Position numbers and translations under genes: made by a program
Assembly: GCA_963847445.1 (NCBI GenBank)
Contig: CAWJZV010000017.1
Location: 152,397-216,396 of the forward strand
Length of the DNA: 64,000 nt
Direction of reading: 5' to 3'
DNA from: an uncultured delta proteobacterium
GTDB taxonomy: Bacteria > Desulfobacterota > Binatia > UBA9968
Part shown: in pieces, positions 1 to 64,000 of the stretch
Numbering within the stretch: the stretch's first letter is position 1
Layout: the number at the start of each line of letters is the position of its first letter
The notes under the pieces: model-generated
What the model saw: the letters and a program-made list of their open reading frames with translations, nothing else
Told to the model about the DNA's origin: nothing
Databases searched by the model: none

Positions 1-58
1 CGTAGGTGCGCGCCGGGTGATCATGTTTCTGCATGTGGTCGAAGAGTCCGAGTTTCAT
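1..58 (-). CDS. 5' end of LLM-class flavin-dependent oxidoreductase (partial, runs off window)
   Basis: Manual translation MKLGLFDHMQKHDHPARTY directly downstream of the 69-1052 gene; resembles luciferase-like monooxygenase N-termini. Confidence 0.55.
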   Translation of the reverse strand, partial: MKLGLFDHMQKHDHPARTY

Positions 59-68
59 GGTGTCATCC

Positions 69-1052
69 TTATTTGGTCGTTTCCTTTTGAATCTCTTGCA
101 GCAGCGAGTTGTCGTACATTTTTTCCAGGGCGAGTTTTTTCACTTCGGCGGCGCTTTCGGCGCGAAAGTCCAAGATCGAAGTGAGACCGGCAAGGGAGAC
201 GTAGGGAATTCTCAGCGCGTAGTCCTTGACGTTCTCTTTGTAGGTCTCGTCCAAAGTCGCGCCATCGGTGGTGCGCGTGTACTTGCCGATGGTGCGCTTG
301 GCAAACGCCGGATCGGCGATGGCCAGATCGTAGGCGGCGATGGTGGCGCGCAGAACTTTCTTCAATTCTTCCCGCTTGGTTTTGAGCTGCGAGTTCTTGA
401 CGATGAAGCAGCCGTAGTCGAAGGGCAGGCCGATCGTTTCGGTGGTGAGCAGTTCACGAAATCCCAGCTTGCGCGCATTCAATGTCAGCGGCAGCGAGAT
501 CGAGCCGCCTTGAACTAAGTTGTTCTGCATGCCGGCGATAATTTCCTGTGTGCCGCCGAGTTGCAGCAGGGCGACATCCTTGATCGGCTGCAAACGATAC
601 TTCTTGAGTACCTGGCGAGCGACGAAGTCGGAGAAGGCGCCGAAGCGGGTGACGCCGACGGCTTTTCCTTTCAGATCACCGATGCTGGCGTGCGGCGCGG
701 TGGTGAAGAAAGATGTTTGGCCTTTGTCGTACTGGCAGCCGACCATGACGAGGTCGGCGCCGGCGAGATTGGCGTCGACCACCGCGCCGGCGGCTGAGTA
801 CATGATATCGATGTCGCCGCCGAGCAGCGCCTGCACCGACTTGGTGCTCGAGCCGATGTAGAGCAGCTCCATATCGGCGCCATATTTTTGATACAATCCG
901 GCGTCCTTGCCAACCCACAATACCGTAAATGTTCCGGCGAATGCGGTGTAGGCGACGCGGAGTTTGGCTGGCTGGGCGTTGGCACGGGTCGCTATCGCCA
1001 ACGAGCAGAACAAAACGGCAATGACAAATCGTGATTTTGCGCCGGTTTTCAT
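69..1052 (-). CDS. ABC transporter substrate-binding protein, SsuA/THI5(NMT1)-like
   Basis: Signal peptide; GLYQKYGADMEL, DLKGKAVGVTRFG motifs; 327 aa. Confidence 0.9.
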   Translation of the reverse strand: MKTGAKSRFVIAVLFCSLAIATRANAQPAKLRVAYTAFAGTFTVLWVGKDAGLYQKYGADMELLYIGSSTKSVQALLGGDIDIMYSAAGAVVDANLAGADLVMVGCQYDKGQTSFFTTAPHASIGDLKGKAVGVTRFGAFSDFVARQVLKKYRLQPIKDVALLQLGGTQEIIAGMQNNLVQGGSISLPLTLNARKLGFRELLTTETIGLPFDYGCFIVKNSQLKTKREELKKVLRATIAAYDLAIADPAFAKRTIGKYTRTTDGATLDETYKENVKDYALRIPYVSLAGLTSILDFRAESAAEVKKLALEKMYDNSLLQEIQKETTK

Positions 1053-1243
1053 CGCTGTCCCTTACAACCCTACGACCTGTTTTCGATAGATCATGATCGC
1101 GACCTCGCTGTCAAGTTTCGCCGGTAAAGTCGACCATGCGTCGAACTTCGCCTTGACCTGTCTCTCGTTTCTAACTTATGGTGTGCTTTCCAAATAGATG
1201 CTGGATGAATCGGCTGTATGGAGAGGTAACTTCGATGGCCCGA

Positions 1244-2220
1244 ATGAATTGGCGTATCCTAGTGGGTATCGATCGCGATGGTGGTTTTCAACCTTGGGGC
1301 CGCGGCTGGCGATCGGCCAAGAGAAGATCAAGTTTCCCGTCGGTGTCGGCACCAAGACGGTGGGCACCAACATGTTTTGGCTCGGAGTGAAGAAAGGTTT
1401 CTTCGATGAGGTCGGCTTGGATGTCCAGCCGGTCTTGTTGCGCGGTACGACGATTACCATTCAAGCGTTGGCGAGTGAGTCGTTGTATCTGGCGTTGGGT
1501 TCGACCGATTTCACCATCGGCACGGCCGCGAGCAGCGCCGATTTGGTCGCGGTGAGCGGCGTGGTCAACGGCCTGACTCAAGCGATTGTCGCGTCGAAGC
1601 AATACAAATCGCTCAAAGAACTGCGCGGAGCGACCATCGGCGTGCAAGTGCTGACGTCGGGGGCGACCAATGTTTTAAAGCGAATACTCAAGCAGCATGG
1701 CTTGGAATATCCGGCGGATTACAAGTTGCTTTCGGTGGGCGGCGGCAGCTTTAATCTGGCAGCGCTGACTTCAGGGCAGATCGGCGCAACCTATCTGGTC
1801 GTGCCGCTCGATTACACCGCGGAGCAGCAGGGTTTCAATATCCTCGGCTATTTCAAGGATTATTTTCCTAACTATCAACTTTCCGTGATCGCCGGAAAAC
1901 GAACCTGGGTGGAGAAAAACCGTGGGCTCTTGGTGCGTTATCTGAAAGCGACGGTGCGCACTCATCGCTGGCTCTACGCCAACAAAGAGGCGGCCATCGA
2001 TTTTCTTGCCAAGGAAATGCCGCTCAAGCCTGACTTGGCGCGCCGCGGTTGGGAATATTACATCGCCAATCGCATCTGGCATCCGAACGCGGAGATTGAC
2101 CTCGAAGGCTTAAAATTCACCATGCAGATTTACGCCGAACAGACCAAAGGCGCGGCGCCGGATCCGTTCAAATATATCGACCAGAGTTATTTGCAGCAGG
2201 CGATCAAGGAACTGGGGTGA
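1244..2220 (+). CDS. SsuA/THI5-like substrate-binding protein (frameshifts in signal peptide region)
   Basis: ORF 1198-2220: KGFFDEVGLDV, ELRGATIGV; probable start MNWRILV at 1244 in another frame. Confidence 0.85.
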
Positions 2221-2230
2221 TCGACGGTTT

Positions 2231-2321
2231 CGGATTCAAAGTATTAACGCAAAGAGCGCCAAGGGCGCAAGATGAATTCCAAGAGGAATTCCGGATGTAG
2301 GGGCGGGTTTGAAACCGCCCT
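2231..2321 (+). repeat. CGCAAAG-type arm plus REP-like GTAGGGGCGGGTTTGAAACCGCCC hairpin
   Basis: Same REP-like unit at 27724-27749, 34950-34975, 60986-61010. Confidence 0.8.
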
Positions 2322-2352
2322 CTTGGTTAACGATGACGCAGAAAGGAAACTA

Positions 2353-3483
2353 GTGGATCTGAATTCACTGCGGGTAGACTTGGTCGGCAGCTTACTGCGA
2401 CCGGAAAAACTTAAACAGGCCTTTTCGGATTACGGCCAGGGTAAGGCGAGCGAAGCTGATTTAGCTAGCGCACAGGACGCGGCGATTGGCGATGTCGTCG
2501 CCAAACAAGCGGCGCATAATCTGCCGATCGCCGTCGACGGTGAGTTTCGCCGCACCAGCTTTATGGAGTCGTTTGCCGTGGTCGCCGGTGTCGAGGAGTG
2601 GCAAGCCGGGGCGCGCAGCTATCATGAAATCCTCGCCCGTAAAGATGAGGGCAAGGAAGGCACGCATAAAGGCCAAGATCCGATCCTGCTCAATCGCAAG
2701 CGGGTCACCGCGCGGTTAAAGTTGATTCGCAATACCTTGGTCGACGATTTTCGCTTTGCCCAGAAATTAACCGACCGGCCAGTGAAAGTAACCTTGATCG
2801 GCCCGGATCGAATTCAGCAGTGCTACGATAGTGAAGCGTCGAAAGCCGTCTATCCATCGACCGATGAATTTTTGCGCGATGTGGTTTCAGTGGAGCGCCA
2901 GATGTTAAGTGAGCTGTCGCAAGCTGGCTGCCGCTACGTCGGTATCGATGGTCCCGGTTACACGGCCTATGTCGACCCCGACTCTATCGCCGCGATGCGC
3001 GCTAGGGGCGAGGAACCGATGGCGACCATGGAGCGGTCGATCGACGCCGACAACCAGGTGATCGCGAATTTCCCCGGCGTGACTTTCGGCATTCACATTT
3101 GCCGCGGCAACCGGCAAAGCATGTGGCATCGCGAAGGGAAATACGACGCCATCGCCGAGAAACTATTCAACGGCCTCAACCATCAACGTTTGCTGTTGGA
3201 ATACGACACGGCGCGCGCCGGCGGCTTCGAGCCGCTGCGGTTTGTTCCCAAGGGAAAAATCGCGGTGCTGGGTTTGATCACCACCAAAACGGGCCGGGTC
3301 GAGACGGTGGACGAGTTGCGCCGCCGGATCGATGACGCGGCGCGCTTCCTGCCGTTGGATCAGTTGGCGCTGAGCCCGCAGTGCGGTTTTGCCTCGAGCA
3401 TTCGCGGCAACCTGCTGAGCGAGGACGAGCAGTTTCGTAAGCTCGATGTCATGCTCGAAACGGCGCGGCGGGTTTGGGGTTAA
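2353..3483 (+). CDS. Cobalamin-independent methionine synthase II family (MetE C-terminal-like, YxjG/H type)
   Basis: VGSLLRP, DGEFRR, HICRGN, LEYD, SPQCGF Zn-binding motifs; GTG start after GAAAGGAAAC. Confidence 0.88.
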   Translation: MDLNSLRVDLVGSLLRPEKLKQAFSDYGQGKASEADLASAQDAAIGDVVAKQAAHNLPIAVDGEFRRTSFMESFAVVAGVEEWQAGARSYHEILARKDEGKEGTHKGQDPILLNRKRVTARLKLIRNTLVDDFRFAQKLTDRPVKVTLIGPDRIQQCYDSEASKAVYPSTDEFLRDVVSVERQMLSELSQAGCRYVGIDGPGYTAYVDPDSIAAMRARGEEPMATMERSIDADNQVIANFPGVTFGIHICRGNRQSMWHREGKYDAIAEKLFNGLNHQRLLLEYDTARAGGFEPLRFVPKGKIAVLGLITTKTGRVETVDELRRRIDDAARFLPLDQLALSPQCGFASSIRGNLLSEDEQFRKLDVMLETARRVWG

Positions 3484-3490
3484 AAAAAAG

Positions 3491-3532
3491 TTCGTTCAAG
3501 GGTTCAAAAGTTCAAGGTTCAATGTTGGAATC
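3491..3532. repeat. GTTCAA(G/A) periodic repeat arm
   Basis: gttcaagggttcaaaagttcaaggttcaatgttgga; related copies at 5864 and 47706. Confidence 0.7.
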
Positions 3533-3609
3533 CCAGTTGTAACTGAGGAATGTTGACCGTCCCTACCTAAACGCGCACTACTAGCTTTTCCTGATTCACC
3601 CCCGACATC

Positions 3610-4467
3610 ATGCGCGCGAGTGATCTTATTCGGCTGGTGCTGCTCGCGGCGATCTGGGGCGGGTCGTTTGTTTTTCTGCGGGTGGTGGCGCCGGCATTGG
3701 GAGCGATCGTCACCGCCGACCTGCGCGTGCTGATCGCTTGGGGCGCGCTGACGATTTATTTCCGTGCCGTCGGCATCGATGTGGGTTGGCGGCGGTTCTG
3801 GCGCCAGTACCTCGTCATCGGCGCGTTCAATGCGGCGCTGCCATTTTTTCTATTCGCCTTTGCCGCTCTCCACATCCCGGCCTCTTACTCGGCGATTCTG
3901 AACGCGACCTCGCCATTCTTTGGCGCGCTGTTCGCTTGGTTGTGGCTTGGTGAGAAGATTACTTTTTTGAAAAGTGTGGGGTTTGTTTTCGGTATCGCCG
4001 GTGTCGGTCTTGTCACGGGTGTCGCTTCCGCTGCGGCAGGCGGTTCAACTAATTGGGCGATGGGCGCATGTCTGTTAGCGGCGATGAGTTACGGGTTCGT
4101 CAGCGTTTATACCAAGAAGTTCGCTGCCGCGGCAAATCCACGTGCGATCGCCGGCTGCAGCCAATTGATGGCGGGTTTATTATTGCTGCCGTTGACGCCG
4201 CTGGCGCCGCCACCAGGGCCGGTAACGGGTTTCATCGCGGTGAGTATGATCATTTTTGCGCTGTTGAGCAGCGGCGTGGCTTTTTTGCTCTACTTCCGCT
4301 TGATCGCGGACATCGGCCCGACTAAATCGCTGACGGTCACATTTTTGATGCCGGTGTTCACGATGCTCTGGGCGTCGCTATTTCTTGGCGAGGGAGTGAC
4401 TGCGGTGATGATATTCGGTTGCGCGCTGATCCTCGTGGGTACTGGGTTAGTGGTGATGCGGAGATAG
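3610..4467 (+). CDS. DMT/EamA family transporter
   Basis: About 10 hydrophobic helices; LAAIWGGSF and LFLGE motifs. Confidence 0.9.
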   Translation: MRASDLIRLVLLAAIWGGSFVFLRVVAPALGAIVTADLRVLIAWGALTIYFRAVGIDVGWRRFWRQYLVIGAFNAALPFFLFAFAALHIPASYSAILNATSPFFGALFAWLWLGEKITFLKSVGFVFGIAGVGLVTGVASAAAGGSTNWAMGACLLAAMSYGFVSVYTKKFAAAANPRAIAGCSQLMAGLLLLPLTPLAPPPGPVTGFIAVSMIIFALLSSGVAFLLYFRLIADIGPTKSLTVTFLMPVFTMLWASLFLGEGVTAVMIFGCALILVGTGLVVMRR

Positions 4468-4527
4468 AAAAAAGACCGAGGCAGAGAACCGCTCGGCGGG
4501 GCGGCTCTCAGCCTCAGGTCTTTTTTT
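4468..4527. terminator. Bidirectional intrinsic terminator between convergent genes
   Basis: A-run, GACCGAGGCAGAG...CTCTCAGCCTCAGGTC stem, T-run. Confidence 0.75.
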
Positions 4528-4555
4528 GTCCTTTGTTGGTTTACTATCTATTCTC

Positions 4556-5032
4556 TCAGCGGCCGCGATCGCCGGCCTCGCGCATGCTCCACATGGGACG
4601 CTGGCGGGCGCAGAAACGGCGCGCGGCGTCGACCTGCTGGCGCGAGCCGTCGAGGTCTACCTGAACATTGAAACAGTGTTCGCGGCCGGTGTGGCGGAAG
4701 CCCTCAACGGCGGGAATCTCGAGCTCATTCACGCCAGGGCGCATATTGAAATTCCGAGTATGACCGACGATGTTATTGCCCTCACGGATCAGAATATCGG
4801 TTTCGCAATCGCGCCGGCCTTCGAAATTGACGCGTACCTTCCAGGCGCGAACCCGCTGGCCCTCGATAACTGGATCCGGCGACATATCGAGATCCTGAAT
4901 ATTTATGCGATCGCCGCGCTGGCAACCGCGGCCGCCCCGGCGGTCCCCATCGGCCGCCATCGTTTCTGGCGTAACGTTCATCAGTAGGCTGCTGAGCACT
5001 CCGGTTAGAAATGCTGCTTTGATCCACGACAT
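4556..5032 (-). CDS. Hypothetical secreted protein (158 aa, four Cys)
   Basis: C-terminal part of ORF 4556-5878 with its own GGAGG RBS and ATG (MSWIKAAFL..., signal-peptide-like). Confidence 0.7.
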   Translation of the reverse strand: MSWIKAAFLTGVLSSLLMNVTPETMAADGDRRGGRGCQRGDRINIQDLDMSPDPVIEGQRVRAWKVRVNFEGRRDCETDILIREGNNIVGHTRNFNMRPGVNELEIPAVEGFRHTGREHCFNVQVDLDGSRQQVDAARRFCARQRPMWSMREAGDRGR

Positions 5033-5118
5033 ATGCTTTCCTCCTTCAAGGTTTTGTCTGTCAGTTAGACGTAAGAAACGAAAAATGGCTATAGCCGAGG
5101 CAAAATTAAGCCCGACCC

Positions 5119-5845
5119 CTAGGGCGCCAAGCTTTCCATCAAACGGCCAAATCCTTTCACATTTTCCTTTATATCGATCAGTCTCATGGCGTACCAGCTG
5201 CACGCTAAGCTGCTGGTGATGACCGGTTTGCCGATTTCGTCTTCGAGGAGCTGGACGTCGGTGATCGTCGGCCAGCGCGGGCAGGGGATGAAAACACCAT
5301 CGGCGTCGCGCGCTTTGGCGTAGAGCCGCTTGGCGATCTTGTACGAGGCGTGTACCGGCAGGTCGGTGAGCTGGGCGTTTTTGCGCACGCCGTAACCGGC
5401 GATCTGCAAGACTTCGAAGCCGCACTGTTCGAGATGGCGCTTGAGCCGTTGATTGATCTCGTCTTCGTAGGGCGTGCCGACGACGAGCTTTGTGCATTTC
5501 ATCGCTTTGAGCGCTTCGACTTCGGCGGTCAAACCGGCGGCCACGGGAACTGCCGAACTTGTCGGAAAGTTTCTTGCCCAGTTCCCGATCGGCACCGAAG
5601 GGCAAGCGGGTGAACAGCGGCGAGCCGCTAAAGATTATCGAATCGCAGTTGTTGTCGACCAGGTCCTGGATCGCTTCTTCGATGCGGCTCAGTTGCGCCT
5701 CGAAGTCGCTGTCGACCAACTGGCGCACGGTGCCGGTGGTGTTGAGCATCATGAAGCCTTCGGGAAACATCTTGTAGAATTCGTAAACCAGGGTATCGCC
5801 GCGCGATGGGGCGACGTGACCGATGCGAGCGCGCCAGCCGTACAT
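5119..5845 (-). CDS. Asp/Glu racemase / maleate isomerase / arylmalonate decarboxylase family (frameshift near 5550)
   Basis: MYGWRARIG start; TPY, FIPCPRWPT and LEDEIGKPVITS motifs split across two frames. Confidence 0.85.
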
Positions 5846-5863
5846 AATTACCTCCTGCGGAGT

Positions 5864-5948
5864 TGTTCTAAGGTTCAAGGGTGCAAAAGTTCAAGGTCGG
5901 ATTTGCTTTACTCAGTTCCAGCAGTTCCGATCGTTCCAGTCGTTCCAT
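5864..5948. repeat. GTTCAAG and GTTCCA periodic repeat arms
   Basis: gttctaaggttcaagggtgcaaaagttcaaggtcgga and gttccagcagttccgatcgttccagtcgttcca. Confidence 0.6.
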
Positions 5949-5952
5949 GGGA

Positions 5953-6840
5953 CTATGCAGGCCAGCCGTAGAGTTTTGCCGGGTTGGCGGCGAGAATTGC
6001 GTTGCGGATTGTTTTGTCCGGTACCGCGGTGACCAGGAAATCCAGCAGGTCGCCGTCGTCGGGCATCGGCACGGGCACGCCGCCATGGGGCCAGTTGCTA
6101 CCCCAGACGATGTTGTCCGAGCGGTTAGCGACGATCGCCTGAATCACGTCAACCATGTCATGGTAATCCGGCGGGCCGGATTTTGATAGCTGATAGAAGC
6201 TGTAGAGATTGATCCAGGCGTGCTCTTGGTTTCTAAGTATCGTCAGCAGCTCGGCGAATTCACTATCCTCCCTGGTCATATGCGGCTCGGCGTGGGCGAC
6301 ATGGTCGAACAGGTAAGGGACTTTGAGAGAATTCAAGAATGGTACGGTGGCGATCACTTCGGCCATCGATTGCGACATGAACTCGACATGCCAATCGAAG
6401 CCGGCGCTGCGCTCGATCATTCTCCTGCTTTGCTCGAAGGACAGGCCGCCGCGGCCGTTGGCTTTAATCCGAAAGCCGCTGAAGCCGCCGTCTTTCAGTT
6501 CGCGCAGTTGTGCGTCGGTAATCGCCGGGTCGAGTAGCGCGAGACCTTTGAAGGCGCCGTTCATGCGCTTGAGCGCGTCCAGGGTGATGCGATTGTTAGT
6601 GCCATTGCCACTGCCGGTGACGATGACGGCGCGTTCCAAGCCGAGAGCGCGATGAGTTTGCAAATAATCGTCCAGTGTCGAGTGCGGATCGGGATCGTAG
6701 CCACGCTCGGCGACCAGCGGATAACGCTCGAACGGACCATAAACATGCAGATGGCAGTCGCAGGCGCCGGAAGGCAATTTATAGCGCGGCGCGTGGGGAT
6801 TGGCGTTGGGCGGCTTTACCGGTCGCATGATGACCGCCAA
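5953..6840 (-). CDS. Amidohydrolase_2 family, LigI (2-pyrone-4,6-dicarboxylate lactonase)-like
   Basis: GACDCHLHVYGP, FDH, VWGSNWPH, NPAKLYG. Confidence 0.85.
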   Translation of the reverse strand: MAVIMRPVKPPNANPHAPRYKLPSGACDCHLHVYGPFERYPLVAERGYDPDPHSTLDDYLQTHRALGLERAVIVTGSGNGTNNRITLDALKRMNGAFKGLALLDPAITDAQLRELKDGGFSGFRIKANGRGGLSFEQSRRMIERSAGFDWHVEFMSQSMAEVIATVPFLNSLKVPYLFDHVAHAEPHMTREDSEFAELLTILRNQEHAWINLYSFYQLSKSGPPDYHDMVDVIQAIVANRSDNIVWGSNWPHGGVPVPMPDDGDLLDFLVTAVPDKTIRNAILAANPAKLYGWPA

Positions 6841-6974
6841 TGTAATGCAAAAGCGGGATGAATATCCAGCGCATTTCTAGCCATTGGCGGTTTACGGCTT
6901 GACGGCGCGGGAGGTTTTGCTTAGCGTACTGCTTGATCAGTACACAGCAATCTCAAACTTGGCGGAGGTAAGTT

Positions 6975-8138
6975 ATGGCAGAAGCGAACCTGCAATTGTT
7001 CTTGTTGGGCGCGGAAAGACTGCTACGTTGCCGGTGGGACGGCCGGAGCGAAAACCTCGAGATTCTCAACAGCGCGATGGACGGCGAGACCGTGCGCGAG
7101 GTAGCGCGCGATCCATTCAATCCGAACAAACTCTATGCCGCGACGCTGACCGAGATCCATGTCAGCGAAAATAACGGTGACAGCTGGCAGTGGCTGCCTT
7201 CCGGCGGTATCGACTACCGGGATATTTGGACCATGGCGGTGCATCCGACGCGGCCTAATGAAATCTATGTAGGCACGCTGCCGGCGGCGGTTTACGTCAG
7301 CGACAATGGCGGCCGGTCGTTTCGCGAACTGGCGGCGTTTCGTAATTTGCCCGACTACAACAAATGGACTTTCCCTCCCGGCGCCCATGTCGCCCATGCG
7401 CGCTCGATTGCGCTCGATGCGCGAGTGCCGGACGAGATCATTGTCGGAATCGAAGAGGGCGGCGTGGCGCGCAGCCGCGACCGCGGCGCGACTTGGGAAG
7501 ATATTAGCGGACCCGCAAGTCCGACGGCATTTCCCAAGATCAACGATCCAGCAGGCATCGTGCCTTACGAGATGGGCAGACATGAAGAGGGTCGTGTCTA
7601 CCGCGATGTTCACTGGGTGACGCGCCATCCGACGCGCTTGGAGACGTTATTCGCCAGCACCGGTATCGGCACTTATCGTACCGACGATGGCGGGAAAAAC
7701 TGGACCAAGTGCGAGTATGGCTTGGGGCGCGCCTACGCGATCCCCATGACCAACCATCCAGCAGTTCCAGACAGAATTTTTCTTGGCGCGGCGGAGAACG
7801 GTCCCGCGACCTGGGCCGGTTACCGGACGGTACGCGCCGGCCCGTACAATACGGTCAAGTTTAGCCGCAACGCGACCGCCGAGACCGGCGGTGCCAAGAC
7901 CCAGATCTTACGCAGCGATGACGCGGGCAACACCTGGAGCTATCTCAAAACTGGCCTGCCCGCTGGCACGGAACACATGACCTGCGGCTTTGCCAGCCAT
8001 CCGCAAGACCCCAACACTTTGTGCGTCGGCTATACCGATGGTTCGGTCTACGCGAGCAATGACGCGGGACAGAATTGGCGCCGATTGATCGTGTCGCTGC
8101 CAAAGCTTTATGGTTTAAGATTGATACCGTCTGTTTAA
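6975..8138 (+). CDS. BNR/Asp-box repeat beta-propeller protein (WD40/YVTN-like), no signal peptide
   Basis: Repeated SxDxGxTW Asp-boxes (SENNGDSW, SDNGGRSF, SRDRGATW, TDDGGKNW, SDDAGNTW, SNDAGQNW). Confidence 0.85.
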   Translation: MAEANLQLFLLGAERLLRCRWDGRSENLEILNSAMDGETVREVARDPFNPNKLYAATLTEIHVSENNGDSWQWLPSGGIDYRDIWTMAVHPTRPNEIYVGTLPAAVYVSDNGGRSFRELAAFRNLPDYNKWTFPPGAHVAHARSIALDARVPDEIIVGIEEGGVARSRDRGATWEDISGPASPTAFPKINDPAGIVPYEMGRHEEGRVYRDVHWVTRHPTRLETLFASTGIGTYRTDDGGKNWTKCEYGLGRAYAIPMTNHPAVPDRIFLGAAENGPATWAGYRTVRAGPYNTVKFSRNATAETGGAKTQILRSDDAGNTWSYLKTGLPAGTEHMTCGFASHPQDPNTLCVGYTDGSVYASNDAGQNWRRLIVSLPKLYGLRLIPSV

Positions 8139-8230
8139 CAGGCGACTGAAACGCTGAATAATCGGAGCTTTCGGTAGCTTTATGGTTTGATTCGGTATTT
8201 TATATAATTTTGTTTTGTGTATTGAAATGG

Positions 8231-8259
8231 TTGACAGGTTCGCCGCAATACTTCACAAT
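8231..8259 (+). promoter_or_regulatory. Putative sigma70 promoter of pal
   Basis: TTGACA-17 bp-CACAAT with AT-rich upstream region. Confidence 0.5.
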
Positions 8260-8295
8260 TAATCAATTAAATCAGTCTAGGACGGGGCTGGAAAG

Positions 8296-8868
8296 GTGGT
8301 TTCGATGGGGGATCATCAGCGAATTCTGCACAATGGCTTGAAATTACTGGCGGTTACTTTTTTGGTTTCATGCGGTAATCCCGCAAACCCACCGCCACCG
8401 AAATGGACGGGAGAGAATCTCCCCGCTATAGCGGCAAAACCGGCGGCGCCCAAGCCACCGCCTGTGTCGCCAAAGGCGGAAGAGAAGACGAGCTTAGAGG
8501 CTTTGCAAAAGGGCGAAATGGCGACAAGTGGACCGCTGAAAGACGTTGGTTTCAACTTCGATAGCGCGGCGCTTTCCGATGCCGCCCGCGCGACGTTGAA
8601 AAGCAACTCTGATTGGCTCAAGGCCAATGCTACGGCGCGGATTCAAATCGAAGGCCATTGCGACGAACGTGGCGCAGCGGATTACAACATGGCGCTCGGC
8701 GCAAAACGCGCCCAGGCATCGATGGATTACTTAGCCACTTTGGGTGTCGCAGCCAACCGCATGTCGACGATCAGCTACGGCGAAGAAATCCCCATGTGCA
8801 AAGATAAGACTGAAGCCTGCTGGGCGCAAAATCGGCGCGCGCGGTTCGTCGTTAGTGCAGCCAAGTAA
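8296..8868 (+). CDS. pal: Peptidoglycan-associated lipoprotein (OmpA-like domain)
   Basis: Lipobox LVSC; FNFD, IEGHCDERG, YNMALGAKRA, ISYGEE, NRR. Confidence 0.85.
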   Translation: MVSMGDHQRILHNGLKLLAVTFLVSCGNPANPPPPKWTGENLPAIAAKPAAPKPPPVSPKAEEKTSLEALQKGEMATSGPLKDVGFNFDSAALSDAARATLKSNSDWLKANATARIQIEGHCDERGAADYNMALGAKRAQASMDYLATLGVAANRMSTISYGEEIPMCKDKTEACWAQNRRARFVVSAAK

Positions 8869-8892
8869 CATCCGTTCCAAATAATCAACTCG

Positions 8893-8932
8893 AAAAAAAG
8901 GCCCATGTCGTCACGACATGGGCCTTTTTTTT
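8893..8932. terminator. Intrinsic terminator
   Basis: A7-GGCCCATGTCG-TCA-CGACATGGGCC-T8. Confidence 0.9.
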
Positions 8933-9087
8933 GGCGCGGCATGATACGAGTCGGCAACCGATTCGACGCACAGTATCCGACTATAATCGTGGCTATCGAT
9001 TGACATCGAAAGCGGGCGTTTGTTAGGTTCGCACGTCGCTGATTGTGCGTGAGCGATAAATCAACCAAGCGAGAAAAAGGTAGATCC

Positions 9088-9828
9088 ATGCGTTACGGTT
9101 GGCGAGCACGAATCGGTCATATCGCCCCAGCGATACTCGACACGTCGGGTGAAGAAATGCGCAAGTTGTTGCCCGCGGGTGTCCTGCATGTCGGCCTGAC
9201 GATCAGCGAACCGATTCAAACACTCGGCGCAGAGCAGGCAGCGGCGGCGTTTGGCCGCATGGTCGATGCCGGCAAGCGCTTGGCCGCGGAAAAGGTCGAT
9301 GTGCTCATCTGCGGCGGCGCGCCAGTGGCGTTGTCCAAGGGCGCGGCTGGCGACGCCGAGTTGACCGAACTGCTACGCCGTGAGACGCAGTTGCCGGTGG
9401 TGACGGCGAACGGCGCGGTGATCGACGGTTTGCGTACACTGGGCGCGCGCTCGGTGCTTGTCGTCAGTCCGTTCATCGACGCGCGTAATCAGGAGATCAA
9501 AAACTTTCTCGAAGCGAACTGCTTCACAGTGGCGGCGACCAGAGGGCTTGGCCTCACCAAGAATATCGACTTTGCCAGTCAGTCGCCTGACGCTGCGTTC
9601 GCGCTTGCCTATGGCGCGGCGAAAGCGCATCCGGAAGCGGACGCAATTTATATCGCCTGTCCACGCTGGCCGTCGGTGGATATTATCGCTGCACTGGAAG
9701 CGGACACCGGTAAGGCCGTCGTCGCCGCACCCGCGGCGATGGTTTGGGGTGCGCTCAAGGCGCTGCGGATTAACGACTGTCGACCCGGTTTTGGACGACT
9801 GATGGATAGTCTGCGCAGCGCGAATTAG
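9088..9828 (+). CDS. Asp/Glu racemase / maleate isomerase / arylmalonate decarboxylase family
   Basis: MRYGWRARIG, SPF, YIACPRWPS, LEADTGKAVV; paralogue of 5119-5845. Confidence 0.85.
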   Translation: MRYGWRARIGHIAPAILDTSGEEMRKLLPAGVLHVGLTISEPIQTLGAEQAAAAFGRMVDAGKRLAAEKVDVLICGGAPVALSKGAAGDAELTELLRRETQLPVVTANGAVIDGLRTLGARSVLVVSPFIDARNQEIKNFLEANCFTVAATRGLGLTKNIDFASQSPDAAFALAYGAAKAHPEADAIYIACPRWPSVDIIAALEADTGKAVVAAPAAMVWGALKALRINDCRPGFGRLMDSLRSAN

Positions 9829-9900
9829 CGACTTGGCTGAGCCAGGCAGATCGACTCCGAATAGCACTACCGTACTAGTCTCGCGAGAGGGGACGCTGGA

Positions 9901-10916
9901 ATGAAAATGCTGAATGAGTTGGGACTGTATTACCGATTAGTTGTGATAATGGGCATGCTCGGTGTGACCCATTGGCTGAGGCGCAGGAGCGGTTCCGGGT
10001 TTCTTACGGCGGATTCAATGAAACCGCGACGTCGATGTGGGTCGGCATCGAGCGCGGCATGTTTAAGAAATACGGCATCGACGCGCAGATGGTTCAGGTG
10101 CGTAACGGCGCGCTGAGCATCGCGACTTTGGTCGCGAAAGAAGTCGAAGCAGTTTGGCCGGCGCAGTCGACAATTTTGAGCACCGTATCCGGTGGCATCA
10201 AGCTCACCTGTATCGGCGGACCGGTGAATAAGATCCCGCGCAATCTCATGGTTCGCAAAGAGATCAAGGGCGCAGAAGACTTGCGTGGCAAAACCGTTGG
10301 CGTGCAAAGTATCGGCGGCGGTTTGTGGCTGCAAACGATGATTATCTTGGATCACCTCGGCGTCGATCCGGATAAGTACGGCATCAAAGTGCGTGTCATC
10401 GGCGACGAAGCGACTCTGGCGCAGGCGATGATCACCAATAACATCGACTTCGGCGTCATTACCTACGGTTTGAGCGAGACATTATACCCGCAGGGATTCA
10501 AATCATTGATCGACGCTGCCGATATTTCGGCTCCTTACCAGGGCCCGGAAATTTGTGGGCTGAAAGAATCCGTCGCCAGCCGCAACGAATTTTACTTGCG
10601 CGTCATCAAAGGGTTGGCCGAGGCCGTTGCTTATATCCTCGACGACAATAATAAATCGGATGTCTCCAGAGTGGTGCAGCGAAATCTGCGCCTGAGCCGC
10701 CCCGACGTGATCGAAGGCTCTTACAAAGTGTTGCGCAAGATGACTACCCTCGACCTAGCGCCCAACGTCGCGGCCTTCAAATCTGTTCAGCGCATCGTTG
10801 CGCGCATCAACCCGAAGATTGTCCAGGTCGATCTCGATCAAGTCATCGACGCAAGCTTCGTGCGTCAATTGGAGTCCAGCGGCTTTTTAGCGGAGCTGCG
10901 CAAGAAGATCAAATAA
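9901..10916 (+). CDS. SsuA/THI5-like substrate-binding protein (frameshift near 9975)
   Basis: GMFKKYGID, EDLRGKTVGV; signal peptide in ORF 9901. Confidence 0.85.
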
Positions 10917-10933
10917 CCGGCGAGGTCTTCATC

Positions 10934-11900
10934 TCAGGAAAACAAATCCAAAGTTTCCTTGGCGAACAGTTCGTCGACGGCGAATTTGCGCTTAGTCAGC
11001 CCCTGTTCGTGCGAGTAGAGCGTCGCGGCTTCTAAAGTCGCAGCGTTATGTCTTGACACCGTAGGGAGCGACATCCGCGCCAAGCACCTGGCGGGCGAAT
11101 TCCATATCCAAGTTGACCCATGGGAGCGACGCCAGGCCTTCTTCATAATCCTCGAAGGCGAGTTCCTTGGCGGCTTGAAAGCCTTGGGACAGGCGCACGG
11201 CCAAAGACGGGTCTTGTTCGTAGATCGCCCGGCGCATCACCGTCATGTGCATGATCGGGTATATTTTCGTGCGCTGGTAATAGTCCGCTTCGACAGCGCG
11301 GCAGTCGGGAAATAGCCGCGCCACCAACGGCGAACCCTGGAGAAACGCGCGCGGCGGCGAGGTCACGGCGACCGCGTCGAGCTCGCCCGCTTCGAGCAGG
11401 CCGTCGAGGGTCTGATCCTTGCCGATGTTGTCGATGCGGATACCCGGCGGAATGTCGATGGCGACATGCTCGGCGCGGCGGCGAAACCAGTGAATGTCTT
11501 CGGGCATGACGCCGTATTCATGTTGCAACAGGCCGCGCACGAACAAGAGCGCGGTCATCGAGTAATCGGCGATGCCAACCTTCTTGCCTTTGAGATCGGC
11601 CGGCTTGACGATGCCCGCCTTGGTATTGATCCAGATATAGGAATGGCGAAACACCCGCGATGGAAACACCGGAATGGCGACGAAGCGCCGGTCGTCCTTG
11701 CCCATCGCGATCATGAAATTCGACAGCGACATTTCCGAGGCGTCGAATTCCTCGTCGTGCAACATGCGCAAGAAAATTTGCGATGGCGGCGAGATGTTGA
11801 CGAACTTGAGATCGACGCCGTCGACTTTGACGCGGCCGTTGGCCAGGGCGCGGCAATGATCGTAGTCGCGCATACCGATGGTGATGGTTCTATTTGCCAT
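10934..11900 (-). CDS. 4,5-dihydroxyphthalate decarboxylase-like (PBP2-fold) protein, frameshift near C-terminus
   Basis: DYDH, FDASEMSLS, PVFPSRVFRHS, YPIMH, YSHEQGL. Confidence 0.8.
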
Positions 11901-12011
11901 ATGTCCTCCGCTTCGAGCGTGGCAAATGTAAGTTGAATGGTCTGCGGAAGTCAATCGGGACAGACAGTAGGAGAGGCTCCCACCGGCTCTGTCTCTGGGT
12001 CAATTCTCTGT

Positions 12012-12026
12012 CTGTCCAGTGGACAG
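12012..12026. promoter_or_regulatory. Operator-like palindrome in divergent intergenic region
   Basis: CTGTCCA-G-TGGACAG perfect inverted repeat. Confidence 0.35.
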
Positions 12027-12070
12027 GTTCGGAGCGGATGGGATAATGGAGAGTCGAAAGGAGTTGGCGT

Positions 12071-12511
12071 ATGGACAAACTTAAACTCGATGCCGTCGTA
12101 CACTGGTCGATTCCGGTGAACGACTTGGAGGCGGCGGAGAAGTTCTACGGCGAGATTCTTGGCCTGGAGCATGTCGGCCGGCTGGCGAACACGCCGATGT
12201 CCTGCTTCAAGCTCGGCAATCACAACATTCTTCTGTGCCAGCGCAACGATCCGATCTACCGTACCGTCGAGCAGGACGGCCGGCTGCACCATGCTTTCGA
12301 CGTCAGCCCCGAGATGTTCGACAGGGCTTGCAAGCTTTTTCACCAGCTCGCCATCAAGATTCACGAGCCGGTGGATTATCGGCCCGGTGGGTTTTTCACC
12401 GGCCGGCAACTGTTCGTTCTCGATCCCAGCGGCAATCGCATTGAATTGCGCGACGCCAGTTGGAAGAAGGGCATGCCGACGCCGACGTATGAGGAGATCG
12501 TCGCGTCGTGA
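12071..12511 (+). CDS. VOC/glyoxalase family protein
   Basis: HWSIPVNDL...FYGEILGL, HHAF, DPSGNRIE. Confidence 0.9.
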   Translation: MDKLKLDAVVHWSIPVNDLEAAEKFYGEILGLEHVGRLANTPMSCFKLGNHNILLCQRNDPIYRTVEQDGRLHHAFDVSPEMFDRACKLFHQLAIKIHEPVDYRPGGFFTGRQLFVLDPSGNRIELRDASWKKGMPTPTYEEIVAS

Positions 12512-12600
12512 CGCTGCGCGTCCGCTCACATGGTTCAACACGTTCAAGCCGTTCGAATCGTTCTGGACGAGCCAACGCTTCCCTCGGCAAGGTCGGCATT

Positions 12601-13040
12601 ATGAAGAAGCACCTGGGTTGTCTAGGTCCCATAGTCCTGTTGGCAATTCTAATGGGCATTGGCAGATTTGCATGGCGCGGAGAAGATCCGTGTAAGCGGC
12701 GGCGGTATGACGCCGCTTCACTCCCTCATTTGGGTTGCCAACCACGAAGGGCTGTTCAAGAAATACGGCATGGATGTGGAATACCTGGCGATGAATAGCG
12801 GCACCTTGGGTGTGCAGACGATGCTGTCAAACGACAGCCAGTTTCTCTTTTCCACCGGCGCCCTGGCGGTCACCGCCAACTTACAGGGCGCGGACATCGC
12901 GATGATCACCGGCGGATTCAACTTATTCGCTTTCAAAGTGGTCGGCCGGCCCGAGATCAAGAACGGGCAGGATTTACGCGGGCAAGAAGATTTCCGCATC
13001 AGCCAATTCGGTGCCGCCACCGATTTCGCGGTGCAGGCGA
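12601..13040 (+). pseudogene. N-terminal half of SsuA/THI5-like SBP, truncated
   Basis: GLFKKYGMDVE...ISQFGAATDFAVQAS, then homology stops. Confidence 0.7.
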
Positions 13041-13049
13041 GTCAAGGGT

Positions 13050-14060
13050 GCGGCGGCGACAGCTATTTGACCGGGAAAAAGTCTTGGCGAGCGATAGTGC
13101 CAACGGCCGACCGGTGGTGCTGATGGTCCACGGAAGCGTGTCGCTGTTGACCCAGCCGTTCGATGTCGACCATGAAAGCTACAGCTGGATGAATTATCTG
13201 GCGCGGGTGGGTTTGATGTCTTGGCCATGGATATGACCGGTATGGAAAGTCATCGCGGCCGAAGATGGACGATCCGTGCAATGTCGGGGCGAAGCTTGCA
13301 GACAAACGCAGATGCCGAACACTTTGAAAGAAGCCTGCAAGCCTTCTTACCCGTATCAGTTGGTCAACCGGCAAGAGCGATCACGACGATCACGACCGGG
13401 TGATCAAGTATATTCGCAAGTGCGTGGCGTGGCTAAAGTCAATTTGCTCGGTTGGTCGGGCGGCGGTTATCGCACCGGCACTTACACTAGTGAGCGGCCG
13501 GAGAAAGTCGACAAGCTGGTGATTTTCGCTTCGTCCAATTATGCGCGTAAGAACCCCAGTAAACCCGCGACAGTGACCGACAGCTGGCTTTACGAGTGAC
13601 GGATTCAGAGCCGCGAACTGAGTTGAGAAGCAGCGCTGGTTTCCATCGCCAAGTGTGCGGACCAGATCGAACGGGCATGGCGATCGCATTTGGGAGCTGA
13701 GCAAAGCGCATGACCCGTTAGGCATGACCTGGGGCCGACGTAATTGCGCGCACCGACGCGCACATACTGGGGTTGGAATGCCGAGGAGGCGAAGCGCGTA
13801 ACGTGCCGACCTCGGTCATGCTCGGCGAGTTCGACGATTGAATGCATCGAACCGCGAACTGTACGAAGATCTCGGCACGGAAAATAAAGTCTTCGTCAGC
13901 ATCGCCTGCGGGTCGAATTTTCTCGTCTGGGAAAAGAACCATGGCGCGCTTCATGAGGCATCGCGGCAGTGGTTGATGAACGTGACGTTTAACGGTGCGG
14001 GTCGCGGCGAATTTCGCATGAAGCCGGAGAATAAGGTTAACACCACTTGGGAATTCCCAC
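13050..14060 (+). pseudogene. Alpha/beta hydrolase, 5'-truncated and multiply frameshifted
   Basis: Fragments PVVLMVHG, YSWMNYLA, LLGWSGGG nucleophile elbow, LYEDLGTENKVFV. Confidence 0.7.
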
Positions 14061-15062
14061 ATGAACGCAGATCGCCCGCCTTCCTATTATCCCTACGTCC
14101 CGCTACCCGACCGCGGGCCGCTACGCTTTCCCGATGGCGCGCAGTTGGCGCTGATTATCACGATTAACTTAGAATACTGGGAGCCGTCTCGCCCCGGACA
14201 GAAGGAGCCGCTGTTCACCGGTGGACCGATGACGATTCCCCATGCGCTGCCGGGCGATGTGCTCGATACGGCCAACTGGACTTGGCGCGAGTATGGCCAG
14301 CGCGTCGGCGTCTGGCGCATGATCGAGATGTTCGACAAGACGGCAGTCAAGCCGTCGTGCACGATCAACGGCCTGACCATGACCGAGCGCCGTCGCGTCG
14401 TCGACGCCTGCAACGAGCGCGGCTGGGAACTGGTGCCGCACAACTGGGCGCAGAACGATTTGCTGACTTACTATGCCGACAAACCGGATGAAGAACGCGC
14501 GGTGATTCGGCGCACGCTCGATACTTACGAAAAGGTCGTCGGCCGGCCGGCCCAGGCGTGGCTGTCGTCGGCGATCCGCGGCACGCTGCACACGCCGGCG
14601 TTTTTGAAAGAGTTCGGTTTGCTCGCTTACTGCGATTATTTGAACGACGATCAGCCGTATTTGATTCACACTATTCATGGGCCGATCGTCTGCGTGCCTT
14701 ACTCCAACGACATCAACGACTTTAACCTGTTCGCCCGCGGCGGCATGTCGGCGTCGGCGGGACTAGAGACATTGAAAATTTGCTTCGATCAACTTTACTC
14801 GGAAGGCGCGGCGACCGGGCGCATCATGAACGTCGGCCTGCATCCCCATGTCATGGGCCACGCCCATCGCATCGGCGCGCTGCGCGAGTTCGTCGAATAC
14901 GCCCAGGCGCGTGACAAGGTTTGGTTTCCCAGCCGCGCGGAGATCGCCCGCTGGTATTTGACTGTGCATGAGACGCATATTCCGGATTCGCATTTGGAAG
15001 TAAGTAAAGGTAAGGAGTTAAGGGTTTCGGAACGGAAATCGGGAGAGAAGAATGCAGACTGA
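14061..15062 (+). CDS. Polysaccharide deacetylase family, PuuE/allantoinase-like
   Basis: INLEYW, WREYGQRVGVWR, PYSNDIND, LHPHVMG. Confidence 0.88.
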   Translation: MNADRPPSYYPYVPLPDRGPLRFPDGAQLALIITINLEYWEPSRPGQKEPLFTGGPMTIPHALPGDVLDTANWTWREYGQRVGVWRMIEMFDKTAVKPSCTINGLTMTERRRVVDACNERGWELVPHNWAQNDLLTYYADKPDEERAVIRRTLDTYEKVVGRPAQAWLSSAIRGTLHTPAFLKEFGLLAYCDYLNDDQPYLIHTIHGPIVCVPYSNDINDFNLFARGGMSASAGLETLKICFDQLYSEGAATGRIMNVGLHPHVMGHAHRIGALREFVEYAQARDKVWFPSRAEIARWYLTVHETHIPDSHLEVSKGKELRVSERKSGEKNAD

Positions 15063-15939
15063 GCGTTACGATTACTCGGCGATTGTCAGGCGCAAACCGT
15101 TCAAATGGCCCAACGGCGCGCGGGTCGCGCTCATGGTGGCGCCTAATATTGAGTTCTTCCATGTCGACAAAGTGATTCCCGGCGCCACGAGTTCCGCATT
15201 GCCGGATGTGACCGGCTATGCGCTGCGCGACTATGGCTCGCGCATCGGCGTGTTTCGCATGATGGAGGTGTTGGATAAACATTCGCTGCGCGCCAGCGTG
15301 TTACTCAATGCCGATGTCTGCGCGCACCATCCGGCGATTATCGAGGAAGGCAATCGACGAAATTGGGAATGGCTCGGCCACGGAGTCACCAACAATACTC
15401 GCATGAATCAATATCCCGCCGACGAAGAGCGCGGCGTGATCCGCCAGATTCGCGACACGATTGCGTCGGCCACGGGCAAAGCGCCGCGCGGTTGGCTCGG
15501 TCCCGGTGGCGGCGACGAGAGTCCGCATACGCTCGATCATTTGGCCGCTGAGGGATTCGATTACGTCTGCGATTGGGGTTTTGACGATCAGCCCTGCGCC
15601 ATGCGGGTGCAGTCGGGGCGCATGATCGCGATTCCTTACCAGCAAGGTCTAAACGACATCCGGGTGATTTTTCAGGGCGGCCACACGCCGAAAGACTGGT
15701 TACAAATGGTCTGCGATCAGTTCGATACGCTTTACCTCGAGGGTGTCAGCCAGGCGCGGGTGATGACGATTCCTCTCCATCCGTTCGTCATCGGCTTAGC
15801 GTTTCGTATCAAATATCTCGACAAGGCGCTGGAGTACATCTGTTCCCACGACGGCGTGTGGAAAGCGACCGGAGCGGAGATCGCGGATTACTATTATGCG
15901 AACTTACTACCAGAATCCATGATGCGGAGGCTTCGATGA
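15052..15939 (+). CDS. Polysaccharide deacetylase family, PuuE/allantoinase-like
   Basis: WPNGARVA, RDYGSRIG, GWLGPG, DDQP, LHPFVIG. Confidence 0.88.
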   Translation: MQTERYDYSAIVRRKPFKWPNGARVALMVAPNIEFFHVDKVIPGATSSALPDVTGYALRDYGSRIGVFRMMEVLDKHSLRASVLLNADVCAHHPAIIEEGNRRNWEWLGHGVTNNTRMNQYPADEERGVIRQIRDTIASATGKAPRGWLGPGGGDESPHTLDHLAAEGFDYVCDWGFDDQPCAMRVQSGRMIAIPYQQGLNDIRVIFQGGHTPKDWLQMVCDQFDTLYLEGVSQARVMTIPLHPFVIGLAFRIKYLDKALEYICSHDGVWKATGAEIADYYYANLLPESMMRRLR

Positions 15940-16917
15940 CGTTTATAACCGTGGCCGCGTGGTTGATCGCATTTCTCTTCAATATGTCGGCCAATGCCGC
16001 GGACCGAGTCATCATTGGCAATGTCTCGCGCACGGTCGAGCAACTGCCGAACTATGCCGCCACCGACAGGGGATTTTTTAGCCAGGAAGGCATTCAAGGC
16101 GATGTCGTGTTGATCGGCTCCACCGATACGTTGATCCAGGCGCTCATCGCCGGGCAGGTGAACGTCGCCATCGTCGATCCGTCGGCGGCGATCAACGCGG
16201 TGGAGCGCGGCGCGTCTCTGAAGATCATCGGCGGTACGGTGCCGGTGGCCGCTTACACTCTAGTCACCTGTCCCAAGTACAAAAGCATTAAAGATCTGAA
16301 GGGCACCAACATCGGCGTGGTCAGCTTGGTTTCCGGCAGCACGATTTTTTTGCGTGAGATGTTGAAAGCCGAAGGGCTGGAGCTCAACCGCGACTACACG
16401 ATCATTCAAAACGGCCCCACCGGTCAGCGGCTCGCCAGTCTCAAGACTTGCAGCACTGTCGGCGACGATGTTGCTCGGCGGCGACCTACCGCGCTCGCGC
16501 GAGCTCGGCTTTTTGGAGATCGCAAAACTGTCGGATTATATTCCTAACTTGCAGTTTCACAGCTTGATCGTCGACAGCAAGTGGGCTGAGGCGAATAGTC
16601 CGCTGACGGTACGCTATTTGAAATCGATGGTGCGGGCCATGCAGTGGGCCCACGGCAACCGCGAGCAAGCCGCCGAATTGGTTGCCAAACGCACCGGCAT
16701 TCCGCTCAAGTCGACGCGCGTGACCGTCGACGAATATCTCACGCAGGGGATTATCAGCAAAGACGGATCGGTCAATCGCGAAGGCTTCCAGCGTTTGATC
16801 GACTTGATGGGCGACAGACTGTTCAAGAGCAAGCCCTATCCGGCGCCGGAAAAATATTTGGACTTGAGCTATCTGCGGCGCGCGCAGCAGGAGCTCGGGG
16901 TTACGAGCGGTCGATGA
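15936..16917 (+). CDS. SsuA/THI5-like substrate-binding protein (frameshift near 16460)
   Basis: RGFFSQEGI, DLKGTNIGV; C-terminus in ORF 16468-16917. Confidence 0.85.
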
Positions 16918-16948
16918 ACGAAGTAAATGTTAGGCCGGCGCATCGGTC

Positions 16949-17012
16949 GAGATCCCTCTCTCCGTTCGGGATGACAGGGCTCAAAACTGTCATTTCGAAC
17001 GAAGGGAAATCT
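16949..17012. repeat. GAGATCCCT...GGGATGACA / TGTCATTTCGA...GAAATCT repeat pair
   Basis: Related units at 43409-43435, 45814-45840, 54335-54361. Confidence 0.65.
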
Positions 17013-17097
17013 TTCCGTAATCGGCAAGTGACGCAATCGAGACGTAGCTTCTGAACGGAGTCGTGCGAGTATGCGCGACTCGAAAAGTTGAGGAGTG

Positions 17098-18106
17098 ATG
17101 ATGAACCGACCACTGCTTCGAGTTTTATTATCTATGATGGCGATCGTAGGGTTCGTTACGCTGTCGACAAGTATGCGTCGGCGCAGGACGGCCGCCGGCT
17201 GCGCGCCGGCTATGCTTCGCTCTCGGGTAACATGGCGCCGTACTGGGCGGCGAAGGATTCCGGGCTTTACAAGAAATACGGCCTCGATATCGATCTCGTG
17301 GCGTTTCCCAGCGGCACGGAGGGGATGGCGGCGATGATCGCCGGCGAGATCGAGTTTCTCGCCATCGCCGGCAGCACGACGGCGAGCGCGGCCATCGGCG
17401 GCGCGGATGTCGTATCGCTGGCGATCACCACGGAACGTTTGGTGACGAGCCTGATGACGATTCCGAGCATCCAGCGGGCGGAGGAGCTGAAAGGCAAAGC
17501 GGTGGGCATCAGCCGGTTCGGCACTTCCATCGATACCGCGGCGCGTATGGCGCTGCATCATTACGGTTTGGAAGCGATGAAGGATGTGATGCTGGTGCAA
17601 GTGGGCGCGGTTTCCTCGGGCGTCGCGGCGCTGCGCGGCGGGCGCATTCAAGGGGCGATTTTGTCTTATCCCGATTGATCCAGGCGCGCCGGGAGGGCTT
17701 TCGCGAGCTGCTCGACATCGCGTCGTTAGGAGTTCCCTACGCGTCGACGGGGATCACCGTGCGCAAGAGTTTCATGGCCCAGCGCCGCGATGTCGTGGTC
17801 AATTATGTGAAATCGATTCTCGAGGCGACCGCCCGGATCAAGCGAGACAAAGCATTTACCATCGAAATGATGATGAAGTATTTCCGCACCAAGGACCGCG
17901 AGATGATGGAAGAGACCTACGAGGTTTCCGTGGCTAAATATTTGAAGCGCGTGCCGACGCCGACCGCGGAATCGTTTCGCACGGTGATCGATGAACTGGC
18001 CCTGGTCAACCCCAAGGCCAAGGGTCAAGATCCCAAACGGTTCTACGACGAAAGTATTTTGCAGGAGCTGGACAAGAGCGGCTTTATCAATGCGCTCAAC
18101 CGGTGA
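17098..18106 (+). CDS. SsuA/THI5-like substrate-binding protein (two frameshifts)
   Basis: GLYKKYGLD, ELKGKAVGISRFG; ORFs 17095, 17088 and 17675 join. Confidence 0.85.
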
Positions 18107-18157
18107 ACGCCTGCCTCTCCGACTCTCGTAAGGTTACCGACGAATCAGTTGCGGCGG

Positions 18158-19023
18158 TTAGTTCAACAGCCCACTGCCTTCGCTCGTTACTATTTGGACG
18201 AAATCCGTCTTGGCATTTTTCATGCGGTTCATCTGGCTATCGGCTTCTTGCATGAGTTCGGCGACGGTCCGTGGCGCTTTGGTACAGGCCACGGCACTGA
18301 TATAGAAGTTGAGCGGGTGAGAATATTTGCGCCGTTCGTCCTTGAGCGCGTTGTGCAGTTGTTCGAGCGCCAAATTGGCGCCGGTGGACGCGGTGTTGGG
18401 TAACAGCACCGCGAAGCTGGTCCCCGCTAACCTTCCCACCAAGTCCGGTCGTGCGACATTCTGCCGAATCGTATGGGCAATGGTGCACATCATCTGATCG
18501 CCCGACGGATAGCCAAGCCGCTCGTTGATCAGCTGCATACCGGTGATGTCGATGCAGGCGAGGGTCAGGGGTTCAAGGCCAATGGCGCGATTCATTTCCT
18601 CGGAAGCCAAGTCGGTAAAAGGCGCGGCCGTTGGGCAGCCCGGTGAGAAAATCGCTGTTCGCAAGATTGGTAAGCTCGTCAAGCTTAATTCTGAGATATG
18701 CTTGGGTCAATGCGAAGACCACGAATAGACTGGTGCACATGAGCAGGTTGCCGTAGGCGATCCATGGCGAAGAATATACCCGGCCGCTCAGAGAGTCGGC
18801 GACAAACCAAACCAGTGATCCGAGAATCGCCAAGTAGATTGCCCACCGCCTGGGAGACAAACCAGCTGGCGAGAAATATCGGGATCAAATAGACCAGCAA
18901 GAACTGCATCTCGATGCCGGTGGTCAAATCGAGCACGCCGAGCAAGATGGATACAGCGATGGCGATGACAGCGACCGTGCGCTTGGACCGGCACTCAAAA
19001 AAGTTAGCTAATTGCGAATTCAT
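18158..19023 (-). CDS. Membrane-anchored degenerate GGDEF-domain protein (frameshifted)
   Basis: N-terminal TM helices (LVYLIPI...W); DFLTGLPN; GRLAGTSF in place of GGDEF. Confidence 0.75.
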
Positions 19024-19281
19024 TAAACGACTCCCGCGACTGTGTCTGCTAATCTGGGGAATTGTAATCGACAATCCTCCATGCAGTCAATTGTGTCGTC
19101 GCATCACGTCGAGTTTGGAATCACCAGTTTGCCGATGAGCTGGGCGGGCGCAGATCGGATCTGCCTCGGCGCGGAAGCGGAGAGATACGCCATTTAGTTT
19201 GTCAAAATTCCCTAAAGTTGCTTTAATTCGCGCCGTATGATGGGTACAGGGGCTTACCGTCAGCGTCATGAGGAGGGCCGG

Positions 19282-20313
19282 ATGATCAACGGCATTAACG
19301 GTTGGATGATCGCGTTCGCTGCGGCGTTGCTTATGGTCCCTCAGTTTCATCCGGCCCACGGCCAGGAAGCGTATTACAAAGGCAAAACCATTCGACTGAT
19401 CGTCGGTCTAGCGCCGGGAGGTGGCTTCGATACCTATTCGCGAGTCATCGCACGCCATATGGGCAAGCATATTCCCGGAACTCCGGCGATGGTGGTCGAT
19501 AACATGCCCGGAGCGGCGAGCCTGTTGGCGGCGAATCATGTCTACAAAGTAGCCAAGCCGGATGGACTTACCATCGGCAATTTCGTCGGCGGTCTGGTCT
19601 TTCAACAAATTCTCGGCTTGCCGGGCGTAGCGTTCGATGGCCCCAAGTTCGAATACTTGGGCGTGCCGGCGCAGGATAATTTCATCATCGGCATCGCTAA
19701 GTCCACCGGTATTACGAGCGTTGAACAGTGGAAGGCGTCAGGGACGATACTGAAGATCGGCGGCGTGGCGCCCGGCGGTGGCACCGACGATATTCCAAAG
19801 GTATTGAAGGCGACCTTGGGATTGCCGCTGCAAATGGTGTCGGGCTACAAAGGCACGGGACCGGTGCGGTTGGCATTCAATGCCGGCGAAGTGCATGGCA
19901 TCAGCAATTCTCTGGAATCGTTTCGCTCGACCTGGCGCGCCGAGCTGGAAAAGGGCGAAGTGACCTATCTGATTCAAGCGAATTTGAAGCCTCATCCAGA
20001 GCTCCCCAACGTACCCTGGGCCGCCGATCTGACAAAAAGCGAAGAAGCGCGCAAGATGATCCTCACGACTGCGCGCGTCAACGGCGTGCTCAACCGGTTC
20101 TACGTTTTGCCGCCGGGAACCGCCAAGGATCGCGTGTTGTTACTGCGCAAAGCCTTCATGGAGACGATGAAAGATCCTGAGTTCATTGCCGACGCGCAAA
20201 AGGCCAGGCTCGATCTCGACCCCATCGACGGTGAAGAGATTCAAAAACAGGTGCGCGAGCTGTTCAAAATTGAGCCGGCGTTAGTCGCGAAGTTGAAAGA
20301 GATATTGAAGTAG
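19282..20313 (+). CDS. Tripartite tricarboxylate transporter substrate-binding protein (Bug/TctC family)
   Basis: YYKGKTIRLIVG..PGGGFD, NMPGA, KPDGLT, GYKG. Confidence 0.9.
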   Translation: MINGINGWMIAFAAALLMVPQFHPAHGQEAYYKGKTIRLIVGLAPGGGFDTYSRVIARHMGKHIPGTPAMVVDNMPGAASLLAANHVYKVAKPDGLTIGNFVGGLVFQQILGLPGVAFDGPKFEYLGVPAQDNFIIGIAKSTGITSVEQWKASGTILKIGGVAPGGGTDDIPKVLKATLGLPLQMVSGYKGTGPVRLAFNAGEVHGISNSLESFRSTWRAELEKGEVTYLIQANLKPHPELPNVPWAADLTKSEEARKMILTTARVNGVLNRFYVLPPGTAKDRVLLLRKAFMETMKDPEFIADAQKARLDLDPIDGEEIQKQVRELFKIEPALVAKLKEILK

Positions 20314-20522
20314 TATCGCTCTAGTGCGCGCCCAGTCACGCTGAATATACATTTTCTTTTCGCCGCCGGCATTCTTCGAGTTGAATCGAATCGTATTTCA
20401 CGATCGCCGCGCAGCATAGGCAGATGTTAGAGCGGCGTCAAGACTCAATCGCGCTTGTTGCGCAGGTTAGCTTTTGTTATGAGACGAATGAGTCTAATCT
20501 TTGCTTCACGGGAGTGTGTTGA

Positions 20523-21552
20523 ATGATTTCACTAGATCGAATCCAGATTCTTTTCATCGCCATCGCATCATTGTTGCTGCCGGTGCCGGCAGCTTACACC
20601 GCCACGCCATACTACGAGGGCAAGACCATCCGCATTATCGTCGGCACTGCGCCCGGCGGCGGCTATGACACGTACACGCAGGCTTTTGGCGCGCCATTTT
20701 AGCAAACATATCCCGGGGACCCCGAATGTCATCGTCGATAACATGCCTGGCGCCGGCGGTCTGCTGTCGGCCAACCATATGTATCGCGTCGCTAAAGCCG
20801 ACGGCTTGACCATCGGTCATTTTGTCGGCGGGCAGTTTTTGCAGCAACTCCTCGGCCGGCCCGGTATCGAGTTCGATGCCCGGCGTTTCGAATATATCGG
20901 TGTGCCAGCCCAGGATAATTTCGTTCTTACGGTGGCCAAGACGAGCGGCGTCACCAGCATGGAACAGTGGATGGGCTCAAAGACGCCGATCAAGTTCGGC
21001 GCCATCGCACCGGGAGACGGGACCTACGATACCCCCAAAGTGATCGAAGCGACACTCGGTGTGCCGATTCAAATCGTCAGCGGTTACAAAGGTACTGCGC
21101 CGATTCGTTTGGCTTTCAACAGCGGCGAGGTCGGCGGGTTGAGCAACTCATGGCAGTCTTTGAAATCGACTTGGTCCAAAGAGTTGGAGAGCGGTGAAGC
21201 GGTCGTGCTCGCGCAGTTGTCGACAAAGCCCCATGCCGATCTGCCCAAGGTGCCGCTGGCGATGAGCCTGGCCAAGAATGATGAAGCACGAAAATTGATC
21301 GTTGCCGTGGCGCAGAGCCACGGCGCTGCCGTGCGGCCCTATTTGCTGCCGCCCGAGACGCCGAAAAATCTCGTGGAGATATTACGCAAGAGTTTTATGG
21401 AGGCGATTCGCGATCCGGAGCTGCTCGCCGAGGCAAAAAAAGCCAGATTGGAAATCAATCCCGGTTCTGGTGAAGAATTGGAGCGAAATGTGACAGAGCT
21501 GCTTCGATTGGACGCTCCCCTAGTCACGCGCTTGAAAGATATTCTAAAATAG
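20523..21552 (+). CDS. Bug/TctC family substrate-binding protein (frameshifted), tandem paralogue
   Basis: GKTIRIIVG.APGGGYD, NMPGAGG, GYKGTAP. Confidence 0.88.
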
Positions 21553-21557
21553 CCGCA

Positions 21558-22010
21558 ATGAATGTTTCACTCGGGCTTGTTGGCGCGCTGGTTCTTGGCT
21601 TGGCCTTGGCAAGAATTGAAATTGCTTTCTGCCAAGAAGCAGAAATCGACAACGCTCCAGCTCCGCTGGAAGAGCTTGCTAAAACTCCGGAGCCGGCGCC
21701 ATCCGAGCAAACCGGCCTGGCGGCCTTCTACCACGCGACCTTTCAGGGGCGCCGCACGGCTAATGGCGAATCCTTCGACCACAATGGGCTGACCGCGGCG
21801 CATAAAACGCTGCCCTTCGGCACCCTCGTGCGGGTGATCAATTTGCGCAATAACAAGAGCGTGATCGTGCGCGTCAACGATCGCGGCCCGCAGCAGCCCG
21901 ATCGGGTGATCGACCTCACGCATCGCGCTGCCAGGATTCTCGGCTTCCTGCAACACGGCATGACGAAAGTTGTCTTAGAGATCCTCCCGTTCGGCGCCAC
22001 CGACAAGTAG
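21558..22010 (+). CDS. rlpA: RlpA-family (DPBB) lytic transglycosylase
   Basis: GRRTANGE, TAAHKTLPFGT, VRVNDRGP, IDL. Confidence 0.85.
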   Translation: MNVSLGLVGALVLGLALARIEIAFCQEAEIDNAPAPLEELAKTPEPAPSEQTGLAAFYHATFQGRRTANGESFDHNGLTAAHKTLPFGTLVRVINLRNNKSVIVRVNDRGPQQPDRVIDLTHRAARILGFLQHGMTKVVLEILPFGATDK

Positions 22011-22064
22011 GCTGCGAGTCATTCATGACACCTGCGAGCAGACGGCTCAGTTCGCTCATTAGAT

Positions 22065-23078
22065 CTATTTGAACGCCGGCATTACTTCTTTGGCGAACAG
22101 GCGCATGGATTTCAAGATTTCCTGATGAGGAATACCGCCGTAATTGAATGTGGTGGTGAGCGTGTCGAAGTAATAGTTCTTGCCGGCGTTGTGAATGCCC
22201 CGGATAACTTGGCCGGGATCGCCGTAGTTATTTCTCCCCGTGGCCAACATCATGTCCCAGTCGTATTCTCCCGGCGCGGCGGTCAATGAACGGCGGCCGA
22301 TGCGCGAAATCTCGTCGTAGCGTGTCACCGCAGCCATGCCGATCTCTTGGGCGCGCGCAGCGTTCTCGTTGACATGGGTGCGCACGTGAAATTGGCAATG
22401 GCGATCTTTGGGATCGATGCCGGCTTCAATCAATCCTTGCTTCCAAGCCGCGACGCCGGGGCCAACTCGTTCCGGCGGATGAGGATGGCCGACGGTCATA
22501 ATGTGATAGCCCTGCCGCCCCGCCCACCCCAATCCCTGCGCTGAAGTGCCGGCGACCCAGATCGGTGGGTGCGGCTGTTGCACCGGCCGCGGATAAAGCG
22601 TCAATTCTTCGAATTGCCAGAACTTGCCCTGATGGCTGGCGCGCTCGTTGGACCAAACTTTCAAAATCACTTCGAGGGCTTCGGCGGCGCGCTCGCGGTC
22701 GTTTTCCCGGGTGACGCCGAAGACGCGGTAATCCATCTCGGTGTTGCCCGAGCCGATGCCAAATTCCAAGCGACCGCCGGAAATCGCGTCGACCATGGCG
22801 TAGTCTTCGGCGGTGTGGAGCGGATGGCGCAGCGGCAGGATGGCGATGCAAGGGCCGAGGCGGATTTTCTTGGTGCGCGCCGCCGCGGTGGCCAACAGCA
22901 CGGCGGGATTCGCCACCAGTCCGCCGTAGCCGAGGAAGTGATGTTCATTGAACATGAAACATTCCCAGCCCAGTTCCTCGGCGAGCTCGATCTGCTGCAG
23001 AATTTGCTGGTAGTAGACATCGTAAGGCGGATCGATGTCCGGGTAGTAGGTCGTGAGGATGTTGATGTAGAAGTGCAC
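22065..23078 (-). CDS. LLM-class flavin-dependent oxidoreductase
   Basis: EHHF, RTKKIRLG, AEDYAMVDAISGGRLEFGIG, PVQQPHPPIW, FAKEVMP. Confidence 0.92.
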   Translation of the reverse strand: MHFYINILTTYYPDIDPPYDVYYQQILQQIELAEELGWECFMFNEHHFLGYGGLVANPAVLLATAAARTKKIRLGPCIAILPLRHPLHTAEDYAMVDAISGGRLEFGIGSGNTEMDYRVFGVTRENDRERAAEALEVILKVWSNERASHQGKFWQFEELTLYPRPVQQPHPPIWVAGTSAQGLGWAGRQGYHIMTVGHPHPPERVGPGVAAWKQGLIEAGIDPKDRHCQFHVRTHVNENAARAQEIGMAAVTRYDEISRIGRRSLTAAPGEYDWDMMLATGRNNYGDPGQVIRGIHNAGKNYYFDTLTTTFNYGGIPHQEILKSMRLFAKEVMPAFK

Positions 23079-23152
23079 GATTGGTCTCCTGCTGATCGTT
23101 ACGCTGTAACACAATCGACCGGAAGCGGTAAAGCTGAATCAAATGGAAGAGG

Positions 23153-23385
23153 TTTCACCACAGAGGGCACGAGCAGAGTCGAAGAATCGGATTCGGAAGA
23201 ATGGCCGCACCCTTCGACGTTGCAGGACGATCGGGCACGCAAAGACACAAGAAGGAATTCGCGAAATGTTCGGGCGGTTTCAAACCTGTCCGTGAAACTC
23301 CAATTCTATGTTGCGCCTTTGCGTGCTTTGCGGCCAATCTTCTTTTCGGATTGCGGCTTCGCTGCGCAGTGTCTCCGTGGTGAAA
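23153..23385. repeat. Composite nested palindromic element
   Basis: Outer TTCACCACAGAG...CTCCGTGGTGAA arms; inner GGCCGCA...TGCGGCC arms; degenerate REP; terminal TTGCGGCTTCGCTGCGCA joined to GT. Confidence 0.7.
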
Positions 23386-23407
23386 TCGGTATTCCGGTCA
23401 AACTGCA

Positions 23408-24383
23408 TCAACGGCTCGCGCTCAGATCGCGGCGGGCTTTTTCGAGGAAGCTGTAGTCGACGATTTGCGGGATCGTGAACGGTTGGGTGACTTTCGAGTC
23501 TTCGCGCACCAAGTCGATCATCAGCTGCATGCCTTCGGGCTTGGCCATCAGGTCGCGGGCCATGCCGCGGTTAAATTGGCGGAGCATCTCGGTGGCGATA
23601 CGCCGGTCGGTGAGCTTCCATTGTTTCATGACGATGGTGATGACTTCGTCGCGGTTGCGCGGCTCTAAAGCGAAATTCAATGCGCGCAGCGCCGCCCGCA
23701 CCATGCCGTAGACTTCGTCAGGGCTTTCTTGAATCCGCTTGATCGAAGCGCCGATGGCGTTCTGGGGAAAATTGACGATATCGCCGACGAACAGCAGTTC
23801 ATTATAGCCGCGGTCGACGGCGAGAATATTTTCCGGCACGCCGAGGAGCGCGGCGTCGACGGCGCCTGATTCCAGCGCGGCCAGGCGGTTTTCTCGCAGC
23901 GGTACGATGGTCACATCGCGGCCCGCCTGAAAGCCCAGATGCTTGAGCGCCGCGTCGGCCATCAGCGTCGCGGTGCCGCCCGGCGTGCTGCCGCCGATCT
24001 TCTTGCCCTTTAACTCTTGTGCCGTACGGATTTCTTTACGCGCAATCAGGGAAATCAACGGGCGATCGACGGCGCAGGCGAGAATCTTGGCCGGGTTGCC
24101 GCGCACGATGCCCTGAATCACTGCCGTTGATGGCGGCGCTGTAGTCGATATCGCCGCGCACGAACGCGGCGTTGACCGCCTGGGTCGCCATGAAAATGGT
24201 TTCCAGGTCGATGCCCTGCTCGCGGTAGAAACCTTTGTGATAGGCGAGATGAAACGGCAGAAAGCCGATGTTGTTGGACTGGATGCCGAGGCGGACTTTT
24301 TTCGCTGTCGGTCTGCGCGCCGAGATGACTCGGCGCGACCCCGATTGCAAGAATTATCAACAGGGAACAGCGGTAACGCTCAT
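23408..24383 (-). CDS. SsuA/THI5-like substrate-binding protein (frameshifted)
   Basis: KGFYREQGID, ELKGKKIG; ORFs 24036-24350 and 23408-24121 join. Confidence 0.85.
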
Positions 24384-24412
24384 TGTTCCTGTCCCGGTGA
24401 ATTATGCCGATC

Positions 24413-25514
24413 TCATAGCGCGTAGAGCGCCCGCGAGTTATCGCTCAAGATTTTCTCCTTGACCGTCGGCGTCAGGTCGCTGCGCTGGCGAAAGATTCTG
24501 ATCGCATCGACATCGCTGGAGATATCGGTGTGGCCGTAGTCGGTGCCGATGACCAGATTATCCTCGCCGGCTTCGCGCACGATGTAGGGAATGTCATCGG
24601 AGTTTTCGCAGGTGACAAACATGCCGTACTCTTTGAGCAAGTTGTCGGGCAACGCTGCGGCCCATGGTTTTGAAACGGTTCTTGGCTTCATGCATCACCC
24701 AGGGCACCCACTGGGCGCTGGCTTCGATGAAGCCGAAGCGCAGCTTGGGAAACTGCTCGTGGATCTCGCTCAGCAGGATATCGTTGAACGACGCCACCGT
24801 CGGCACGCGGAAGCGGTGCAGCGTTGCCGCGATGCGGGTCGGGTGATTGTACAGGTCGTTCAGCCATGGGCTGCCGTTGGCGATGTGAATAGCGATCGCC
24901 ATGTCGAGCTTCTGCGCCTCTTCGTAGACCGGATAGAAATAAGGATCGGCGAGCAAGCGATTGCCTTCCACCGGGCGTAAGCAGACGGCGACGGCGCCGT
25001 TCTCTTTGGACCAGCGGATTTGGTCCAAAGCGTCGGGCATGCTGAGCAGCGGCGGCATGCAAGACCAGCGCAGCCGGCCGTCGCTTTGTTTCCAGATGTC
25101 GGCGAGCCAGCGGTTCCAACTCTTGCACAGCGCGACGTCGGCGGCCGGACGATCGGCGCAGGATTCGATGAAAATGGTGTTGTGCAACACCTGGACATCG
25201 ACACCGGTGGCGTCCATATATTCCAAGCGCAAATCGACGTTGCCGAGTTCGCGGGATGCTTGTTGGTCGGCGAATTTGCGGCCGACCTGCTGTTGGCGTT
25301 TGTCCAGTTCGTCGTCCGAGAACGCAGGGAAACGAAAACCGCGGACTTTACCGTCGATGACCCAGAACTGCTGGCGCACACCGGCCTCTTCGCGGGTCTC
25401 CAGCGGCACCGGTCGATACTGTTCTTCCGACTTGTCCATAAACTCCCACGTCCGTAAGCATTCGACGACGTGGGCATCGGCATCGATGACCAAATTCTTT
25501 TTTGCGCTATCCAT
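24413..25514 (-). CDS. Amidohydrolase_2 family (ACMSD/decarboxylase-like), one frameshift
   Basis: IDADAHV, IH, FIEASAQWVP, IGTDYGH, ILSDN. Confidence 0.85.
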
Positions 25515-25581
25515 GTTTACCTCCGACTCGAACTCAATGGCCTAACACTAATTGACGGGATGAGTAGCTGTCAATCATCGA

Positions 25582-26339
25582 TTACTCGCGGGCGATCTCC
25601 CAGGCGACCACCGATTCGGTCTTGCCTTTGAGTTCCAGCTCTCGGCGCGTCGCCTTGGGAAACTGCCGGGCGACCGGACCGAAGGTTTCTTGGCCCAGCA
25701 ATATTTCACCCGGCGCGGCGGCGCCTTGGAGCCGCGCGGCTACGTTGACAGTATCACCGAGGACCGTATAGTCGGTGAAGTCTTTGCCGCCGACGTTGCC
25801 GACAAACGCCGGGCCGGTGCTAATGCCGATGCCGATCTCGCAGTCGGTCGTTCTCCGGCAATGTGGCAACATCGCGCAGGATTTCCAACGCGGCGGTCAC
25901 GGCGCGTTGTGGATGATCGCGCCAATTCAGCGGCGCGCCGAAGAACGCCATGACTTCGTCGCCCACCAGCTTGTCGAGGGTGCCGTCGTGGCGAAAGATC
26001 GCCTGGGTGGCGATTTCGTAGAAGCGATTGAGCCGCGCCGCCACTGCCGCGGGCTCCATCTGTTCCACCAGCGAGGTGTAGCCACGGATGTCGACGAACA
26101 TGACCGAGATGTTTTTCGTCTCCCCGCCCGGAGGAGCAAGCTCGTATCAGAGGGTACAGAGATGGGGATTCTTGCGCGACGGGCGGATCTGCAGCAACTG
26201 ATAAGGCACGGCGAAGATGCCCAAGAAGGGCACCAGGCATTCCTTGCAGCGCTTGCTCGACGGCAAATGGCGATGCAGTAGACGCGCCATCTTGGTCGTG
26301 CCAACCGTGCGGCGAATCCAGATCAGTAGTTTGTCTCAT
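25582..26339 (-). CDS. Class III adenylate cyclase with N-terminal CxxC...CxxU motif (candidate selenoprotein; frameshift near 25840)
   Basis: One frame reads RCKEC...NPHLCTL-TGA(26147-26149)-YELAPPGGETKNISVMFVDIRGYT; catalytic DKLVGD, DYTVLGDTVNVAAR; alternative in-frame start ATG 26290. Confidence 0.8.
26120..26136 (-). promoter_or_regulatory. Putative bacterial SECIS hairpin of the cyclase
   Basis: CUCCUCC-GGGC-GGGGAG, starting 10 nt after the UGA. Confidence 0.55.
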
Positions 26340-26416
26340 GCGCGGGATTCTACGCTGAAAGCGATGAGGTTGCAGCAGACCTTGTGGCCGGCTTAAATAC
26401 CCGTGAAAATGCGTGT

Positions 26417-26705
26417 TCACCACGAAGGCATGGTTCGACTAGGCTCACCACAGGCTCCGGACACGAAGGGTTCGGGATAAATGTTCCGAGTTTCGTGCTC
26501 CGCGTGTCCTCCTTAGAAAATACACGTGCAGCGATGATCTGCGCATCGATAACGACTCTCTGTTCCGTCATACCGGCGCAGGCCGGTATCCATCCCCTCC
26601 CGCCCCTGGATGCCGGCCTGCGCCGGCATGACGAGTCTAAGGAATGGCTTCCGGTAGTTTCATTATCTGTGGGCGTGCGTAAGATCATGATTCATTTCGT
26701 GGTAA
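26417..26705. repeat. CACGAAG palindrome interrupted by a 186-bp insert that itself contains a GTCAT.CCGGC palindrome
   Basis: Comparison with intact copy 29454-29537; insert 26510-26695; inner palindrome 26566-26633. Confidence 0.75.
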
Positions 26706-26736
26706 GAACTGAATTCCTTGTTATTACACAACTAGG

Positions 26737-27429
26737 TTAGCCCTTGGTGGCGATGCGTTTAAAAAACCCTTCACGCTCCAGCTCGTCCAAGATGCGCTCG
26801 TCGACATACTTGGCGATATTCATGTCGAGTTTGGTTTCCGGATTGCGCTGGGCGAGCATGTCGAGAGCGAGGCGCATGCCTTCATGGGAGACTCGCGGGG
26901 GAGATGAGAAGGACTTGGCGAAATACTGATACGTCTCGTCGACCACGGCGGGGTTTTTCTGCTTCATCCTACTTGTATACATCGCCGTCGACTTCTCCTT
27001 GTTGGCGATGAACTGGTAGGTCGCCTCACTGTAGACCTGCATGAAGCGCTTGACCATATCGCGGTTTTTCTCGATGAAGGAACGGCGCGCGGCGATGACG
27101 TTCATCGGAAACGCCGCGCCTTTCAAGTCGGTCATGTTGGCCAGCGTGGGTAGACCCAGGCGTGCCGCTTCGCCGGTCTCCGGCGGCGCCAGCAGCGTCG
27201 CGTCTAGAGCGCCGCTTGACAGCGCGATCAAACGATTGGCCGCTGAGCCGCTGGCCAGCAGCGTGACCGACTGGCGCGGTATGTTCCATTCTCTTAGCGC
27301 TAACACCAACGATACTTCATGGGCGCCGCCGAAGCTCACCATGCCGACTTTCTTACCGATCAAATCTGCCGGCCGGCGAATATTTTTCTGCGTAACCAAG
27401 CTGAATGGAAATTTATTCAACGACGGCAC
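26737..27429 (-). pseudogene. 5'-truncated SsuA/THI5-like SBP
   Basis: Homology starts at VPSLNKFPFSLV...DLIGKKVG; signal peptide and N-terminal part replaced by repeat element. Confidence 0.75.
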
Positions 27430-27835
27430 AGCGCGGCCGAGCCGCAACCAAAATTTTGAAGTTCTCGCGCAAAGCACGCAAAGGGCGCAAAGGAACGGAA
27501 TAAATAAATACATAGCTTGCGATGTTGGCGTCCTGGGCGCGAGGAGGATCCTAATCCGAGGAGATTCGGCACCGTGCAATTTGACCTCGTCGCAAATTAA
27601 CCACGAAGGCACGAAGGACACGAAGGTTTCGGAAAAGTAATATTCCGAACTTCGTGCTCTTCGTATTACTATCCGTGATAATATTGCGCGGCTTGCGCAA
27701 ATTGTCCGAGCGCCAAATCCAATAGGGCGGGTTTCAAACCCGCCCCTACCAATCCCGATTCCTTTTTGCGCCCCTTGCGTTCTTTGCGGCCATTTTTCAA
27801 TTCGGTTGCGGCGTGCCGCGCTGTCCTTCGTGGTG
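27430..27835. mobile_element. Two inverted copies of a non-autonomous hairpin-terminated element around/within a CACGAAG palindrome
   Basis: Ends AGCGCGGCCGAGCCGCAACC (27430) and GGTTGCGGCGTGCCGCGCT (27822); second copy 27665-27822 splits the palindrome cleanly. Confidence 0.6.
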
Positions 27836-27870
27836 AAAAATTCTTTCGCGATTTGCCTCGACGTTCACCA

Positions 27871-28686
27871 CTAGAAGTACATCCCGGCATCGCTGCTCTT
27901 GCGTGACACCGGAGATAGCACGCCGAACAGCGACTTCATCGCCCAGTTGGCTAGCGATGCGAGGATAAAGATGAACAATAGCAGCGAGTACATATCGGCG
28001 ATGCGGAACTGACCGTAGTACTCGACGATCATGAAGCCCAAGCCGGCTTTGGCGATTTTCGTTTCCGCGAGCAGCGCGCCGGTGACGGCGGCGCCGAGAC
28101 CGATTCTAATACCGGTGAAGACTTGGCCGGCGATGGCCGGGAGATAGACATTTTTGGCGATCTGCACCGGACTGGCGCCGATGGTGCGGGCGACATCGAC
28201 GTAAACCTTTTTCACTTCGCGCATGCCGGCGATGGTCAGCAGCGAAATCGGAAAGAACGCGGCGATGGCGCCGACCGCGAGTTTGGATTGAACGTCGATG
28301 CCGAGAAACAAAATGAACACCGGGAAGATCACGATCTTCGGCACCACGGCGGCGTAGAGAATCAGCGGCTCGACGATCTCCAACCAGCTGCGCTTGCTGC
28401 CCCATAAAATGCCCAGCGGAATGCCGCTGAGGGCGGCGACGGCGATCGCTCCGCCGACTTCATAGAGGCTGGCCTTTAGATGCGGCAGCATGACCGGCGT
28501 GGTGACGTAGATCCACAGCGATTGGAGGATTTCCACGATGGACGGAAAGAGCTCGGGAAACAATAAGCCGCTGCGACCGATGAACTCCCAGATGGCGACC
28601 AGGCCGAGCAGCGTGAGCGCCTGAACGCCAAAGGGCGTGTGAATTGCCGCCGCGAGGGCCGAGGGCTTGGGTTGCGCGTGGGCCAT
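27871..28686 (-). CDS. ABC transporter permease (SsuC/TauC family)
   Basis: TM helices; PKIVIFP; VARTIGAS...YLPA EAA-like loop. Confidence 0.9.
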   Translation of the reverse strand: MAHAQPKPSALAAAIHTPFGVQALTLLGLVAIWEFIGRSGLLFPELFPSIVEILQSLWIYVTTPVMLPHLKASLYEVGGAIAVAALSGIPLGILWGSKRSWLEIVEPLILYAAVVPKIVIFPVFILFLGIDVQSKLAVGAIAAFFPISLLTIAGMREVKKVYVDVARTIGASPVQIAKNVYLPAIAGQVFTGIRIGLGAAVTGALLAETKIAKAGLGFMIVEYYGQFRIADMYSLLLFIFILASLANWAMKSLFGVLSPVSRKSSDAGMYF

Positions 28687-28688
28687 GG

Positions 28689-29435
28689 TTACTTCCTGAA
28701 CCAACGTTCGCAGCGGTTGATTAAATACAGAAACAAAATCGACAGCGAGATGGTGCCGAACAGGCCGGCGTAGACTTCTTCGATTTCGAACTTATACGAC
28801 GCGTCGGACAGCCACATGCCGACGCCGCCGACCTGGGCGACATATTCCAGGCCGAGAACCGATTTCAAAATATAGGTGAGCGCCAAGCGAAAGCCGCTGA
28901 AGATCGTCGGCGCGACGGCGGGGATCAAGATATGGCGGAACATCTGCTGGCGCGACAGATTCATGCTGGCGCCGACCTGCAATAAGATCGGATTGACGTT
29001 TTGAAAAGCGCCTTTGGTATTCATGATGATCGGAATCAAGCCGAAGATCGACGACAGCGCGATCACCGCGGCGCTGGTGCGGCCGAAGGTAACGAGAAAG
29101 ATCGGATAAGCAAGAATGATCGGCGAGGAGAAGAGCGCGGCGAGCGGCATTTCGTAACTGGTGCCGATGAGCTTGTAGCGCCAGAGCAAGAAGCCGGCAA
29201 GGACGCCGAAGATCGTGGCGATGACCAGACAGGCGGCGATCTCGAAAAGCGTGATGCCGGTGAGCGCGAGCGCGTTGCCGTGCAACAGTTGCTGCCAGAG
29301 CACGATGACCGCGCGCGTCGGCGCGGCGAGAAAGAACGTGCTGATCCAGCCGCCGCGCACCGCGGTTTCGACGAGCAAGAGCGCGCCGAAGATGATGCCC
29401 AGCCGCCAGGCGGTGAGTCTCGTGCTTTCAGACAT
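28689..29435 (-). CDS. ABC transporter permease (SsuC/TauC family)
   Basis: TM helices; GASMNLSRQQMFRHILIPA. Confidence 0.9.
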   Translation of the reverse strand: MSESTRLTAWRLGIIFGALLLVETAVRGGWISTFFLAAPTRAVIVLWQQLLHGNALALTGITLFEIAACLVIATIFGVLAGFLLWRYKLIGTSYEMPLAALFSSPIILAYPIFLVTFGRTSAAVIALSSIFGLIPIIMNTKGAFQNVNPILLQVGASMNLSRQQMFRHILIPAVAPTIFSGFRLALTYILKSVLGLEYVAQVGGVGMWLSDASYKFEIEEVYAGLFGTISLSILFLYLINRCERWFRK

Positions 29436-29453
29436 GATGCGGAATTCATGATA

Positions 29454-29537
29454 CTCACCACGAAGATCACGAAGGACACGAAGGTTTCGGATGGTTAAAT
29501 TTCCGAACTTCGTGCTCTTCGTGTCCTTCGTGGTGAG
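29454..29537. repeat. Intact CACGAAG x3 / CTTCGTG x3 palindrome with TTCGGA...TCCGAA core
   Basis: Long imperfect inverted repeat between SBP and permease genes. Confidence 0.9.
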
Positions 29538-29569
29538 CATGGGTATTTCGTCTTTGCTGCTTGTCGTTC

Positions 29570-30574
29570 CTACGGCAGGAAGCTCAGGTCGACTAGGGCG
29601 TTGAGCTCCGCCGGCGTCAGCGGCGCGTTTAAAAATTTATTTCTGATGCCGTCGTCGATGATCGTTTGCAGGCCGCGGATCGGTTTCAAATTCATCGCCG
29701 CCCGGTTGTAGAAGTCCCAGGTGGCGAGCACGGCGGATTCGGGAAATTTTAGTTCAGCGCGGCGAATCCATATCTTGGCGGTATCCTCTTTATTCGCGAA
29801 CATGTAGTCGAGGGCGCGCTGCTGGGCGCGGAAGAATCCGCGCACGGCGTCGGGATTTTTCGCGGCAAAATCGTTGTTGGTAAAATGCACCCGAGCCGAC
29901 TGGTCGCGCATCGATACGATCTCATCGCCTTTGACGACGACGCGCAGCTCGCCTTTCTCGACGCGGTCCAACTGGAACGGCGCCACCGACCAGGCGGCGT
30001 CGGTCTGACCGGTGCGCAGAGCCGTATAGACTTCTGGGATGCCGCCGAGCGAAACCGGCTCGGCGGGTTTCAATCCCTTCGCCTTGATCTGATCCGCGAT
30101 TCCCAAGACCGCCATGTGGCTCGAAGCGCCGGGACGGCTGTAGGCGACTTTCTTACCCGCGAGATCTTCGAGCTTGCGCATCGGCGTGTTCGCCTGCACG
30201 TACCAGAAGGCGTCCATGCCGGTGATCTCAGCGGCGGCGATTTTGACCGGCGCCTTTTTGACGAATGCGCTGATCACCGCCAAGGTGCCGGTGCCGAGGC
30301 CGATCTGCGCGTCGCCGGAGACCACCGCTTGGACGTTTTCACCGCCACCGCGGGTAAACACGGCGTCGACGTCGAGATTGGCGTCGCGGTAAAAGCCTTT
30401 TTCCTGGGCGATGTAGACCGGCAGGGCGACGGTGAAAAGAATCCGATGGGGCACGACGACGATGATTTTCGTGCGCGCGGCCGCCGCCCAGGCGGAGGAC
30501 GCGGCGGTGACGACGAAGAAAGCCGCGCCCGCCAAGACGAGCCATTTGCTGAACTGCGATAAATATTTGTTCAT
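29570..30574 (-). CDS. ABC transporter substrate-binding protein (SsuA/THI5-like), cognate to adjacent permeases
   Basis: KGFYRDANLDV, DLAGKKVAYS; operon context. Confidence 0.9.
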   Translation of the reverse strand: MNKYLSQFSKWLVLAGAAFFVVTAASSAWAAAARTKIIVVVPHRILFTVALPVYIAQEKGFYRDANLDVDAVFTRGGGENVQAVVSGDAQIGLGTGTLAVISAFVKKAPVKIAAAEITGMDAFWYVQANTPMRKLEDLAGKKVAYSRPGASSHMAVLGIADQIKAKGLKPAEPVSLGGIPEVYTALRTGQTDAAWSVAPFQLDRVEKGELRVVVKGDEIVSMRDQSARVHFTNNDFAAKNPDAVRGFFRAQQRALDYMFANKEDTAKIWIRRAELKFPESAVLATWDFYNRAAMNLKPIRGLQTIIDDGIRNKFLNAPLTPAELNALVDLSFLP

Positions 30575-30586
30575 GGCTGATTCTCC

Positions 30587-31382
30587 TTAAATGTTTTGCT
30601 GTTTGAAACTCTTGATCGATTCTTCTCTGAGCGCGTTCCAGACCTGCGCGACCAATTTGCCGAAGCGGTCCGAAGCGATGATCGACGAGTCGCGCGGCTG
30701 CGGCAAGTCGATGGCGACGATCTCTTTCACCCGCCCCGGCCGCGCGGTCATGATCATGACCCGGTCGGAGAGCTGCACCGACTCGTTGATATTGTGGGTT
30801 ACCAAAATAATCGTTTGCTTCAACTGATCGCGAATGCGCATGAGCTCTTCGCCGAGAATGATGCGCGTCTGCTCGTCGAGGGCACCGAAGGGTTCGTCCA
30901 TCAGCAGGATCTTGGGCTCGAGCACCAGCGCGCGGGCGATGGCGACGCGCTGCTTCATGCCGCCGGAAAGTTCCGACGGATAGCGCTCGTCAAATCCCGA
31001 CAAGCCGACCAGACCGATCATTTCCTTGGCCTTGCGCCGCCGCTCGTCCGGCGCAACGCCGCGCATCTCCAGACCGAACTCGACGTTGCCCAACGTCGTG
31101 CGCCAGGGAAACGTCGATTCTTCCTGGAATACCATGCCGACCCAAGGATGCGGCCCGGTGACTCTTCTCCGTGCCGACGGACAATTCACCGGAAGTTGCC
31201 GGAATCAAGCCGCCGATGATGCGCAGCAGCGTCGACTTGCCGCAACCCGAAGGCCCGATGATCGAAAAAAACTCGCCCGACTGCACATCGAGAGACACAT
31301 TGTCCACCGCCGGCACCAACGCCGTCCCGTTGTCGGGATCGCCGAAGACTTTGTTGACGTTGCGCAGGGTTAAGATCGTCAT
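30587..31382 (-). CDS. ABC transporter ATP-binding protein (SsuB/TauB family), one frameshift
   Basis: GPSGCGKST, LSGGMKQR, LLMDEPF, VTH. Confidence 0.92.
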
Positions 31383-31566
31383 GAATGAGTTTTAAATTGG
31401 TGTGTTGCTTCGTAGCCGCAAAACTGGCCTCCGAGGTAAGGTGGCTTAAAATAGGCGGAAAGTGGGGGGCGTCAAGGAGAAACGAGAGGCGTGTGAGAGG
31501 CGGATAGGGATAAAGATTAGTCAAGTATAAGCCAGCTATTGGTCAAGCGGGGCCGAGTCGCAAACC

Positions 31567-31649
31567 CAGCCCGCCGATGATTCTGAGTAATGTCGACTTG
31601 CCGCACCCGGACGGCATTGATAGATCGAAGAGAATTCGCCAGTTTGGAC
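31567..31649 (-). pseudogene. Relic of an ABC ATPase Walker A region
   Basis: VQTGEFSSI...PSGCGKSTLLRIIGGL; peptide matches the neighbouring ATPase, codons differ. Confidence 0.65.
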
Positions 31650-31783
31650 AGTCGATTTCTTCGCTAGTGCCATGGTGCAACCTCGATTGCTGGGGAATAA
31701 TTTTCTGAGATACTAGACGATATGACCGGTAACGGGGCAAGACGTCGCGCTGATGCGCGACCGCCAGTACAGGGGAATGAACC

Positions 31784-33014
31784 GTGAGCGAGATTAACTA
31801 CAACACAATCCAACCCGAAAACGGCGTGCCGATCAAAGCCTGGACCAAAGGCGTCGCCGTCGAGGCGTCGGCGGAGAAGCAGCTGCGCAATGTCGCGGCT
31901 ATGCCATTTATCTACAAGTGGGTGGCGGCGATGCCGGATGTGCATTGGGGAATCGGCGCGACGGTGGGGAGCGTGATTCCGACCAAGGGCGCGATCATTC
32001 CTGCCGCGGTGGGAGTAGATATCGGTTGCGGCATGATGGCGGTCCAGACGACTTTGAACGGGAGCCAGTTGCCGGATAACTTGCGCGCGATTCGCACTGC
32101 CATCGAAAAGGCGGTGCCGCACGGGCGCACCGAGAACGGCCGCAAGGGCGATCGCGGCGCGTGGGGCGAGATTCCCAAGCGGCAGATCGGCGTTTGGCGC
32201 CAACTTGAGCGCGGCTACAAAACGATTACAGCAAAGTATCCCAACTTGAACCGCGGCAACGACGTCAATCATCTCGGCACGCTGGGCACCGGCAATCATT
32301 TCATCGAAGTGTGCTTGGACGAGAGCGATCGGGTGTGGTTCATGCTGCATAGCGGTTCGCGCGGCGTCGGCAACCGCATCGGGACCTTCTTCATCGATCT
32401 GGCGCGCAAGGATATGCGCCAGCATATCAAGAATCTGCCGGACCGGGATTTGGCCTACTTCGAGGAGGGCAGCGAGCATTTCGCGGACTATGTCGACGCG
32501 GTGAGCTGGGCGCAGAACTTTGCTTTGTGACAACCGCAAGCTGATGATGGAGCAGTTGATCGAGGCGGTGGAAAATTGCCGCGAGTTGCCGCCGTTTGCG
32601 CTGACGGAAATCGCGGTCAATTGCCATCACAACTATGTTGCGCGCGAAGAACATTACGGCCAGCAGGTGTTTGTCACCCGCAAAGGCGCGGTGCGCGCGG
32701 GCAAGGGCGACATGGGCATCATCCCCGGCAGCATGGGCGCGCGTTCCTACATCGTCCGCGGCCTCGGCAACGACGAAAGTTTTCACTCGTGCAGTCATGG
32801 CGCGGGCCGCTTGATGTCGCGCAACGAGGCCAAGCGGCGCTTCAGTCTCGACGACCATATCAAAGCGACCGCCGGCATCGAGTGCCGTAAAGACTCCGAC
32901 GTCATCGACGAAACGCCGATGGCCTACAAGCCCATCGACGATGTCATGAACGCGCAGAAGGATTTGGTCGAGATCGTCCACACGCTGCGCCAGGTGGTGT
33001 GTGTGAAAGGATGA
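31784..33014 (+). CDS. rtcB: RtcB family RNA 3'-phosphate ligase (frameshift near 32520)
   Basis: MPDVHWG, VGVDIGCG, GTGNHFIE, HSGSRG, HNY, RKGA, PGSMG, SHGAGR, YK. Confidence 0.93.
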
Positions 33015-33080
33015 GATGGAGAATGGAGTACTGGAGTGTTGGGTGGTCTGGAGGCTATCTCAAATCTCTATTACCTTCAC

Positions 33081-34338
33081 TCACTCCAATCCCGGGTTTT
33101 GCATGAACACCGATGGCTGCGAGCTTTTGCTTGGTTTCCGGATGGCGCATGGTGCGCTTCAAGACGAAATCGAACAGCAGCGGATTGTAGTCGTAGATCT
33201 CATTGAGCGCTGTGCGCTCTTCGCCGGTGATAAATCCGTCTCTTGCGAGTGACCTTGTGCGGATCAATGCGTTGATCGCCGGCAACGGGTAATCGCTGCC
33301 GTTGACCAACCGGGGATGCAGATCTTGGCGTTTCAGCAGAGTCGTGAACGGCCCGGGCATGCGGTTGAATTGCAGCATCGCCGAGACCTCGCCGAAGACC
33401 AAGCCGCGATACTTCGCTTCATCCATCAAACGCAGAAATAGATCGAAGCAGTTGGCTTGCTTATCATTGTTGCCTTGGCCGTTGTCGAGGTCGGCGCAGC
33501 TGCCGAGGCTGGCGGCGTGAGCGATGATCACGCGGATGCCCATGTCCAATGGTTTGCGCAGTCTCAGCGGATTGCCGAGTTCTTGATCCTCCTCCGCTTC
33601 TACCGCTTGCTCTTCGCCGCCGTGGGACAAGAGGATCATGTTGTGTTCTTTCATCTTGCGGTAGAACGGCTCGATGGCTTTATTCGCCGGGTCCATGCCC
33701 ATGGCGTTGGGCAGCCATTTTATATACTTCACTCCGGCCTTGCCCCATCTGTCCAATTCGTCGATCGCGTCCCGTCGATACGGGTGTAGCGAAATCACCG
33801 GAAGAAACACATCGGCGTACTGGCGCGCCAGCTCGACGACGTAATCGTTGGGCACATACATGGTGGTCTTGGATCAGATCCACGGTGCCGTCGGGCTTGT
33901 AGTGTTTGTCGAAGGCCAGGATGCGATATTTGCCCTGGCGTTTATTTGCCCGCGCCAGCCGGACCAGGCGGTTAATGTATTCTTGATCGGTGTCGTCGAT
34001 ATTTTTGACATCCGATGCGCTGGAATAAATGAGAAACTTGAGCCGCTCGAGATTGATGCCGCTGCGCATCTTCGGATTCACGAAAGCGTCTTTGACGCTG
34101 GTGCCGATGGCGAGCACATGGGTGTGGAAATCGACGAGCCGGGCTGGGTCGATGCCATCGAAGGCTTGGTCGATGAGTCGTTTAGTTGCGATCCGAGGCC
34201 TTTTGTTCGAGATCCTCGGGTTTTTGCGTGAACGCGCCGCCGATCCGGTCGATCAAGCAGCCGGAAAATAGCAGAAACACCGAATAGGCCGATCAATCGG
34301 CATAACCGGGAAGCTGCACTGAGCCGGAAGTATTTCAT
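33081..34338 (-). CDS. Amidohydrolase family protein, probably exported (several frameshifts)
   Basis: DFHTH, SLHPYR, KWLP, IIAHAAS, NGSDYP across ORFs 34078, 33680 and 33055. Confidence 0.8.
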
Positions 34339-34492
34339 GAGTGGCCACAGTTTCCACAACCGGCCCAGGCTGTCAAACTGGCGAGCGCCGGCGGTAAGAA
34401 AAGTGAACTGTCAGGAGTCTGCGCGGAACAGTTTTCGTCCGCAAGCGATGCGAATTGCCGCTTGGAATACTTAGAAAGATCAAGGCAAGCGA

Positions 34493-34507
34493 TGGTACAG
34501 GGCTTGC
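34493..34507 (+). promoter_or_regulatory. Putative sigma54 -24/-12 promoter
   Basis: TGGTAC-N5-TTGC about 45 nt upstream of ORF 34553. Confidence 0.5.
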
Positions 34508-34552
34508 GCTTGAAAAGCCTCATCCCTGTTCTGTCACCGGTCGGAGAGTGGT

Positions 34553-34918
34553 GTGGAGTTCGACGAAAGCCTTATCAGCAATACCCTGGAACACCGCGGC
34601 TGCGGCATCCGCGCCGCATCTTATGAAGTCGCGCCGAAGTCTTGGCTGCCAGAAGCCTGTGTGTGGGTGCACATGGAAACCGGCGCGCGTAAGATTTGGG
34701 TTCACAGCTTTGCCCACTGCTTCGCCGCGGAGGAGCTCACCTTTTCCAGCAAACTCGACGCCGATTGTTGGGCACTGGTCACCGCCAAGTCGATCATCGA
34801 TCGCGCATTCGAGCAGCCCAAGTCGTCCAGCCAAACTTGGGCGAGACCGCGGGCGAATTATTTTTCGCGTATCTGGGGTTTGACGCGCCGCTCACTCTCT
34901 GTCCGGCGCCATTCCTGA
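34553..34918 (+). CDS. Hypothetical protein (121 aa)
   Basis: GGAG RBS and GTG start; protein-like composition; no family recognised. Confidence 0.6.
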   Translation: MEFDESLISNTLEHRGCGIRAASYEVAPKSWLPEACVWVHMETGARKIWVHSFAHCFAAEELTFSSKLDADCWALVTAKSIIDRAFEQPKSSSQTWARPRANYFSRIWGLTRRSLSVRRHS

Positions 34919-34949
34919 CTAAGTCGCTTCATCCTTGGATGAATTCGAG

Positions 34950-35080
34950 AGGGCGGGTTTAAAACCCGCCCCTACATCGGATTTCCGCTCCGGATTTATT
35001 TTGTGCCCCTTGCCTTCTCTGCGGCCAACATTCCAAATCCGAATCTTAAACTCTGTGATCTCTGCGTGCTCTGTGGTGAG
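34950..35080. repeat. REP-like hairpin plus right arms of TGCGGCC and CTCTGTG palindromes
   Basis: AGGGCGGGTTTAAAACCCGCCCCTAC; ctctgtgatctctgcgtgctctgtggtga. Confidence 0.7.
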
Positions 35081-35201
35081 TCCTTATGCTCTTTCCGTGG
35101 CGCAGCTACGATGTTACTCGATGGTCTTGACTTGACAGACCGTCGCGCCGTTTGTATTGAACAAGCTCCAGGCGTAACGCTTGTCGGCACGGGAGGACTA
35201 T

Positions 35202-36197
35202 ATGGATCTGCAAGAACTCAGTCAGTGGATGAAAGAACGCAACTTAAAGGGCCACTGGGAACACTCGGAATGGTCGCAGACGGTCAAGCCCTGTCTGTGG
35301 AACGGCGAAGAGATCATGCAAGCGCTCAACTGGTCCGGCGAGCTGATCACCACCGGCGAGGCGGGGCGACGGACAGTTCAGATGCGCAATCCGGGATTGT
35401 CCGCCGGCATGACCAACACCGTGCATATCTCGGTGCAGCTGGTAAAGCCCGGCGAGATCGCTGCGGCGCACCGCCACACCGCGGCGGCGATCCGTTTTGT
35501 CGTTAAAGGCACGCCCGACGCTTACACCGTCGTCGAGGGCGAGCGCTTCCCGATGTTCGAAGGCGATTTCATCACCACGCCCAACTGGACTTGGCACGAT
35601 CACTTCAACAATTCCACCGAGCCGGTGATGTGGCTCGATGGTTTGGACGTCCGGCTGGTGACCCACTTTGGCGCGATGATTCAAGAGAATTTCAAAAAAG
35701 AGCAGCAGCCGCTGGAAAAGCCCGACAATCTGTCGTCGAAAGTATTTTCCCATACCCGGCCGAGCTGGGTGAAAAATGATTTTCAAGCGCCGCCGTATCG
35801 TTATCCCTGGGAGGAAACCAATGCTGCGCTGCAAGCGCTCAAGGAGAGCGCCGGCGATCCCTACGACGGCATTCTCCTGGAATATACCAATCCGGTGGAC
35901 GGCGGCCACACGCTGCCGACCTGCTCCTGTTCCATCCAACTGCTGCGGCCCAAGGAAAAAACCAAGTCGCATCGCCACACCAGTACGACGGTTTACTACG
36001 CCTTCCGCGGCCAAGGGACGGCCAAAGTATCGGCCAACGAATTCTCCTGGAAGCAGGGCGATATTTTCGTCGTGCCGTCGTGGATGTGGCACTCGCACGA
36101 GAACACCATGAGCGACGACGCGATCCTGTTTTCGATCAGCGATCGACCGTCGACCGAAGCGCTCGGGTTGTATCGGCAAGAGGGGGAAGCGTCTTAG
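35202..36197 (+). CDS. Gentisate 1,2-dioxygenase-like bicupin
   Basis: AAHRHTAAAIRF, TPNWTWHDH, WLDGLD, YTNPVDG, SHRHTS, VPSWMWHSH. Confidence 0.88.
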   Translation: MDLQELSQWMKERNLKGHWEHSEWSQTVKPCLWNGEEIMQALNWSGELITTGEAGRRTVQMRNPGLSAGMTNTVHISVQLVKPGEIAAAHRHTAAAIRFVVKGTPDAYTVVEGERFPMFEGDFITTPNWTWHDHFNNSTEPVMWLDGLDVRLVTHFGAMIQENFKKEQQPLEKPDNLSSKVFSHTRPSWVKNDFQAPPYRYPWEETNAALQALKESAGDPYDGILLEYTNPVDGGHTLPTCSCSIQLLRPKEKTKSHRHTSTTVYYAFRGQGTAKVSANEFSWKQGDIFVVPSWMWHSHENTMSDDAILFSISDRPSTEALGLYRQEGEAS

Positions 36198-36572
36198 GAT
36201 TTAGAGTCGAGGATGGAGGATCGAAGATCGGGATCGCAAGATTTTCGGCCGATAGATCGCAGCGAGTTGCGCGCCGACTATGCCCGATTGGAGCAGCCAG
36301 GGCGAGGCTCGCCTATGATCTCCATCAACGCTAGCATATCGCATAGCCCAGGATCGCGCTGAGATTCAGGCGATTTTGGATGAGATCGAGCGTGATAACC
36401 GATTCTCTCGCGACTTCCCATCGCGGCAGACGATCGTCGGACTGAGATCATGACGACCAAACGCCGGTAACTTCATTAGACTAGGCGACGAAATTCCAAT
36501 CCGGCGGCCTTGAGCTTTTTTGCCGTTCGATTAACCGAAGCGAAACGTTTGTCGCTCGCCTATTGAACCTGC

Positions 36573-36663
36573 GGTGACGCCGATCTTTTTGCCTTAGATC
36601 TTGCAGGGTCTTGAATTTCGGCAGCGAGTAAAAAACTTTCGAAGGAACTCAGATGGCGTCGGC
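36573..36663 (-). pseudogene. Small relic of a SsuA/THI5-like SBP
   Basis: AI*V...PKFKTLQDL/GKKIGVT resembles PQYKTLQDLKGKKIA of the 38296-39299 gene. Confidence 0.5.
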
Positions 36664-36755
36664 GAAACAAACAGCATCTGGCAACCGACGATTTACGCGC
36701 GCGACGGTGTAATAGTTTTCGCATTATCGCTTACTCCTACGCAGCAGCGAATTTC

Positions 36756-38154
36756 TCAGCCACCCAGTCGAGCGGCGTTTTCGCCGGCCAATATTCCAGT
36801 CACGATCGCTTGCATCAGGCCGCCGGTGTAGCCGCCGCGGTAGCCGCCCATCAGTCCGCCGATGGCGTCGCCGGCGGCGTAGAGGCCGGCGATCGGTTGG
36901 TCGCTTTGATTGAGCGCTTGGCCTTTGCCGTCGATGGCAATCCCGCCCATGGTGAAGGTGATGCCGGAGACCACCCGCAGGCCATAGAAGGGCGCGCGCA
37001 ACACTTTCGGTTTGCCGGTTCGCGTCACTGGCAACGACTTGGAGTCATTCGCGCTAACCGCGCGATTGTAGGACTCGATGGTTTGACTCAAGTTGGTGGC
37101 GTCGACGCCGAGTTTTATTCGCTAAGCCTGCAACCGTGTCGTCGCAAAATAACTCGCCGCCGTTGTCGAGGATCCAGGGATTGGGCGCGGGGATTGCCAA
37201 TGACGTCGAAGACGGCGAACTCTTCGACGCTGCCCATGATTCGCCGTCGAAGATCAAAGTCGCGCCGGTGGGATCGTCGGTGCGGGAAAGCTCGTTGGCG
37301 ACGGCGACATCGCCGCGCCCTTCGTCGACGAAGCGGTTACCGTTGCCATCGACTAAAACTCCTTCATCGACGAAAGAGTCCAAGCGCGGATAGGGCCAGA
37401 AGCGGTCGTCGGTGAGCGCTTTGCGCGCGATCAGGTGGCCGTAGAAATATTTCAGGTTGACCGCTTTGGCGCCGACTTCCAGCGCCATGCGCAGACCGTC
37501 GCCGGTGTCCTGCTTGGAGCCGCGCAGTTTGCAGCGGTCGGCGTGGGCGCCGATGTATTGCTTGACGAGTTCTTGGTTGGCGGCGAAGCCGCCGGTGGTA
37601 AGAATTGTCGCGCGGGCGCGCAGTTCGACGGACTCGCCGTCGCGTTTGCCGATCAGGCCGACGACTCGGTTATTTTCAACGATCAGGCTGACGCCTTCGA
37701 TGCCGTTGAGATAACTGCCGCCGAGATTGAGAAATTTTTGTTTGAGACTCGCGATGGCGCGCGGGCCGACATCTTTTTTGTAGACAGGTCCGAAGGAGAT
37801 TTCGCTCTTCTGGTTGAGCCAGATTCTTCCCGGCGCGGTTTCTTCGATGGCGACACCGACGGTCTGCAACCAGTCGATGGCCCGGCCGCAGGTCTGCGAC
37901 CAGGAGTTTACCAGGTCGGGATAGCCGACGCCTTCGGCCATGACGAAGTCGTAGAGCTCCTTGGCGCCGGTTTTTGGACTTTTGCCGCCGGCGCGCAGAC
38001 TGCCCGACGCCATCAAGACGTTGCCGTCGCCGAGCTCGCCGCGGCTTTTGTCGACGAGCAAAACCTTGGCGCCTTGCTCCGACGCGCGCACCGCGGCGGT
38101 GAAGCCCGCTAAGCCGGCGCCGACGATAAGAATCTCAGTTTGCATTGTTTCCAT
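36756..38154 (-). CDS. FAD-dependent oxidoreductase, fumarate reductase/TcuA-like flavoprotein (frameshift near 37110)
   Basis: IVGAGLAG, TTGGF, DTGDG, GNRFVDEG, TFTMGGI, GLYAAGD. Confidence 0.85.
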
Positions 38155-38182
38155 GGTATTCTCTTGTTTGGGATAAATTTTT

Positions 38183-38258
38183 ACCACGAAGACACGAAGG
38201 GCACGAAGTTCGGAGAATAATTTGTCTCTAACCTTCGTGAACTTCGTGTCTTCGTGGT
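38183..38258. repeat. Intact CACGAAG palindrome
   Basis: ACCACGAAGACACGAAGGGCACGAAGTTCGGA...CTTCGTGAACTTCGTGTCTTCGTGGT. Confidence 0.88.
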
Positions 38259-38295
38259 GAGATCCTCTATTTCATATCAGAGACGAAGTTCACAA

Positions 38296-39299
38296 TTACG
38301 GCAGTTTGTAACCCAATTCCTTGGCCACTTCGGTCGCTAGGCCGGTCGTCGGCGACTTCGGCGAAATTTACTTTGCGATCGGTGAAGCGGCCCTGGGCTT
38401 GGAGCGAGCGCACCAGGTTGTCGATGCCGGGGCGGTTGGGGACGCCGGTTGGATTCAGCGTTGTCTGGAACGCGTCATAGGTGTCGGCGGCGCCCTGACT
38501 GTCCATCTTCAAAAGCCGCATGATCAATTCGACGGTCTTGGGTTTGGATTTGCGCACTTCGTCTTTGGCGACTTGCAGCGCGCGGATGACGCGCCTGATT
38601 TCGGCGGGCCGCTCTTGCACGGTTTTCACCATGGCGGTCAGGCCGCCGCCGGGCATCTCGACCATGGCGCCGACATCCATGAGTTTGTTAAAGCCTTTTT
38701 TCGCCGCGGCAAAAATATGCGGCGGCGACATCAGCGCGGCGTCGACGAAACCGGATTCGAGGGAATAGAGAATCTGCAGTTGCTGGCCGGGTATGGCGAC
38801 CATCGTGTAGTCTTTCGGGTTGAAGCCGGATCTTTCCAACGCAATCGTCAGCGCTACATGGTTGGTGCCGCCGACGCCGCCGGAGAGGGCGATCTTTTTG
38901 CCTTTGAGATCCTGCAGCGTCTTGTACTGCGGCGCGGCCTGGATCCAGTAGGAGATCCGATCCGAGGAAAACCAAATAGCACGCGACTGCAATCCGGTGA
39001 GTGTCGCGGCCACCGATGCCGGCCCGACGCCGGCGACGTAATCGATGTCGCCCTGGGCCATGGCCGCGGCGCCGATGGGCGGGCTCATGACGATGATTTC
39101 AACGTCGAGACCATTGGCATTGAATGTGCCCCAATCGCGCGCGGCCAGGAGCGGCAGCGCGGTGATGGTCAGGCCGGCGTTGGAGATGCGCACTTTGGCG
39201 CGCTTGTCCTGGCTCGCCGCCGGGAGAGCGTTGAGAATGATTAGGAACAGTGCGAAGCAAATTTTGCCAGACTAATTTTCGCGGTGATAATCGATTCAT
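38296..39299 (-). CDS. SsuA/THI5-like substrate-binding protein (frameshifts at both ends)
   Basis: RISNAGLTITALP, DLKGKKIA; paralogue of 40566-41568. Confidence 0.85.
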
Positions 39300-39343
39300 G
39301 ACGGTCCTCTATCTGACCTCTGACCTCGGATTTCCGACCTCCG

Positions 39344-40320
39344 TCATCTGATCAACTTGTTCGCGCGCGCCAGCACCTCCGGCGCAATCGTCACGCCGAT
39401 CTGTTTCGCCGTTTTGAGATTGATCACGAATTCAAACTTCATCGGCTGCTCCACCGGCAGATCTCCTGGCTTGGCGCCCTTCAGGATTCTGTCCACGTAA
39501 TATGCGACGCGCCGGTAGCTCTCCGTTTGGTCCGCCCCGTAGTACATGAGCCCGCCGGCATCTACGGCTTCTGAGTTGCTGTGCACGGACGGCAACCGGC
39601 TCTTCAACGCAAAGCCGACAATCCGTTTTCTGTTAGCATTCATTAGCGAACCCGCGCCAGGAACATACAGTCCATCCGGGCGCTGTTGGCCTATCGCAGT
39701 AAAAACCTTATCGAAATCGTCCGCAACTCGCACCTCCCAAGGCTGAAGAGTCAACCGTAGTGCGCGCGCCGCGACTGGAAGATCCTCTTTCACCTCGAGT
39801 CCAGTGGAGGGCAGGTCTGGATCGTAGAGAACCGCGACGCGGGTAAGTTTAGGAACGGCTTCCTTGAGCAGCTCCAGCCGCTTACCGCCTAGTTCTCTGG
39901 AAAGGAGTGTAAGGCCGGTGACGTTACCGCCGGGACGGGCAAGGCTGTCAACCAGGCCTGACTCGACAGGATCGAGCCCAATGCCCGTCATAACGATGGG
40001 AATCGTTTTGGTCGCATTCTTGGCCGCCCGGATCGGTATGGCCCCTCCTACCAAGATGATATCGACCTTGAGACGGACCAGCTCGGCCGCAAGTTCAGGA
40101 AACCGGTCGAACTTCCCCTCCGCATATCGGTACTCCGTGGCGATGTTCTGTCCTTCGATGTAGCCACGCTCGCGCAGAGCCAGCCGAATTGCCTCGGCAC
40201 GGGCGGATTCAATAGCTGGCGCGTTCGCCGATAGATAACCTATCCGAGGGACCTTGGTGGGTTGCTGCGCCCGACGGCATGGATAAGAAGCGAAAGATTG
40301 TCGTCGATCACGCTAAACAT
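39344..40320 (-). CDS. ABC_sub_bind (PF04392-like) substrate-binding protein; 5' end disrupted
   Basis: AQQPTKVPRIGYL...GYIEGQNI, DPVESGLVDSLARPGGNVTG, GAKPGDLPVEQP, INLKTAK. Confidence 0.85.
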
Positions 40321-40565
40321 GTTAGACACCTGCCCCTTTAGCAACGAGGGGCTAGTGGAGATTTTCTTGTTGCTCTCGATTGCGCGCTCGATGCCGATCT
40401 GCTGCGAAAAGCCTCCCCACACCCATCAAATCCCTCTTAGTCCCCCTCTCCCAGAGGGGGATCGGTCATCGCTAGCGATTTACTTCGTCAGCCCTGTCCA
40501 GCCAACAAGATATGTCGCATAATTAGCTTCCGCACAGCGGGCGAGGGAAAATTTCGCTCGCTGCA

Positions 40566-41568
40566 TCACGGAATTTTGTAGCCCATCTCTCTAGCGACTT
40601 CGGTGGCGAGGCGGTCGTCGGCGATGTCGGTGAACGCCACCTTGCGGTCGACGTGGCGGCCTTGGGACTGCACCGACTTGACCAAGATATCCATGCCGAC
40701 GCGTGTGGGAACGCCGGTCGGACTGAGCGTGGTGAGGAATTGATCGTAGGTTTCGCTGGCGGCTTCACGATCCATGCGCAATAGCTTGACGATCAAGTCC
40801 AGGCTTCTTGGTTTTGACTTGCGAATCTCTTCCTTGGCCATTTGCAGCGAGCGAATCACCCGTTTGGTGTCCACCGGCCGCTCTTGAATGGTCTTGGCCA
40901 AAGTGGTGAGACCGCCGCCGGGCATCTCGACCAGGGCGCCGACGTCCAAAACTTTGTTGAAGCCTTTTTTCTGCGCGCCCAGAGTTACCGGCGGCGACAG
41001 CACCGCGGCATCGACATAGCCGGATTCCAGAGAAATCAGTTGTTGAATCTGTTGGCCGCCGATGGAGACTAAGACAAAGTCTCTAGGATTGGCGCCGACT
41101 TTTTCCACCGCCATGTTGAAGGCGACATGCACCGTGCCCGCCGAGACCGGTGACGGCGACTTTCTTGCCTTTTAGACTTTCAATGGTTTTGAACTGCGGT
41201 TTGGCCATCAGCCAGTAGGAGATGCGGTCGGAGGAAAACCAGATGGCGCGGGTGGCGAAACCGCTCATGGTGGCGTTGACCGAGGCGGGTCCGACGCCGG
41301 CTTGATAGTCGATGTCGCCCTGGGTGAGCGCCGCCGGCACCAGCGCCGACTGCATCAGGATGACTTCCATGTCCAAGTTGTTGGCGTTGAAGATTTTCCA
41401 CTCTTGGGCCGCCAACAACGGCAGCGCCGTGATCGTGAAACCGGCGTTGGTGATGCGCAATTTGCTGCGCCGTTCTTGGCTGGCGCCGTGATCGGCTAAA
41501 AGTAATGTCACGCAAAGAACGATGGCTAGCTTCATGAATGGTATTGGCGTTGGCATGATGATTTTCAT
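40566..41568 (-). CDS. SsuA/THI5-like substrate-binding protein (frameshift near 41135)
   Basis: RITNAGFTITALP, SLKGKKVAVT, VEMPGGGL. Confidence 0.85.
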
Positions 41569-41593
41569 ACGGCGAGCGGCGGCGAAAAGCAAA

Positions 41594-43337
41594 TCACATG
41601 GCGCGCGGGCCGATGCCGGATCGGTGGGCGACAAACCAGTAGAGGGCGATGATCGGCACGAGAATGCACAGCATCACCGTCGTCAATGCCGCGGCCTGGC
41701 CGAAACCGCCGCTCAGCCAGATGCTCCAGATGACCACCGGCAGCGTCATGTTTTCGGCGCGCGAGAGCAGGACGGCGAGAGTGAGTTCGCGGTAGGTCAG
41801 CAAGGCGATCCAGAGCCAGCCGTAGAGGATCGGCGGCGTGAGGATCGGCACGAGAATTCGCCGCATGACGTTCCAGGTGCTGCCGCCGGCGACGTAGGCG
41901 GCTTCTTCGAGCTCGCGATGAATTTGGATCAGCGAACTGTTCATCATGCGCGTGCCGTAACTCAGCCGGACGATGATGTAGAGCAAGAGCAACAGCCAGA
42001 TCGTGCCGTAGAGCGGGATGAAGCCGCGCAGGACGAAGAGCGCGAGCAGGACCGCGCCGATGGCGAAAATAATATTGGGCACGGCGTGGGGCAGAAAGGC
42101 GAAAAAATCGAAGACAAAACGGCAGCGGATCTGCGAGCGCAGCACCACCCAAGCGAAGATCAGGCTGACGATCACCGTGATCGTCGGCGTCAGGATCATT
42201 AAGATAGATGTGTTGCCGGCGCCGCGCAGGACCAGTTCCCAGGGCAGGCCGACATAGTTTTGCAGCGAGGTGCGCGCGAAGGCTTCCACCGACGGCATTT
42301 CAAAATATCTCAGCAGTGATGCCCAAAGTAGCATCGACAGCGGGATGAGCTTGCTCAAAACCAGATACAGCCCGATAAACAACCAGGCGAGCACGGCGCG
42401 GTTGCCGAGTTTAACGATCTTCGGCTGATAGGCTTTGCCGGTGATGACTTCATATTGGTGGCTTTGGCGCTGCACGCGCGAGTACCACCAGCCCAAAAAC
42501 GCCGCCAGGATGATGCCGATGATGCTGAACGTCGCGCTGGCGCCGTATTTCGGCAACCCTTCCTGGGGGCTCACCATCAAATACATATAAGTGCTGAAGG
42601 TAAAAATCCGGTTGGACCAGCCGATGATCGCCGGCACGTCGAAGGCGGACAGGCCGACGGTGAAAATATAAATCGCCGCCGCCAGGATACCGGGCCAGAT
42701 GAGCGGGATGGTGACGGTGAGAATCATCCGCGCGGTGCTGGCGCCGCTGGCTTCGGCGGCTTCTTCGAGCTTGGGGTCCATGGCGCGAAATGCGCCGGCG
42801 GTCATGATGAACGCCACCGGCGTTAAATTTAATCCCTGCACCCAACCCATGCCGGTGATGGTCGTGATGCTGAGCGGCGCGTCAATTAAACCGAAAGTGT
42901 CCTGTAACAATTGATTGACGATGCCGATGCGCGGATGGAGCAGAAACAGCCAGCCCATGGCGACCGCGAAGCCGGGGATGAGCAGACCGATGGTCATAAA
43001 CGTCAGTAAGACGGTTTTGCCGGGGAAATCGCTGCGTTCGACCAACCACGCCGTCGGTATGCCGAAAAAAAAAGCAACCACCAGGGCGACAAACGAGAAG
43101 CCGGCGGTGTTCCACAGAACCTTGTAAGTAAAAGCTTCGCCGAAAACCGTCGTGTAGTTTTTCAAGCGAGAAGCGATTGACGGTGTCGAGCAGCGAGCCC
43201 TCGAAGAAACTCAAATAGAAAACCACCGCCAATGGCGCGAGGATCAGCAGGCTGAAGAAGGTCGCGATGGCGACCATCAGGATGGCCCAGGGGTCGGCTT
43301 GGCCTGAAGGGTTTGAGATATGTTGCGTTGCGCGCAT
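41594..43337 (-). CDS. Iron(III)/thiamine-type ABC permease (FbpB-like, duplicated domain), frameshift near 43165
   Basis: Two EEAA loops (LEEAAEASGA, LEEAAYVAGG); many TM helices. Confidence 0.88.
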
Positions 43338-43364
43338 GAACAGGGTTGGTTTCTGGGATGGGGT

Positions 43365-43387
43365 GGCGATTCGTGAATCGCCCCTAC
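43365..43387 (-). repeat. REP-like GTAGGGGCGATTCACGAATCGCC
   Basis: GTAG tetranucleotide plus hairpin; matches 44567-44591. Confidence 0.8.
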
Positions 43388-43449
43388 GATGGATGCGTGA
43401 ATTAGGACGAGATCCCTCGGTTTCCTCGGGATGACGGCGCGATGCGCCG

Positions 43450-44539
43450 TCACTTCTGGCTGACGATCTTGACCATTTCTTCGGAGATTTTTTCGATCTC
43501 CGGGTTGTTGGCGACCCATTCCAAGGTCGGCACGAAGAATTTGACGCCGCTGCTTCTCAAGCGCTCTGACCTTTTGGCCGAGCTGCGACTCGGGGAAGTG
43601 GTAGAGATCCGAGAAATCGCTTTCCCACAACAACTTTTGTCCTTCTCTGGTGAGCATGAAAGCGGCGAAGAGCTTGGCGGCGTTGGGGTGCTCGGCATTC
43701 TTGGGGACGTTCAGATAAAAATGGCGCACCATGGCGCCGTCTGCGGGGATCACATGCTCGACCGGCGCGCCCTGGGCTTGCAGCTCGAAGGTCCGCGCGC
43801 CGTTGCAGTCCATCACCAGGGCGAGAAATTCTCCCGTCACCACGCGTTCCATTTCATTGCAGCGGATCAATCCGGTGATCTGTTTAGAGAATTGCTTGAC
43901 GTAATCGAGGGCCGCGTCACGGCCCCAGAGTTCTTTCGCCGCGAGCAGATTCAAGCCGGTGACGTAGGGTGTGGAGGCGATCTTGCCTTTCCAAAACGGT
44001 TTTAAAAAATCTTTCAACGTTTTCGGCACTTCATTCTTCGGCACGCGGGTTTTGTTATAGGGCGTGCCCGGCAAGCCAGAGAAGATGCGCAAGCTTTGGC
44101 CATCGCCTTCGACCATCTGGTTGGTGATACGGCCCGGCAAGAGCTTTTGCCACTCGACCGGTTGAAAGATTTTGCGGTTGACTAATGGCACGAGATAACT
44201 TTCCGCGCCGATGTAAAGATCGGAAACGGCGGTCTGTCCGGCGGCCAGCTCGGTGGCGATCTGACTGCCCATGGCGGGCATCGATGGTCCGGGTGTGAAG
44301 CCGATTTTCACATTCGTGCCGAACATCTTGTTGAGCATCTGTTCGTAGAGCGCCATGCGCTTGGTGCCGCCCAAGGTGCCCTCGCCCCAGCTGAGTTTGA
44401 GCTTGCCTTCTTTGTTGGCTTCCTGGATGACAGTGGTCATCGCTGGCGACCACTGCGACTGGGCGGCGCTGGCGGTGTGGGGCAAGAGGCCTGATAGGAC
44501 CGATAGGACGAATAGGACGGATCGGAGTACACCTTTCAT
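43450..44539 (-). CDS. Extracellular solute-binding protein (iron/thiamine-type), frameshift near C-terminus
   Basis: ANKEGKL, PFWKGKI, AEHPNAAKLF; close paralogue of 44616-45692. Confidence 0.88.
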
Positions 44540-44566
44540 AATATCTCCTTTATTGGCATCGCGTGT

Positions 44567-44591
44567 GGGGCGATTCGTGAATCGCCCCTAC
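44567..44591 (-). repeat. REP-like GTAGGGGCGATTCACGAATCGCCCC
   Basis: GTAG plus perfect hairpin. Confidence 0.8.
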
Positions 44592-44615
44592 AATGAATGA
44601 CATCGCGGGGCGTGG

Positions 44616-45692
44616 TCATTTCTGCGTCATGATTTTGACCATCTCTTCGGAAATCGCATCGATCTCCGGGTTGGCGGCGACCCATTCGAGAGTCGGCACG
44701 AAAAACTTGACGCCTTGTTTTTGCGCCTGACGGACACGTTGGCCGATGCGCGATTCGGGAAACAGATACATATCCGAATGATCGCTGTCCCACAGGAATT
44801 GCTGCGCTTCCTTGGTCAGCATGAAAGTCGTGAATAGTTTGGCGGCGTTGGGATGCTCGGCATTTTTTGGAATAGCCAGCATGCGATGGCGCAGCATGGC
44901 GCCGTCGGCCGCGATGACATGCTCCACCGGCGCGCCGTGGGCTTGCGCTTCAAAGGTCTGCGAGCCGGAACAATCCATGACGAAGGCGAGAAATTCGCCG
45001 GAGGCGACCCGGTCGATCTCGTTGCAGCGGATCAACCCGGTGACTTGTTTCGACAGTTGCCGGACATATTCGAGCGCCGCTTCTTTGCCCCACATCTCTT
45101 TCGCCGCCAGTATGTTCAAGCTGGTCACGTAAGGCGTCGAAGCGATTTTGCCTTTCCAGTGGGGCTTGAGCATGTCTTTGAGGGTTTTCGGCACATCGTT
45201 TTTGGCCGTGCGCTTGGTGTTGTAGGGAATGCCCGGAATACCGGTGTAGACGCGCAGGCTGGTGCGGTCGCCTTCGACCATCTCGTTGGTGATCCGGCCG
45301 GGCAGATATTTGGGCCACTCGACTTCATGAAAGATCTTGCGTTTGACCAGCGGCGTTAGATAACTGTCGGCGCCGATGTAAACATCCGAGGCGGAGGATT
45401 GGCCGGCGGCATGTTCGGCGGCGATCTGGCTGCCGACTTGAGGCATGGCAGCGCCGGGGGTGAAGCTGATGCGGATGTCGGTGCTGAACATCTTGTTCAT
45501 CATCTGCTCGAACTTGGCCGCGCCCTTGGTGCCGCCAAGGGTGCCCTCGCCCCACAGCAGTTTGAGCTTGCCTTCTTTATTGGCGTCTTTGATCACGCCG
45601 GACAGGGCCGGCGACCATTGCGCGGCCATGACGTTTGAGGCCAAACCGGAATAGAGCGCAAGACCGGTTAGAACTGTTAGTAATCGTTTCAT
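44616..45692 (-). CDS. Extracellular solute-binding protein (iron/thiamine-type)
   Basis: Signal peptide; ANKEGKL, PHWKGKI, AEHPNAAKLF. Confidence 0.9.
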   Translation of the reverse strand: MKRLLTVLTGLALYSGLASNVMAAQWSPALSGVIKDANKEGKLKLLWGEGTLGGTKGAAKFEQMMNKMFSTDIRISFTPGAAMPQVGSQIAAEHAAGQSSASDVYIGADSYLTPLVKRKIFHEVEWPKYLPGRITNEMVEGDRTSLRVYTGIPGIPYNTKRTAKNDVPKTLKDMLKPHWKGKIASTPYVTSLNILAAKEMWGKEAALEYVRQLSKQVTGLIRCNEIDRVASGEFLAFVMDCSGSQTFEAQAHGAPVEHVIAADGAMLRHRMLAIPKNAEHPNAAKLFTTFMLTKEAQQFLWDSDHSDMYLFPESRIGQRVRQAQKQGVKFFVPTLEWVAANPEIDAISEEMVKIMTQK

Positions 45693-45764
45693 ATTCACTC
45701 CTGAGTAATCCTTGGTGGTCTATACCTGCCAGGTTCGCCACCTGTCAACCAAGAGATAGCGGGA

Positions 45765-45840
45765 GGGCGTATGCAATACGCCCCTACGACCAGGATGCGA
45801 TCTTCATATCGTCTGTCATTTCGAGCGCAGCGAGAAATCT
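45765..45840. repeat. REP-like GGGCGTATGCAATACGCCCCTAC plus TGTCATTTCGAGCG.AGCGAGAAATCT unit
   Basis: Hairpin with CTAC end; second unit near-identical to 54335-54361. Confidence 0.75.
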
Positions 45841-45967
45841 TGCTGGATTGCTGGAGGGCGAAGGGATCCATTGGCGAACGGATCGCTTGCTTGACAACTT
45901 TTTGGTTACTTGAAAGGATCGTAAAATTGCCGGGCTTAGGATTACCCGGCTACGAAATCGAGTGTCC

Positions 45968-47677
45968 ATGCCGAACGCCACTGTCAAAACCAAAATCGAT
46001 CCGATTACTCTGGAAGTGATCCGCCATGGGATCATTTCGATCTGCGATCAGATCGACGCCAACATGACGCGCACGGCGTTTAGCCCGTATATCTACGAGT
46101 ACAAGGATTACGCCGTCGGCTTCGTCAGCGCGACCGGCGATTTGTTGGCCCAATCCACCGGCGGCATGCCGGTGTTTGTCGCCGACTCGGTGGGCGCGGC
46201 GGTGAAAGACGGCCTGGAAGTCTACGGCCGGGAGAATTTGCACAAGGGCGATGTCATCGTCTGCAACCACGCGGCGATCCAGGGGCAGCATTTAAACAAC
46301 ACGGTCATGTACACGCCGGTGTTCGCCGGTGCCAAGGGCGACGAGCTGATCGGATTCTTCGCGGTCAACTGCCATTGGATCGACATCGGCGGCTCGGCCA
46401 TCGGCTCGGTGTCCTATTCTTCCACCGATATTTTCATGGAAGGGTTGCAGCTGCGCTCGATCAAGATGTGGTCCAAGGGCGAGCCGATTGAAGAAGTCTA
46501 TCGGATCATCGAGAACAACACGCGATTCCCATTGGAACTGTTGGGCGACATCGAAGCGCAGCTGGGCGGCTGCTTCTTGGGACGGGACTTGACCCAGGAT
46601 ATGGCCAATAAATACGGCCCGGCGGTTTTTCTCGGCACCCTCGACGTGATTCTCGATCAATGCGAGGCGGCGACGCGGGAAAAGATCCGCGCCATTCCCG
46701 ACGGCGTCTACCAACATGAAGCGTTTCTCGACAACGACGGCGTGCGCGACGAGAAAATTCCCATTCGCGTCAAAGTCATCGTCGCCGGCGACGAGATGAC
46801 CATCGATTATTCCGAGATGTCGCCGCAGGTGCGCGGCTGCGTCAACTCGGGATTCTTCGGCGGCGGGCGCACCTGCGCGCGGGTCGGATTCAAATATCTC
46901 ATCGCCACCGATGAGCCGGCTAACGAAGGCACCTTTCGGCCGTTAAAAATGATCCTGCCCGAAGGTACGCTAATCAGCGCCGAAGCCACCGCGGCCATGG
47001 GGCTCTACAGCATTCCATTCCCTACGGTGATCGATTGTTTCATCAAAGCCTTGGAACCGGCTTTACCGCAGCGCGTTACCGGCGCGCATTTCGGCACCTT
47101 CTCTTCCCTCAGCTTCGGCGGCAGGCGGGTCGACACCGGAGCGTACTTCAAAGCCAACGACAGCGGCCATGGCGGCTGGGGCGCTTGCGCGACCCACGAC
47201 GGTGCCGGGCCGTTTCGCACCATGGCCCATGGCGACACCCGGCTGATTCCCATCGAGCTGCAAGAGTCGATGTATCCATTTCGCGTCGAGGAATTTCGCT
47301 TGCGCCAGGATTCCGGCGGCGCCGGCCAGTGGCGCGGCGGACTGGGCTTCGACAAACAATATGTTTTGCTCGCGCCCTGTGATCTATGGGCCAACTTCGA
47401 CCGCATCGGCTGCCCGCCCTGGGGCGTGCAAAACGCCAAGGCCGGCAAATCGGGCCAAGTGCTGGTGCTAAAAAACGGCCAGCAAGAACCGGAGCTGCTT
47501 TACAAAACCGAAAATTGCCCGGTGGCCGCCGGTGACCGCGTGCGCATGTCCACCGGCGGCGGCGGCGGTTACGGCGATCCGCGCAAGCGGCCAACCGAAC
47601 TCGTCGCTAAGGATGTCATTCGCGGCTTTGTTTCGATTGAAAGCGCGCGTGACGATTACGGTGTTGTCTATCGATAG
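45968..47677 (+). CDS. Hydantoinase B / 5-oxoprolinase family subunit
   Basis: DPITLEV, RTAFSP, GQHLNN, HWIDIGG, EGL, DSGGAG.WRGG, GGGGYGDP. Confidence 0.92.
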   Translation: MPNATVKTKIDPITLEVIRHGIISICDQIDANMTRTAFSPYIYEYKDYAVGFVSATGDLLAQSTGGMPVFVADSVGAAVKDGLEVYGRENLHKGDVIVCNHAAIQGQHLNNTVMYTPVFAGAKGDELIGFFAVNCHWIDIGGSAIGSVSYSSTDIFMEGLQLRSIKMWSKGEPIEEVYRIIENNTRFPLELLGDIEAQLGGCFLGRDLTQDMANKYGPAVFLGTLDVILDQCEAATREKIRAIPDGVYQHEAFLDNDGVRDEKIPIRVKVIVAGDEMTIDYSEMSPQVRGCVNSGFFGGGRTCARVGFKYLIATDEPANEGTFRPLKMILPEGTLISAEATAAMGLYSIPFPTVIDCFIKALEPALPQRVTGAHFGTFSSLSFGGRRVDTGAYFKANDSGHGGWGACATHDGAGPFRTMAHGDTRLIPIELQESMYPFRVEEFRLRQDSGGAGQWRGGLGFDKQYVLLAPCDLWANFDRIGCPPWGVQNAKAGKSGQVLVLKNGQQEPELLYKTENCPVAAGDRVRMSTGGGGGYGDPRKRPTELVAKDVIRGFVSIESARDDYGVVYR

Positions 47678-47705
47678 CAGCTGGCAACGCGAAGCGCGAA
47701 TAACC

Positions 47706-47800
47706 GTTCAAGGTTCAAGGGTTCAAAGTTCAACGTCGGAATAAATCCGAAGCACGAACTCTTAAGACATTGAACGGTTGAACCTGTTGAACTTTTGAAC
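47706..47800. repeat. GTTCAA x4 / TTGAAC x4 palindrome with TCGGA...TCCGA core
   Basis: Complete inverted arrangement between the hydantoinase B and A genes. Confidence 0.8.
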
Positions 47801-47815
47801 GGGAGTTATCTTAAA

Positions 47816-49873
47816 ATGAGTTATGCCATCGCCGTCGACATCGGCGGCACGTTTACCGATCTGGTCGCGTTCGATCACGAGACCCAGAAGGTGATCTATT
47901 CCAAGAGTCCGACGACCTACGACAATCTGGTCGAGGGGATTCTCGATTGTTTCAACAAAGCGCAAGCTCAAACCGGCGCAAGCTTCAATCGTCAACCACG
48001 GCACGACGCTGGTGATCAATTCGTTGATCCAGCGCAAAGGTTCGAAGACCGCATTGGTTACCACCCAGGGCTTCCGCGATATTCTCGAAATCGCCCGTGG
48101 CAACCGTCCCGACCCGTTCGATCTGCACTATCAGCGCGATGAGCCGCTGATTCCACGCGAGCTGCGCTTCGAAGTACCCGAACGCATGGGCAGCAAGGGC
48201 GAAGTGGTAACGCCGCTCGATGTTGCGGGCTTGGAAAAACTCGCCGTCGCGATCCGTAAACTCGGCGTCGAGTCGGTGGCGGTTTTTTTCATGAACTCGT
48301 ACGTCAACCCGGCCCACGAGGAAGCGGCGGCTGAGAAATTGAAAGAGCTGCTGCCCGACACTTACATCACCTTCAGCACCGATCTGACCCGCGAGTGGTA
48401 CGAGTACGAGCGCTGCTCGACGGTCGCCGCCAACGCCTACGTCGGGCCGCAGGTGAGCACCTATATTCGCCGCCTGGACAACGATCTTCAAACAACAGGG
48501 CTTTGGCGGTTCTCTTTTCATGATGGGCTCCAACGGCGGCTTGCTCTCCGCCGATCGCACTTGCCGCCAGCCCATCGGCCTGGTCGAATCCGGCCCCATC
48601 GGCGGCTGCATCGGCGCCGGCGCCTACGCCGACCAACTCGGCTTCAAAAACGTCGTCGCCTTCGACATGGGCGGCACCACGGCGAAATGCGCGCTGGTCG
48701 AGAACGGCCGCTTCTCGGTCAATTCCCTCTACTACGCCAACGGCTATGTCAAAGGCTTTCCGATCAAATCGGCGGTCATCGACATCGTCGAAGTCGGCTC
48801 GGGCGGCGGTTCCATCGCCTGGCTCGATTCGCAGAAGCGCTTGCACGTCGGACCGCAAAGCGCCGGCTCGACACCGGGCCCGGTATGCTACGGCCGCGGC
48901 GGCATCGAGCCGACGGTCACCGACGCCAATCTCGTGCTCGGCCGTCTCAATCCGGCGAACTTCCTCGGCGGCGAGATGGAGCTCGACGTGAACGCGGCGC
49001 AAAGCGCGATAACCGAGCGCATCGCCACACCGCTCGGCTACGCGGGTGAAAGCGGCATGATGCAGATGGCCGACGGGATAATTTCCATCGCCACCGTGAT
49101 CATGGCCGGCGCGATTCGCAAAGTTTCGGTCGAGCATGGCCTCGATCCGCGCGATTTTATTCTGTTCAGCTACGGCGGCGGCGGGCCGCTGCATTCTTGC
49201 GCGCTCGCCCACGAGTTGTCGATTCCGACCGTGGTCATTCCGCCGGAGCCGGGAAATTTTTCCGCCATCGGCATGCTGTTGGCCGATGCGCGCATCGATA
49301 CGTCGAAGACCTTCGTCGGCATTCTCAGCGAGAAAACCGTGCCGTCGATGACCGAGCTTTTCGCTTCGATGGAAAGCGAAGCGGCCGCGGCGCTGGCGAA
49401 CGAGTTCGGCACCAGCGAAGTGTTTTTCGAGCGCCACGCCGAGATGCGTTACCGCGGCCAGCGCCATAACATCAAAGTGCCGGTGTCGGGATTGAAAGAC
49501 GCGGAGGAAATCCGCGCCGCCTTCGAGCGCGACTACAAACGGCGCTACGGCCACGCCGACGCCAAGGCGCCGGCGGAATTCCAAGCACTGCATCTGTCGG
49601 CCTTCGCGCGACTTGCAGCAGCCGGACATCGCGCGCTTGCCGCGCGCCGCGGCGCAAGCCCCAGGCCCGACAGATTCGCGAAGATCTATATCGGCAACGC
49701 CGGCGGCTGGCTCGACGCGCAGATCTATCATCGCGATGCCTTGGCGCCGGGTTTCAAGGCCAGCGGCCCGGCGGTGATCGAAGAGTACGGCTCGACGACG
49801 GTGATGTGGCCGGGGGATCGCTTTGAGAGTCGGCGAGTTGCGAGAGATTAGGATTCATTGCGCGGGAAATTGA
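47816..49873 (+). CDS. Hydantoinase A / 5-oxoprolinase family ATP-binding subunit (frameshifted)
   Basis: VDIGGTFTD, HGTT, EYER, ESGP, DMGGTT, GGGSIA, GPVCYGRGG. Confidence 0.9.
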
Positions 49874-49915
49874 TGAATTAAAATGTTGACGTCGAATTTT
49901 CCGAGCGATTCCGAG

Positions 49916-50016
49916 TTCCTTTCCCTTGATGGGGAAAGGTTAGGATAGGGGTGCTGCGCACGCCATTGAATTAGCAGGACCCCCACCTTCGATCCTCCCC
50001 CGTCGAGGGGGAGGAA
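49916..50016. repeat. CCCTTGA.GGGGAAGG / CCTCCCC.TC.AGGGG double-hairpin palindrome
   Basis: Inverted arms; related half-unit near 40428-40462. Confidence 0.65.
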
Positions 50017-50060
50017 AACGAATTCGGAAGACATCGAGCAATCCAACCATTGAGCCAGAT

Positions 50061-51770
50061 ATGAAGTCTACGTCTGACAACTGTCGACCGATCGCTCCGT
50101 CGACCCGATCACCCTCGAAGTGATCCGCCACGGACTGGTGTCGATCACCGATCAGATCGACGCCAACATCACGCGCACGGCGTTTAGCCCGTATATTTAC
50201 GAGTACAAGGATTTTGCCGTCGGCCTCGCCGGCCCCGACGGCGAGTTGATCGCGCAAAGCACCGGCGGCATGCCGGTCTTTGTCGCCGACTCGGTCGGCA
50301 TGGCGGTGCGCGACGGACTCGCGGTCTACGGCAAGCGACCGGCTTGCACCACGGCGACGTTGTGCTGTGCAATCACGCCGCGGTGCAGGGCCAGCATCTG
50401 AACAACACGGTGATGTACACGCCGATCTACGCCGGACCGGGCGATGACAATCGCTGATCGGCTTCTTCGCCATCAACGTGCACTGGATCGACATCGGCGG
50501 CATCACGCCGCGCTCGACCGACATTTTCATGGAAGGGCTGCAGCTGCGCTCGATCAAGCTCTGGTCCAAGGGCGAGCCGATTCAGGAAGTCTATCGCATC
50601 ATCGAGAACAACACGCGCTTTCCGGTCGAACTGATGGGCGACATCGCCGCGCAGCACGCCGGCTGCGTTCTCGGGCGCGATCTCATCGCAGGCGCTGGCC
50701 GACAAATACGGCGTCGAGACCTTTCTCGCCGCCGTGCAAACGCATGCTCGACCAGAGCGAGGCGGCGGCGCGCGCCAAGATCCGCGCCATTGCCGGACGG
50801 CGACGTACCGCCACGAGACGTTTTTCGACAACGACGGCGAGTCCGACGAGCCGCTTGCCGATCAGTGTCAAGGTGATCGTCGCCGGCGACGAGATGACGG
50901 TCGATCTAGTCCGAGATCGCCGACGCAGGTGCAAAGGCTGCATCAACTCGGGTTACTACGGCGGCGGGCGCACCGCGCGCGGGTGGCCTTCAAGTATTTA
51001 ATCGCCGACGACGAAGCCGGCCAACGAAGGCACGTTCCGGCCGCTGAAGTTGATTCTCCCCGAAGGCAAAACTGCTGAGCGCCAACCCGACCGCGCCGAT
51101 GGGCAACTATTCCCAGCCGTTTCCGACGGTCATCGACGCGATCATCAAGGCGCTGGAGAAGGCGCTGCCGGAGCGCGTCACCGGCGCGCACTTCGGCACT
51201 TTTTCGGGCGTGCGCTTCCGCGGCCGGCGCGCCAACGGCACGCTCTTCGATTGCCACGACAGCGGTCACGGCGGCTGGGGCGCCTGCGCGACCCACGACG
51301 GCGCCGGACCGTTTCGCACCATGGCGCATGGCGACACGCGCATCATTCCCGTCGAGCTGCAGGAGTCGATGTATCCCTATCGCGTCGTCGAGTTCGGCCT
51401 GCGCGAAGATTCCGCCGGCGCCGGCAAATTCCGCGGCGGCTTGGGATTCCGCAAAAAATATCAATTGCTCGGCGACGCCGATCTGCAAGCGATGTTCGAC
51501 CGCGTGAAATATCCGCCCTGGGGCGTGCACGGCGGCAAGGAAGGCAAGTCCGGTCAGATTGACGGTCGAAAAGAGATCCGGCGAGACGGAAATCATCTAC
51601 AAGAGAAAAAGCCTATCCACTCAAAGCCGGCGACCAGATCATCGTCGAGACCGGCGGTGGCGGCGGCTATGGGCCGCCATCGGAACAGGCCGCGCGAGTC
51701 GGTCGAGCGCGACGTGATGCGCGGCTATGTTTCAGCCGAAGCGGCGGCCAAGGATTACGGCGCGAGATAA
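50061..51770 (+). CDS. Second hydantoinase B / oxoprolinase subunit (many frameshifts; errors or pseudogene)
   Basis: Fragments closely match 45968-47677 (RTAFSPYIYEYKD, HWIDIGG, HGGWGACATHDGAGPFRTMAHGDTR). Confidence 0.8.
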
Positions 51771-51848
51771 AGCCGCCAACGTTTCTGCTTCTTGTCATGC
51801 TCCTTTGGGGATCACTGAAATTCCTCGCGTCAGGTGAAGAAACGATCT

Positions 51849-51950
51849 GTCATGCCGGCGTAGGCCGGCATCCATCCCGTCCTCCAAACCTGGATCCGTT
51901 CAACGGTATGCGGGATGACCGGACCTGGATTCCGACCTCGCCGGAATGAC
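51849..51950. repeat. GTCATGCCGGCG.AGGCCGGCATCCA...TGGATTCCG.CCT.CGCCGGAATGAC palindrome
   Basis: Same family as 26566-26633. Confidence 0.75.
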
Positions 51951-51994
51951 GGATACGTGATCGATCAGGAGTCGATGACCCGAAATACCAGGCG

Positions 51995-52429
51995 TTACGA
52001 TCGGACAATTTCTTCGAAAGTCGGCTCCGGCATGCCTTTCTGCCAAGTTGAATCGCGAATTTCGAGGCGGTTGCCGCTCGGATCGTGAATGTAAAGCTCG
52101 CGCCCGGTAAAATGGCCTTTGGCGCGGTATTCGAGTTCAACGATGGGGACTTTCTTTTCGTGAAATGTCTTGCAAGCCGCGACAAATCCTTCCGGGCTGA
52201 CATTGAACGAATGATGCACGCGTTCTTCGACGATGGTTTTGTCCTGCGGTTTTTGCCGCTCGCATAACAGGATGTTGTGATCGCCGACGTTGAAGCACGT
52301 CATCACGCCGTTGCTCAGCCGCCCCAGAAGCTCGAGGCCGAGCATGCCGCCGTAAAACTCTTCGGATTCTTTCAGATTGTTGACCGGTATCGACCAGTGG
52401 GTGACGCCTTCAATTTTGAATGTTCCCAT
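51995..52429 (-). CDS. VOC/glyoxalase family protein
   Basis: HWSIPVNNL, HHSF, DPSGNRLE; paralogue of 12071-12511. Confidence 0.9.
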   Translation of the reverse strand: MGTFKIEGVTHWSIPVNNLKESEEFYGGMLGLELLGRLSNGVMTCFNVGDHNILLCERQKPQDKTIVEERVHHSFNVSPEGFVAACKTFHEKKVPIVELEYRAKGHFTGRELYIHDPSGNRLEIRDSTWQKGMPEPTFEEIVRS

Positions 52430-52567
52430 AGAGCCTCCTTTATTCCGCTTGGAACTGCGAATCTTTACAACTTTCAATGCCAAGAAGGCAAGATCGATGA
52501 GCGCGCGCTAGAATGCTCCAATCGACGTCATGGTCCACAGTTCGGATTGGAACGCGGAGACACGTGT

Positions 52568-52957
52568 CTAAAATTCGATGGTACCCTTCGCCACTAATAT
52601 CCTTGCTTTCATTCGACATAGGAGATCCATACCCAAGAGTCCATCGATGTTACCGCCAAAAGGGAGGGTATGTGCGACGGTTACGACTCGGCGAAATTGA
52701 CGACCTAAAGTGTCGAGTTCTTCTCAACGGTTACTTTCGGCGCCATAATATAGCCGCTGCCGGTCGCGATACGTTCATGCTGCTTACTTTGGGTGGGACT
52801 CAATCCGACGGACTCGAGAACTTCTACAGGCAAGATGGTGTTATGTTGAACCCGTATCTACCAGCAGATTGATTACTTTGGTTCCTTCTGGCCCGCTGAC
52901 AGCAGCTCGTGTGACGAGGAGGTTTCCGACTCGGGTTAGCGTATAAAATGATGGCAA
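52568..52957 (-). CDS. Retropepsin-like aspartyl protease (frameshifted; absent from ORF track)
   Basis: Manual translation ...VINLLVDTGST/YTILPVEVLESVGL...IATGSG...IDGLLGMDLL. Confidence 0.75.
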
Positions 52958-53169
52958 AACATCACCGCCGCGTCTTCATCAATCTTCCCGAAGAATTCGA
53001 GGGAAACATTCTTGCCGCGGGTGCCGAGCAGGGCTTTGTAAATGTCGTCTTTAGTCGCTGCATGAGCAATCACCCGCCCAGCCTTCGGACGTAAATGCTT
53101 ATCCAACTTAGTGTACTCGATGAGCACCCACTGATTTTGGTATTGTTTCTTGATCTTCGCGATATCCAT
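52936..53169 (-). CDS. Small DUF5678-like protein
   Basis: IKKQYQNQWVLI...GRVIAH...DDIY pattern; overlaps protease start. Confidence 0.6.
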   Translation of the reverse strand: MDIAKIKKQYQNQWVLIEYTKLDKHLRPKAGRVIAHAATKDDIYKALLGTRGKNVSLEFFGKIDEDAAVMFCHHFIR

Positions 53170-53270
53170 AATCACGACTCCTGCCAATGCAAGGTCCACT
53201 ACAATCTAGCAAGAAGTGTATTCAATCCAGTAGGTTCGTACAAGTCGGACAAACTAGGATTCACGCAGGG

Positions 53271-54247
53271 CTACCGTCCAATCGATCCTTCCCTGATTAT
53301 CTCGTCCAAGATCGTTTCGTCGATAAACTGCGCGGCATTGATCGGGCGGTCGATCTTTTGCCCGGCGCGGGCGAAGTCGACGAGCAGTTGATAACCTTCG
53401 ACGCGATTTCTGCCATCGGGGCTGAGCAGTTCGAGCAACACTTTGTACGCCAGCGCGGCGATCTCCTGGTCCATGCCGAACTCGCGCATGATCATTTGCG
53501 TGTGTCGGCGCGGTTGTCGCGGATGTAGTTCATGGCGCGCAGTCCGGCGCGCATGAAGCGCTTGATCATGTTCGGTTGCTTCTTGATCTTATCGGCATGG
53601 GTGACGAACGCCGTGCCCGGAACATCGACATAGTCGCGGGTGGCGGCGATCTTGATAAAGCCGTCCTTCTCGGCGCGCAGGCTGTGCGGCGCGCTCAACA
53701 TCGAGGCGGCGAGGGTTCCCGACTTCAACGCGGCGTACCGTTCCGGCGTGCCGCCCATGTTGAGCAAGATAAAGTCACGTTCCGGCGAGAAGCCTTCTTT
53801 GACGATGATTCTGTCTCAACAGCGTGTCGACCAAACCGCCGGGATTGAGCGAGCCGATGGACTGGCCCTTGAGCTGCGCCAGGTTCCGATACTTCGGTCT
53901 GAGCGTAGAGCGCCTGATCGACGAAGGCGTTCAGGCTCATGACCACCCGCAGCGGCGCGCCGGCGACAAACGCCGTGACCGCTGTGGTGCTGCCGGTGCC
54001 GAAGTCGGCATCGCCGGTGATGATCGCCTTGATGTCGATGCCGCCGCGCATGTAGACCATGCTGACGCTCAAGATTTTCTTTTTGAAAAAAGCCCCGGCG
54101 CTGCGCGGTTTCCAAGATCGGAAAGTTGGTGATCGACTTGCTTGGATAGCTGACAACGACTTTGTCCGGTGCGGATGTTTGCGCGGGAACCTCGTTCGCG
54201 AGAAGCAGCGTCGATAACAGCAAACAAAGAAAACTTAGCTTGAGCAT
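53271..54247 (-). CDS. SsuA/THI5-like substrate-binding protein (several frameshifts)
   Basis: RGFFQKEN, GDADF, GGTPERYAALKSG across ORFs. Confidence 0.82.
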
Positions 54248-54334
54248 TGCCGTTCTCCTTTGACGCGTCCATAACCGAGGCGACTGCACTTTCGCAATAG
54301 TCGACGACAAGCTCGGCTGTCAACTCGATTGCTG

Positions 54335-54361
54335 GTCATTTCGAGCGGCAGCGAGAAATCT
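54335..54361. repeat. GTCATTTCGAGCGGCAGCGAGAAATCT unit
   Basis: Near-identical to 45814-45840. Confidence 0.7.
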
Positions 54362-54411
54362 AGTCGGCTTAGTACATAGCCTCGCTCTGTGAGAAGGCGC
54401 CGGAATTTCCC

Positions 54412-54450
54412 AAAAAAAGAGGGCTGCGCCATAGACACCGCAGCCCTCTT
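54412..54450 (-). terminator. Intrinsic terminator after the coxL-like gene
   Basis: Minus strand GAGGGCTGCG...CGCAGCCCTC-T7. Confidence 0.8.
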
Positions 54451-54489
54451 CACCATCTTTACTATTGCCTGTTGCCTAATGCCTTCTGC

Positions 54490-56808
54490 CTAGTTCTTCG
54501 CCTCCGCCTTGCGGATCAATTCCCACAGCTTCGGCGCGGTGTAGGGCATGTCGACATGGTCGATGCCGAGCGGTTTGAGCGCGTCCATGAGCGCGTTGGC
54601 GACCGACGGCGGCGCGCCGTTGGTGCCGCATTCGCCGACGCCTTTGACGCCCAAGCGGATTGAACGGATTGGGTGTGATGGTTTCACCGAGGGTCATCGG
54701 CGGCATGTCGCCGGCGCGCATGATGGCGTAATTCATGAACGTGTCGGTTTGCACCTGGCCGTCGTCGCTGTAGAGCATCTGCTCGCGCAGGGCTTCGCCC
54801 AGACCTTGGGCGACGCCGCCGTGGATCTGTCCTTCGACGATCATCGGGTTGATGACCACGCCGCAGTCGTCGACCATGACCAGTTTTTCCAAGTTAAACT
54901 TGCCGGTGTCGCGGTCGACGCTGACCAGCGAGATGTGGGTGCCGAAGCCCCAGGCTTCGCGCTTGGGATCGAAGAAAGCGGTTTCTTGCAGGCCGATCTC
55001 CATGCCCTGCGGCACTCGGCCGCTGTAGGCGGCGGCGGCGATTTGGCGCCAGCTGACTTTTTTATCGGGCACACCTTTGACGGCGAAGCCGCCGTCGGCT
55101 TGGACGATGTCTTCCGGTGACGCTTCGACCAGATGGCGGCGATGCGTTTGCCTTTGTCGATGACGCGCTCGGCCGCGGTGGCCAGCGCGCCGCCGCCGAC
55201 CACGGCGCTGCGGCTGCCGAAGGTGCCGGTGCCTTGCTGGCTCACATGGGTGTCGCCGTGCAGCACGGTGACGTGATCCATGCTGGTCTGCATTAGACCG
55301 GCGGCGATCTGCGCCCAGGAGGTTTCATGGCCCTGGCCGTGGGAGCTCGACCCGGTGAGCACGGTGATCTCGCCGGTGCGTTCGACGCGCACGCGAGCCG
55401 CTCTCGAAACCGGCGCCGCCGCTCGGCTCGACGAAGGTGGAAAAGCCGACGCCGACCAATTCACCGTTGTTTGCGCCGGGCGTCGCGCTGGCGCAACAGC
55501 TCTTCGTAGTTGGACAGCTTGAGCGCTTCGCGCAGCGGCTTTTCGTAATCGCCGGAATCGTACTCGACGCCGGTGCCGGTGGTGTAGGGGAACTGATCGG
55601 GCTGAATGAAATTCTTGCGGCGGATTTCCAAGCGGTCCATGCCGAGGACGTCGGCGGCTTTGTCGAGCAGCCGCTCGATGTTCAACACCGACTCGGGCCG
55701 GCCGGCGCCGCGATAGGGGCCGGTGGGACAGGTGTTGGTGAACACGCTGACGATTTCGACGCGGCAGTCTTTGATCTGATAGCTGCCGCAGGCCATGCCC
55801 ATCATGCGCTGCGGCGGTCCGGCGGTGCTGGAGTGCAGATACGCGCCCAGGTTGGCGACGACTTTGACTTTCAAGCCGAGGATCTTGCCGTCTTTGCTGA
55901 GCGCCATCTCGGAGGTCATCGCTTGATCGCGCCCTTGGATGGTCGTCAAAAAATCTTCGCTGCGAGTGGCGATCCATTTGACCGGCTTGCGCAGCTTGAG
56001 CGCGGCATAGCAGGCGACGATGTCTTCGCGGTAGACCGGCCCCTTGCTGCCGAAGCCGCCGCCGACATCGGGGGCGATCAAATGAATTCGATGCTCGGGA
56101 AAACCGAACACGCCGGCGATCTCGGCGCGGGCGCGATGGGGTCCTTGAGTCGATAGCCAGACGGTTAAATTCTTGCCGAAGGGATCGGGACTTGACGACG
56201 ATGCCGCGCGGTTCCATCGCCAACGCCACCTGGCGCGGGCTGGCGATATGCATGGTGAAGACATGATCCGCCGCGGCGAAGGCTTTGTCGACGTCGCCGC
56301 CGTTTTTGGTCATCGTGTAGCAGACGTTGCTGTCGAGTTCCTGATGGGCGAGCGGCGCGCCGGGTTTGAGCGCATCCTCGGCATTGGACACGCCGGGCAG
56401 CGCATCGTATTCGACGACGATGGCATGGGCGGCGTCTTCTGCTTGCGCTCGCGTCTTGGCGGCCACGGCGGCAACCGGCACGCCGACGCAATGCACCGCG
56501 CCGCGGGCGAGCACTGGATGCGCGGGAATGATCATGTTCGGCAGCACCTGCGACGGCGCGAGATTGAGTTTGTCGCTGAGATCGTCGCCGGTAATGACCA
56601 GTTCGACGCCGGCCATGGATTTGGCTTTGCTGCTGTCGATGGAAATAATTTTCGCGTGCGGGTACGGGCTGCGCTGAAACGCGAGATAGAGCATGCCCGG
56701 CAATTGAATATCGTCGGTGTAGCAGCCCTTGCCGGTAATCAGCGGCGGATCTTCGACTCGCTTGGGCGAGGCGCCGATCAGTCCGCTGGTTGCGTGTTCG
56801 GTGGTCAT
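54490..56808 (-). CDS. Xanthine dehydrogenase family molybdopterin subunit (CoxL form II-like), frameshifted
   Basis: KRVED, DVGGGFGSKG, GPYRGAGRPE, HGQGHET, GQIHGGVAQG, KGVGE. Confidence 0.9.
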
Positions 56809-56919
56809 GGTGGTAACTCTCTCTGACTCCTCTCGCCTGGTATCGGATCGTGCTCGTGCACCGATTCAGGCTTTGCGCTCACCTTAGCCTCTTCCCAGAG
56901 CCAGAGGGATAAGTCTTAA

Positions 56920-57790
56920 TTATTTTGCCGCGCGTGCCACGGCGGCTTCGATCGCTTTGCGCGCGTATACCGTCGCGACATGGCGTTTGTACTCCGCGCC
57001 GGCGTAAGAATCTTCCATCGGGTCGGTTTCTTCGGCGGCTTTGGCTGCGGCGGCCGGCGATCATCTGTGTCGTCAACGGCTTACCTTGCAGTTCCAGTTC
57101 GGTTGCGATGGCCCGGATCGGACCGCTGCCCAAGCCGCCGATGGCGATCCGCGAGGCGGTGCAGGTGCCGGAGGCCTGTCGGGTGATCATCGCCGCCGCG
57201 CTGACGACCACGTAACCGGAGGCCGGGTGCGGCAGCTTGGCGTATGCGGTGCCGGTTCCAGCGGCCGGAATCGGCACGCGGATTTCGGTAAGAATTTCAT
57301 TGGCGTTTAACGCGGTGGTGTAAAAATCGGTGAAAAAATCGTCGACGCTAATGGTGCGTTTGCCGGTTGGCGACTGGGCGACGAAACTGGCGTTGAGCGC
57401 GGTCAGGACAACCGGTAAGTCTGCCGCCGGGTCGGCATGGGCAACGCTGCCGCCGATGGTGCCGCGGTTGCGCACCTGGACATCGCCGATCACCGCGGCG
57501 GCTTCGGCCAGGGCGGGAACATGCTTGCGCACGAGGTCGGATGAGGCGACATCGGCGTGCACCGTCAGCGCGCCGATCACCAGACTGTTGCCGTCAACGC
57601 TCACGCCGCGCAGGCCCGGCACGGTGCCCAGGTCGATCAAAGTTTGCGGCGATTGCAGCCGCAGCTTCATCGCTGGAATCAAGCTGTGACCGCCGGCCAG
57701 GAGTTTGCCATCCTCGCCATGCTTGGCCATCAGCTGCAAAGCTTCTTCCACCGAGCGGGCGGCGACATAGCCAAAATTAGCGGGAAACAT
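56920..57790 (-). CDS. CoxM/CutM-like FAD-binding subunit (frameshift near C-terminus)
   Basis: LAGGHSLIP, QVRNRGTIGGS, ADPAAD. Confidence 0.9.
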
Positions 57791-57861
57791 GGTCACCTCT
57801 TCGTGGTGCAAGGCAAAGTCGCAAGTAAAAAGGCAAAAATTGAGTTTCATCGTTCATTCGC

Positions 57862-58362
57862 TCAACCCTTCATTTTCGCGGCCGCCCAGCTGATCGACTC
57901 GACGATGTTGACGTAGCCGGTGCAGCGGCACAGGTTGCCTTCTAGGGCGTGCTTGATCTCGTCGTCGCTCGGATTGGGATTGGTTTCCAGCAAATGCACC
58001 GCGGTCATGATCATTCCCGGCGTGCAGTAGCCGCATTGCAAGCCGTGCTTCTCGCGGAAACCTTCCTGCACCGGGTGAAAGTTGTCGCCATCAGCCAAGC
58101 CTTCGATGGTCTTGACTTCGGCGCCGTTGGCTTGCACCGCCAGCACCGTGCAGGATTTCACCGCCCGGCCGTTCAGATGCACCGTGCAGGCGCCGCACTG
58201 GCTGGTGTCACAGCCGACATGGGTGCCGGTTAAATTAAGGTGCTCGCGTAAAAAATAAACCAGCAGCGTGCGCGGTTCGACCAAGGCATCATGCTTGACG
58301 CCGTTGACCGTAATGCTGACCGGGAGCGCTGCGAACTGAGCCTCAGCAGCCATGCTTGTCAT
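57862..58362 (-). CDS. CoxS/CutS-like (2Fe-2S)-binding subunit
   Basis: [28 protein letters not shown]. Confidence 0.93.
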
Positions 58363-58576
58363 TCCTCCGTTGGTATGTTGGTTGAACTGATTTCTAACCA
58401 GGCTCTGCATGCCGTGAAATTCAGTCTGGCCAGTCATATAACGAGATCGGCGCGGGCTCAAGAGAGGGCGGTGGCAATTCGAAAGTTAACTCCGCAGTGT
58501 AAGGTTTCCTCGGCTGCTGGCCGATTGTATAAGATTAGGGTTAATATACCGGCAATATTCCTCCAGGAGAAAATTA

Positions 58577-59554
58577 GTGAAACTCAAAATTATCGTGGTC
58601 CTGGTTTCGACCTTAATTTGTTTGTCGCTCACCGGATACGCCGCCGAGGCGCAAACGCCGCTCCAGAAGATCACTCTCAGCTATTCCAGCAGCGGCATGC
58701 CGACGGTGGACTGGCTGATCGCCAAGGAGCGGCAGTTTTTTCGCGAGGAAGGGCTGGAGCCTCTGTTCGTGCAAATGTCGGCGAACATGGCGGTGACCGC
58801 CGGCACCACCGGCGATTTGCATGGGCTGGGTTCCATCGGCAGCGCGATTCGCGCGATCCATCGCGGCGTGCCGCTGCGGGTGGTCTCGGTGAGTTTGCGC
58901 CGGCCAATTTTTTGGCTAGTAGTACGGCCCGAGTTTCGCACCGTTAAAGAACTCAAGGGCAAACTTTTGGGCACCGCGACGGTTGGCGGCAGCCAGCACA
59001 CCGCGGCGCGCAAGCTACTCAGCGCCGGCGGTCTCGATCCGGATAAGGACATCACGACCATCGCTGGAGGCGACGAGGCGCGTCATTTGCAGTCGCTAAT
59101 CACCAATACGATTCAAGTGGCGGCGGTGAGCCCGCCCTGGGTGTTTCTCGGCCGCGACAAATTCAAAATGAATGTGCTCGACTCGGCCATCGACAAATAC
59201 GCCAGCCTGCAAAACGGTCTGGCGGTGAATGTTAAATTGCTGCAGGAGCGGCCCGATCTGGTGAAAAAAATGCTTCGCGCCAAGAGCAAAGCGGCGCGCT
59301 TCATCGAGCAAAACGAGCGCGAGACCGCCGAAATGCTGGCGAAAATCTGGAATAGCGATGTCGCGATCGCGTTGGAATCGCTGCGTTCGACCAAGGCAGC
59401 GTTTACCGCCAGCGGCATTCCCACCGACGACGAGATTAAAGAGCACCTTGTGATGGACGCACAGATTCTCAAACTTGCCGAGCCCATCGCGCCGGCGAAG
59501 GTATTCGATTTCACGTTGCAGCGTGAAGTCAACAAAGATTTGGCTATTAAGTGA
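58577..59554 (+). CDS. SsuA/THI5-like substrate-binding protein
   Basis: Signal peptide; FFREEGLE, ELKGK, GLDPDKD. Confidence 0.9.
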   Translation: MKLKIIVVLVSTLICLSLTGYAAEAQTPLQKITLSYSSSGMPTVDWLIAKERQFFREEGLEPLFVQMSANMAVTAGTTGDLHGLGSIGSAIRAIHRGVPLRVVSVSLRRPIFWLVVRPEFRTVKELKGKLLGTATVGGSQHTAARKLLSAGGLDPDKDITTIAGGDEARHLQSLITNTIQVAAVSPPWVFLGRDKFKMNVLDSAIDKYASLQNGLAVNVKLLQERPDLVKKMLRAKSKAARFIEQNERETAEMLAKIWNSDVAIALESLRSTKAAFTASGIPTDDEIKEHLVMDAQILKLAEPIAPAKVFDFTLQREVNKDLAIK

Positions 59555-59585
59555 GCCGGTCTTAACCGGAATGGAGGAGCTGTCT

Positions 59586-60869
59586 ATGTTTCCCTGCTTT
59601 CTTCAACAAGACCAAATCAGCCGGGTGTGCCACACCCTAAACAACGACCGAGAGTTTTGCCGCGCCAGCCGCTTTTTCTCCAAGGACATTCTTTTGGCGG
59701 TTGACGACGCCCAGTGTATCGTCAAGCTGCGTGACGGTATCGTCACCCAAATTCAGCTCAATCCCACGTTCATGAATCCCTGGAGTTTTTTCATCAAGGG
59801 TTCGGCGGCGGCGTGGGAGAAGTTTTTACAGCGACAGCCACCGGCCTATTTTTCCGACCTGTCGGGGCTGATGGCGCGCCGGCATTTCGACGTCGGCGGC
59901 GACATCGAAGCGATGTTCGCACACTTTTGGGCCGTGAATCGCATGCTCGATATTTTTCGGGAGTGCCAAACCGGATCGACGATTCAGTCCGGCCCGGCGG
60001 CGAAATTCGATCGAGGGGGATGCGAGGCGATTGTCGGCAGATACCTCCACGTGGACATCTTTGGGGTTGAATACCGGGTTTATTTTGAAGAAAACGGCCA
60101 AGGCATTCCGCTGCTCTGCCAGCACACCGCGGCGTCCGATGGCCGGCAGTGGCGCCATCTCTTGAATGACGAGGAAATTACCCGGCGATTTCGTGTCATC
60201 GTTCCCGACATCCCCTACCACGGCAAGTCGTCGCCGCCGGAGAGCGTCGCGTGGTGGAAGCAGGAATATAAATTAACGCGGAGTTTTTTTGTCGAATGCC
60301 AAATCGCGATCAGCGGCGCGTTGCACTTGACACAACCCGTGTATGTCGGTTGCTCGATCGGAGGCCGGTTGGCGATAAATTTGGCGCTAGAGCATCCGGA
60401 TAAGTTCCGTGCCGTGGTCGGGCTTGAATCGGGCGCGAGCAAATACAGCATGGCTCGTTCGCTCGACTTCCACGATCACCCGCGTATCGGCAACGAGATG
60501 CGCATGGCGACCATGTACGGCAAGACCGCACCGGGCAATCCAGAAACCTACCGCCGCGAGGTTGCCTGGATCTACGGCCAAAGCTCGCCGTCGGTTTCCA
60601 AGGGCGATCTATACTACAACTTCATCGATCACGGGCTGACGGAGGAAAAGGCGGCACAAATCGACACCTCGAAGATTCCCGTCTACTTACTGACCGGTGA
60701 GTATGATTGGGGCAATTCGCCGATCGAAACCCGCGCGCTCGCACAGCACATCAAAGGATCGAAGTTTGTCGAGATGAAAGGGCTCGGGCACTTCCCGATG
60801 ACGGAGAACTACGAAGTGTTCCGAAGCTATCTGCTGCCGGTTTTGGACGAAATCGCAGCCAAGGGATGA
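59586..60869 (+). CDS. SCP2-like domain fused to alpha/beta hydrolase
   Basis: N-terminal ~125 aa SCP2-like pattern; CQHTA.SDGRQW, GCSIGG, TGEYD, GHFP. Confidence 0.8.
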   Translation: MFPCFLQQDQISRVCHTLNNDREFCRASRFFSKDILLAVDDAQCIVKLRDGIVTQIQLNPTFMNPWSFFIKGSAAAWEKFLQRQPPAYFSDLSGLMARRHFDVGGDIEAMFAHFWAVNRMLDIFRECQTGSTIQSGPAAKFDRGGCEAIVGRYLHVDIFGVEYRVYFEENGQGIPLLCQHTAASDGRQWRHLLNDEEITRRFRVIVPDIPYHGKSSPPESVAWWKQEYKLTRSFFVECQIAISGALHLTQPVYVGCSIGGRLAINLALEHPDKFRAVVGLESGASKYSMARSLDFHDHPRIGNEMRMATMYGKTAPGNPETYRREVAWIYGQSSPSVSKGDLYYNFIDHGLTEEKAAQIDTSKIPVYLLTGEYDWGNSPIETRALAQHIKGSKFVEMKGLGHFPMTENYEVFRSYLLPVLDEIAAKG

Positions 60870-60877
60870 TCTTAAGG

Positions 60878-61010
60878 CTCACCGTGCAAGGCACGAAGAT
60901 CACGAAGGTTTCGTAGGGCTGGTCCGCGAACTTCGGCCCGGTGTGGATTCGGAGAAAAGCCTTTGGCCGCAAAGAACGCACTGACGTAGGGGCGGGTTTT
61001 AAACCCGCTC
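60878..61010. repeat. Composite: CACGAAG left arm, GGCCGCAAAG arm and REP-like hairpin
   Basis: Same modules as at 27600 and 2297; right arms missing. Confidence 0.7.
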
Positions 61011-61012
61011 TG

Positions 61013-62299
61013 CTACTGCTTCTCGTTCGACTGCAGCGCGTCGAGGGCTTGTTGGACGAGCTTGCGGCGCAGATCTTTTTCATCCTTCAGCGGCAGCTTG
61101 GCGTCGCCAGTGACATGGACAATTCCAGTGCCTAAAACGACCCGGTTGGAGCCGACCATTTTGGCGATCGGCAGCGCGGAGGTGATTTGCACGACCGGGA
61201 TGCCGGCCTTTTCGAGTTCGGTGGTGATCGCAGCGCCGCTGCGAGTGCTGGTGCCTCAAGTTGACGTGAGGATCACCGCGTCGACGCCGTCGCGCTTGAT
61301 TTTTTCCACCATTTCCCGTCCCAGTCGGCGGGTGTTCGAGAGCGGATTGGATCGGCCGCAGGTGGAGAGAAACTCCTCGTGCAGTTTGCCGATGACGCCG
61401 CTCTTTTCCAGCTCGCGCAGGGCGTCGAGGGGCACCAAACGATCGGGATCGTCCTGGACGAAGCGGGTATCGTAGCCGCCGTGAGAGACTTCGTAGTCCT
61501 CGCTGCGTAAATCATCGCTGCCTTCGATGTTATAGGCGCCCCAACGGGTCGCCGCGGTGCCTTCGATCTTGTCGGGATTCCCCTTGGGCACCAGCCCGCC
61601 GTCGGTGATAACCATCAGCTTGGCTTTCGACATGTCTTTAATCCGCGCCGGCATCGGCACGGGCGCGAACGCGTTCGGCAGCATTTCGGAATCGAACTTT
61701 TCGCCGTTCATTTTGGCGATGAGCATATCGATCATGCGCGTGGCCGCGGTCTTGTCGCCGAGTTGGTCGCGCAGCAGGCCGCGGCTGATATAGCCTTCCT
61801 CGGCGCGGCAGCCCGATGGGTTGCTTGGCGACGAGTTTCTTGCCGAGCTTCGCCATGGTCGCGACGATATCGCGCATCTTGGCGATACTGATCCCCGAGT
61901 CGACGATATGAAGCTCCTCGCGGAAAAGATCGACACCGGGATTCTCCACATGCATCGCCGTGATCGCGGGAATCCCCAACTCGCGATTGTATGGCGCGTG
62001 CAGATTGCGCCGGCGGCCATGCCGTAACGGCCGGCGTCGAAGCAGGGACCGGCGGCGAAGAGATCCGCGCCGCTGGCGCGAATCTTCTCCAACACCGCCG
62101 CGGTGACCTGGTCTTGATGCTCGACGGCGTGATTGTCGCCGCAGACGATCGTCATGGTTACCGTCGCATCATCGCCCATGAGCTGTTCGAACAGCTTCGC
62201 CGGCCCCAATGCGCCGTCGCGAAATTCCAATGGCGCGCCGGCATGCTCTTCCGCGCCGATGCCGCCGAAAAATTGATTGACGTAGTAGACGATCTTCAT
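61013..62299 (-). CDS. grdB: Glycine/sarcosine/betaine reductase selenoprotein B family (Sec at TGA 61256-61258; internal compensating frameshifts)
   Basis: YVNQFFGG, CGDN, AGP.F.AGRYG, HGGYD, VILTST-TGA-GTSTRSG...ELEKAGIPVV...VGSNR continuing to TAG at 61013. Confidence 0.88.
61228..61244 (-). promoter_or_regulatory. Putative bacterial SECIS hairpin of the grdB-like gene
   Basis: UCGCAGC-GGC-GCUGCGA, starting 11 nt after the UGA. Confidence 0.7.
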
Positions 62300-62311
62300 G
62301 AGTAACTCCTC

Positions 62312-62378
62312 AGGCATAGGCATAGGCATAGGCTTGACTGTCGTGAATGGTTATGCTCGAAGCCTAATGCCAATGCCT
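62312..62378. repeat. AGGCAT x3 / ATGCC palindrome
   Basis: aggcataggcataggcataggc...gcctaatgccaatgcct between grdE-like and grdB-like genes. Confidence 0.6.
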
Positions 62379-62383
62379 TTGCT

Positions 62384-63661
62384 TCAATACACTAACGATC
62401 TCATTCGCGACGCGCCCTGCTGGTTGGTGACGCCGATGATGTTGTTGGCATCTATCGTCATGGGTCCGGCAAGCAGCGCGGCCAGCTCCGGTTTGGCGGC
62501 GATGACGCGGGCGGCTTTGGGGATTTCATATTCGGTGCCGTTGCCGCCGTTGTAGACGATGGCGTTGACTTCCGGGACGTTGAACAAGAGCGCCGACTCG
62601 ACGCGCCGGTCGCGCGCCACGTCGGAAACCATGACGGCGGTTTTGATGCCCATATGTTCCAACAAGCGCGCGGTCTCCGACAGGTCGGCGTGGGGCAAGC
62701 CGCCGCCGTACTTGGTCATCACGGCGCCGTCGGCGCGCAGGTTCCACTTGGCTAAATTCGCCGCGGCGTGGCATTGCCTTACGCGGTCGACGTTGTCGTT
62801 GCCGGCGACGGTGGCGACGGTGCCGACAAAGTTTATCTCGCGCGCTTGGTGGCGCCGGTAGAGATCGAGAACCACCGGATGATTTTGATAAAAATAGGTT
62901 TCCGTGCCGCCGAACCAGGAGTTGAGCGACGGCACCAATGCGCCGTCGAGCCATTCGTCGGGATGTAAAATTACCGGCAGCATGCCGTCGGTATTGGTTC
63001 CATAAATAATCGGCTCGTCGACCGCCGGTTTACGCTGGCGCGAAAAAATCTGCCCGATATAGACGACGCGGGACAACCCTTCGCGGCTTTTGTCTTCGGC
63101 GCCGATGGGCTCGAATGTCTGTGTGGACGCCGGTGCTTGCGCTAGCGCGGCGCGGGCCAGATGCACGGCGACTTTGACGCTGGCGACGCGGTAGGCTTTT
63201 AACACCGCCGAGCGCGGCAACCCTGGTTTTGTCTGCGGTATCACCAGGAGATGACAAAGTTTTGAATATGCGCTGCCGGCGGTGGCGCTGCCGCTCATCT
63301 CCAACACCCGTCCGGTGGCGCTGCGCGACGGGTCGGGGGACATCTCAGCTAAGACCGAAACCGCCGCGCCGGCGAGCACATGAGTCGTTCCCATGCCCGC
63401 GGTAGTCGGCGCGCCGATGATGCCGGGAAAGTCGCTGCCGCCGTCGGCTTTGGCGCGCGGCTCGACGACATCGAAGATCGGCCCGGCGCGGCAGCTCTCG
63501 CCGGGGCGGACGATGTCGAAAGCGACGTTATCGATGGCGGCATCTTCCAGTACCAAGCGGCGCAATTCCTCGCCATCGACCGTAAGCGCGCTGCCGTCGA
63601 GCGACAAGCGCGTGCCGAATTGAATGTCGGTGATTGGATGGACGGCAAGGGTGAGCTGCAT
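62384..63661 (-). CDS. Glycine/sarcosine/betaine reductase component B subunit (GrdE/GrdG/GrdI-like proprotein)
   Basis: RPGE...DVVEPR.K, G.THVL.G, LHPDEWLDGA, YQNHP, NFVG, ADGA...K.GGG. Confidence 0.85.
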   Translation of the reverse strand: MQLTLAVHPITDIQFGTRLSLDGSALTVDGEELRRLVLEDAAIDNVAFDIVRPGESCRAGPIFDVVEPRAKADGGSDFPGIIGAPTTAGMGTTHVLAGAAVSVLAEMSPDPSRSATGRVLEMSGSATAGSAYSKLCHLLVIPQTKPGLPRSAVLKAYRVASVKVAVHLARAALAQAPASTQTFEPIGAEDKSREGLSRVVYIGQIFSRQRKPAVDEPIIYGTNTDGMLPVILHPDEWLDGALVPSLNSWFGGTETYFYQNHPVVLDLYRRHQAREINFVGTVATVAGNDNVDRVRQCHAAANLAKWNLRADGAVMTKYGGGLPHADLSETARLLEHMGIKTAVMVSDVARDRRVESALLFNVPEVNAIVYNGGNGTEYEIPKAARVIAAKPELAALLAGPMTIDANNIIGVTNQQGASRMRSLVY

Positions 63662-63780
63662 GCGACGATCTCCCGATCACAACTGATAGATCAAACTTCG
63701 ATTCTAGGCAATCTATGTCCCGGCGCTTGCGCTTGTCAACTTGTGGCCGTGATTCACTGTGACTTCAGTGAATCGTCAAC

Positions 63781-63840
63781 GTAGGGTAGGCCCCTATGCC
63801 TACCCTCTCGGACGGGCGACCACAAGGGGGTCGCCCCTAC
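63781..63840. repeat. REP doublet (GTAG-hairpin...hairpin-CTAC)
   Basis: GTAGGGTAGGCCCCTATGCCTACCC and GGGCGACCACAAGGGGGTCGCCCCTAC in inverted orientation. Confidence 0.8.
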
Positions 63841-64000
63841 GGTAACGGCATGAGTCGATCGGGAATCGACAGCGTCGATCCTTCCTTGCGTAGCGTCGTG
63901 TACACATCGGTGAGTGATTTCGCCACTGAATAGAGTGGCGCCAACGGCCACACAATACATTCGAAACTGATCCACGAACTGGTTTATGGGCTTTCTTCGC
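63841..64000 (-). pseudogene. Possible C-terminal fragment of isocitrate lyase/PEP mutase family protein
   Basis: Manual frame FECIVWPLAPLYSVAKSLTDVYTTLRKEGSTLSIPDRLMP; in-frame stop upstream; ends at the REP. Confidence 0.4.

Follow-up and report, generated by a model that had tools for sequence, protein, structure and literature searches.

Minus-strand positions 26339 to 25582 of the window, the 64,000-nucleotide stretch of DNA analysed here, carry what resembles a nucleotide cyclase gene, and its frame contains an internal TGA. We asked whether this TGA is an error, a stop or a selenocysteine (Sec) codon, and what a Sec residue could do in such a protein. Bacterial selenoproteins are mostly redox enzymes, with a few metal-handling proteins, according to the portions of PMC1976440, PMC2398784 and PMC13188914 that were available. 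An adenylate cyclase with Sec in its regulatory module would carry selenium biology into signal transduction and, if this is true, nucleotide second-messenger signalling would have its first selenoprotein. From the comparative evidence below, the TGA at 26147-26149 is very probably a conserved Sec codon and the protein a genuine selenoprotein. We also hold with good confidence the explanation as a whole, a CyaC/CyaB-like cyclase whose TGA is decoded as Sec.

Gene structure and assembly errors

The PF00211 match and the orthologues delimited a gene with one Sec codon (25582-26339, minus strand) that ends in the stop codon TAA at 25582-25584 and is predicted to encode a class III nucleotidyl cyclase, soluble and roughly 250 amino acids long. 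The minus-strand frame reads ...KRCKECLVPFLG...SRKNPHLCTL-TGA-YELAPPGGETKNISVMFVDIRGYT, with the TGA at 26149..26147. Orthologues begin with MKKLLIW, MRKLLIW or MRRILIW, and near codon 3 the frame from the ATG at 26339 departs from this M-[RK]-K-L-L-I-W pattern. Once a base near 26329 is discounted, M-R-K-L-L-I-W becomes readable, and the ATG at 26337-26339 (minus strand) is the likely true start. The frame shifts again at 25841 (minus strand), between ...ENDRL and EIGIGISTG..., where orthologues stay in one frame; eight of these (L018-L025) have a single uninterrupted frame of 250-252 amino acids.

Short-read metagenome contigs from three studies (X1, X2 and X3) each lacked one base at 26329 and one at 25841. 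Contigs from three DNA runs and from one RNA-library run spanned the codon at 26147-26149, and no difference was listed for it; the difference table behind this check leaves out 17 less-supported differences, and the indel check rests on contigs of relatives rather than on reads of the window's own sample. Because the contigs of the three studies drop both extra bases and keep the TGA, we regard the two indels as specific to this assembly and the TGA as not so, in agreement with the earlier note, which had held that the TGA is not an indel break.

The TGA could still reflect a substitution error, or the gene could be decaying and the TGA be a nonsense mutation in it, on a par with the two frameshifts. 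The window copy is indeed twice frameshifted, and the assembly is error-prone elsewhere: selB is broken into four pieces, a TAG interrupts selA and a neighbouring amidohydrolase gene is split. Against this, the three short-read assemblies are independent, free of the indels and carry the TGA. The neighbouring genes, an NMT1-like binding protein upstream and the split Amidohydro_2 gene downstream, give no functional link to the cyclase.

The catalytic domain

The catalytic domain (PF00211) lies at 25612-26119 (minus strand) and is divided by the second frameshift into residues 58-141 of the first frame and 9-87 of the second. The two halves scored 36.6 and 44.1 bits and the intact orthologue L019 87.8 bits, at a cut-off of 21.9. 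The best matches in sequence and fold were CyaB of P. aeruginosa (3r5g, profile E 2.6e-39) and CyaC of S. platensis (1wc0, profile E 8e-38); an AF2 model of L019 (pLDDT 90) had CyaC (1wc1) as its best Foldseek match, with E 3e-19 and a target TM of 0.85. No NCBIfam model is dedicated to the protein; the matches there were weak ones of the cyclase domain, to TOMM kinase/cyclase and LipJ.

In 41 aligned sequences D83, D127, T191 and N198 (L019 numbering) were invariant and R202 was nearly so (at least 90%). K123 was present in the window and in the G1 group and was not family-wide, being Arg in G2. The roles of D83, D127, K123, N198 and R202 are presumably those of their counterparts in CyaC. 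The profile alignment to CyaC and CyaB placed the invariant Thr seven residues before the catalytic Asn, and Lys-Thr is the pair of class IIIb. The earlier note had listed an adenine-specifying Asp among the intact residues; its metal Asp pair, Lys, Asn and Arg stand, but the position of that Asp is taken by Thr. The two metal Asp residues, Lys, Thr, Asn and Arg occur in motifs that align with those of CyaC and CyaB, and the gene product is, by homology, a CyaC/CyaB-like nucleotidyl cyclase of class III, small, soluble and of predicted activity. CyaC and CyaB differ in having neither a C-x2-C ... C-x2-[C/U] module nor Sec, and their regulatory domains are different.

Conservation of the TGA column

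The codon at the TGA column was TGA at 57 loci and TGT or TGC at 69, so that both things the earlier note proposed to look for, a conserved TGA in other genomes and Cys at this position in homologues, were found. The TGA loci include complete genomes and span three diverged subfamilies, from Binatia, from Dehalococcoidia/SAR202 including a cultured isolate, and from metagenomes. Public genome and metagenome contigs contributed further Sec forms, those of Ca. Lucifugimonas marina JH545, of Dehalococcoidia/SAR202 and of Binatia. In related genomes all ten orthologous matches (10/10, 52-95% identity) had TGA at the column, as did five paralogues of about 35% identity. Database homologues with Cys at the column comprised 11 longer proteins, 9 of them near full length, which were continuous single proteins. 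Natural Cys forms include homologues from Mycolicibacterium and Mesorhizobium. The coding flanks on both sides of the TGA were conserved at the protein level. The recurrence of the same TGA column at 57 loci, with flanks conserved as protein, leaves the reading as an error or a decaying gene with almost no probability, and we regard it as refuted in practice.

A tree was built from 98 rows, 40 with Sec and 58 with Cys. The column switched state on it at least five times, and at least three of these changes are forced by well-supported branches. The Cys form L131 and the Sec form L132 made up one group with a support of 99. Sec was retained throughout the main Binatia clade (19/19 rows) and the SAR202-type clade (12/12 rows). 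A search of 300 other genomes of the phylum with a Cys-form profile (E <= 1e-45) gave catalytic-domain matches only, all of which began no earlier than query position 66 and lacked a TGA; within the phylum, as far as it was searched, the gene was seen solely in the window's own family.

Among the best 120 database matches 109 span at most 74% of the query, and the three of these that were aligned all begin downstream of the TGA column; eight of ten short N-terminal ORFs (8/10) terminate two residues past the third Cys. These partial entries and short ORFs indicate that automatic gene prediction breaks the gene in two at the TGA, and since it is split in this way, the family is misannotated across soil, sediment and marine metagenomes.

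The same two pieces would be expected if the TGA were a true stop and the locus made two products, a Cys-rich peptide of 63 residues and a cyclase with a start of its own, for which the window offers an ATG 16 codons past the TGA. The downstream Met, however, is not conserved (V, L or M in orthologues), the 15 codons from the TGA to it are conserved in frame, the Cys forms are continuous single proteins, and the freezing of synonymous sites described in the next section is patterned like a SECIS and unlike a start site. We consider a true stop extremely improbable, and retain the reading of the TGA as a Sec codon.

A SECIS-like hairpin downstream of the TGA

The earlier note had described a 17-nt hairpin with a G-rich loop 10 nt after the cyclase TGA, and it is present at 26120-26136 (minus strand). 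This candidate SECIS, CUCCUC-CGGGC-GGGGAG at 26136..26120, begins 10 nt past the TGA and has a 6-bp stem (CUCCUC/GGGGAG) with the apical loop CGGGC at 26126-26130; pairing and frozen synonymous sites mark it. In the main subfamily the hairpin had 6 bp and a CGGGY loop, and 98.8% of 162 cells were paired in 27 distinct sequences. The stem changes in this subfamily were a U-A to G-U double change in 2 sequences and U-G to C-G in 8, double-sided covariation being limited to 1 pair in 2/27 sequences. The hairpins of subfamilies G2 and G3 differ in sequence and lie at nearly the same distance after the TGA, with compensatory changes among A-U, G-C and G-U in G2 and from A-U to G-C in 2/14 sequences of G3. 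In each of the three subfamilies a hairpin whose apical loop is rich in G follows the UGA at a distance of 10-12 nt.

Codon +6 was CCG in 28/28 sequences and codon +8 was GGG in 28/28, while the remaining 34 conserved codons of 4- or 6-fold degeneracy were all variable, with entropies of 0.68-2.07 bits. The hairpin overlies the peptide APPGGE, which is kept in Cys forms too, so its conservation is in part that of the protein; in the Cys forms L131 and L133, APPGGE is coded with CCT/CCC and GGT/GGC, and the freezing of synonymous sites is absent from them. Folding energy was not significant against shuffled sequences for the 71-nt (z +1.23) or the 23-nt (z -0.56) segment, and short hairpin pieces gave z of -0.3 to -1.2, in Sec and Cys forms alike not significant. 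Because there was no gain over shuffled sequence, we do not use folding energy as an argument: the predicted hairpin exceeds chance by conservation and codon choice and not by folding energy. A scan of the hairpin region against Rfam (E <= 10) gave two chance matches and no SECIS family.

The loop CGGGC recurs at identical columns (20-24) in this genome's own selD, which is of Sec type. The earlier note had also likened the hairpin to one after a grdB-like TGA in the window, at 61258, and the comparison holds roughly. A hairpin does follow that TGA (GCAGC-GGC-GCUGC at columns 17-29), but its size and spacing differ, as it is 13 nt long and lies 13 nt past the TGA. Recruitment of SelB and Sec-tRNA by a hairpin is the standard bacterial mechanism of Sec insertion. 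By the same route SelB with Sec-tRNA would bind the cyclase hairpin on the translating mRNA and insert Sec. Together with the alternation at the TGA column, these features strongly support the prediction that this nucleotide cyclase gene has a Sec codon, placed where homologues have Cys and followed by a SECIS-like hairpin.

Selenocysteine machinery

The sel cluster of the window's genome lies at C14:191492-195726. It holds selA (569.8 bits), selD (360 bits) with an in-frame TGA of its own, that is, of Sec type, and selB in frame-shifted pieces whose summed score is above the cut-off. The presence of Sec machinery, which the earlier note had made a check of its proposal, was thus confirmed for selA, selB and selD but not for an intact tRNA-Sec, which was not found in the window's assembly (G000). 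The assembly holds pieces of the tRNA-Sec of its relatives, the 5' part on C4 (239464-239486) and the 3' part on C12 (77579-77602). An ARAGORN call of a tRNA-Sec on C2 had no Rfam support even at E <= 1 and was rejected. Among same-genus genomes 10/18 have an intact tRNA-Sec, and 7 of the 10 are carriers of the gene (G003, G004, G005, G007, G008, G018 and G012, 74-77 bits). Two Sec-form genomes outside Binatia had selA and selB above the cut-off and two Cys-form genomes did not. One carrier of the gene, the cultured SAR202 isolate Ca. Lucifugimonas marina JH545, has a complete genome with selA and selB, which makes the selenoprotein claim directly testable; its copy (locus L082) lies in NZ_CP046146.1 within 1059604-1063260 and reads C-N-Y-U-D around the predicted Sec.

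Insertion of Cys at UGA by a tRNA-Cys that resembles tRNA-Sec has been reported in some bacteria. The cyclase UGA could accordingly be read through as Cys by such a tRNA, or as Trp by a near-cognate one, and the Cys of homologues at the column and the lack of an intact tRNA-Sec in the assembly would suit this. The strong selA and the Sec-type selD argue for Sec instead, as do the canonical tRNA-Sec of close relatives that carry the gene and the use of TGA elsewhere in these genomes, where it ends genes while the matches contain a single one. We judge read-through with a residue other than Sec to be very unlikely, and treat the residue below as Sec.

The N-terminal module and its possible function

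The Sec residue belongs to a module at the N-terminus that is about 55 residues long and has the pattern R-C-x2-C ... S-R-K-N-P-x2-C-x2-[C/U], and it occupies the fourth of four putative ligand positions. In the window the frame translation, aligned with the 41 sequences, places the first knuckle, C-K-E-C, at 26237-26248 and the second, C-T-L-U, at 26147-26158 (both minus strand). C31, C61 and position 64 (U or C) were invariant in the 41 sequences and C34 nearly so; in G2 paralogues the first knuckle is C-L-A-D, with Asp replacing the second Cys. The first strand of the cyclase domain begins about 10 residues past Sec, and in 8/10 of the long proteins examined the module directly precedes the catalytic domain. 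The module occurs in 817 representative proteins. Two family members have a MerC-type membrane domain ahead of it, and a fusion to a Crp-type regulator also occurs.

The module matched no family of Pfam (E <= 10) or NCBIfam. A profile search of the PDB gave best E values of 0.24-3.5, none significant, among them weak likenesses to the Cys4 zinc sites of eL34 and archaemetzincin (E 0.24-0.36, non-significant). The model of the isolated module was mediocre (pLDDT 71.7, best Foldseek E 3.0), and the secondary structure in the models consisted of bridges, short and isolated, with a short helix or two.

We propose that the three Cys and the Sec could form a metal-thiolate/selenolate site for Zn or a soft metal, that oxidation or metal occupancy of this site might alter how the module packs on the catalytic domain, and that the altered packing might gate cAMP synthesis. 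Because the full-length protein needs Sec insertion, production of the enzyme would also depend on selenium supply. The RsrA anti-sigma factor, Hsp33 and DksA have Cys-rich zinc sites whose oxidation alters the activity of a partner domain. As zinc-thiolate switches they could serve as a working analogy for the module; they are not homologous to it and contain no Sec. Many newer prokaryotic selenoproteins are tied to heavy-metal handling, according to the available part of a 2026 review (PMC13188914). We favour a switch on account of these links, so far as that part of the review documents them, of the three conserved Cys, of the non-significant likeness to Cys4 zinc sites and of the MerC-type fusions. 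A metal or redox switch is plausible, and we put the chances of a switch of either or both kinds, as against a site with a structural role alone, at about even. A stronger version, which we offer tentatively and think somewhat less probable than its negation, is that oxidants or soft metals, Hg for example, are sensed at the Cys3Sec site, that this site gates the cyclase directly, that cAMP output also reports selenium supply, and that the module is a new and widespread sensor domain.

Two other functions would be compatible with a genuine selenoprotein. In one, the module is merely a structural Cys3Sec zinc site or an element for dimerisation or anchoring, and Sec and Cys drift near-neutrally in lineages that use Sec. 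The five or more Sec/Cys flips on the tree, even inside the tight clade of L131 and L132, fit such drift, and the module resembles structural Cys4 knuckles, if non-significantly. However, Sec was kept in every row of the main Binatia and SAR202-type clades despite the cost of a SECIS within the coding sequence, and Sec seldom serves purely structural positions. We consider a structural role rather unlikely, at about one chance for every three against it in our weighing of these points.

In the other, C-x2-U is a metal-free selenenylsulfide/thiol pair that would be oxidised on contact with peroxides or disulfides and reduced again by thioredoxin, like the CxxU oxidoreductases. CxxU is the commonest redox motif of bacterial selenoproteins in the available parts of PMC2398784 and PMC1976440, and the C-L-A-D knuckle of G2 means that four thiol ligands are not obligatory, which counts for such a pair. 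On the other hand, the models contain no thioredoxin-like fold around CxxU and neither Pfam (E <= 10) nor NCBIfam gave a match to one, and the Cys pair of the first knuckle is otherwise conserved, with the spacing of a zinc knuckle. We think a metal-free pair unlikely, and the metal or redox switch remains the reading we prefer. Whichever function applies, Sec would flag one residue of an uncharacterised and widespread module as chemically important.

Relation to known selenoproteins

The family is very probably a real selenoprotein family and is apparently undescribed. The word 'cyclase' is absent from the main text and family table of the 2026 review (PMC13188914), whose supplementary sources could still list the family, and from the available text of PMC1976440, PMC2398784, PMC12013277 and PMC9312934, whose supplements (e.g. 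Table S2 of PMC12013277) could also list it. To the extent of these texts, the literature agrees with the earlier note, which knew of no described selenoprotein nucleotide cyclase.

Putative regulatory zinc-ribbon selenoproteins of the FmdB family (TIGR02605) appear with CxxU in PMC2398784 and with UxxU in PMC13188914. Through them, the placing of Sec within a knuckle of C-x2-C type, in a small protein with a putative regulatory function, has a precedent in print. FmdB differs in standing alone, not fused to an enzyme, and no sequence relation to it emerged when the module was scanned against Pfam and NCBIfam. With fdhF, grdB and selD-type genes the locus shares an in-frame UGA where homologues have Cys, a hairpin with a G-containing loop downstream, and selA, selB and selD in the genome; it differs from them in that the host protein is a predicted signalling enzyme and not an oxidoreductase.

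Cyclase gene and its frameshifts

Frame reading and Pfam identified a single minus-strand gene (26339..25582) that encodes a small soluble nucleotidyl cyclase; both gene halves matched PF00211 above threshold. Reading from ATG 26290 gave R-C-K-E-C and then S-R-K-N-P-H-L-C-T-L, directly followed by an in-frame TGA (26149..26147, minus strand). On the 3' side of the TGA the minus-strand translation continued with Y-E-L-A-P-P-G-G-E and the first cyclase strand, V-M-F-V-D-I-R-G-Y-T. Comparison with orthologues located two frameshifts in this copy: one near codon 3 (26329), where orthologues start M-[RK]-K-L-L-I-W from ATG 26339, and another at 25841, between ...E-N-D-R-L and E-I-G-I-G-I-S-T-G.

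The earlier note held that the TGA was not an indel break. We compared the region with contigs from three short-read metagenome runs (three studies) and one RNA library. Each of the three DNA assemblies was a single base shorter at 25841 and again at 26329. All four assemblies covered 26147-26149 with no difference among those listed, 17 less-supported differences aside. Because independent contigs dropped both extra bases and left the TGA unaltered, we attribute the frameshifts to error-prone assembly and regard the TGA as genuine; the evidence is good but not absolute, and the claim stood. One-base indels were abundant in the assembly (25841 and 26329 within the gene, 26342 and 26390 just upstream). 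Further signs of assembly error were a selB in four pieces and a selA with an internal TAG (both within contig C14:191492-194790), and a split neighbouring Amidohydro_2 gene (window 24413-25514). Genes called in this assembly will come out in fragments.

Conservation of the TGA column

Sixty related genomes, searched in six frames, gave 10 orthologous matches (52-95% identity), all with an internal TGA, and five paralogous matches (~35% identity) with one TGA each. On translation the TGA fell at the identical column in every match, including two frameshifted copies. Public contigs, from genomes and metagenomes alike, were scanned as well and yielded further loci; the TGA (Sec) forms made up three groups. 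G1 (C-T-x-U-Y-E-[LFY]-A-P-P-G-G, 35 TGA loci) came from Binatia, MAGs labelled Syntrophobacteraceae, Dehalococcoidia/SAR202 and metagenomes. G2, a paralogue in Binatia (C-N-R-U-E-L-H-W-E, five loci), had C-L-A-D as its first knuckle, as we call each C-x2-[C/U] pair. G3, the SAR202 type (C-N-x-U-[DE]-x2-L-P-x-G-G-A-E, 17 loci), was also present, at one locus, in the cultured Ca. Lucifugimonas marina JH545, whose genome is complete. Cys forms, with TGT or TGC at the column, were found at 69 loci, so that conservation of TGA in some genomes and Cys in others, proposed earlier as a check, was indeed observed. Most Cys forms were of the C-x2-C-C-[DE] type, from Mycobacterium/Mycolicibacterium, other Actinomycetota, Mesorhizobium and other Alphaproteobacteria, and three of the 69 were Cys forms of the G1 type.

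A maximum-likelihood tree was built from 98 rows (40 Sec, 58 Cys) with the Sec/Cys column masked, after removal of 11 rows that contained a stop or frameshift or ran into a contig end, and of 14 more by 95% de-duplication. The Sec/Cys state changed at least five times on this tree, with at least three changes forced by well-supported branches; the Cys form L131 (TGT) clustered with the Sec form L132 with a support of 99.

The Sec forms L052 and L053, from public MAGs labelled Syntrophobacteraceae, were nested within the Binatia clade, which may reflect outdated taxonomic labels or gene transfer. L055, a Sec form on a public Dehalococcoidia MAG contig, carried an extra internal TAA or TAG at codon 124, after ...D-K-M-V-G-D; the extra stop reflects either an error in this long-read MAG sequence or decay of the gene copy. 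The window's own genome also held two Cys paralogues with the same module, C-x-V-C-G ... S-P-R-N-P-N-x-C-T-x-C (C46:221460-222119 and C30:241813-242484), nearest to the G2 group of related genomes.

Hairpin downstream of the TGA

Hairpin columns were numbered from the T of the TGA. The G1 stem, CUCC[U/C]C / GGGGAG, occupied columns 14-19 and 25-30 around the loop C-G-G-G-[C/U/A] (columns 20-24). In the 27 distinct sequences compared, pairing held in 98.8% of the 162 cells, against 52-82% in slid controls. Stem changes comprised a double U-A to G-U change in one pair (two sequences) and a single-sided U-G to C-G change in another (eight). The G2 hairpin, GGGAG[A/G]CG-GGC-CG[U/C]CUCUC, spanned columns 14-21 and 25-32, with pair 19-27 being A-U, G-C or G-U. 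The G3 hairpin paired C-C-C-[A/G]-C-C with G-G-[U/C]-G-(C)-G-G around the loop GG[U/C]; among 14 sequences, two had changed A-U to G-C and one C-G to G-C.

Codon choice is stronger evidence than pairing. In a set of 28 different G1 Sec genes, every one used CCG for Pro +6 and GGG for Gly +8, and GCT encoded Ala +4 in 25 of 26, while all 34 remaining conserved four- or six-fold degenerate codons varied (entropy 0.68-2.07 bits) and GGG was elsewhere a minority Gly codon (1-8 of 28). The Cys forms L131 and L133 encoded the identical A-P-P-G-G-E peptide but used CCT/CCC and GGT/GGC, so that the G of the loop disappears together with one pair of the stem.

The minimal fdhF SECIS reportedly has a G-containing apical loop roughly 16-37 nt past the UGA, and the bSECISearch model likewise places a G-containing apical loop roughly 16-37 nt past it. 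All three hairpins fit this rule. Folding energy showed no advantage of the hairpin over dinucleotide shuffles, and Rfam gave no match for it. The Sec-type selD of the same genome has the loop CGGGC at columns 20-24, as in the G1 cyclase. After the grdB-like TGA at window 61258, GCAGC-GGC-GCUGC occupies columns 17-29, compared with columns 14-30 for the cyclase hairpin. The GrdB-family gene (window ~61259-62299, TGA at 61258, minus strand) reads T-S-T-U-G-T-S-T, and the genome had about 10 GRDB-family matches, some without a TGA inside the Pfam region.

Selenocysteine machinery

The genes selA, selB and selD lay side by side at C14:191492-195726. SelA scored 569.8 bits, the selB pieces 178.8, 91.2, 22.5 and 58.3 bits (cut-off 242), and selD 360.3 bits. 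Directly behind selA and selB, selD (C14:194887-195726) has its own in-frame TGA and is itself a selenoprotein (A-G-U-A-A-K). Of the four genes the earlier note named for checking, selA, selB (in pieces) and selD were present, but selC (tRNA-Sec) was not intact in this genome, where the best RF01852 matches were tRNA-Ser genes. An ARAGORN tRNA-SeC call at C2:139122-139203 had a poor acceptor stem and no Rfam match even at E <= 1, and looks false.

A canonical tRNA-Sec (74-77 bits) occurred in 10 of 18 same-genus genomes, seven of which carry the Sec cyclase. The window's genome retained only the 5' 23 nt of the relatives' tRNA-Sec with its upstream flank (C4:239414-239486) and the 3' 24 nt with its downstream flank (C12:77529-77602). 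Neither piece lay at a contig end, and the 44 central nt, which include the anticodon, were absent. The MAG is 91.8% complete and 6.9% contaminated, and the split points to misassembly, or to rearrangement or insertion at selC. Outside Binatia, the Sec-form genomes JH545 and UBA1141 scored above cut-off for both selA and selB, unlike a third one, a MAG of 1.6 Mb; the Cys-form genomes of Mycolicibacterium moriokaense and Mesorhizobium xinjiangense had neither above cut-off.

The UGA/Cys column is conserved, the downstream hairpin is constrained and Sec machinery is present. We consider the selenoprotein reading strongly supported and very probably correct; by the established bacterial mechanism, SelB with Sec-tRNA would recognise the hairpin and Sec would be inserted.

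Catalytic domain and N-terminal module

An AlphaFold2 model of the orthologue L019 (41-row alignment) had a pLDDT of 90 and a pTM of 0.86. Foldseek and profile searches placed the catalytic domain nearest to CyaC (S. platensis), Cya2 and CyaB (P. aeruginosa), with whose motifs its catalytic residues align. Across 41 sequences (L019 numbering), D83, D127, T191 and N198 were invariant and R202 nearly so (at least 90%); K123 was present in the window and G1 and was Arg in G2. We take the roles of these six residues to be those in known cyclases. The adenine-specifying K and D and the catalytic D, D, N and R had been described as intact: the metal-type D83 and D127, N198, R202 and the window's K123 held, but a Thr is aligned in place of the adenine-specifying Asp. 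This Thr, seven residues ahead of the Asn, suggests a Lys-Thr (class IIIb) pair rather than Lys-Asp.

The module, the ~55-residue N-terminal C-x2-C ... C-x2-[C/U] segment, was modelled at residues ~20-70 with a pLDDT of 87-89. It matched no Pfam or NCBIfam family and had no significant relative among solved structures. C31, P37, G40, P58, C61 and the U/C column were invariant in the 41 sequences. Together, the two knuckles could supply the four ligands of a site that binds Zn or a soft metal, Sec being the most reactive of them; oxidation or metal occupancy of this site might be relayed to the catalytic domain starting ten residues later. Alternatively, the module may be a purely structural site or a metal-free selenenylsulfide switch. 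A sensor function is a reasonable hypothesis, with roughly an even chance of being right.

Novelty

Literature on selenoproteins, selenocysteine and selenoproteomes with cyclases or Binatia, on new selenoprotein families and on zinc/redox modules of class III cyclases yielded no bacterial selenoprotein cyclase. The word 'cyclase' occurred 0 times in the main texts of PMC1976440, PMC2398784, PMC9312934, PMC12013277 and the 2026 review PMC13188914, its family table included. The closest precedent in these texts was an FmdB-family zinc-ribbon-like selenoprotein (PMC2398784, PMC13188914). The earlier statement that no selenoprotein nucleotide cyclase had been described thus agrees with these sources, and the observation at 25582-26339 was confirmed. 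As far as searched, no earlier description of this selenoprotein family exists, and it is the first one known from nucleotide second-messenger signalling. Neither the recoding mechanism, a standard one, nor the enzyme class is new.

Database homologues and distribution of the module

The read-through orthologue had 1178 homologues, the best 120 of which were classed by query coverage: 109 at 74% or less, two at 81-84% and nine at 90% or more. Within these 120, Cys occupied the column in all 11 longer homologues, and three short homologues that were aligned all started past it. A module profile made solely from Cys forms matched 817 representative proteins among 1.84 billion at E <= 1e-3. Eight of ten short module proteins read ended exactly two residues beyond the third Cys, the expected outcome of a gene caller stopping at a Sec codon. 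Short-ORF motifs were C-A-W, C-N-T, C-D-F, C-H-L and C-A-R, and those of P0217, P0219, P0226, P0229, P0237 and P0263 were absent from the three Sec groups. These motifs suggest that further Sec-bearing subfamilies probably exist, among them a Sec counterpart of the C-A-R-C-I-E-R type, so far observed only with Cys.

Among ten longer module proteins, eight had a PF00211 domain directly after the module. Two had a MerC-type membrane domain before it (34.3 and 35.7 bits, cut-off 27.6), one with C-A-V-C in its first helix. Another carried a cNMP-binding domain and a Crp helix-turn-helix behind the cyclase unit, and such a fusion would be a one-protein cAMP circuit. Module-plus-cyclase proteins with other domains included P0223, P0231, P0190 and P0150, and some lay behind other membrane regions.
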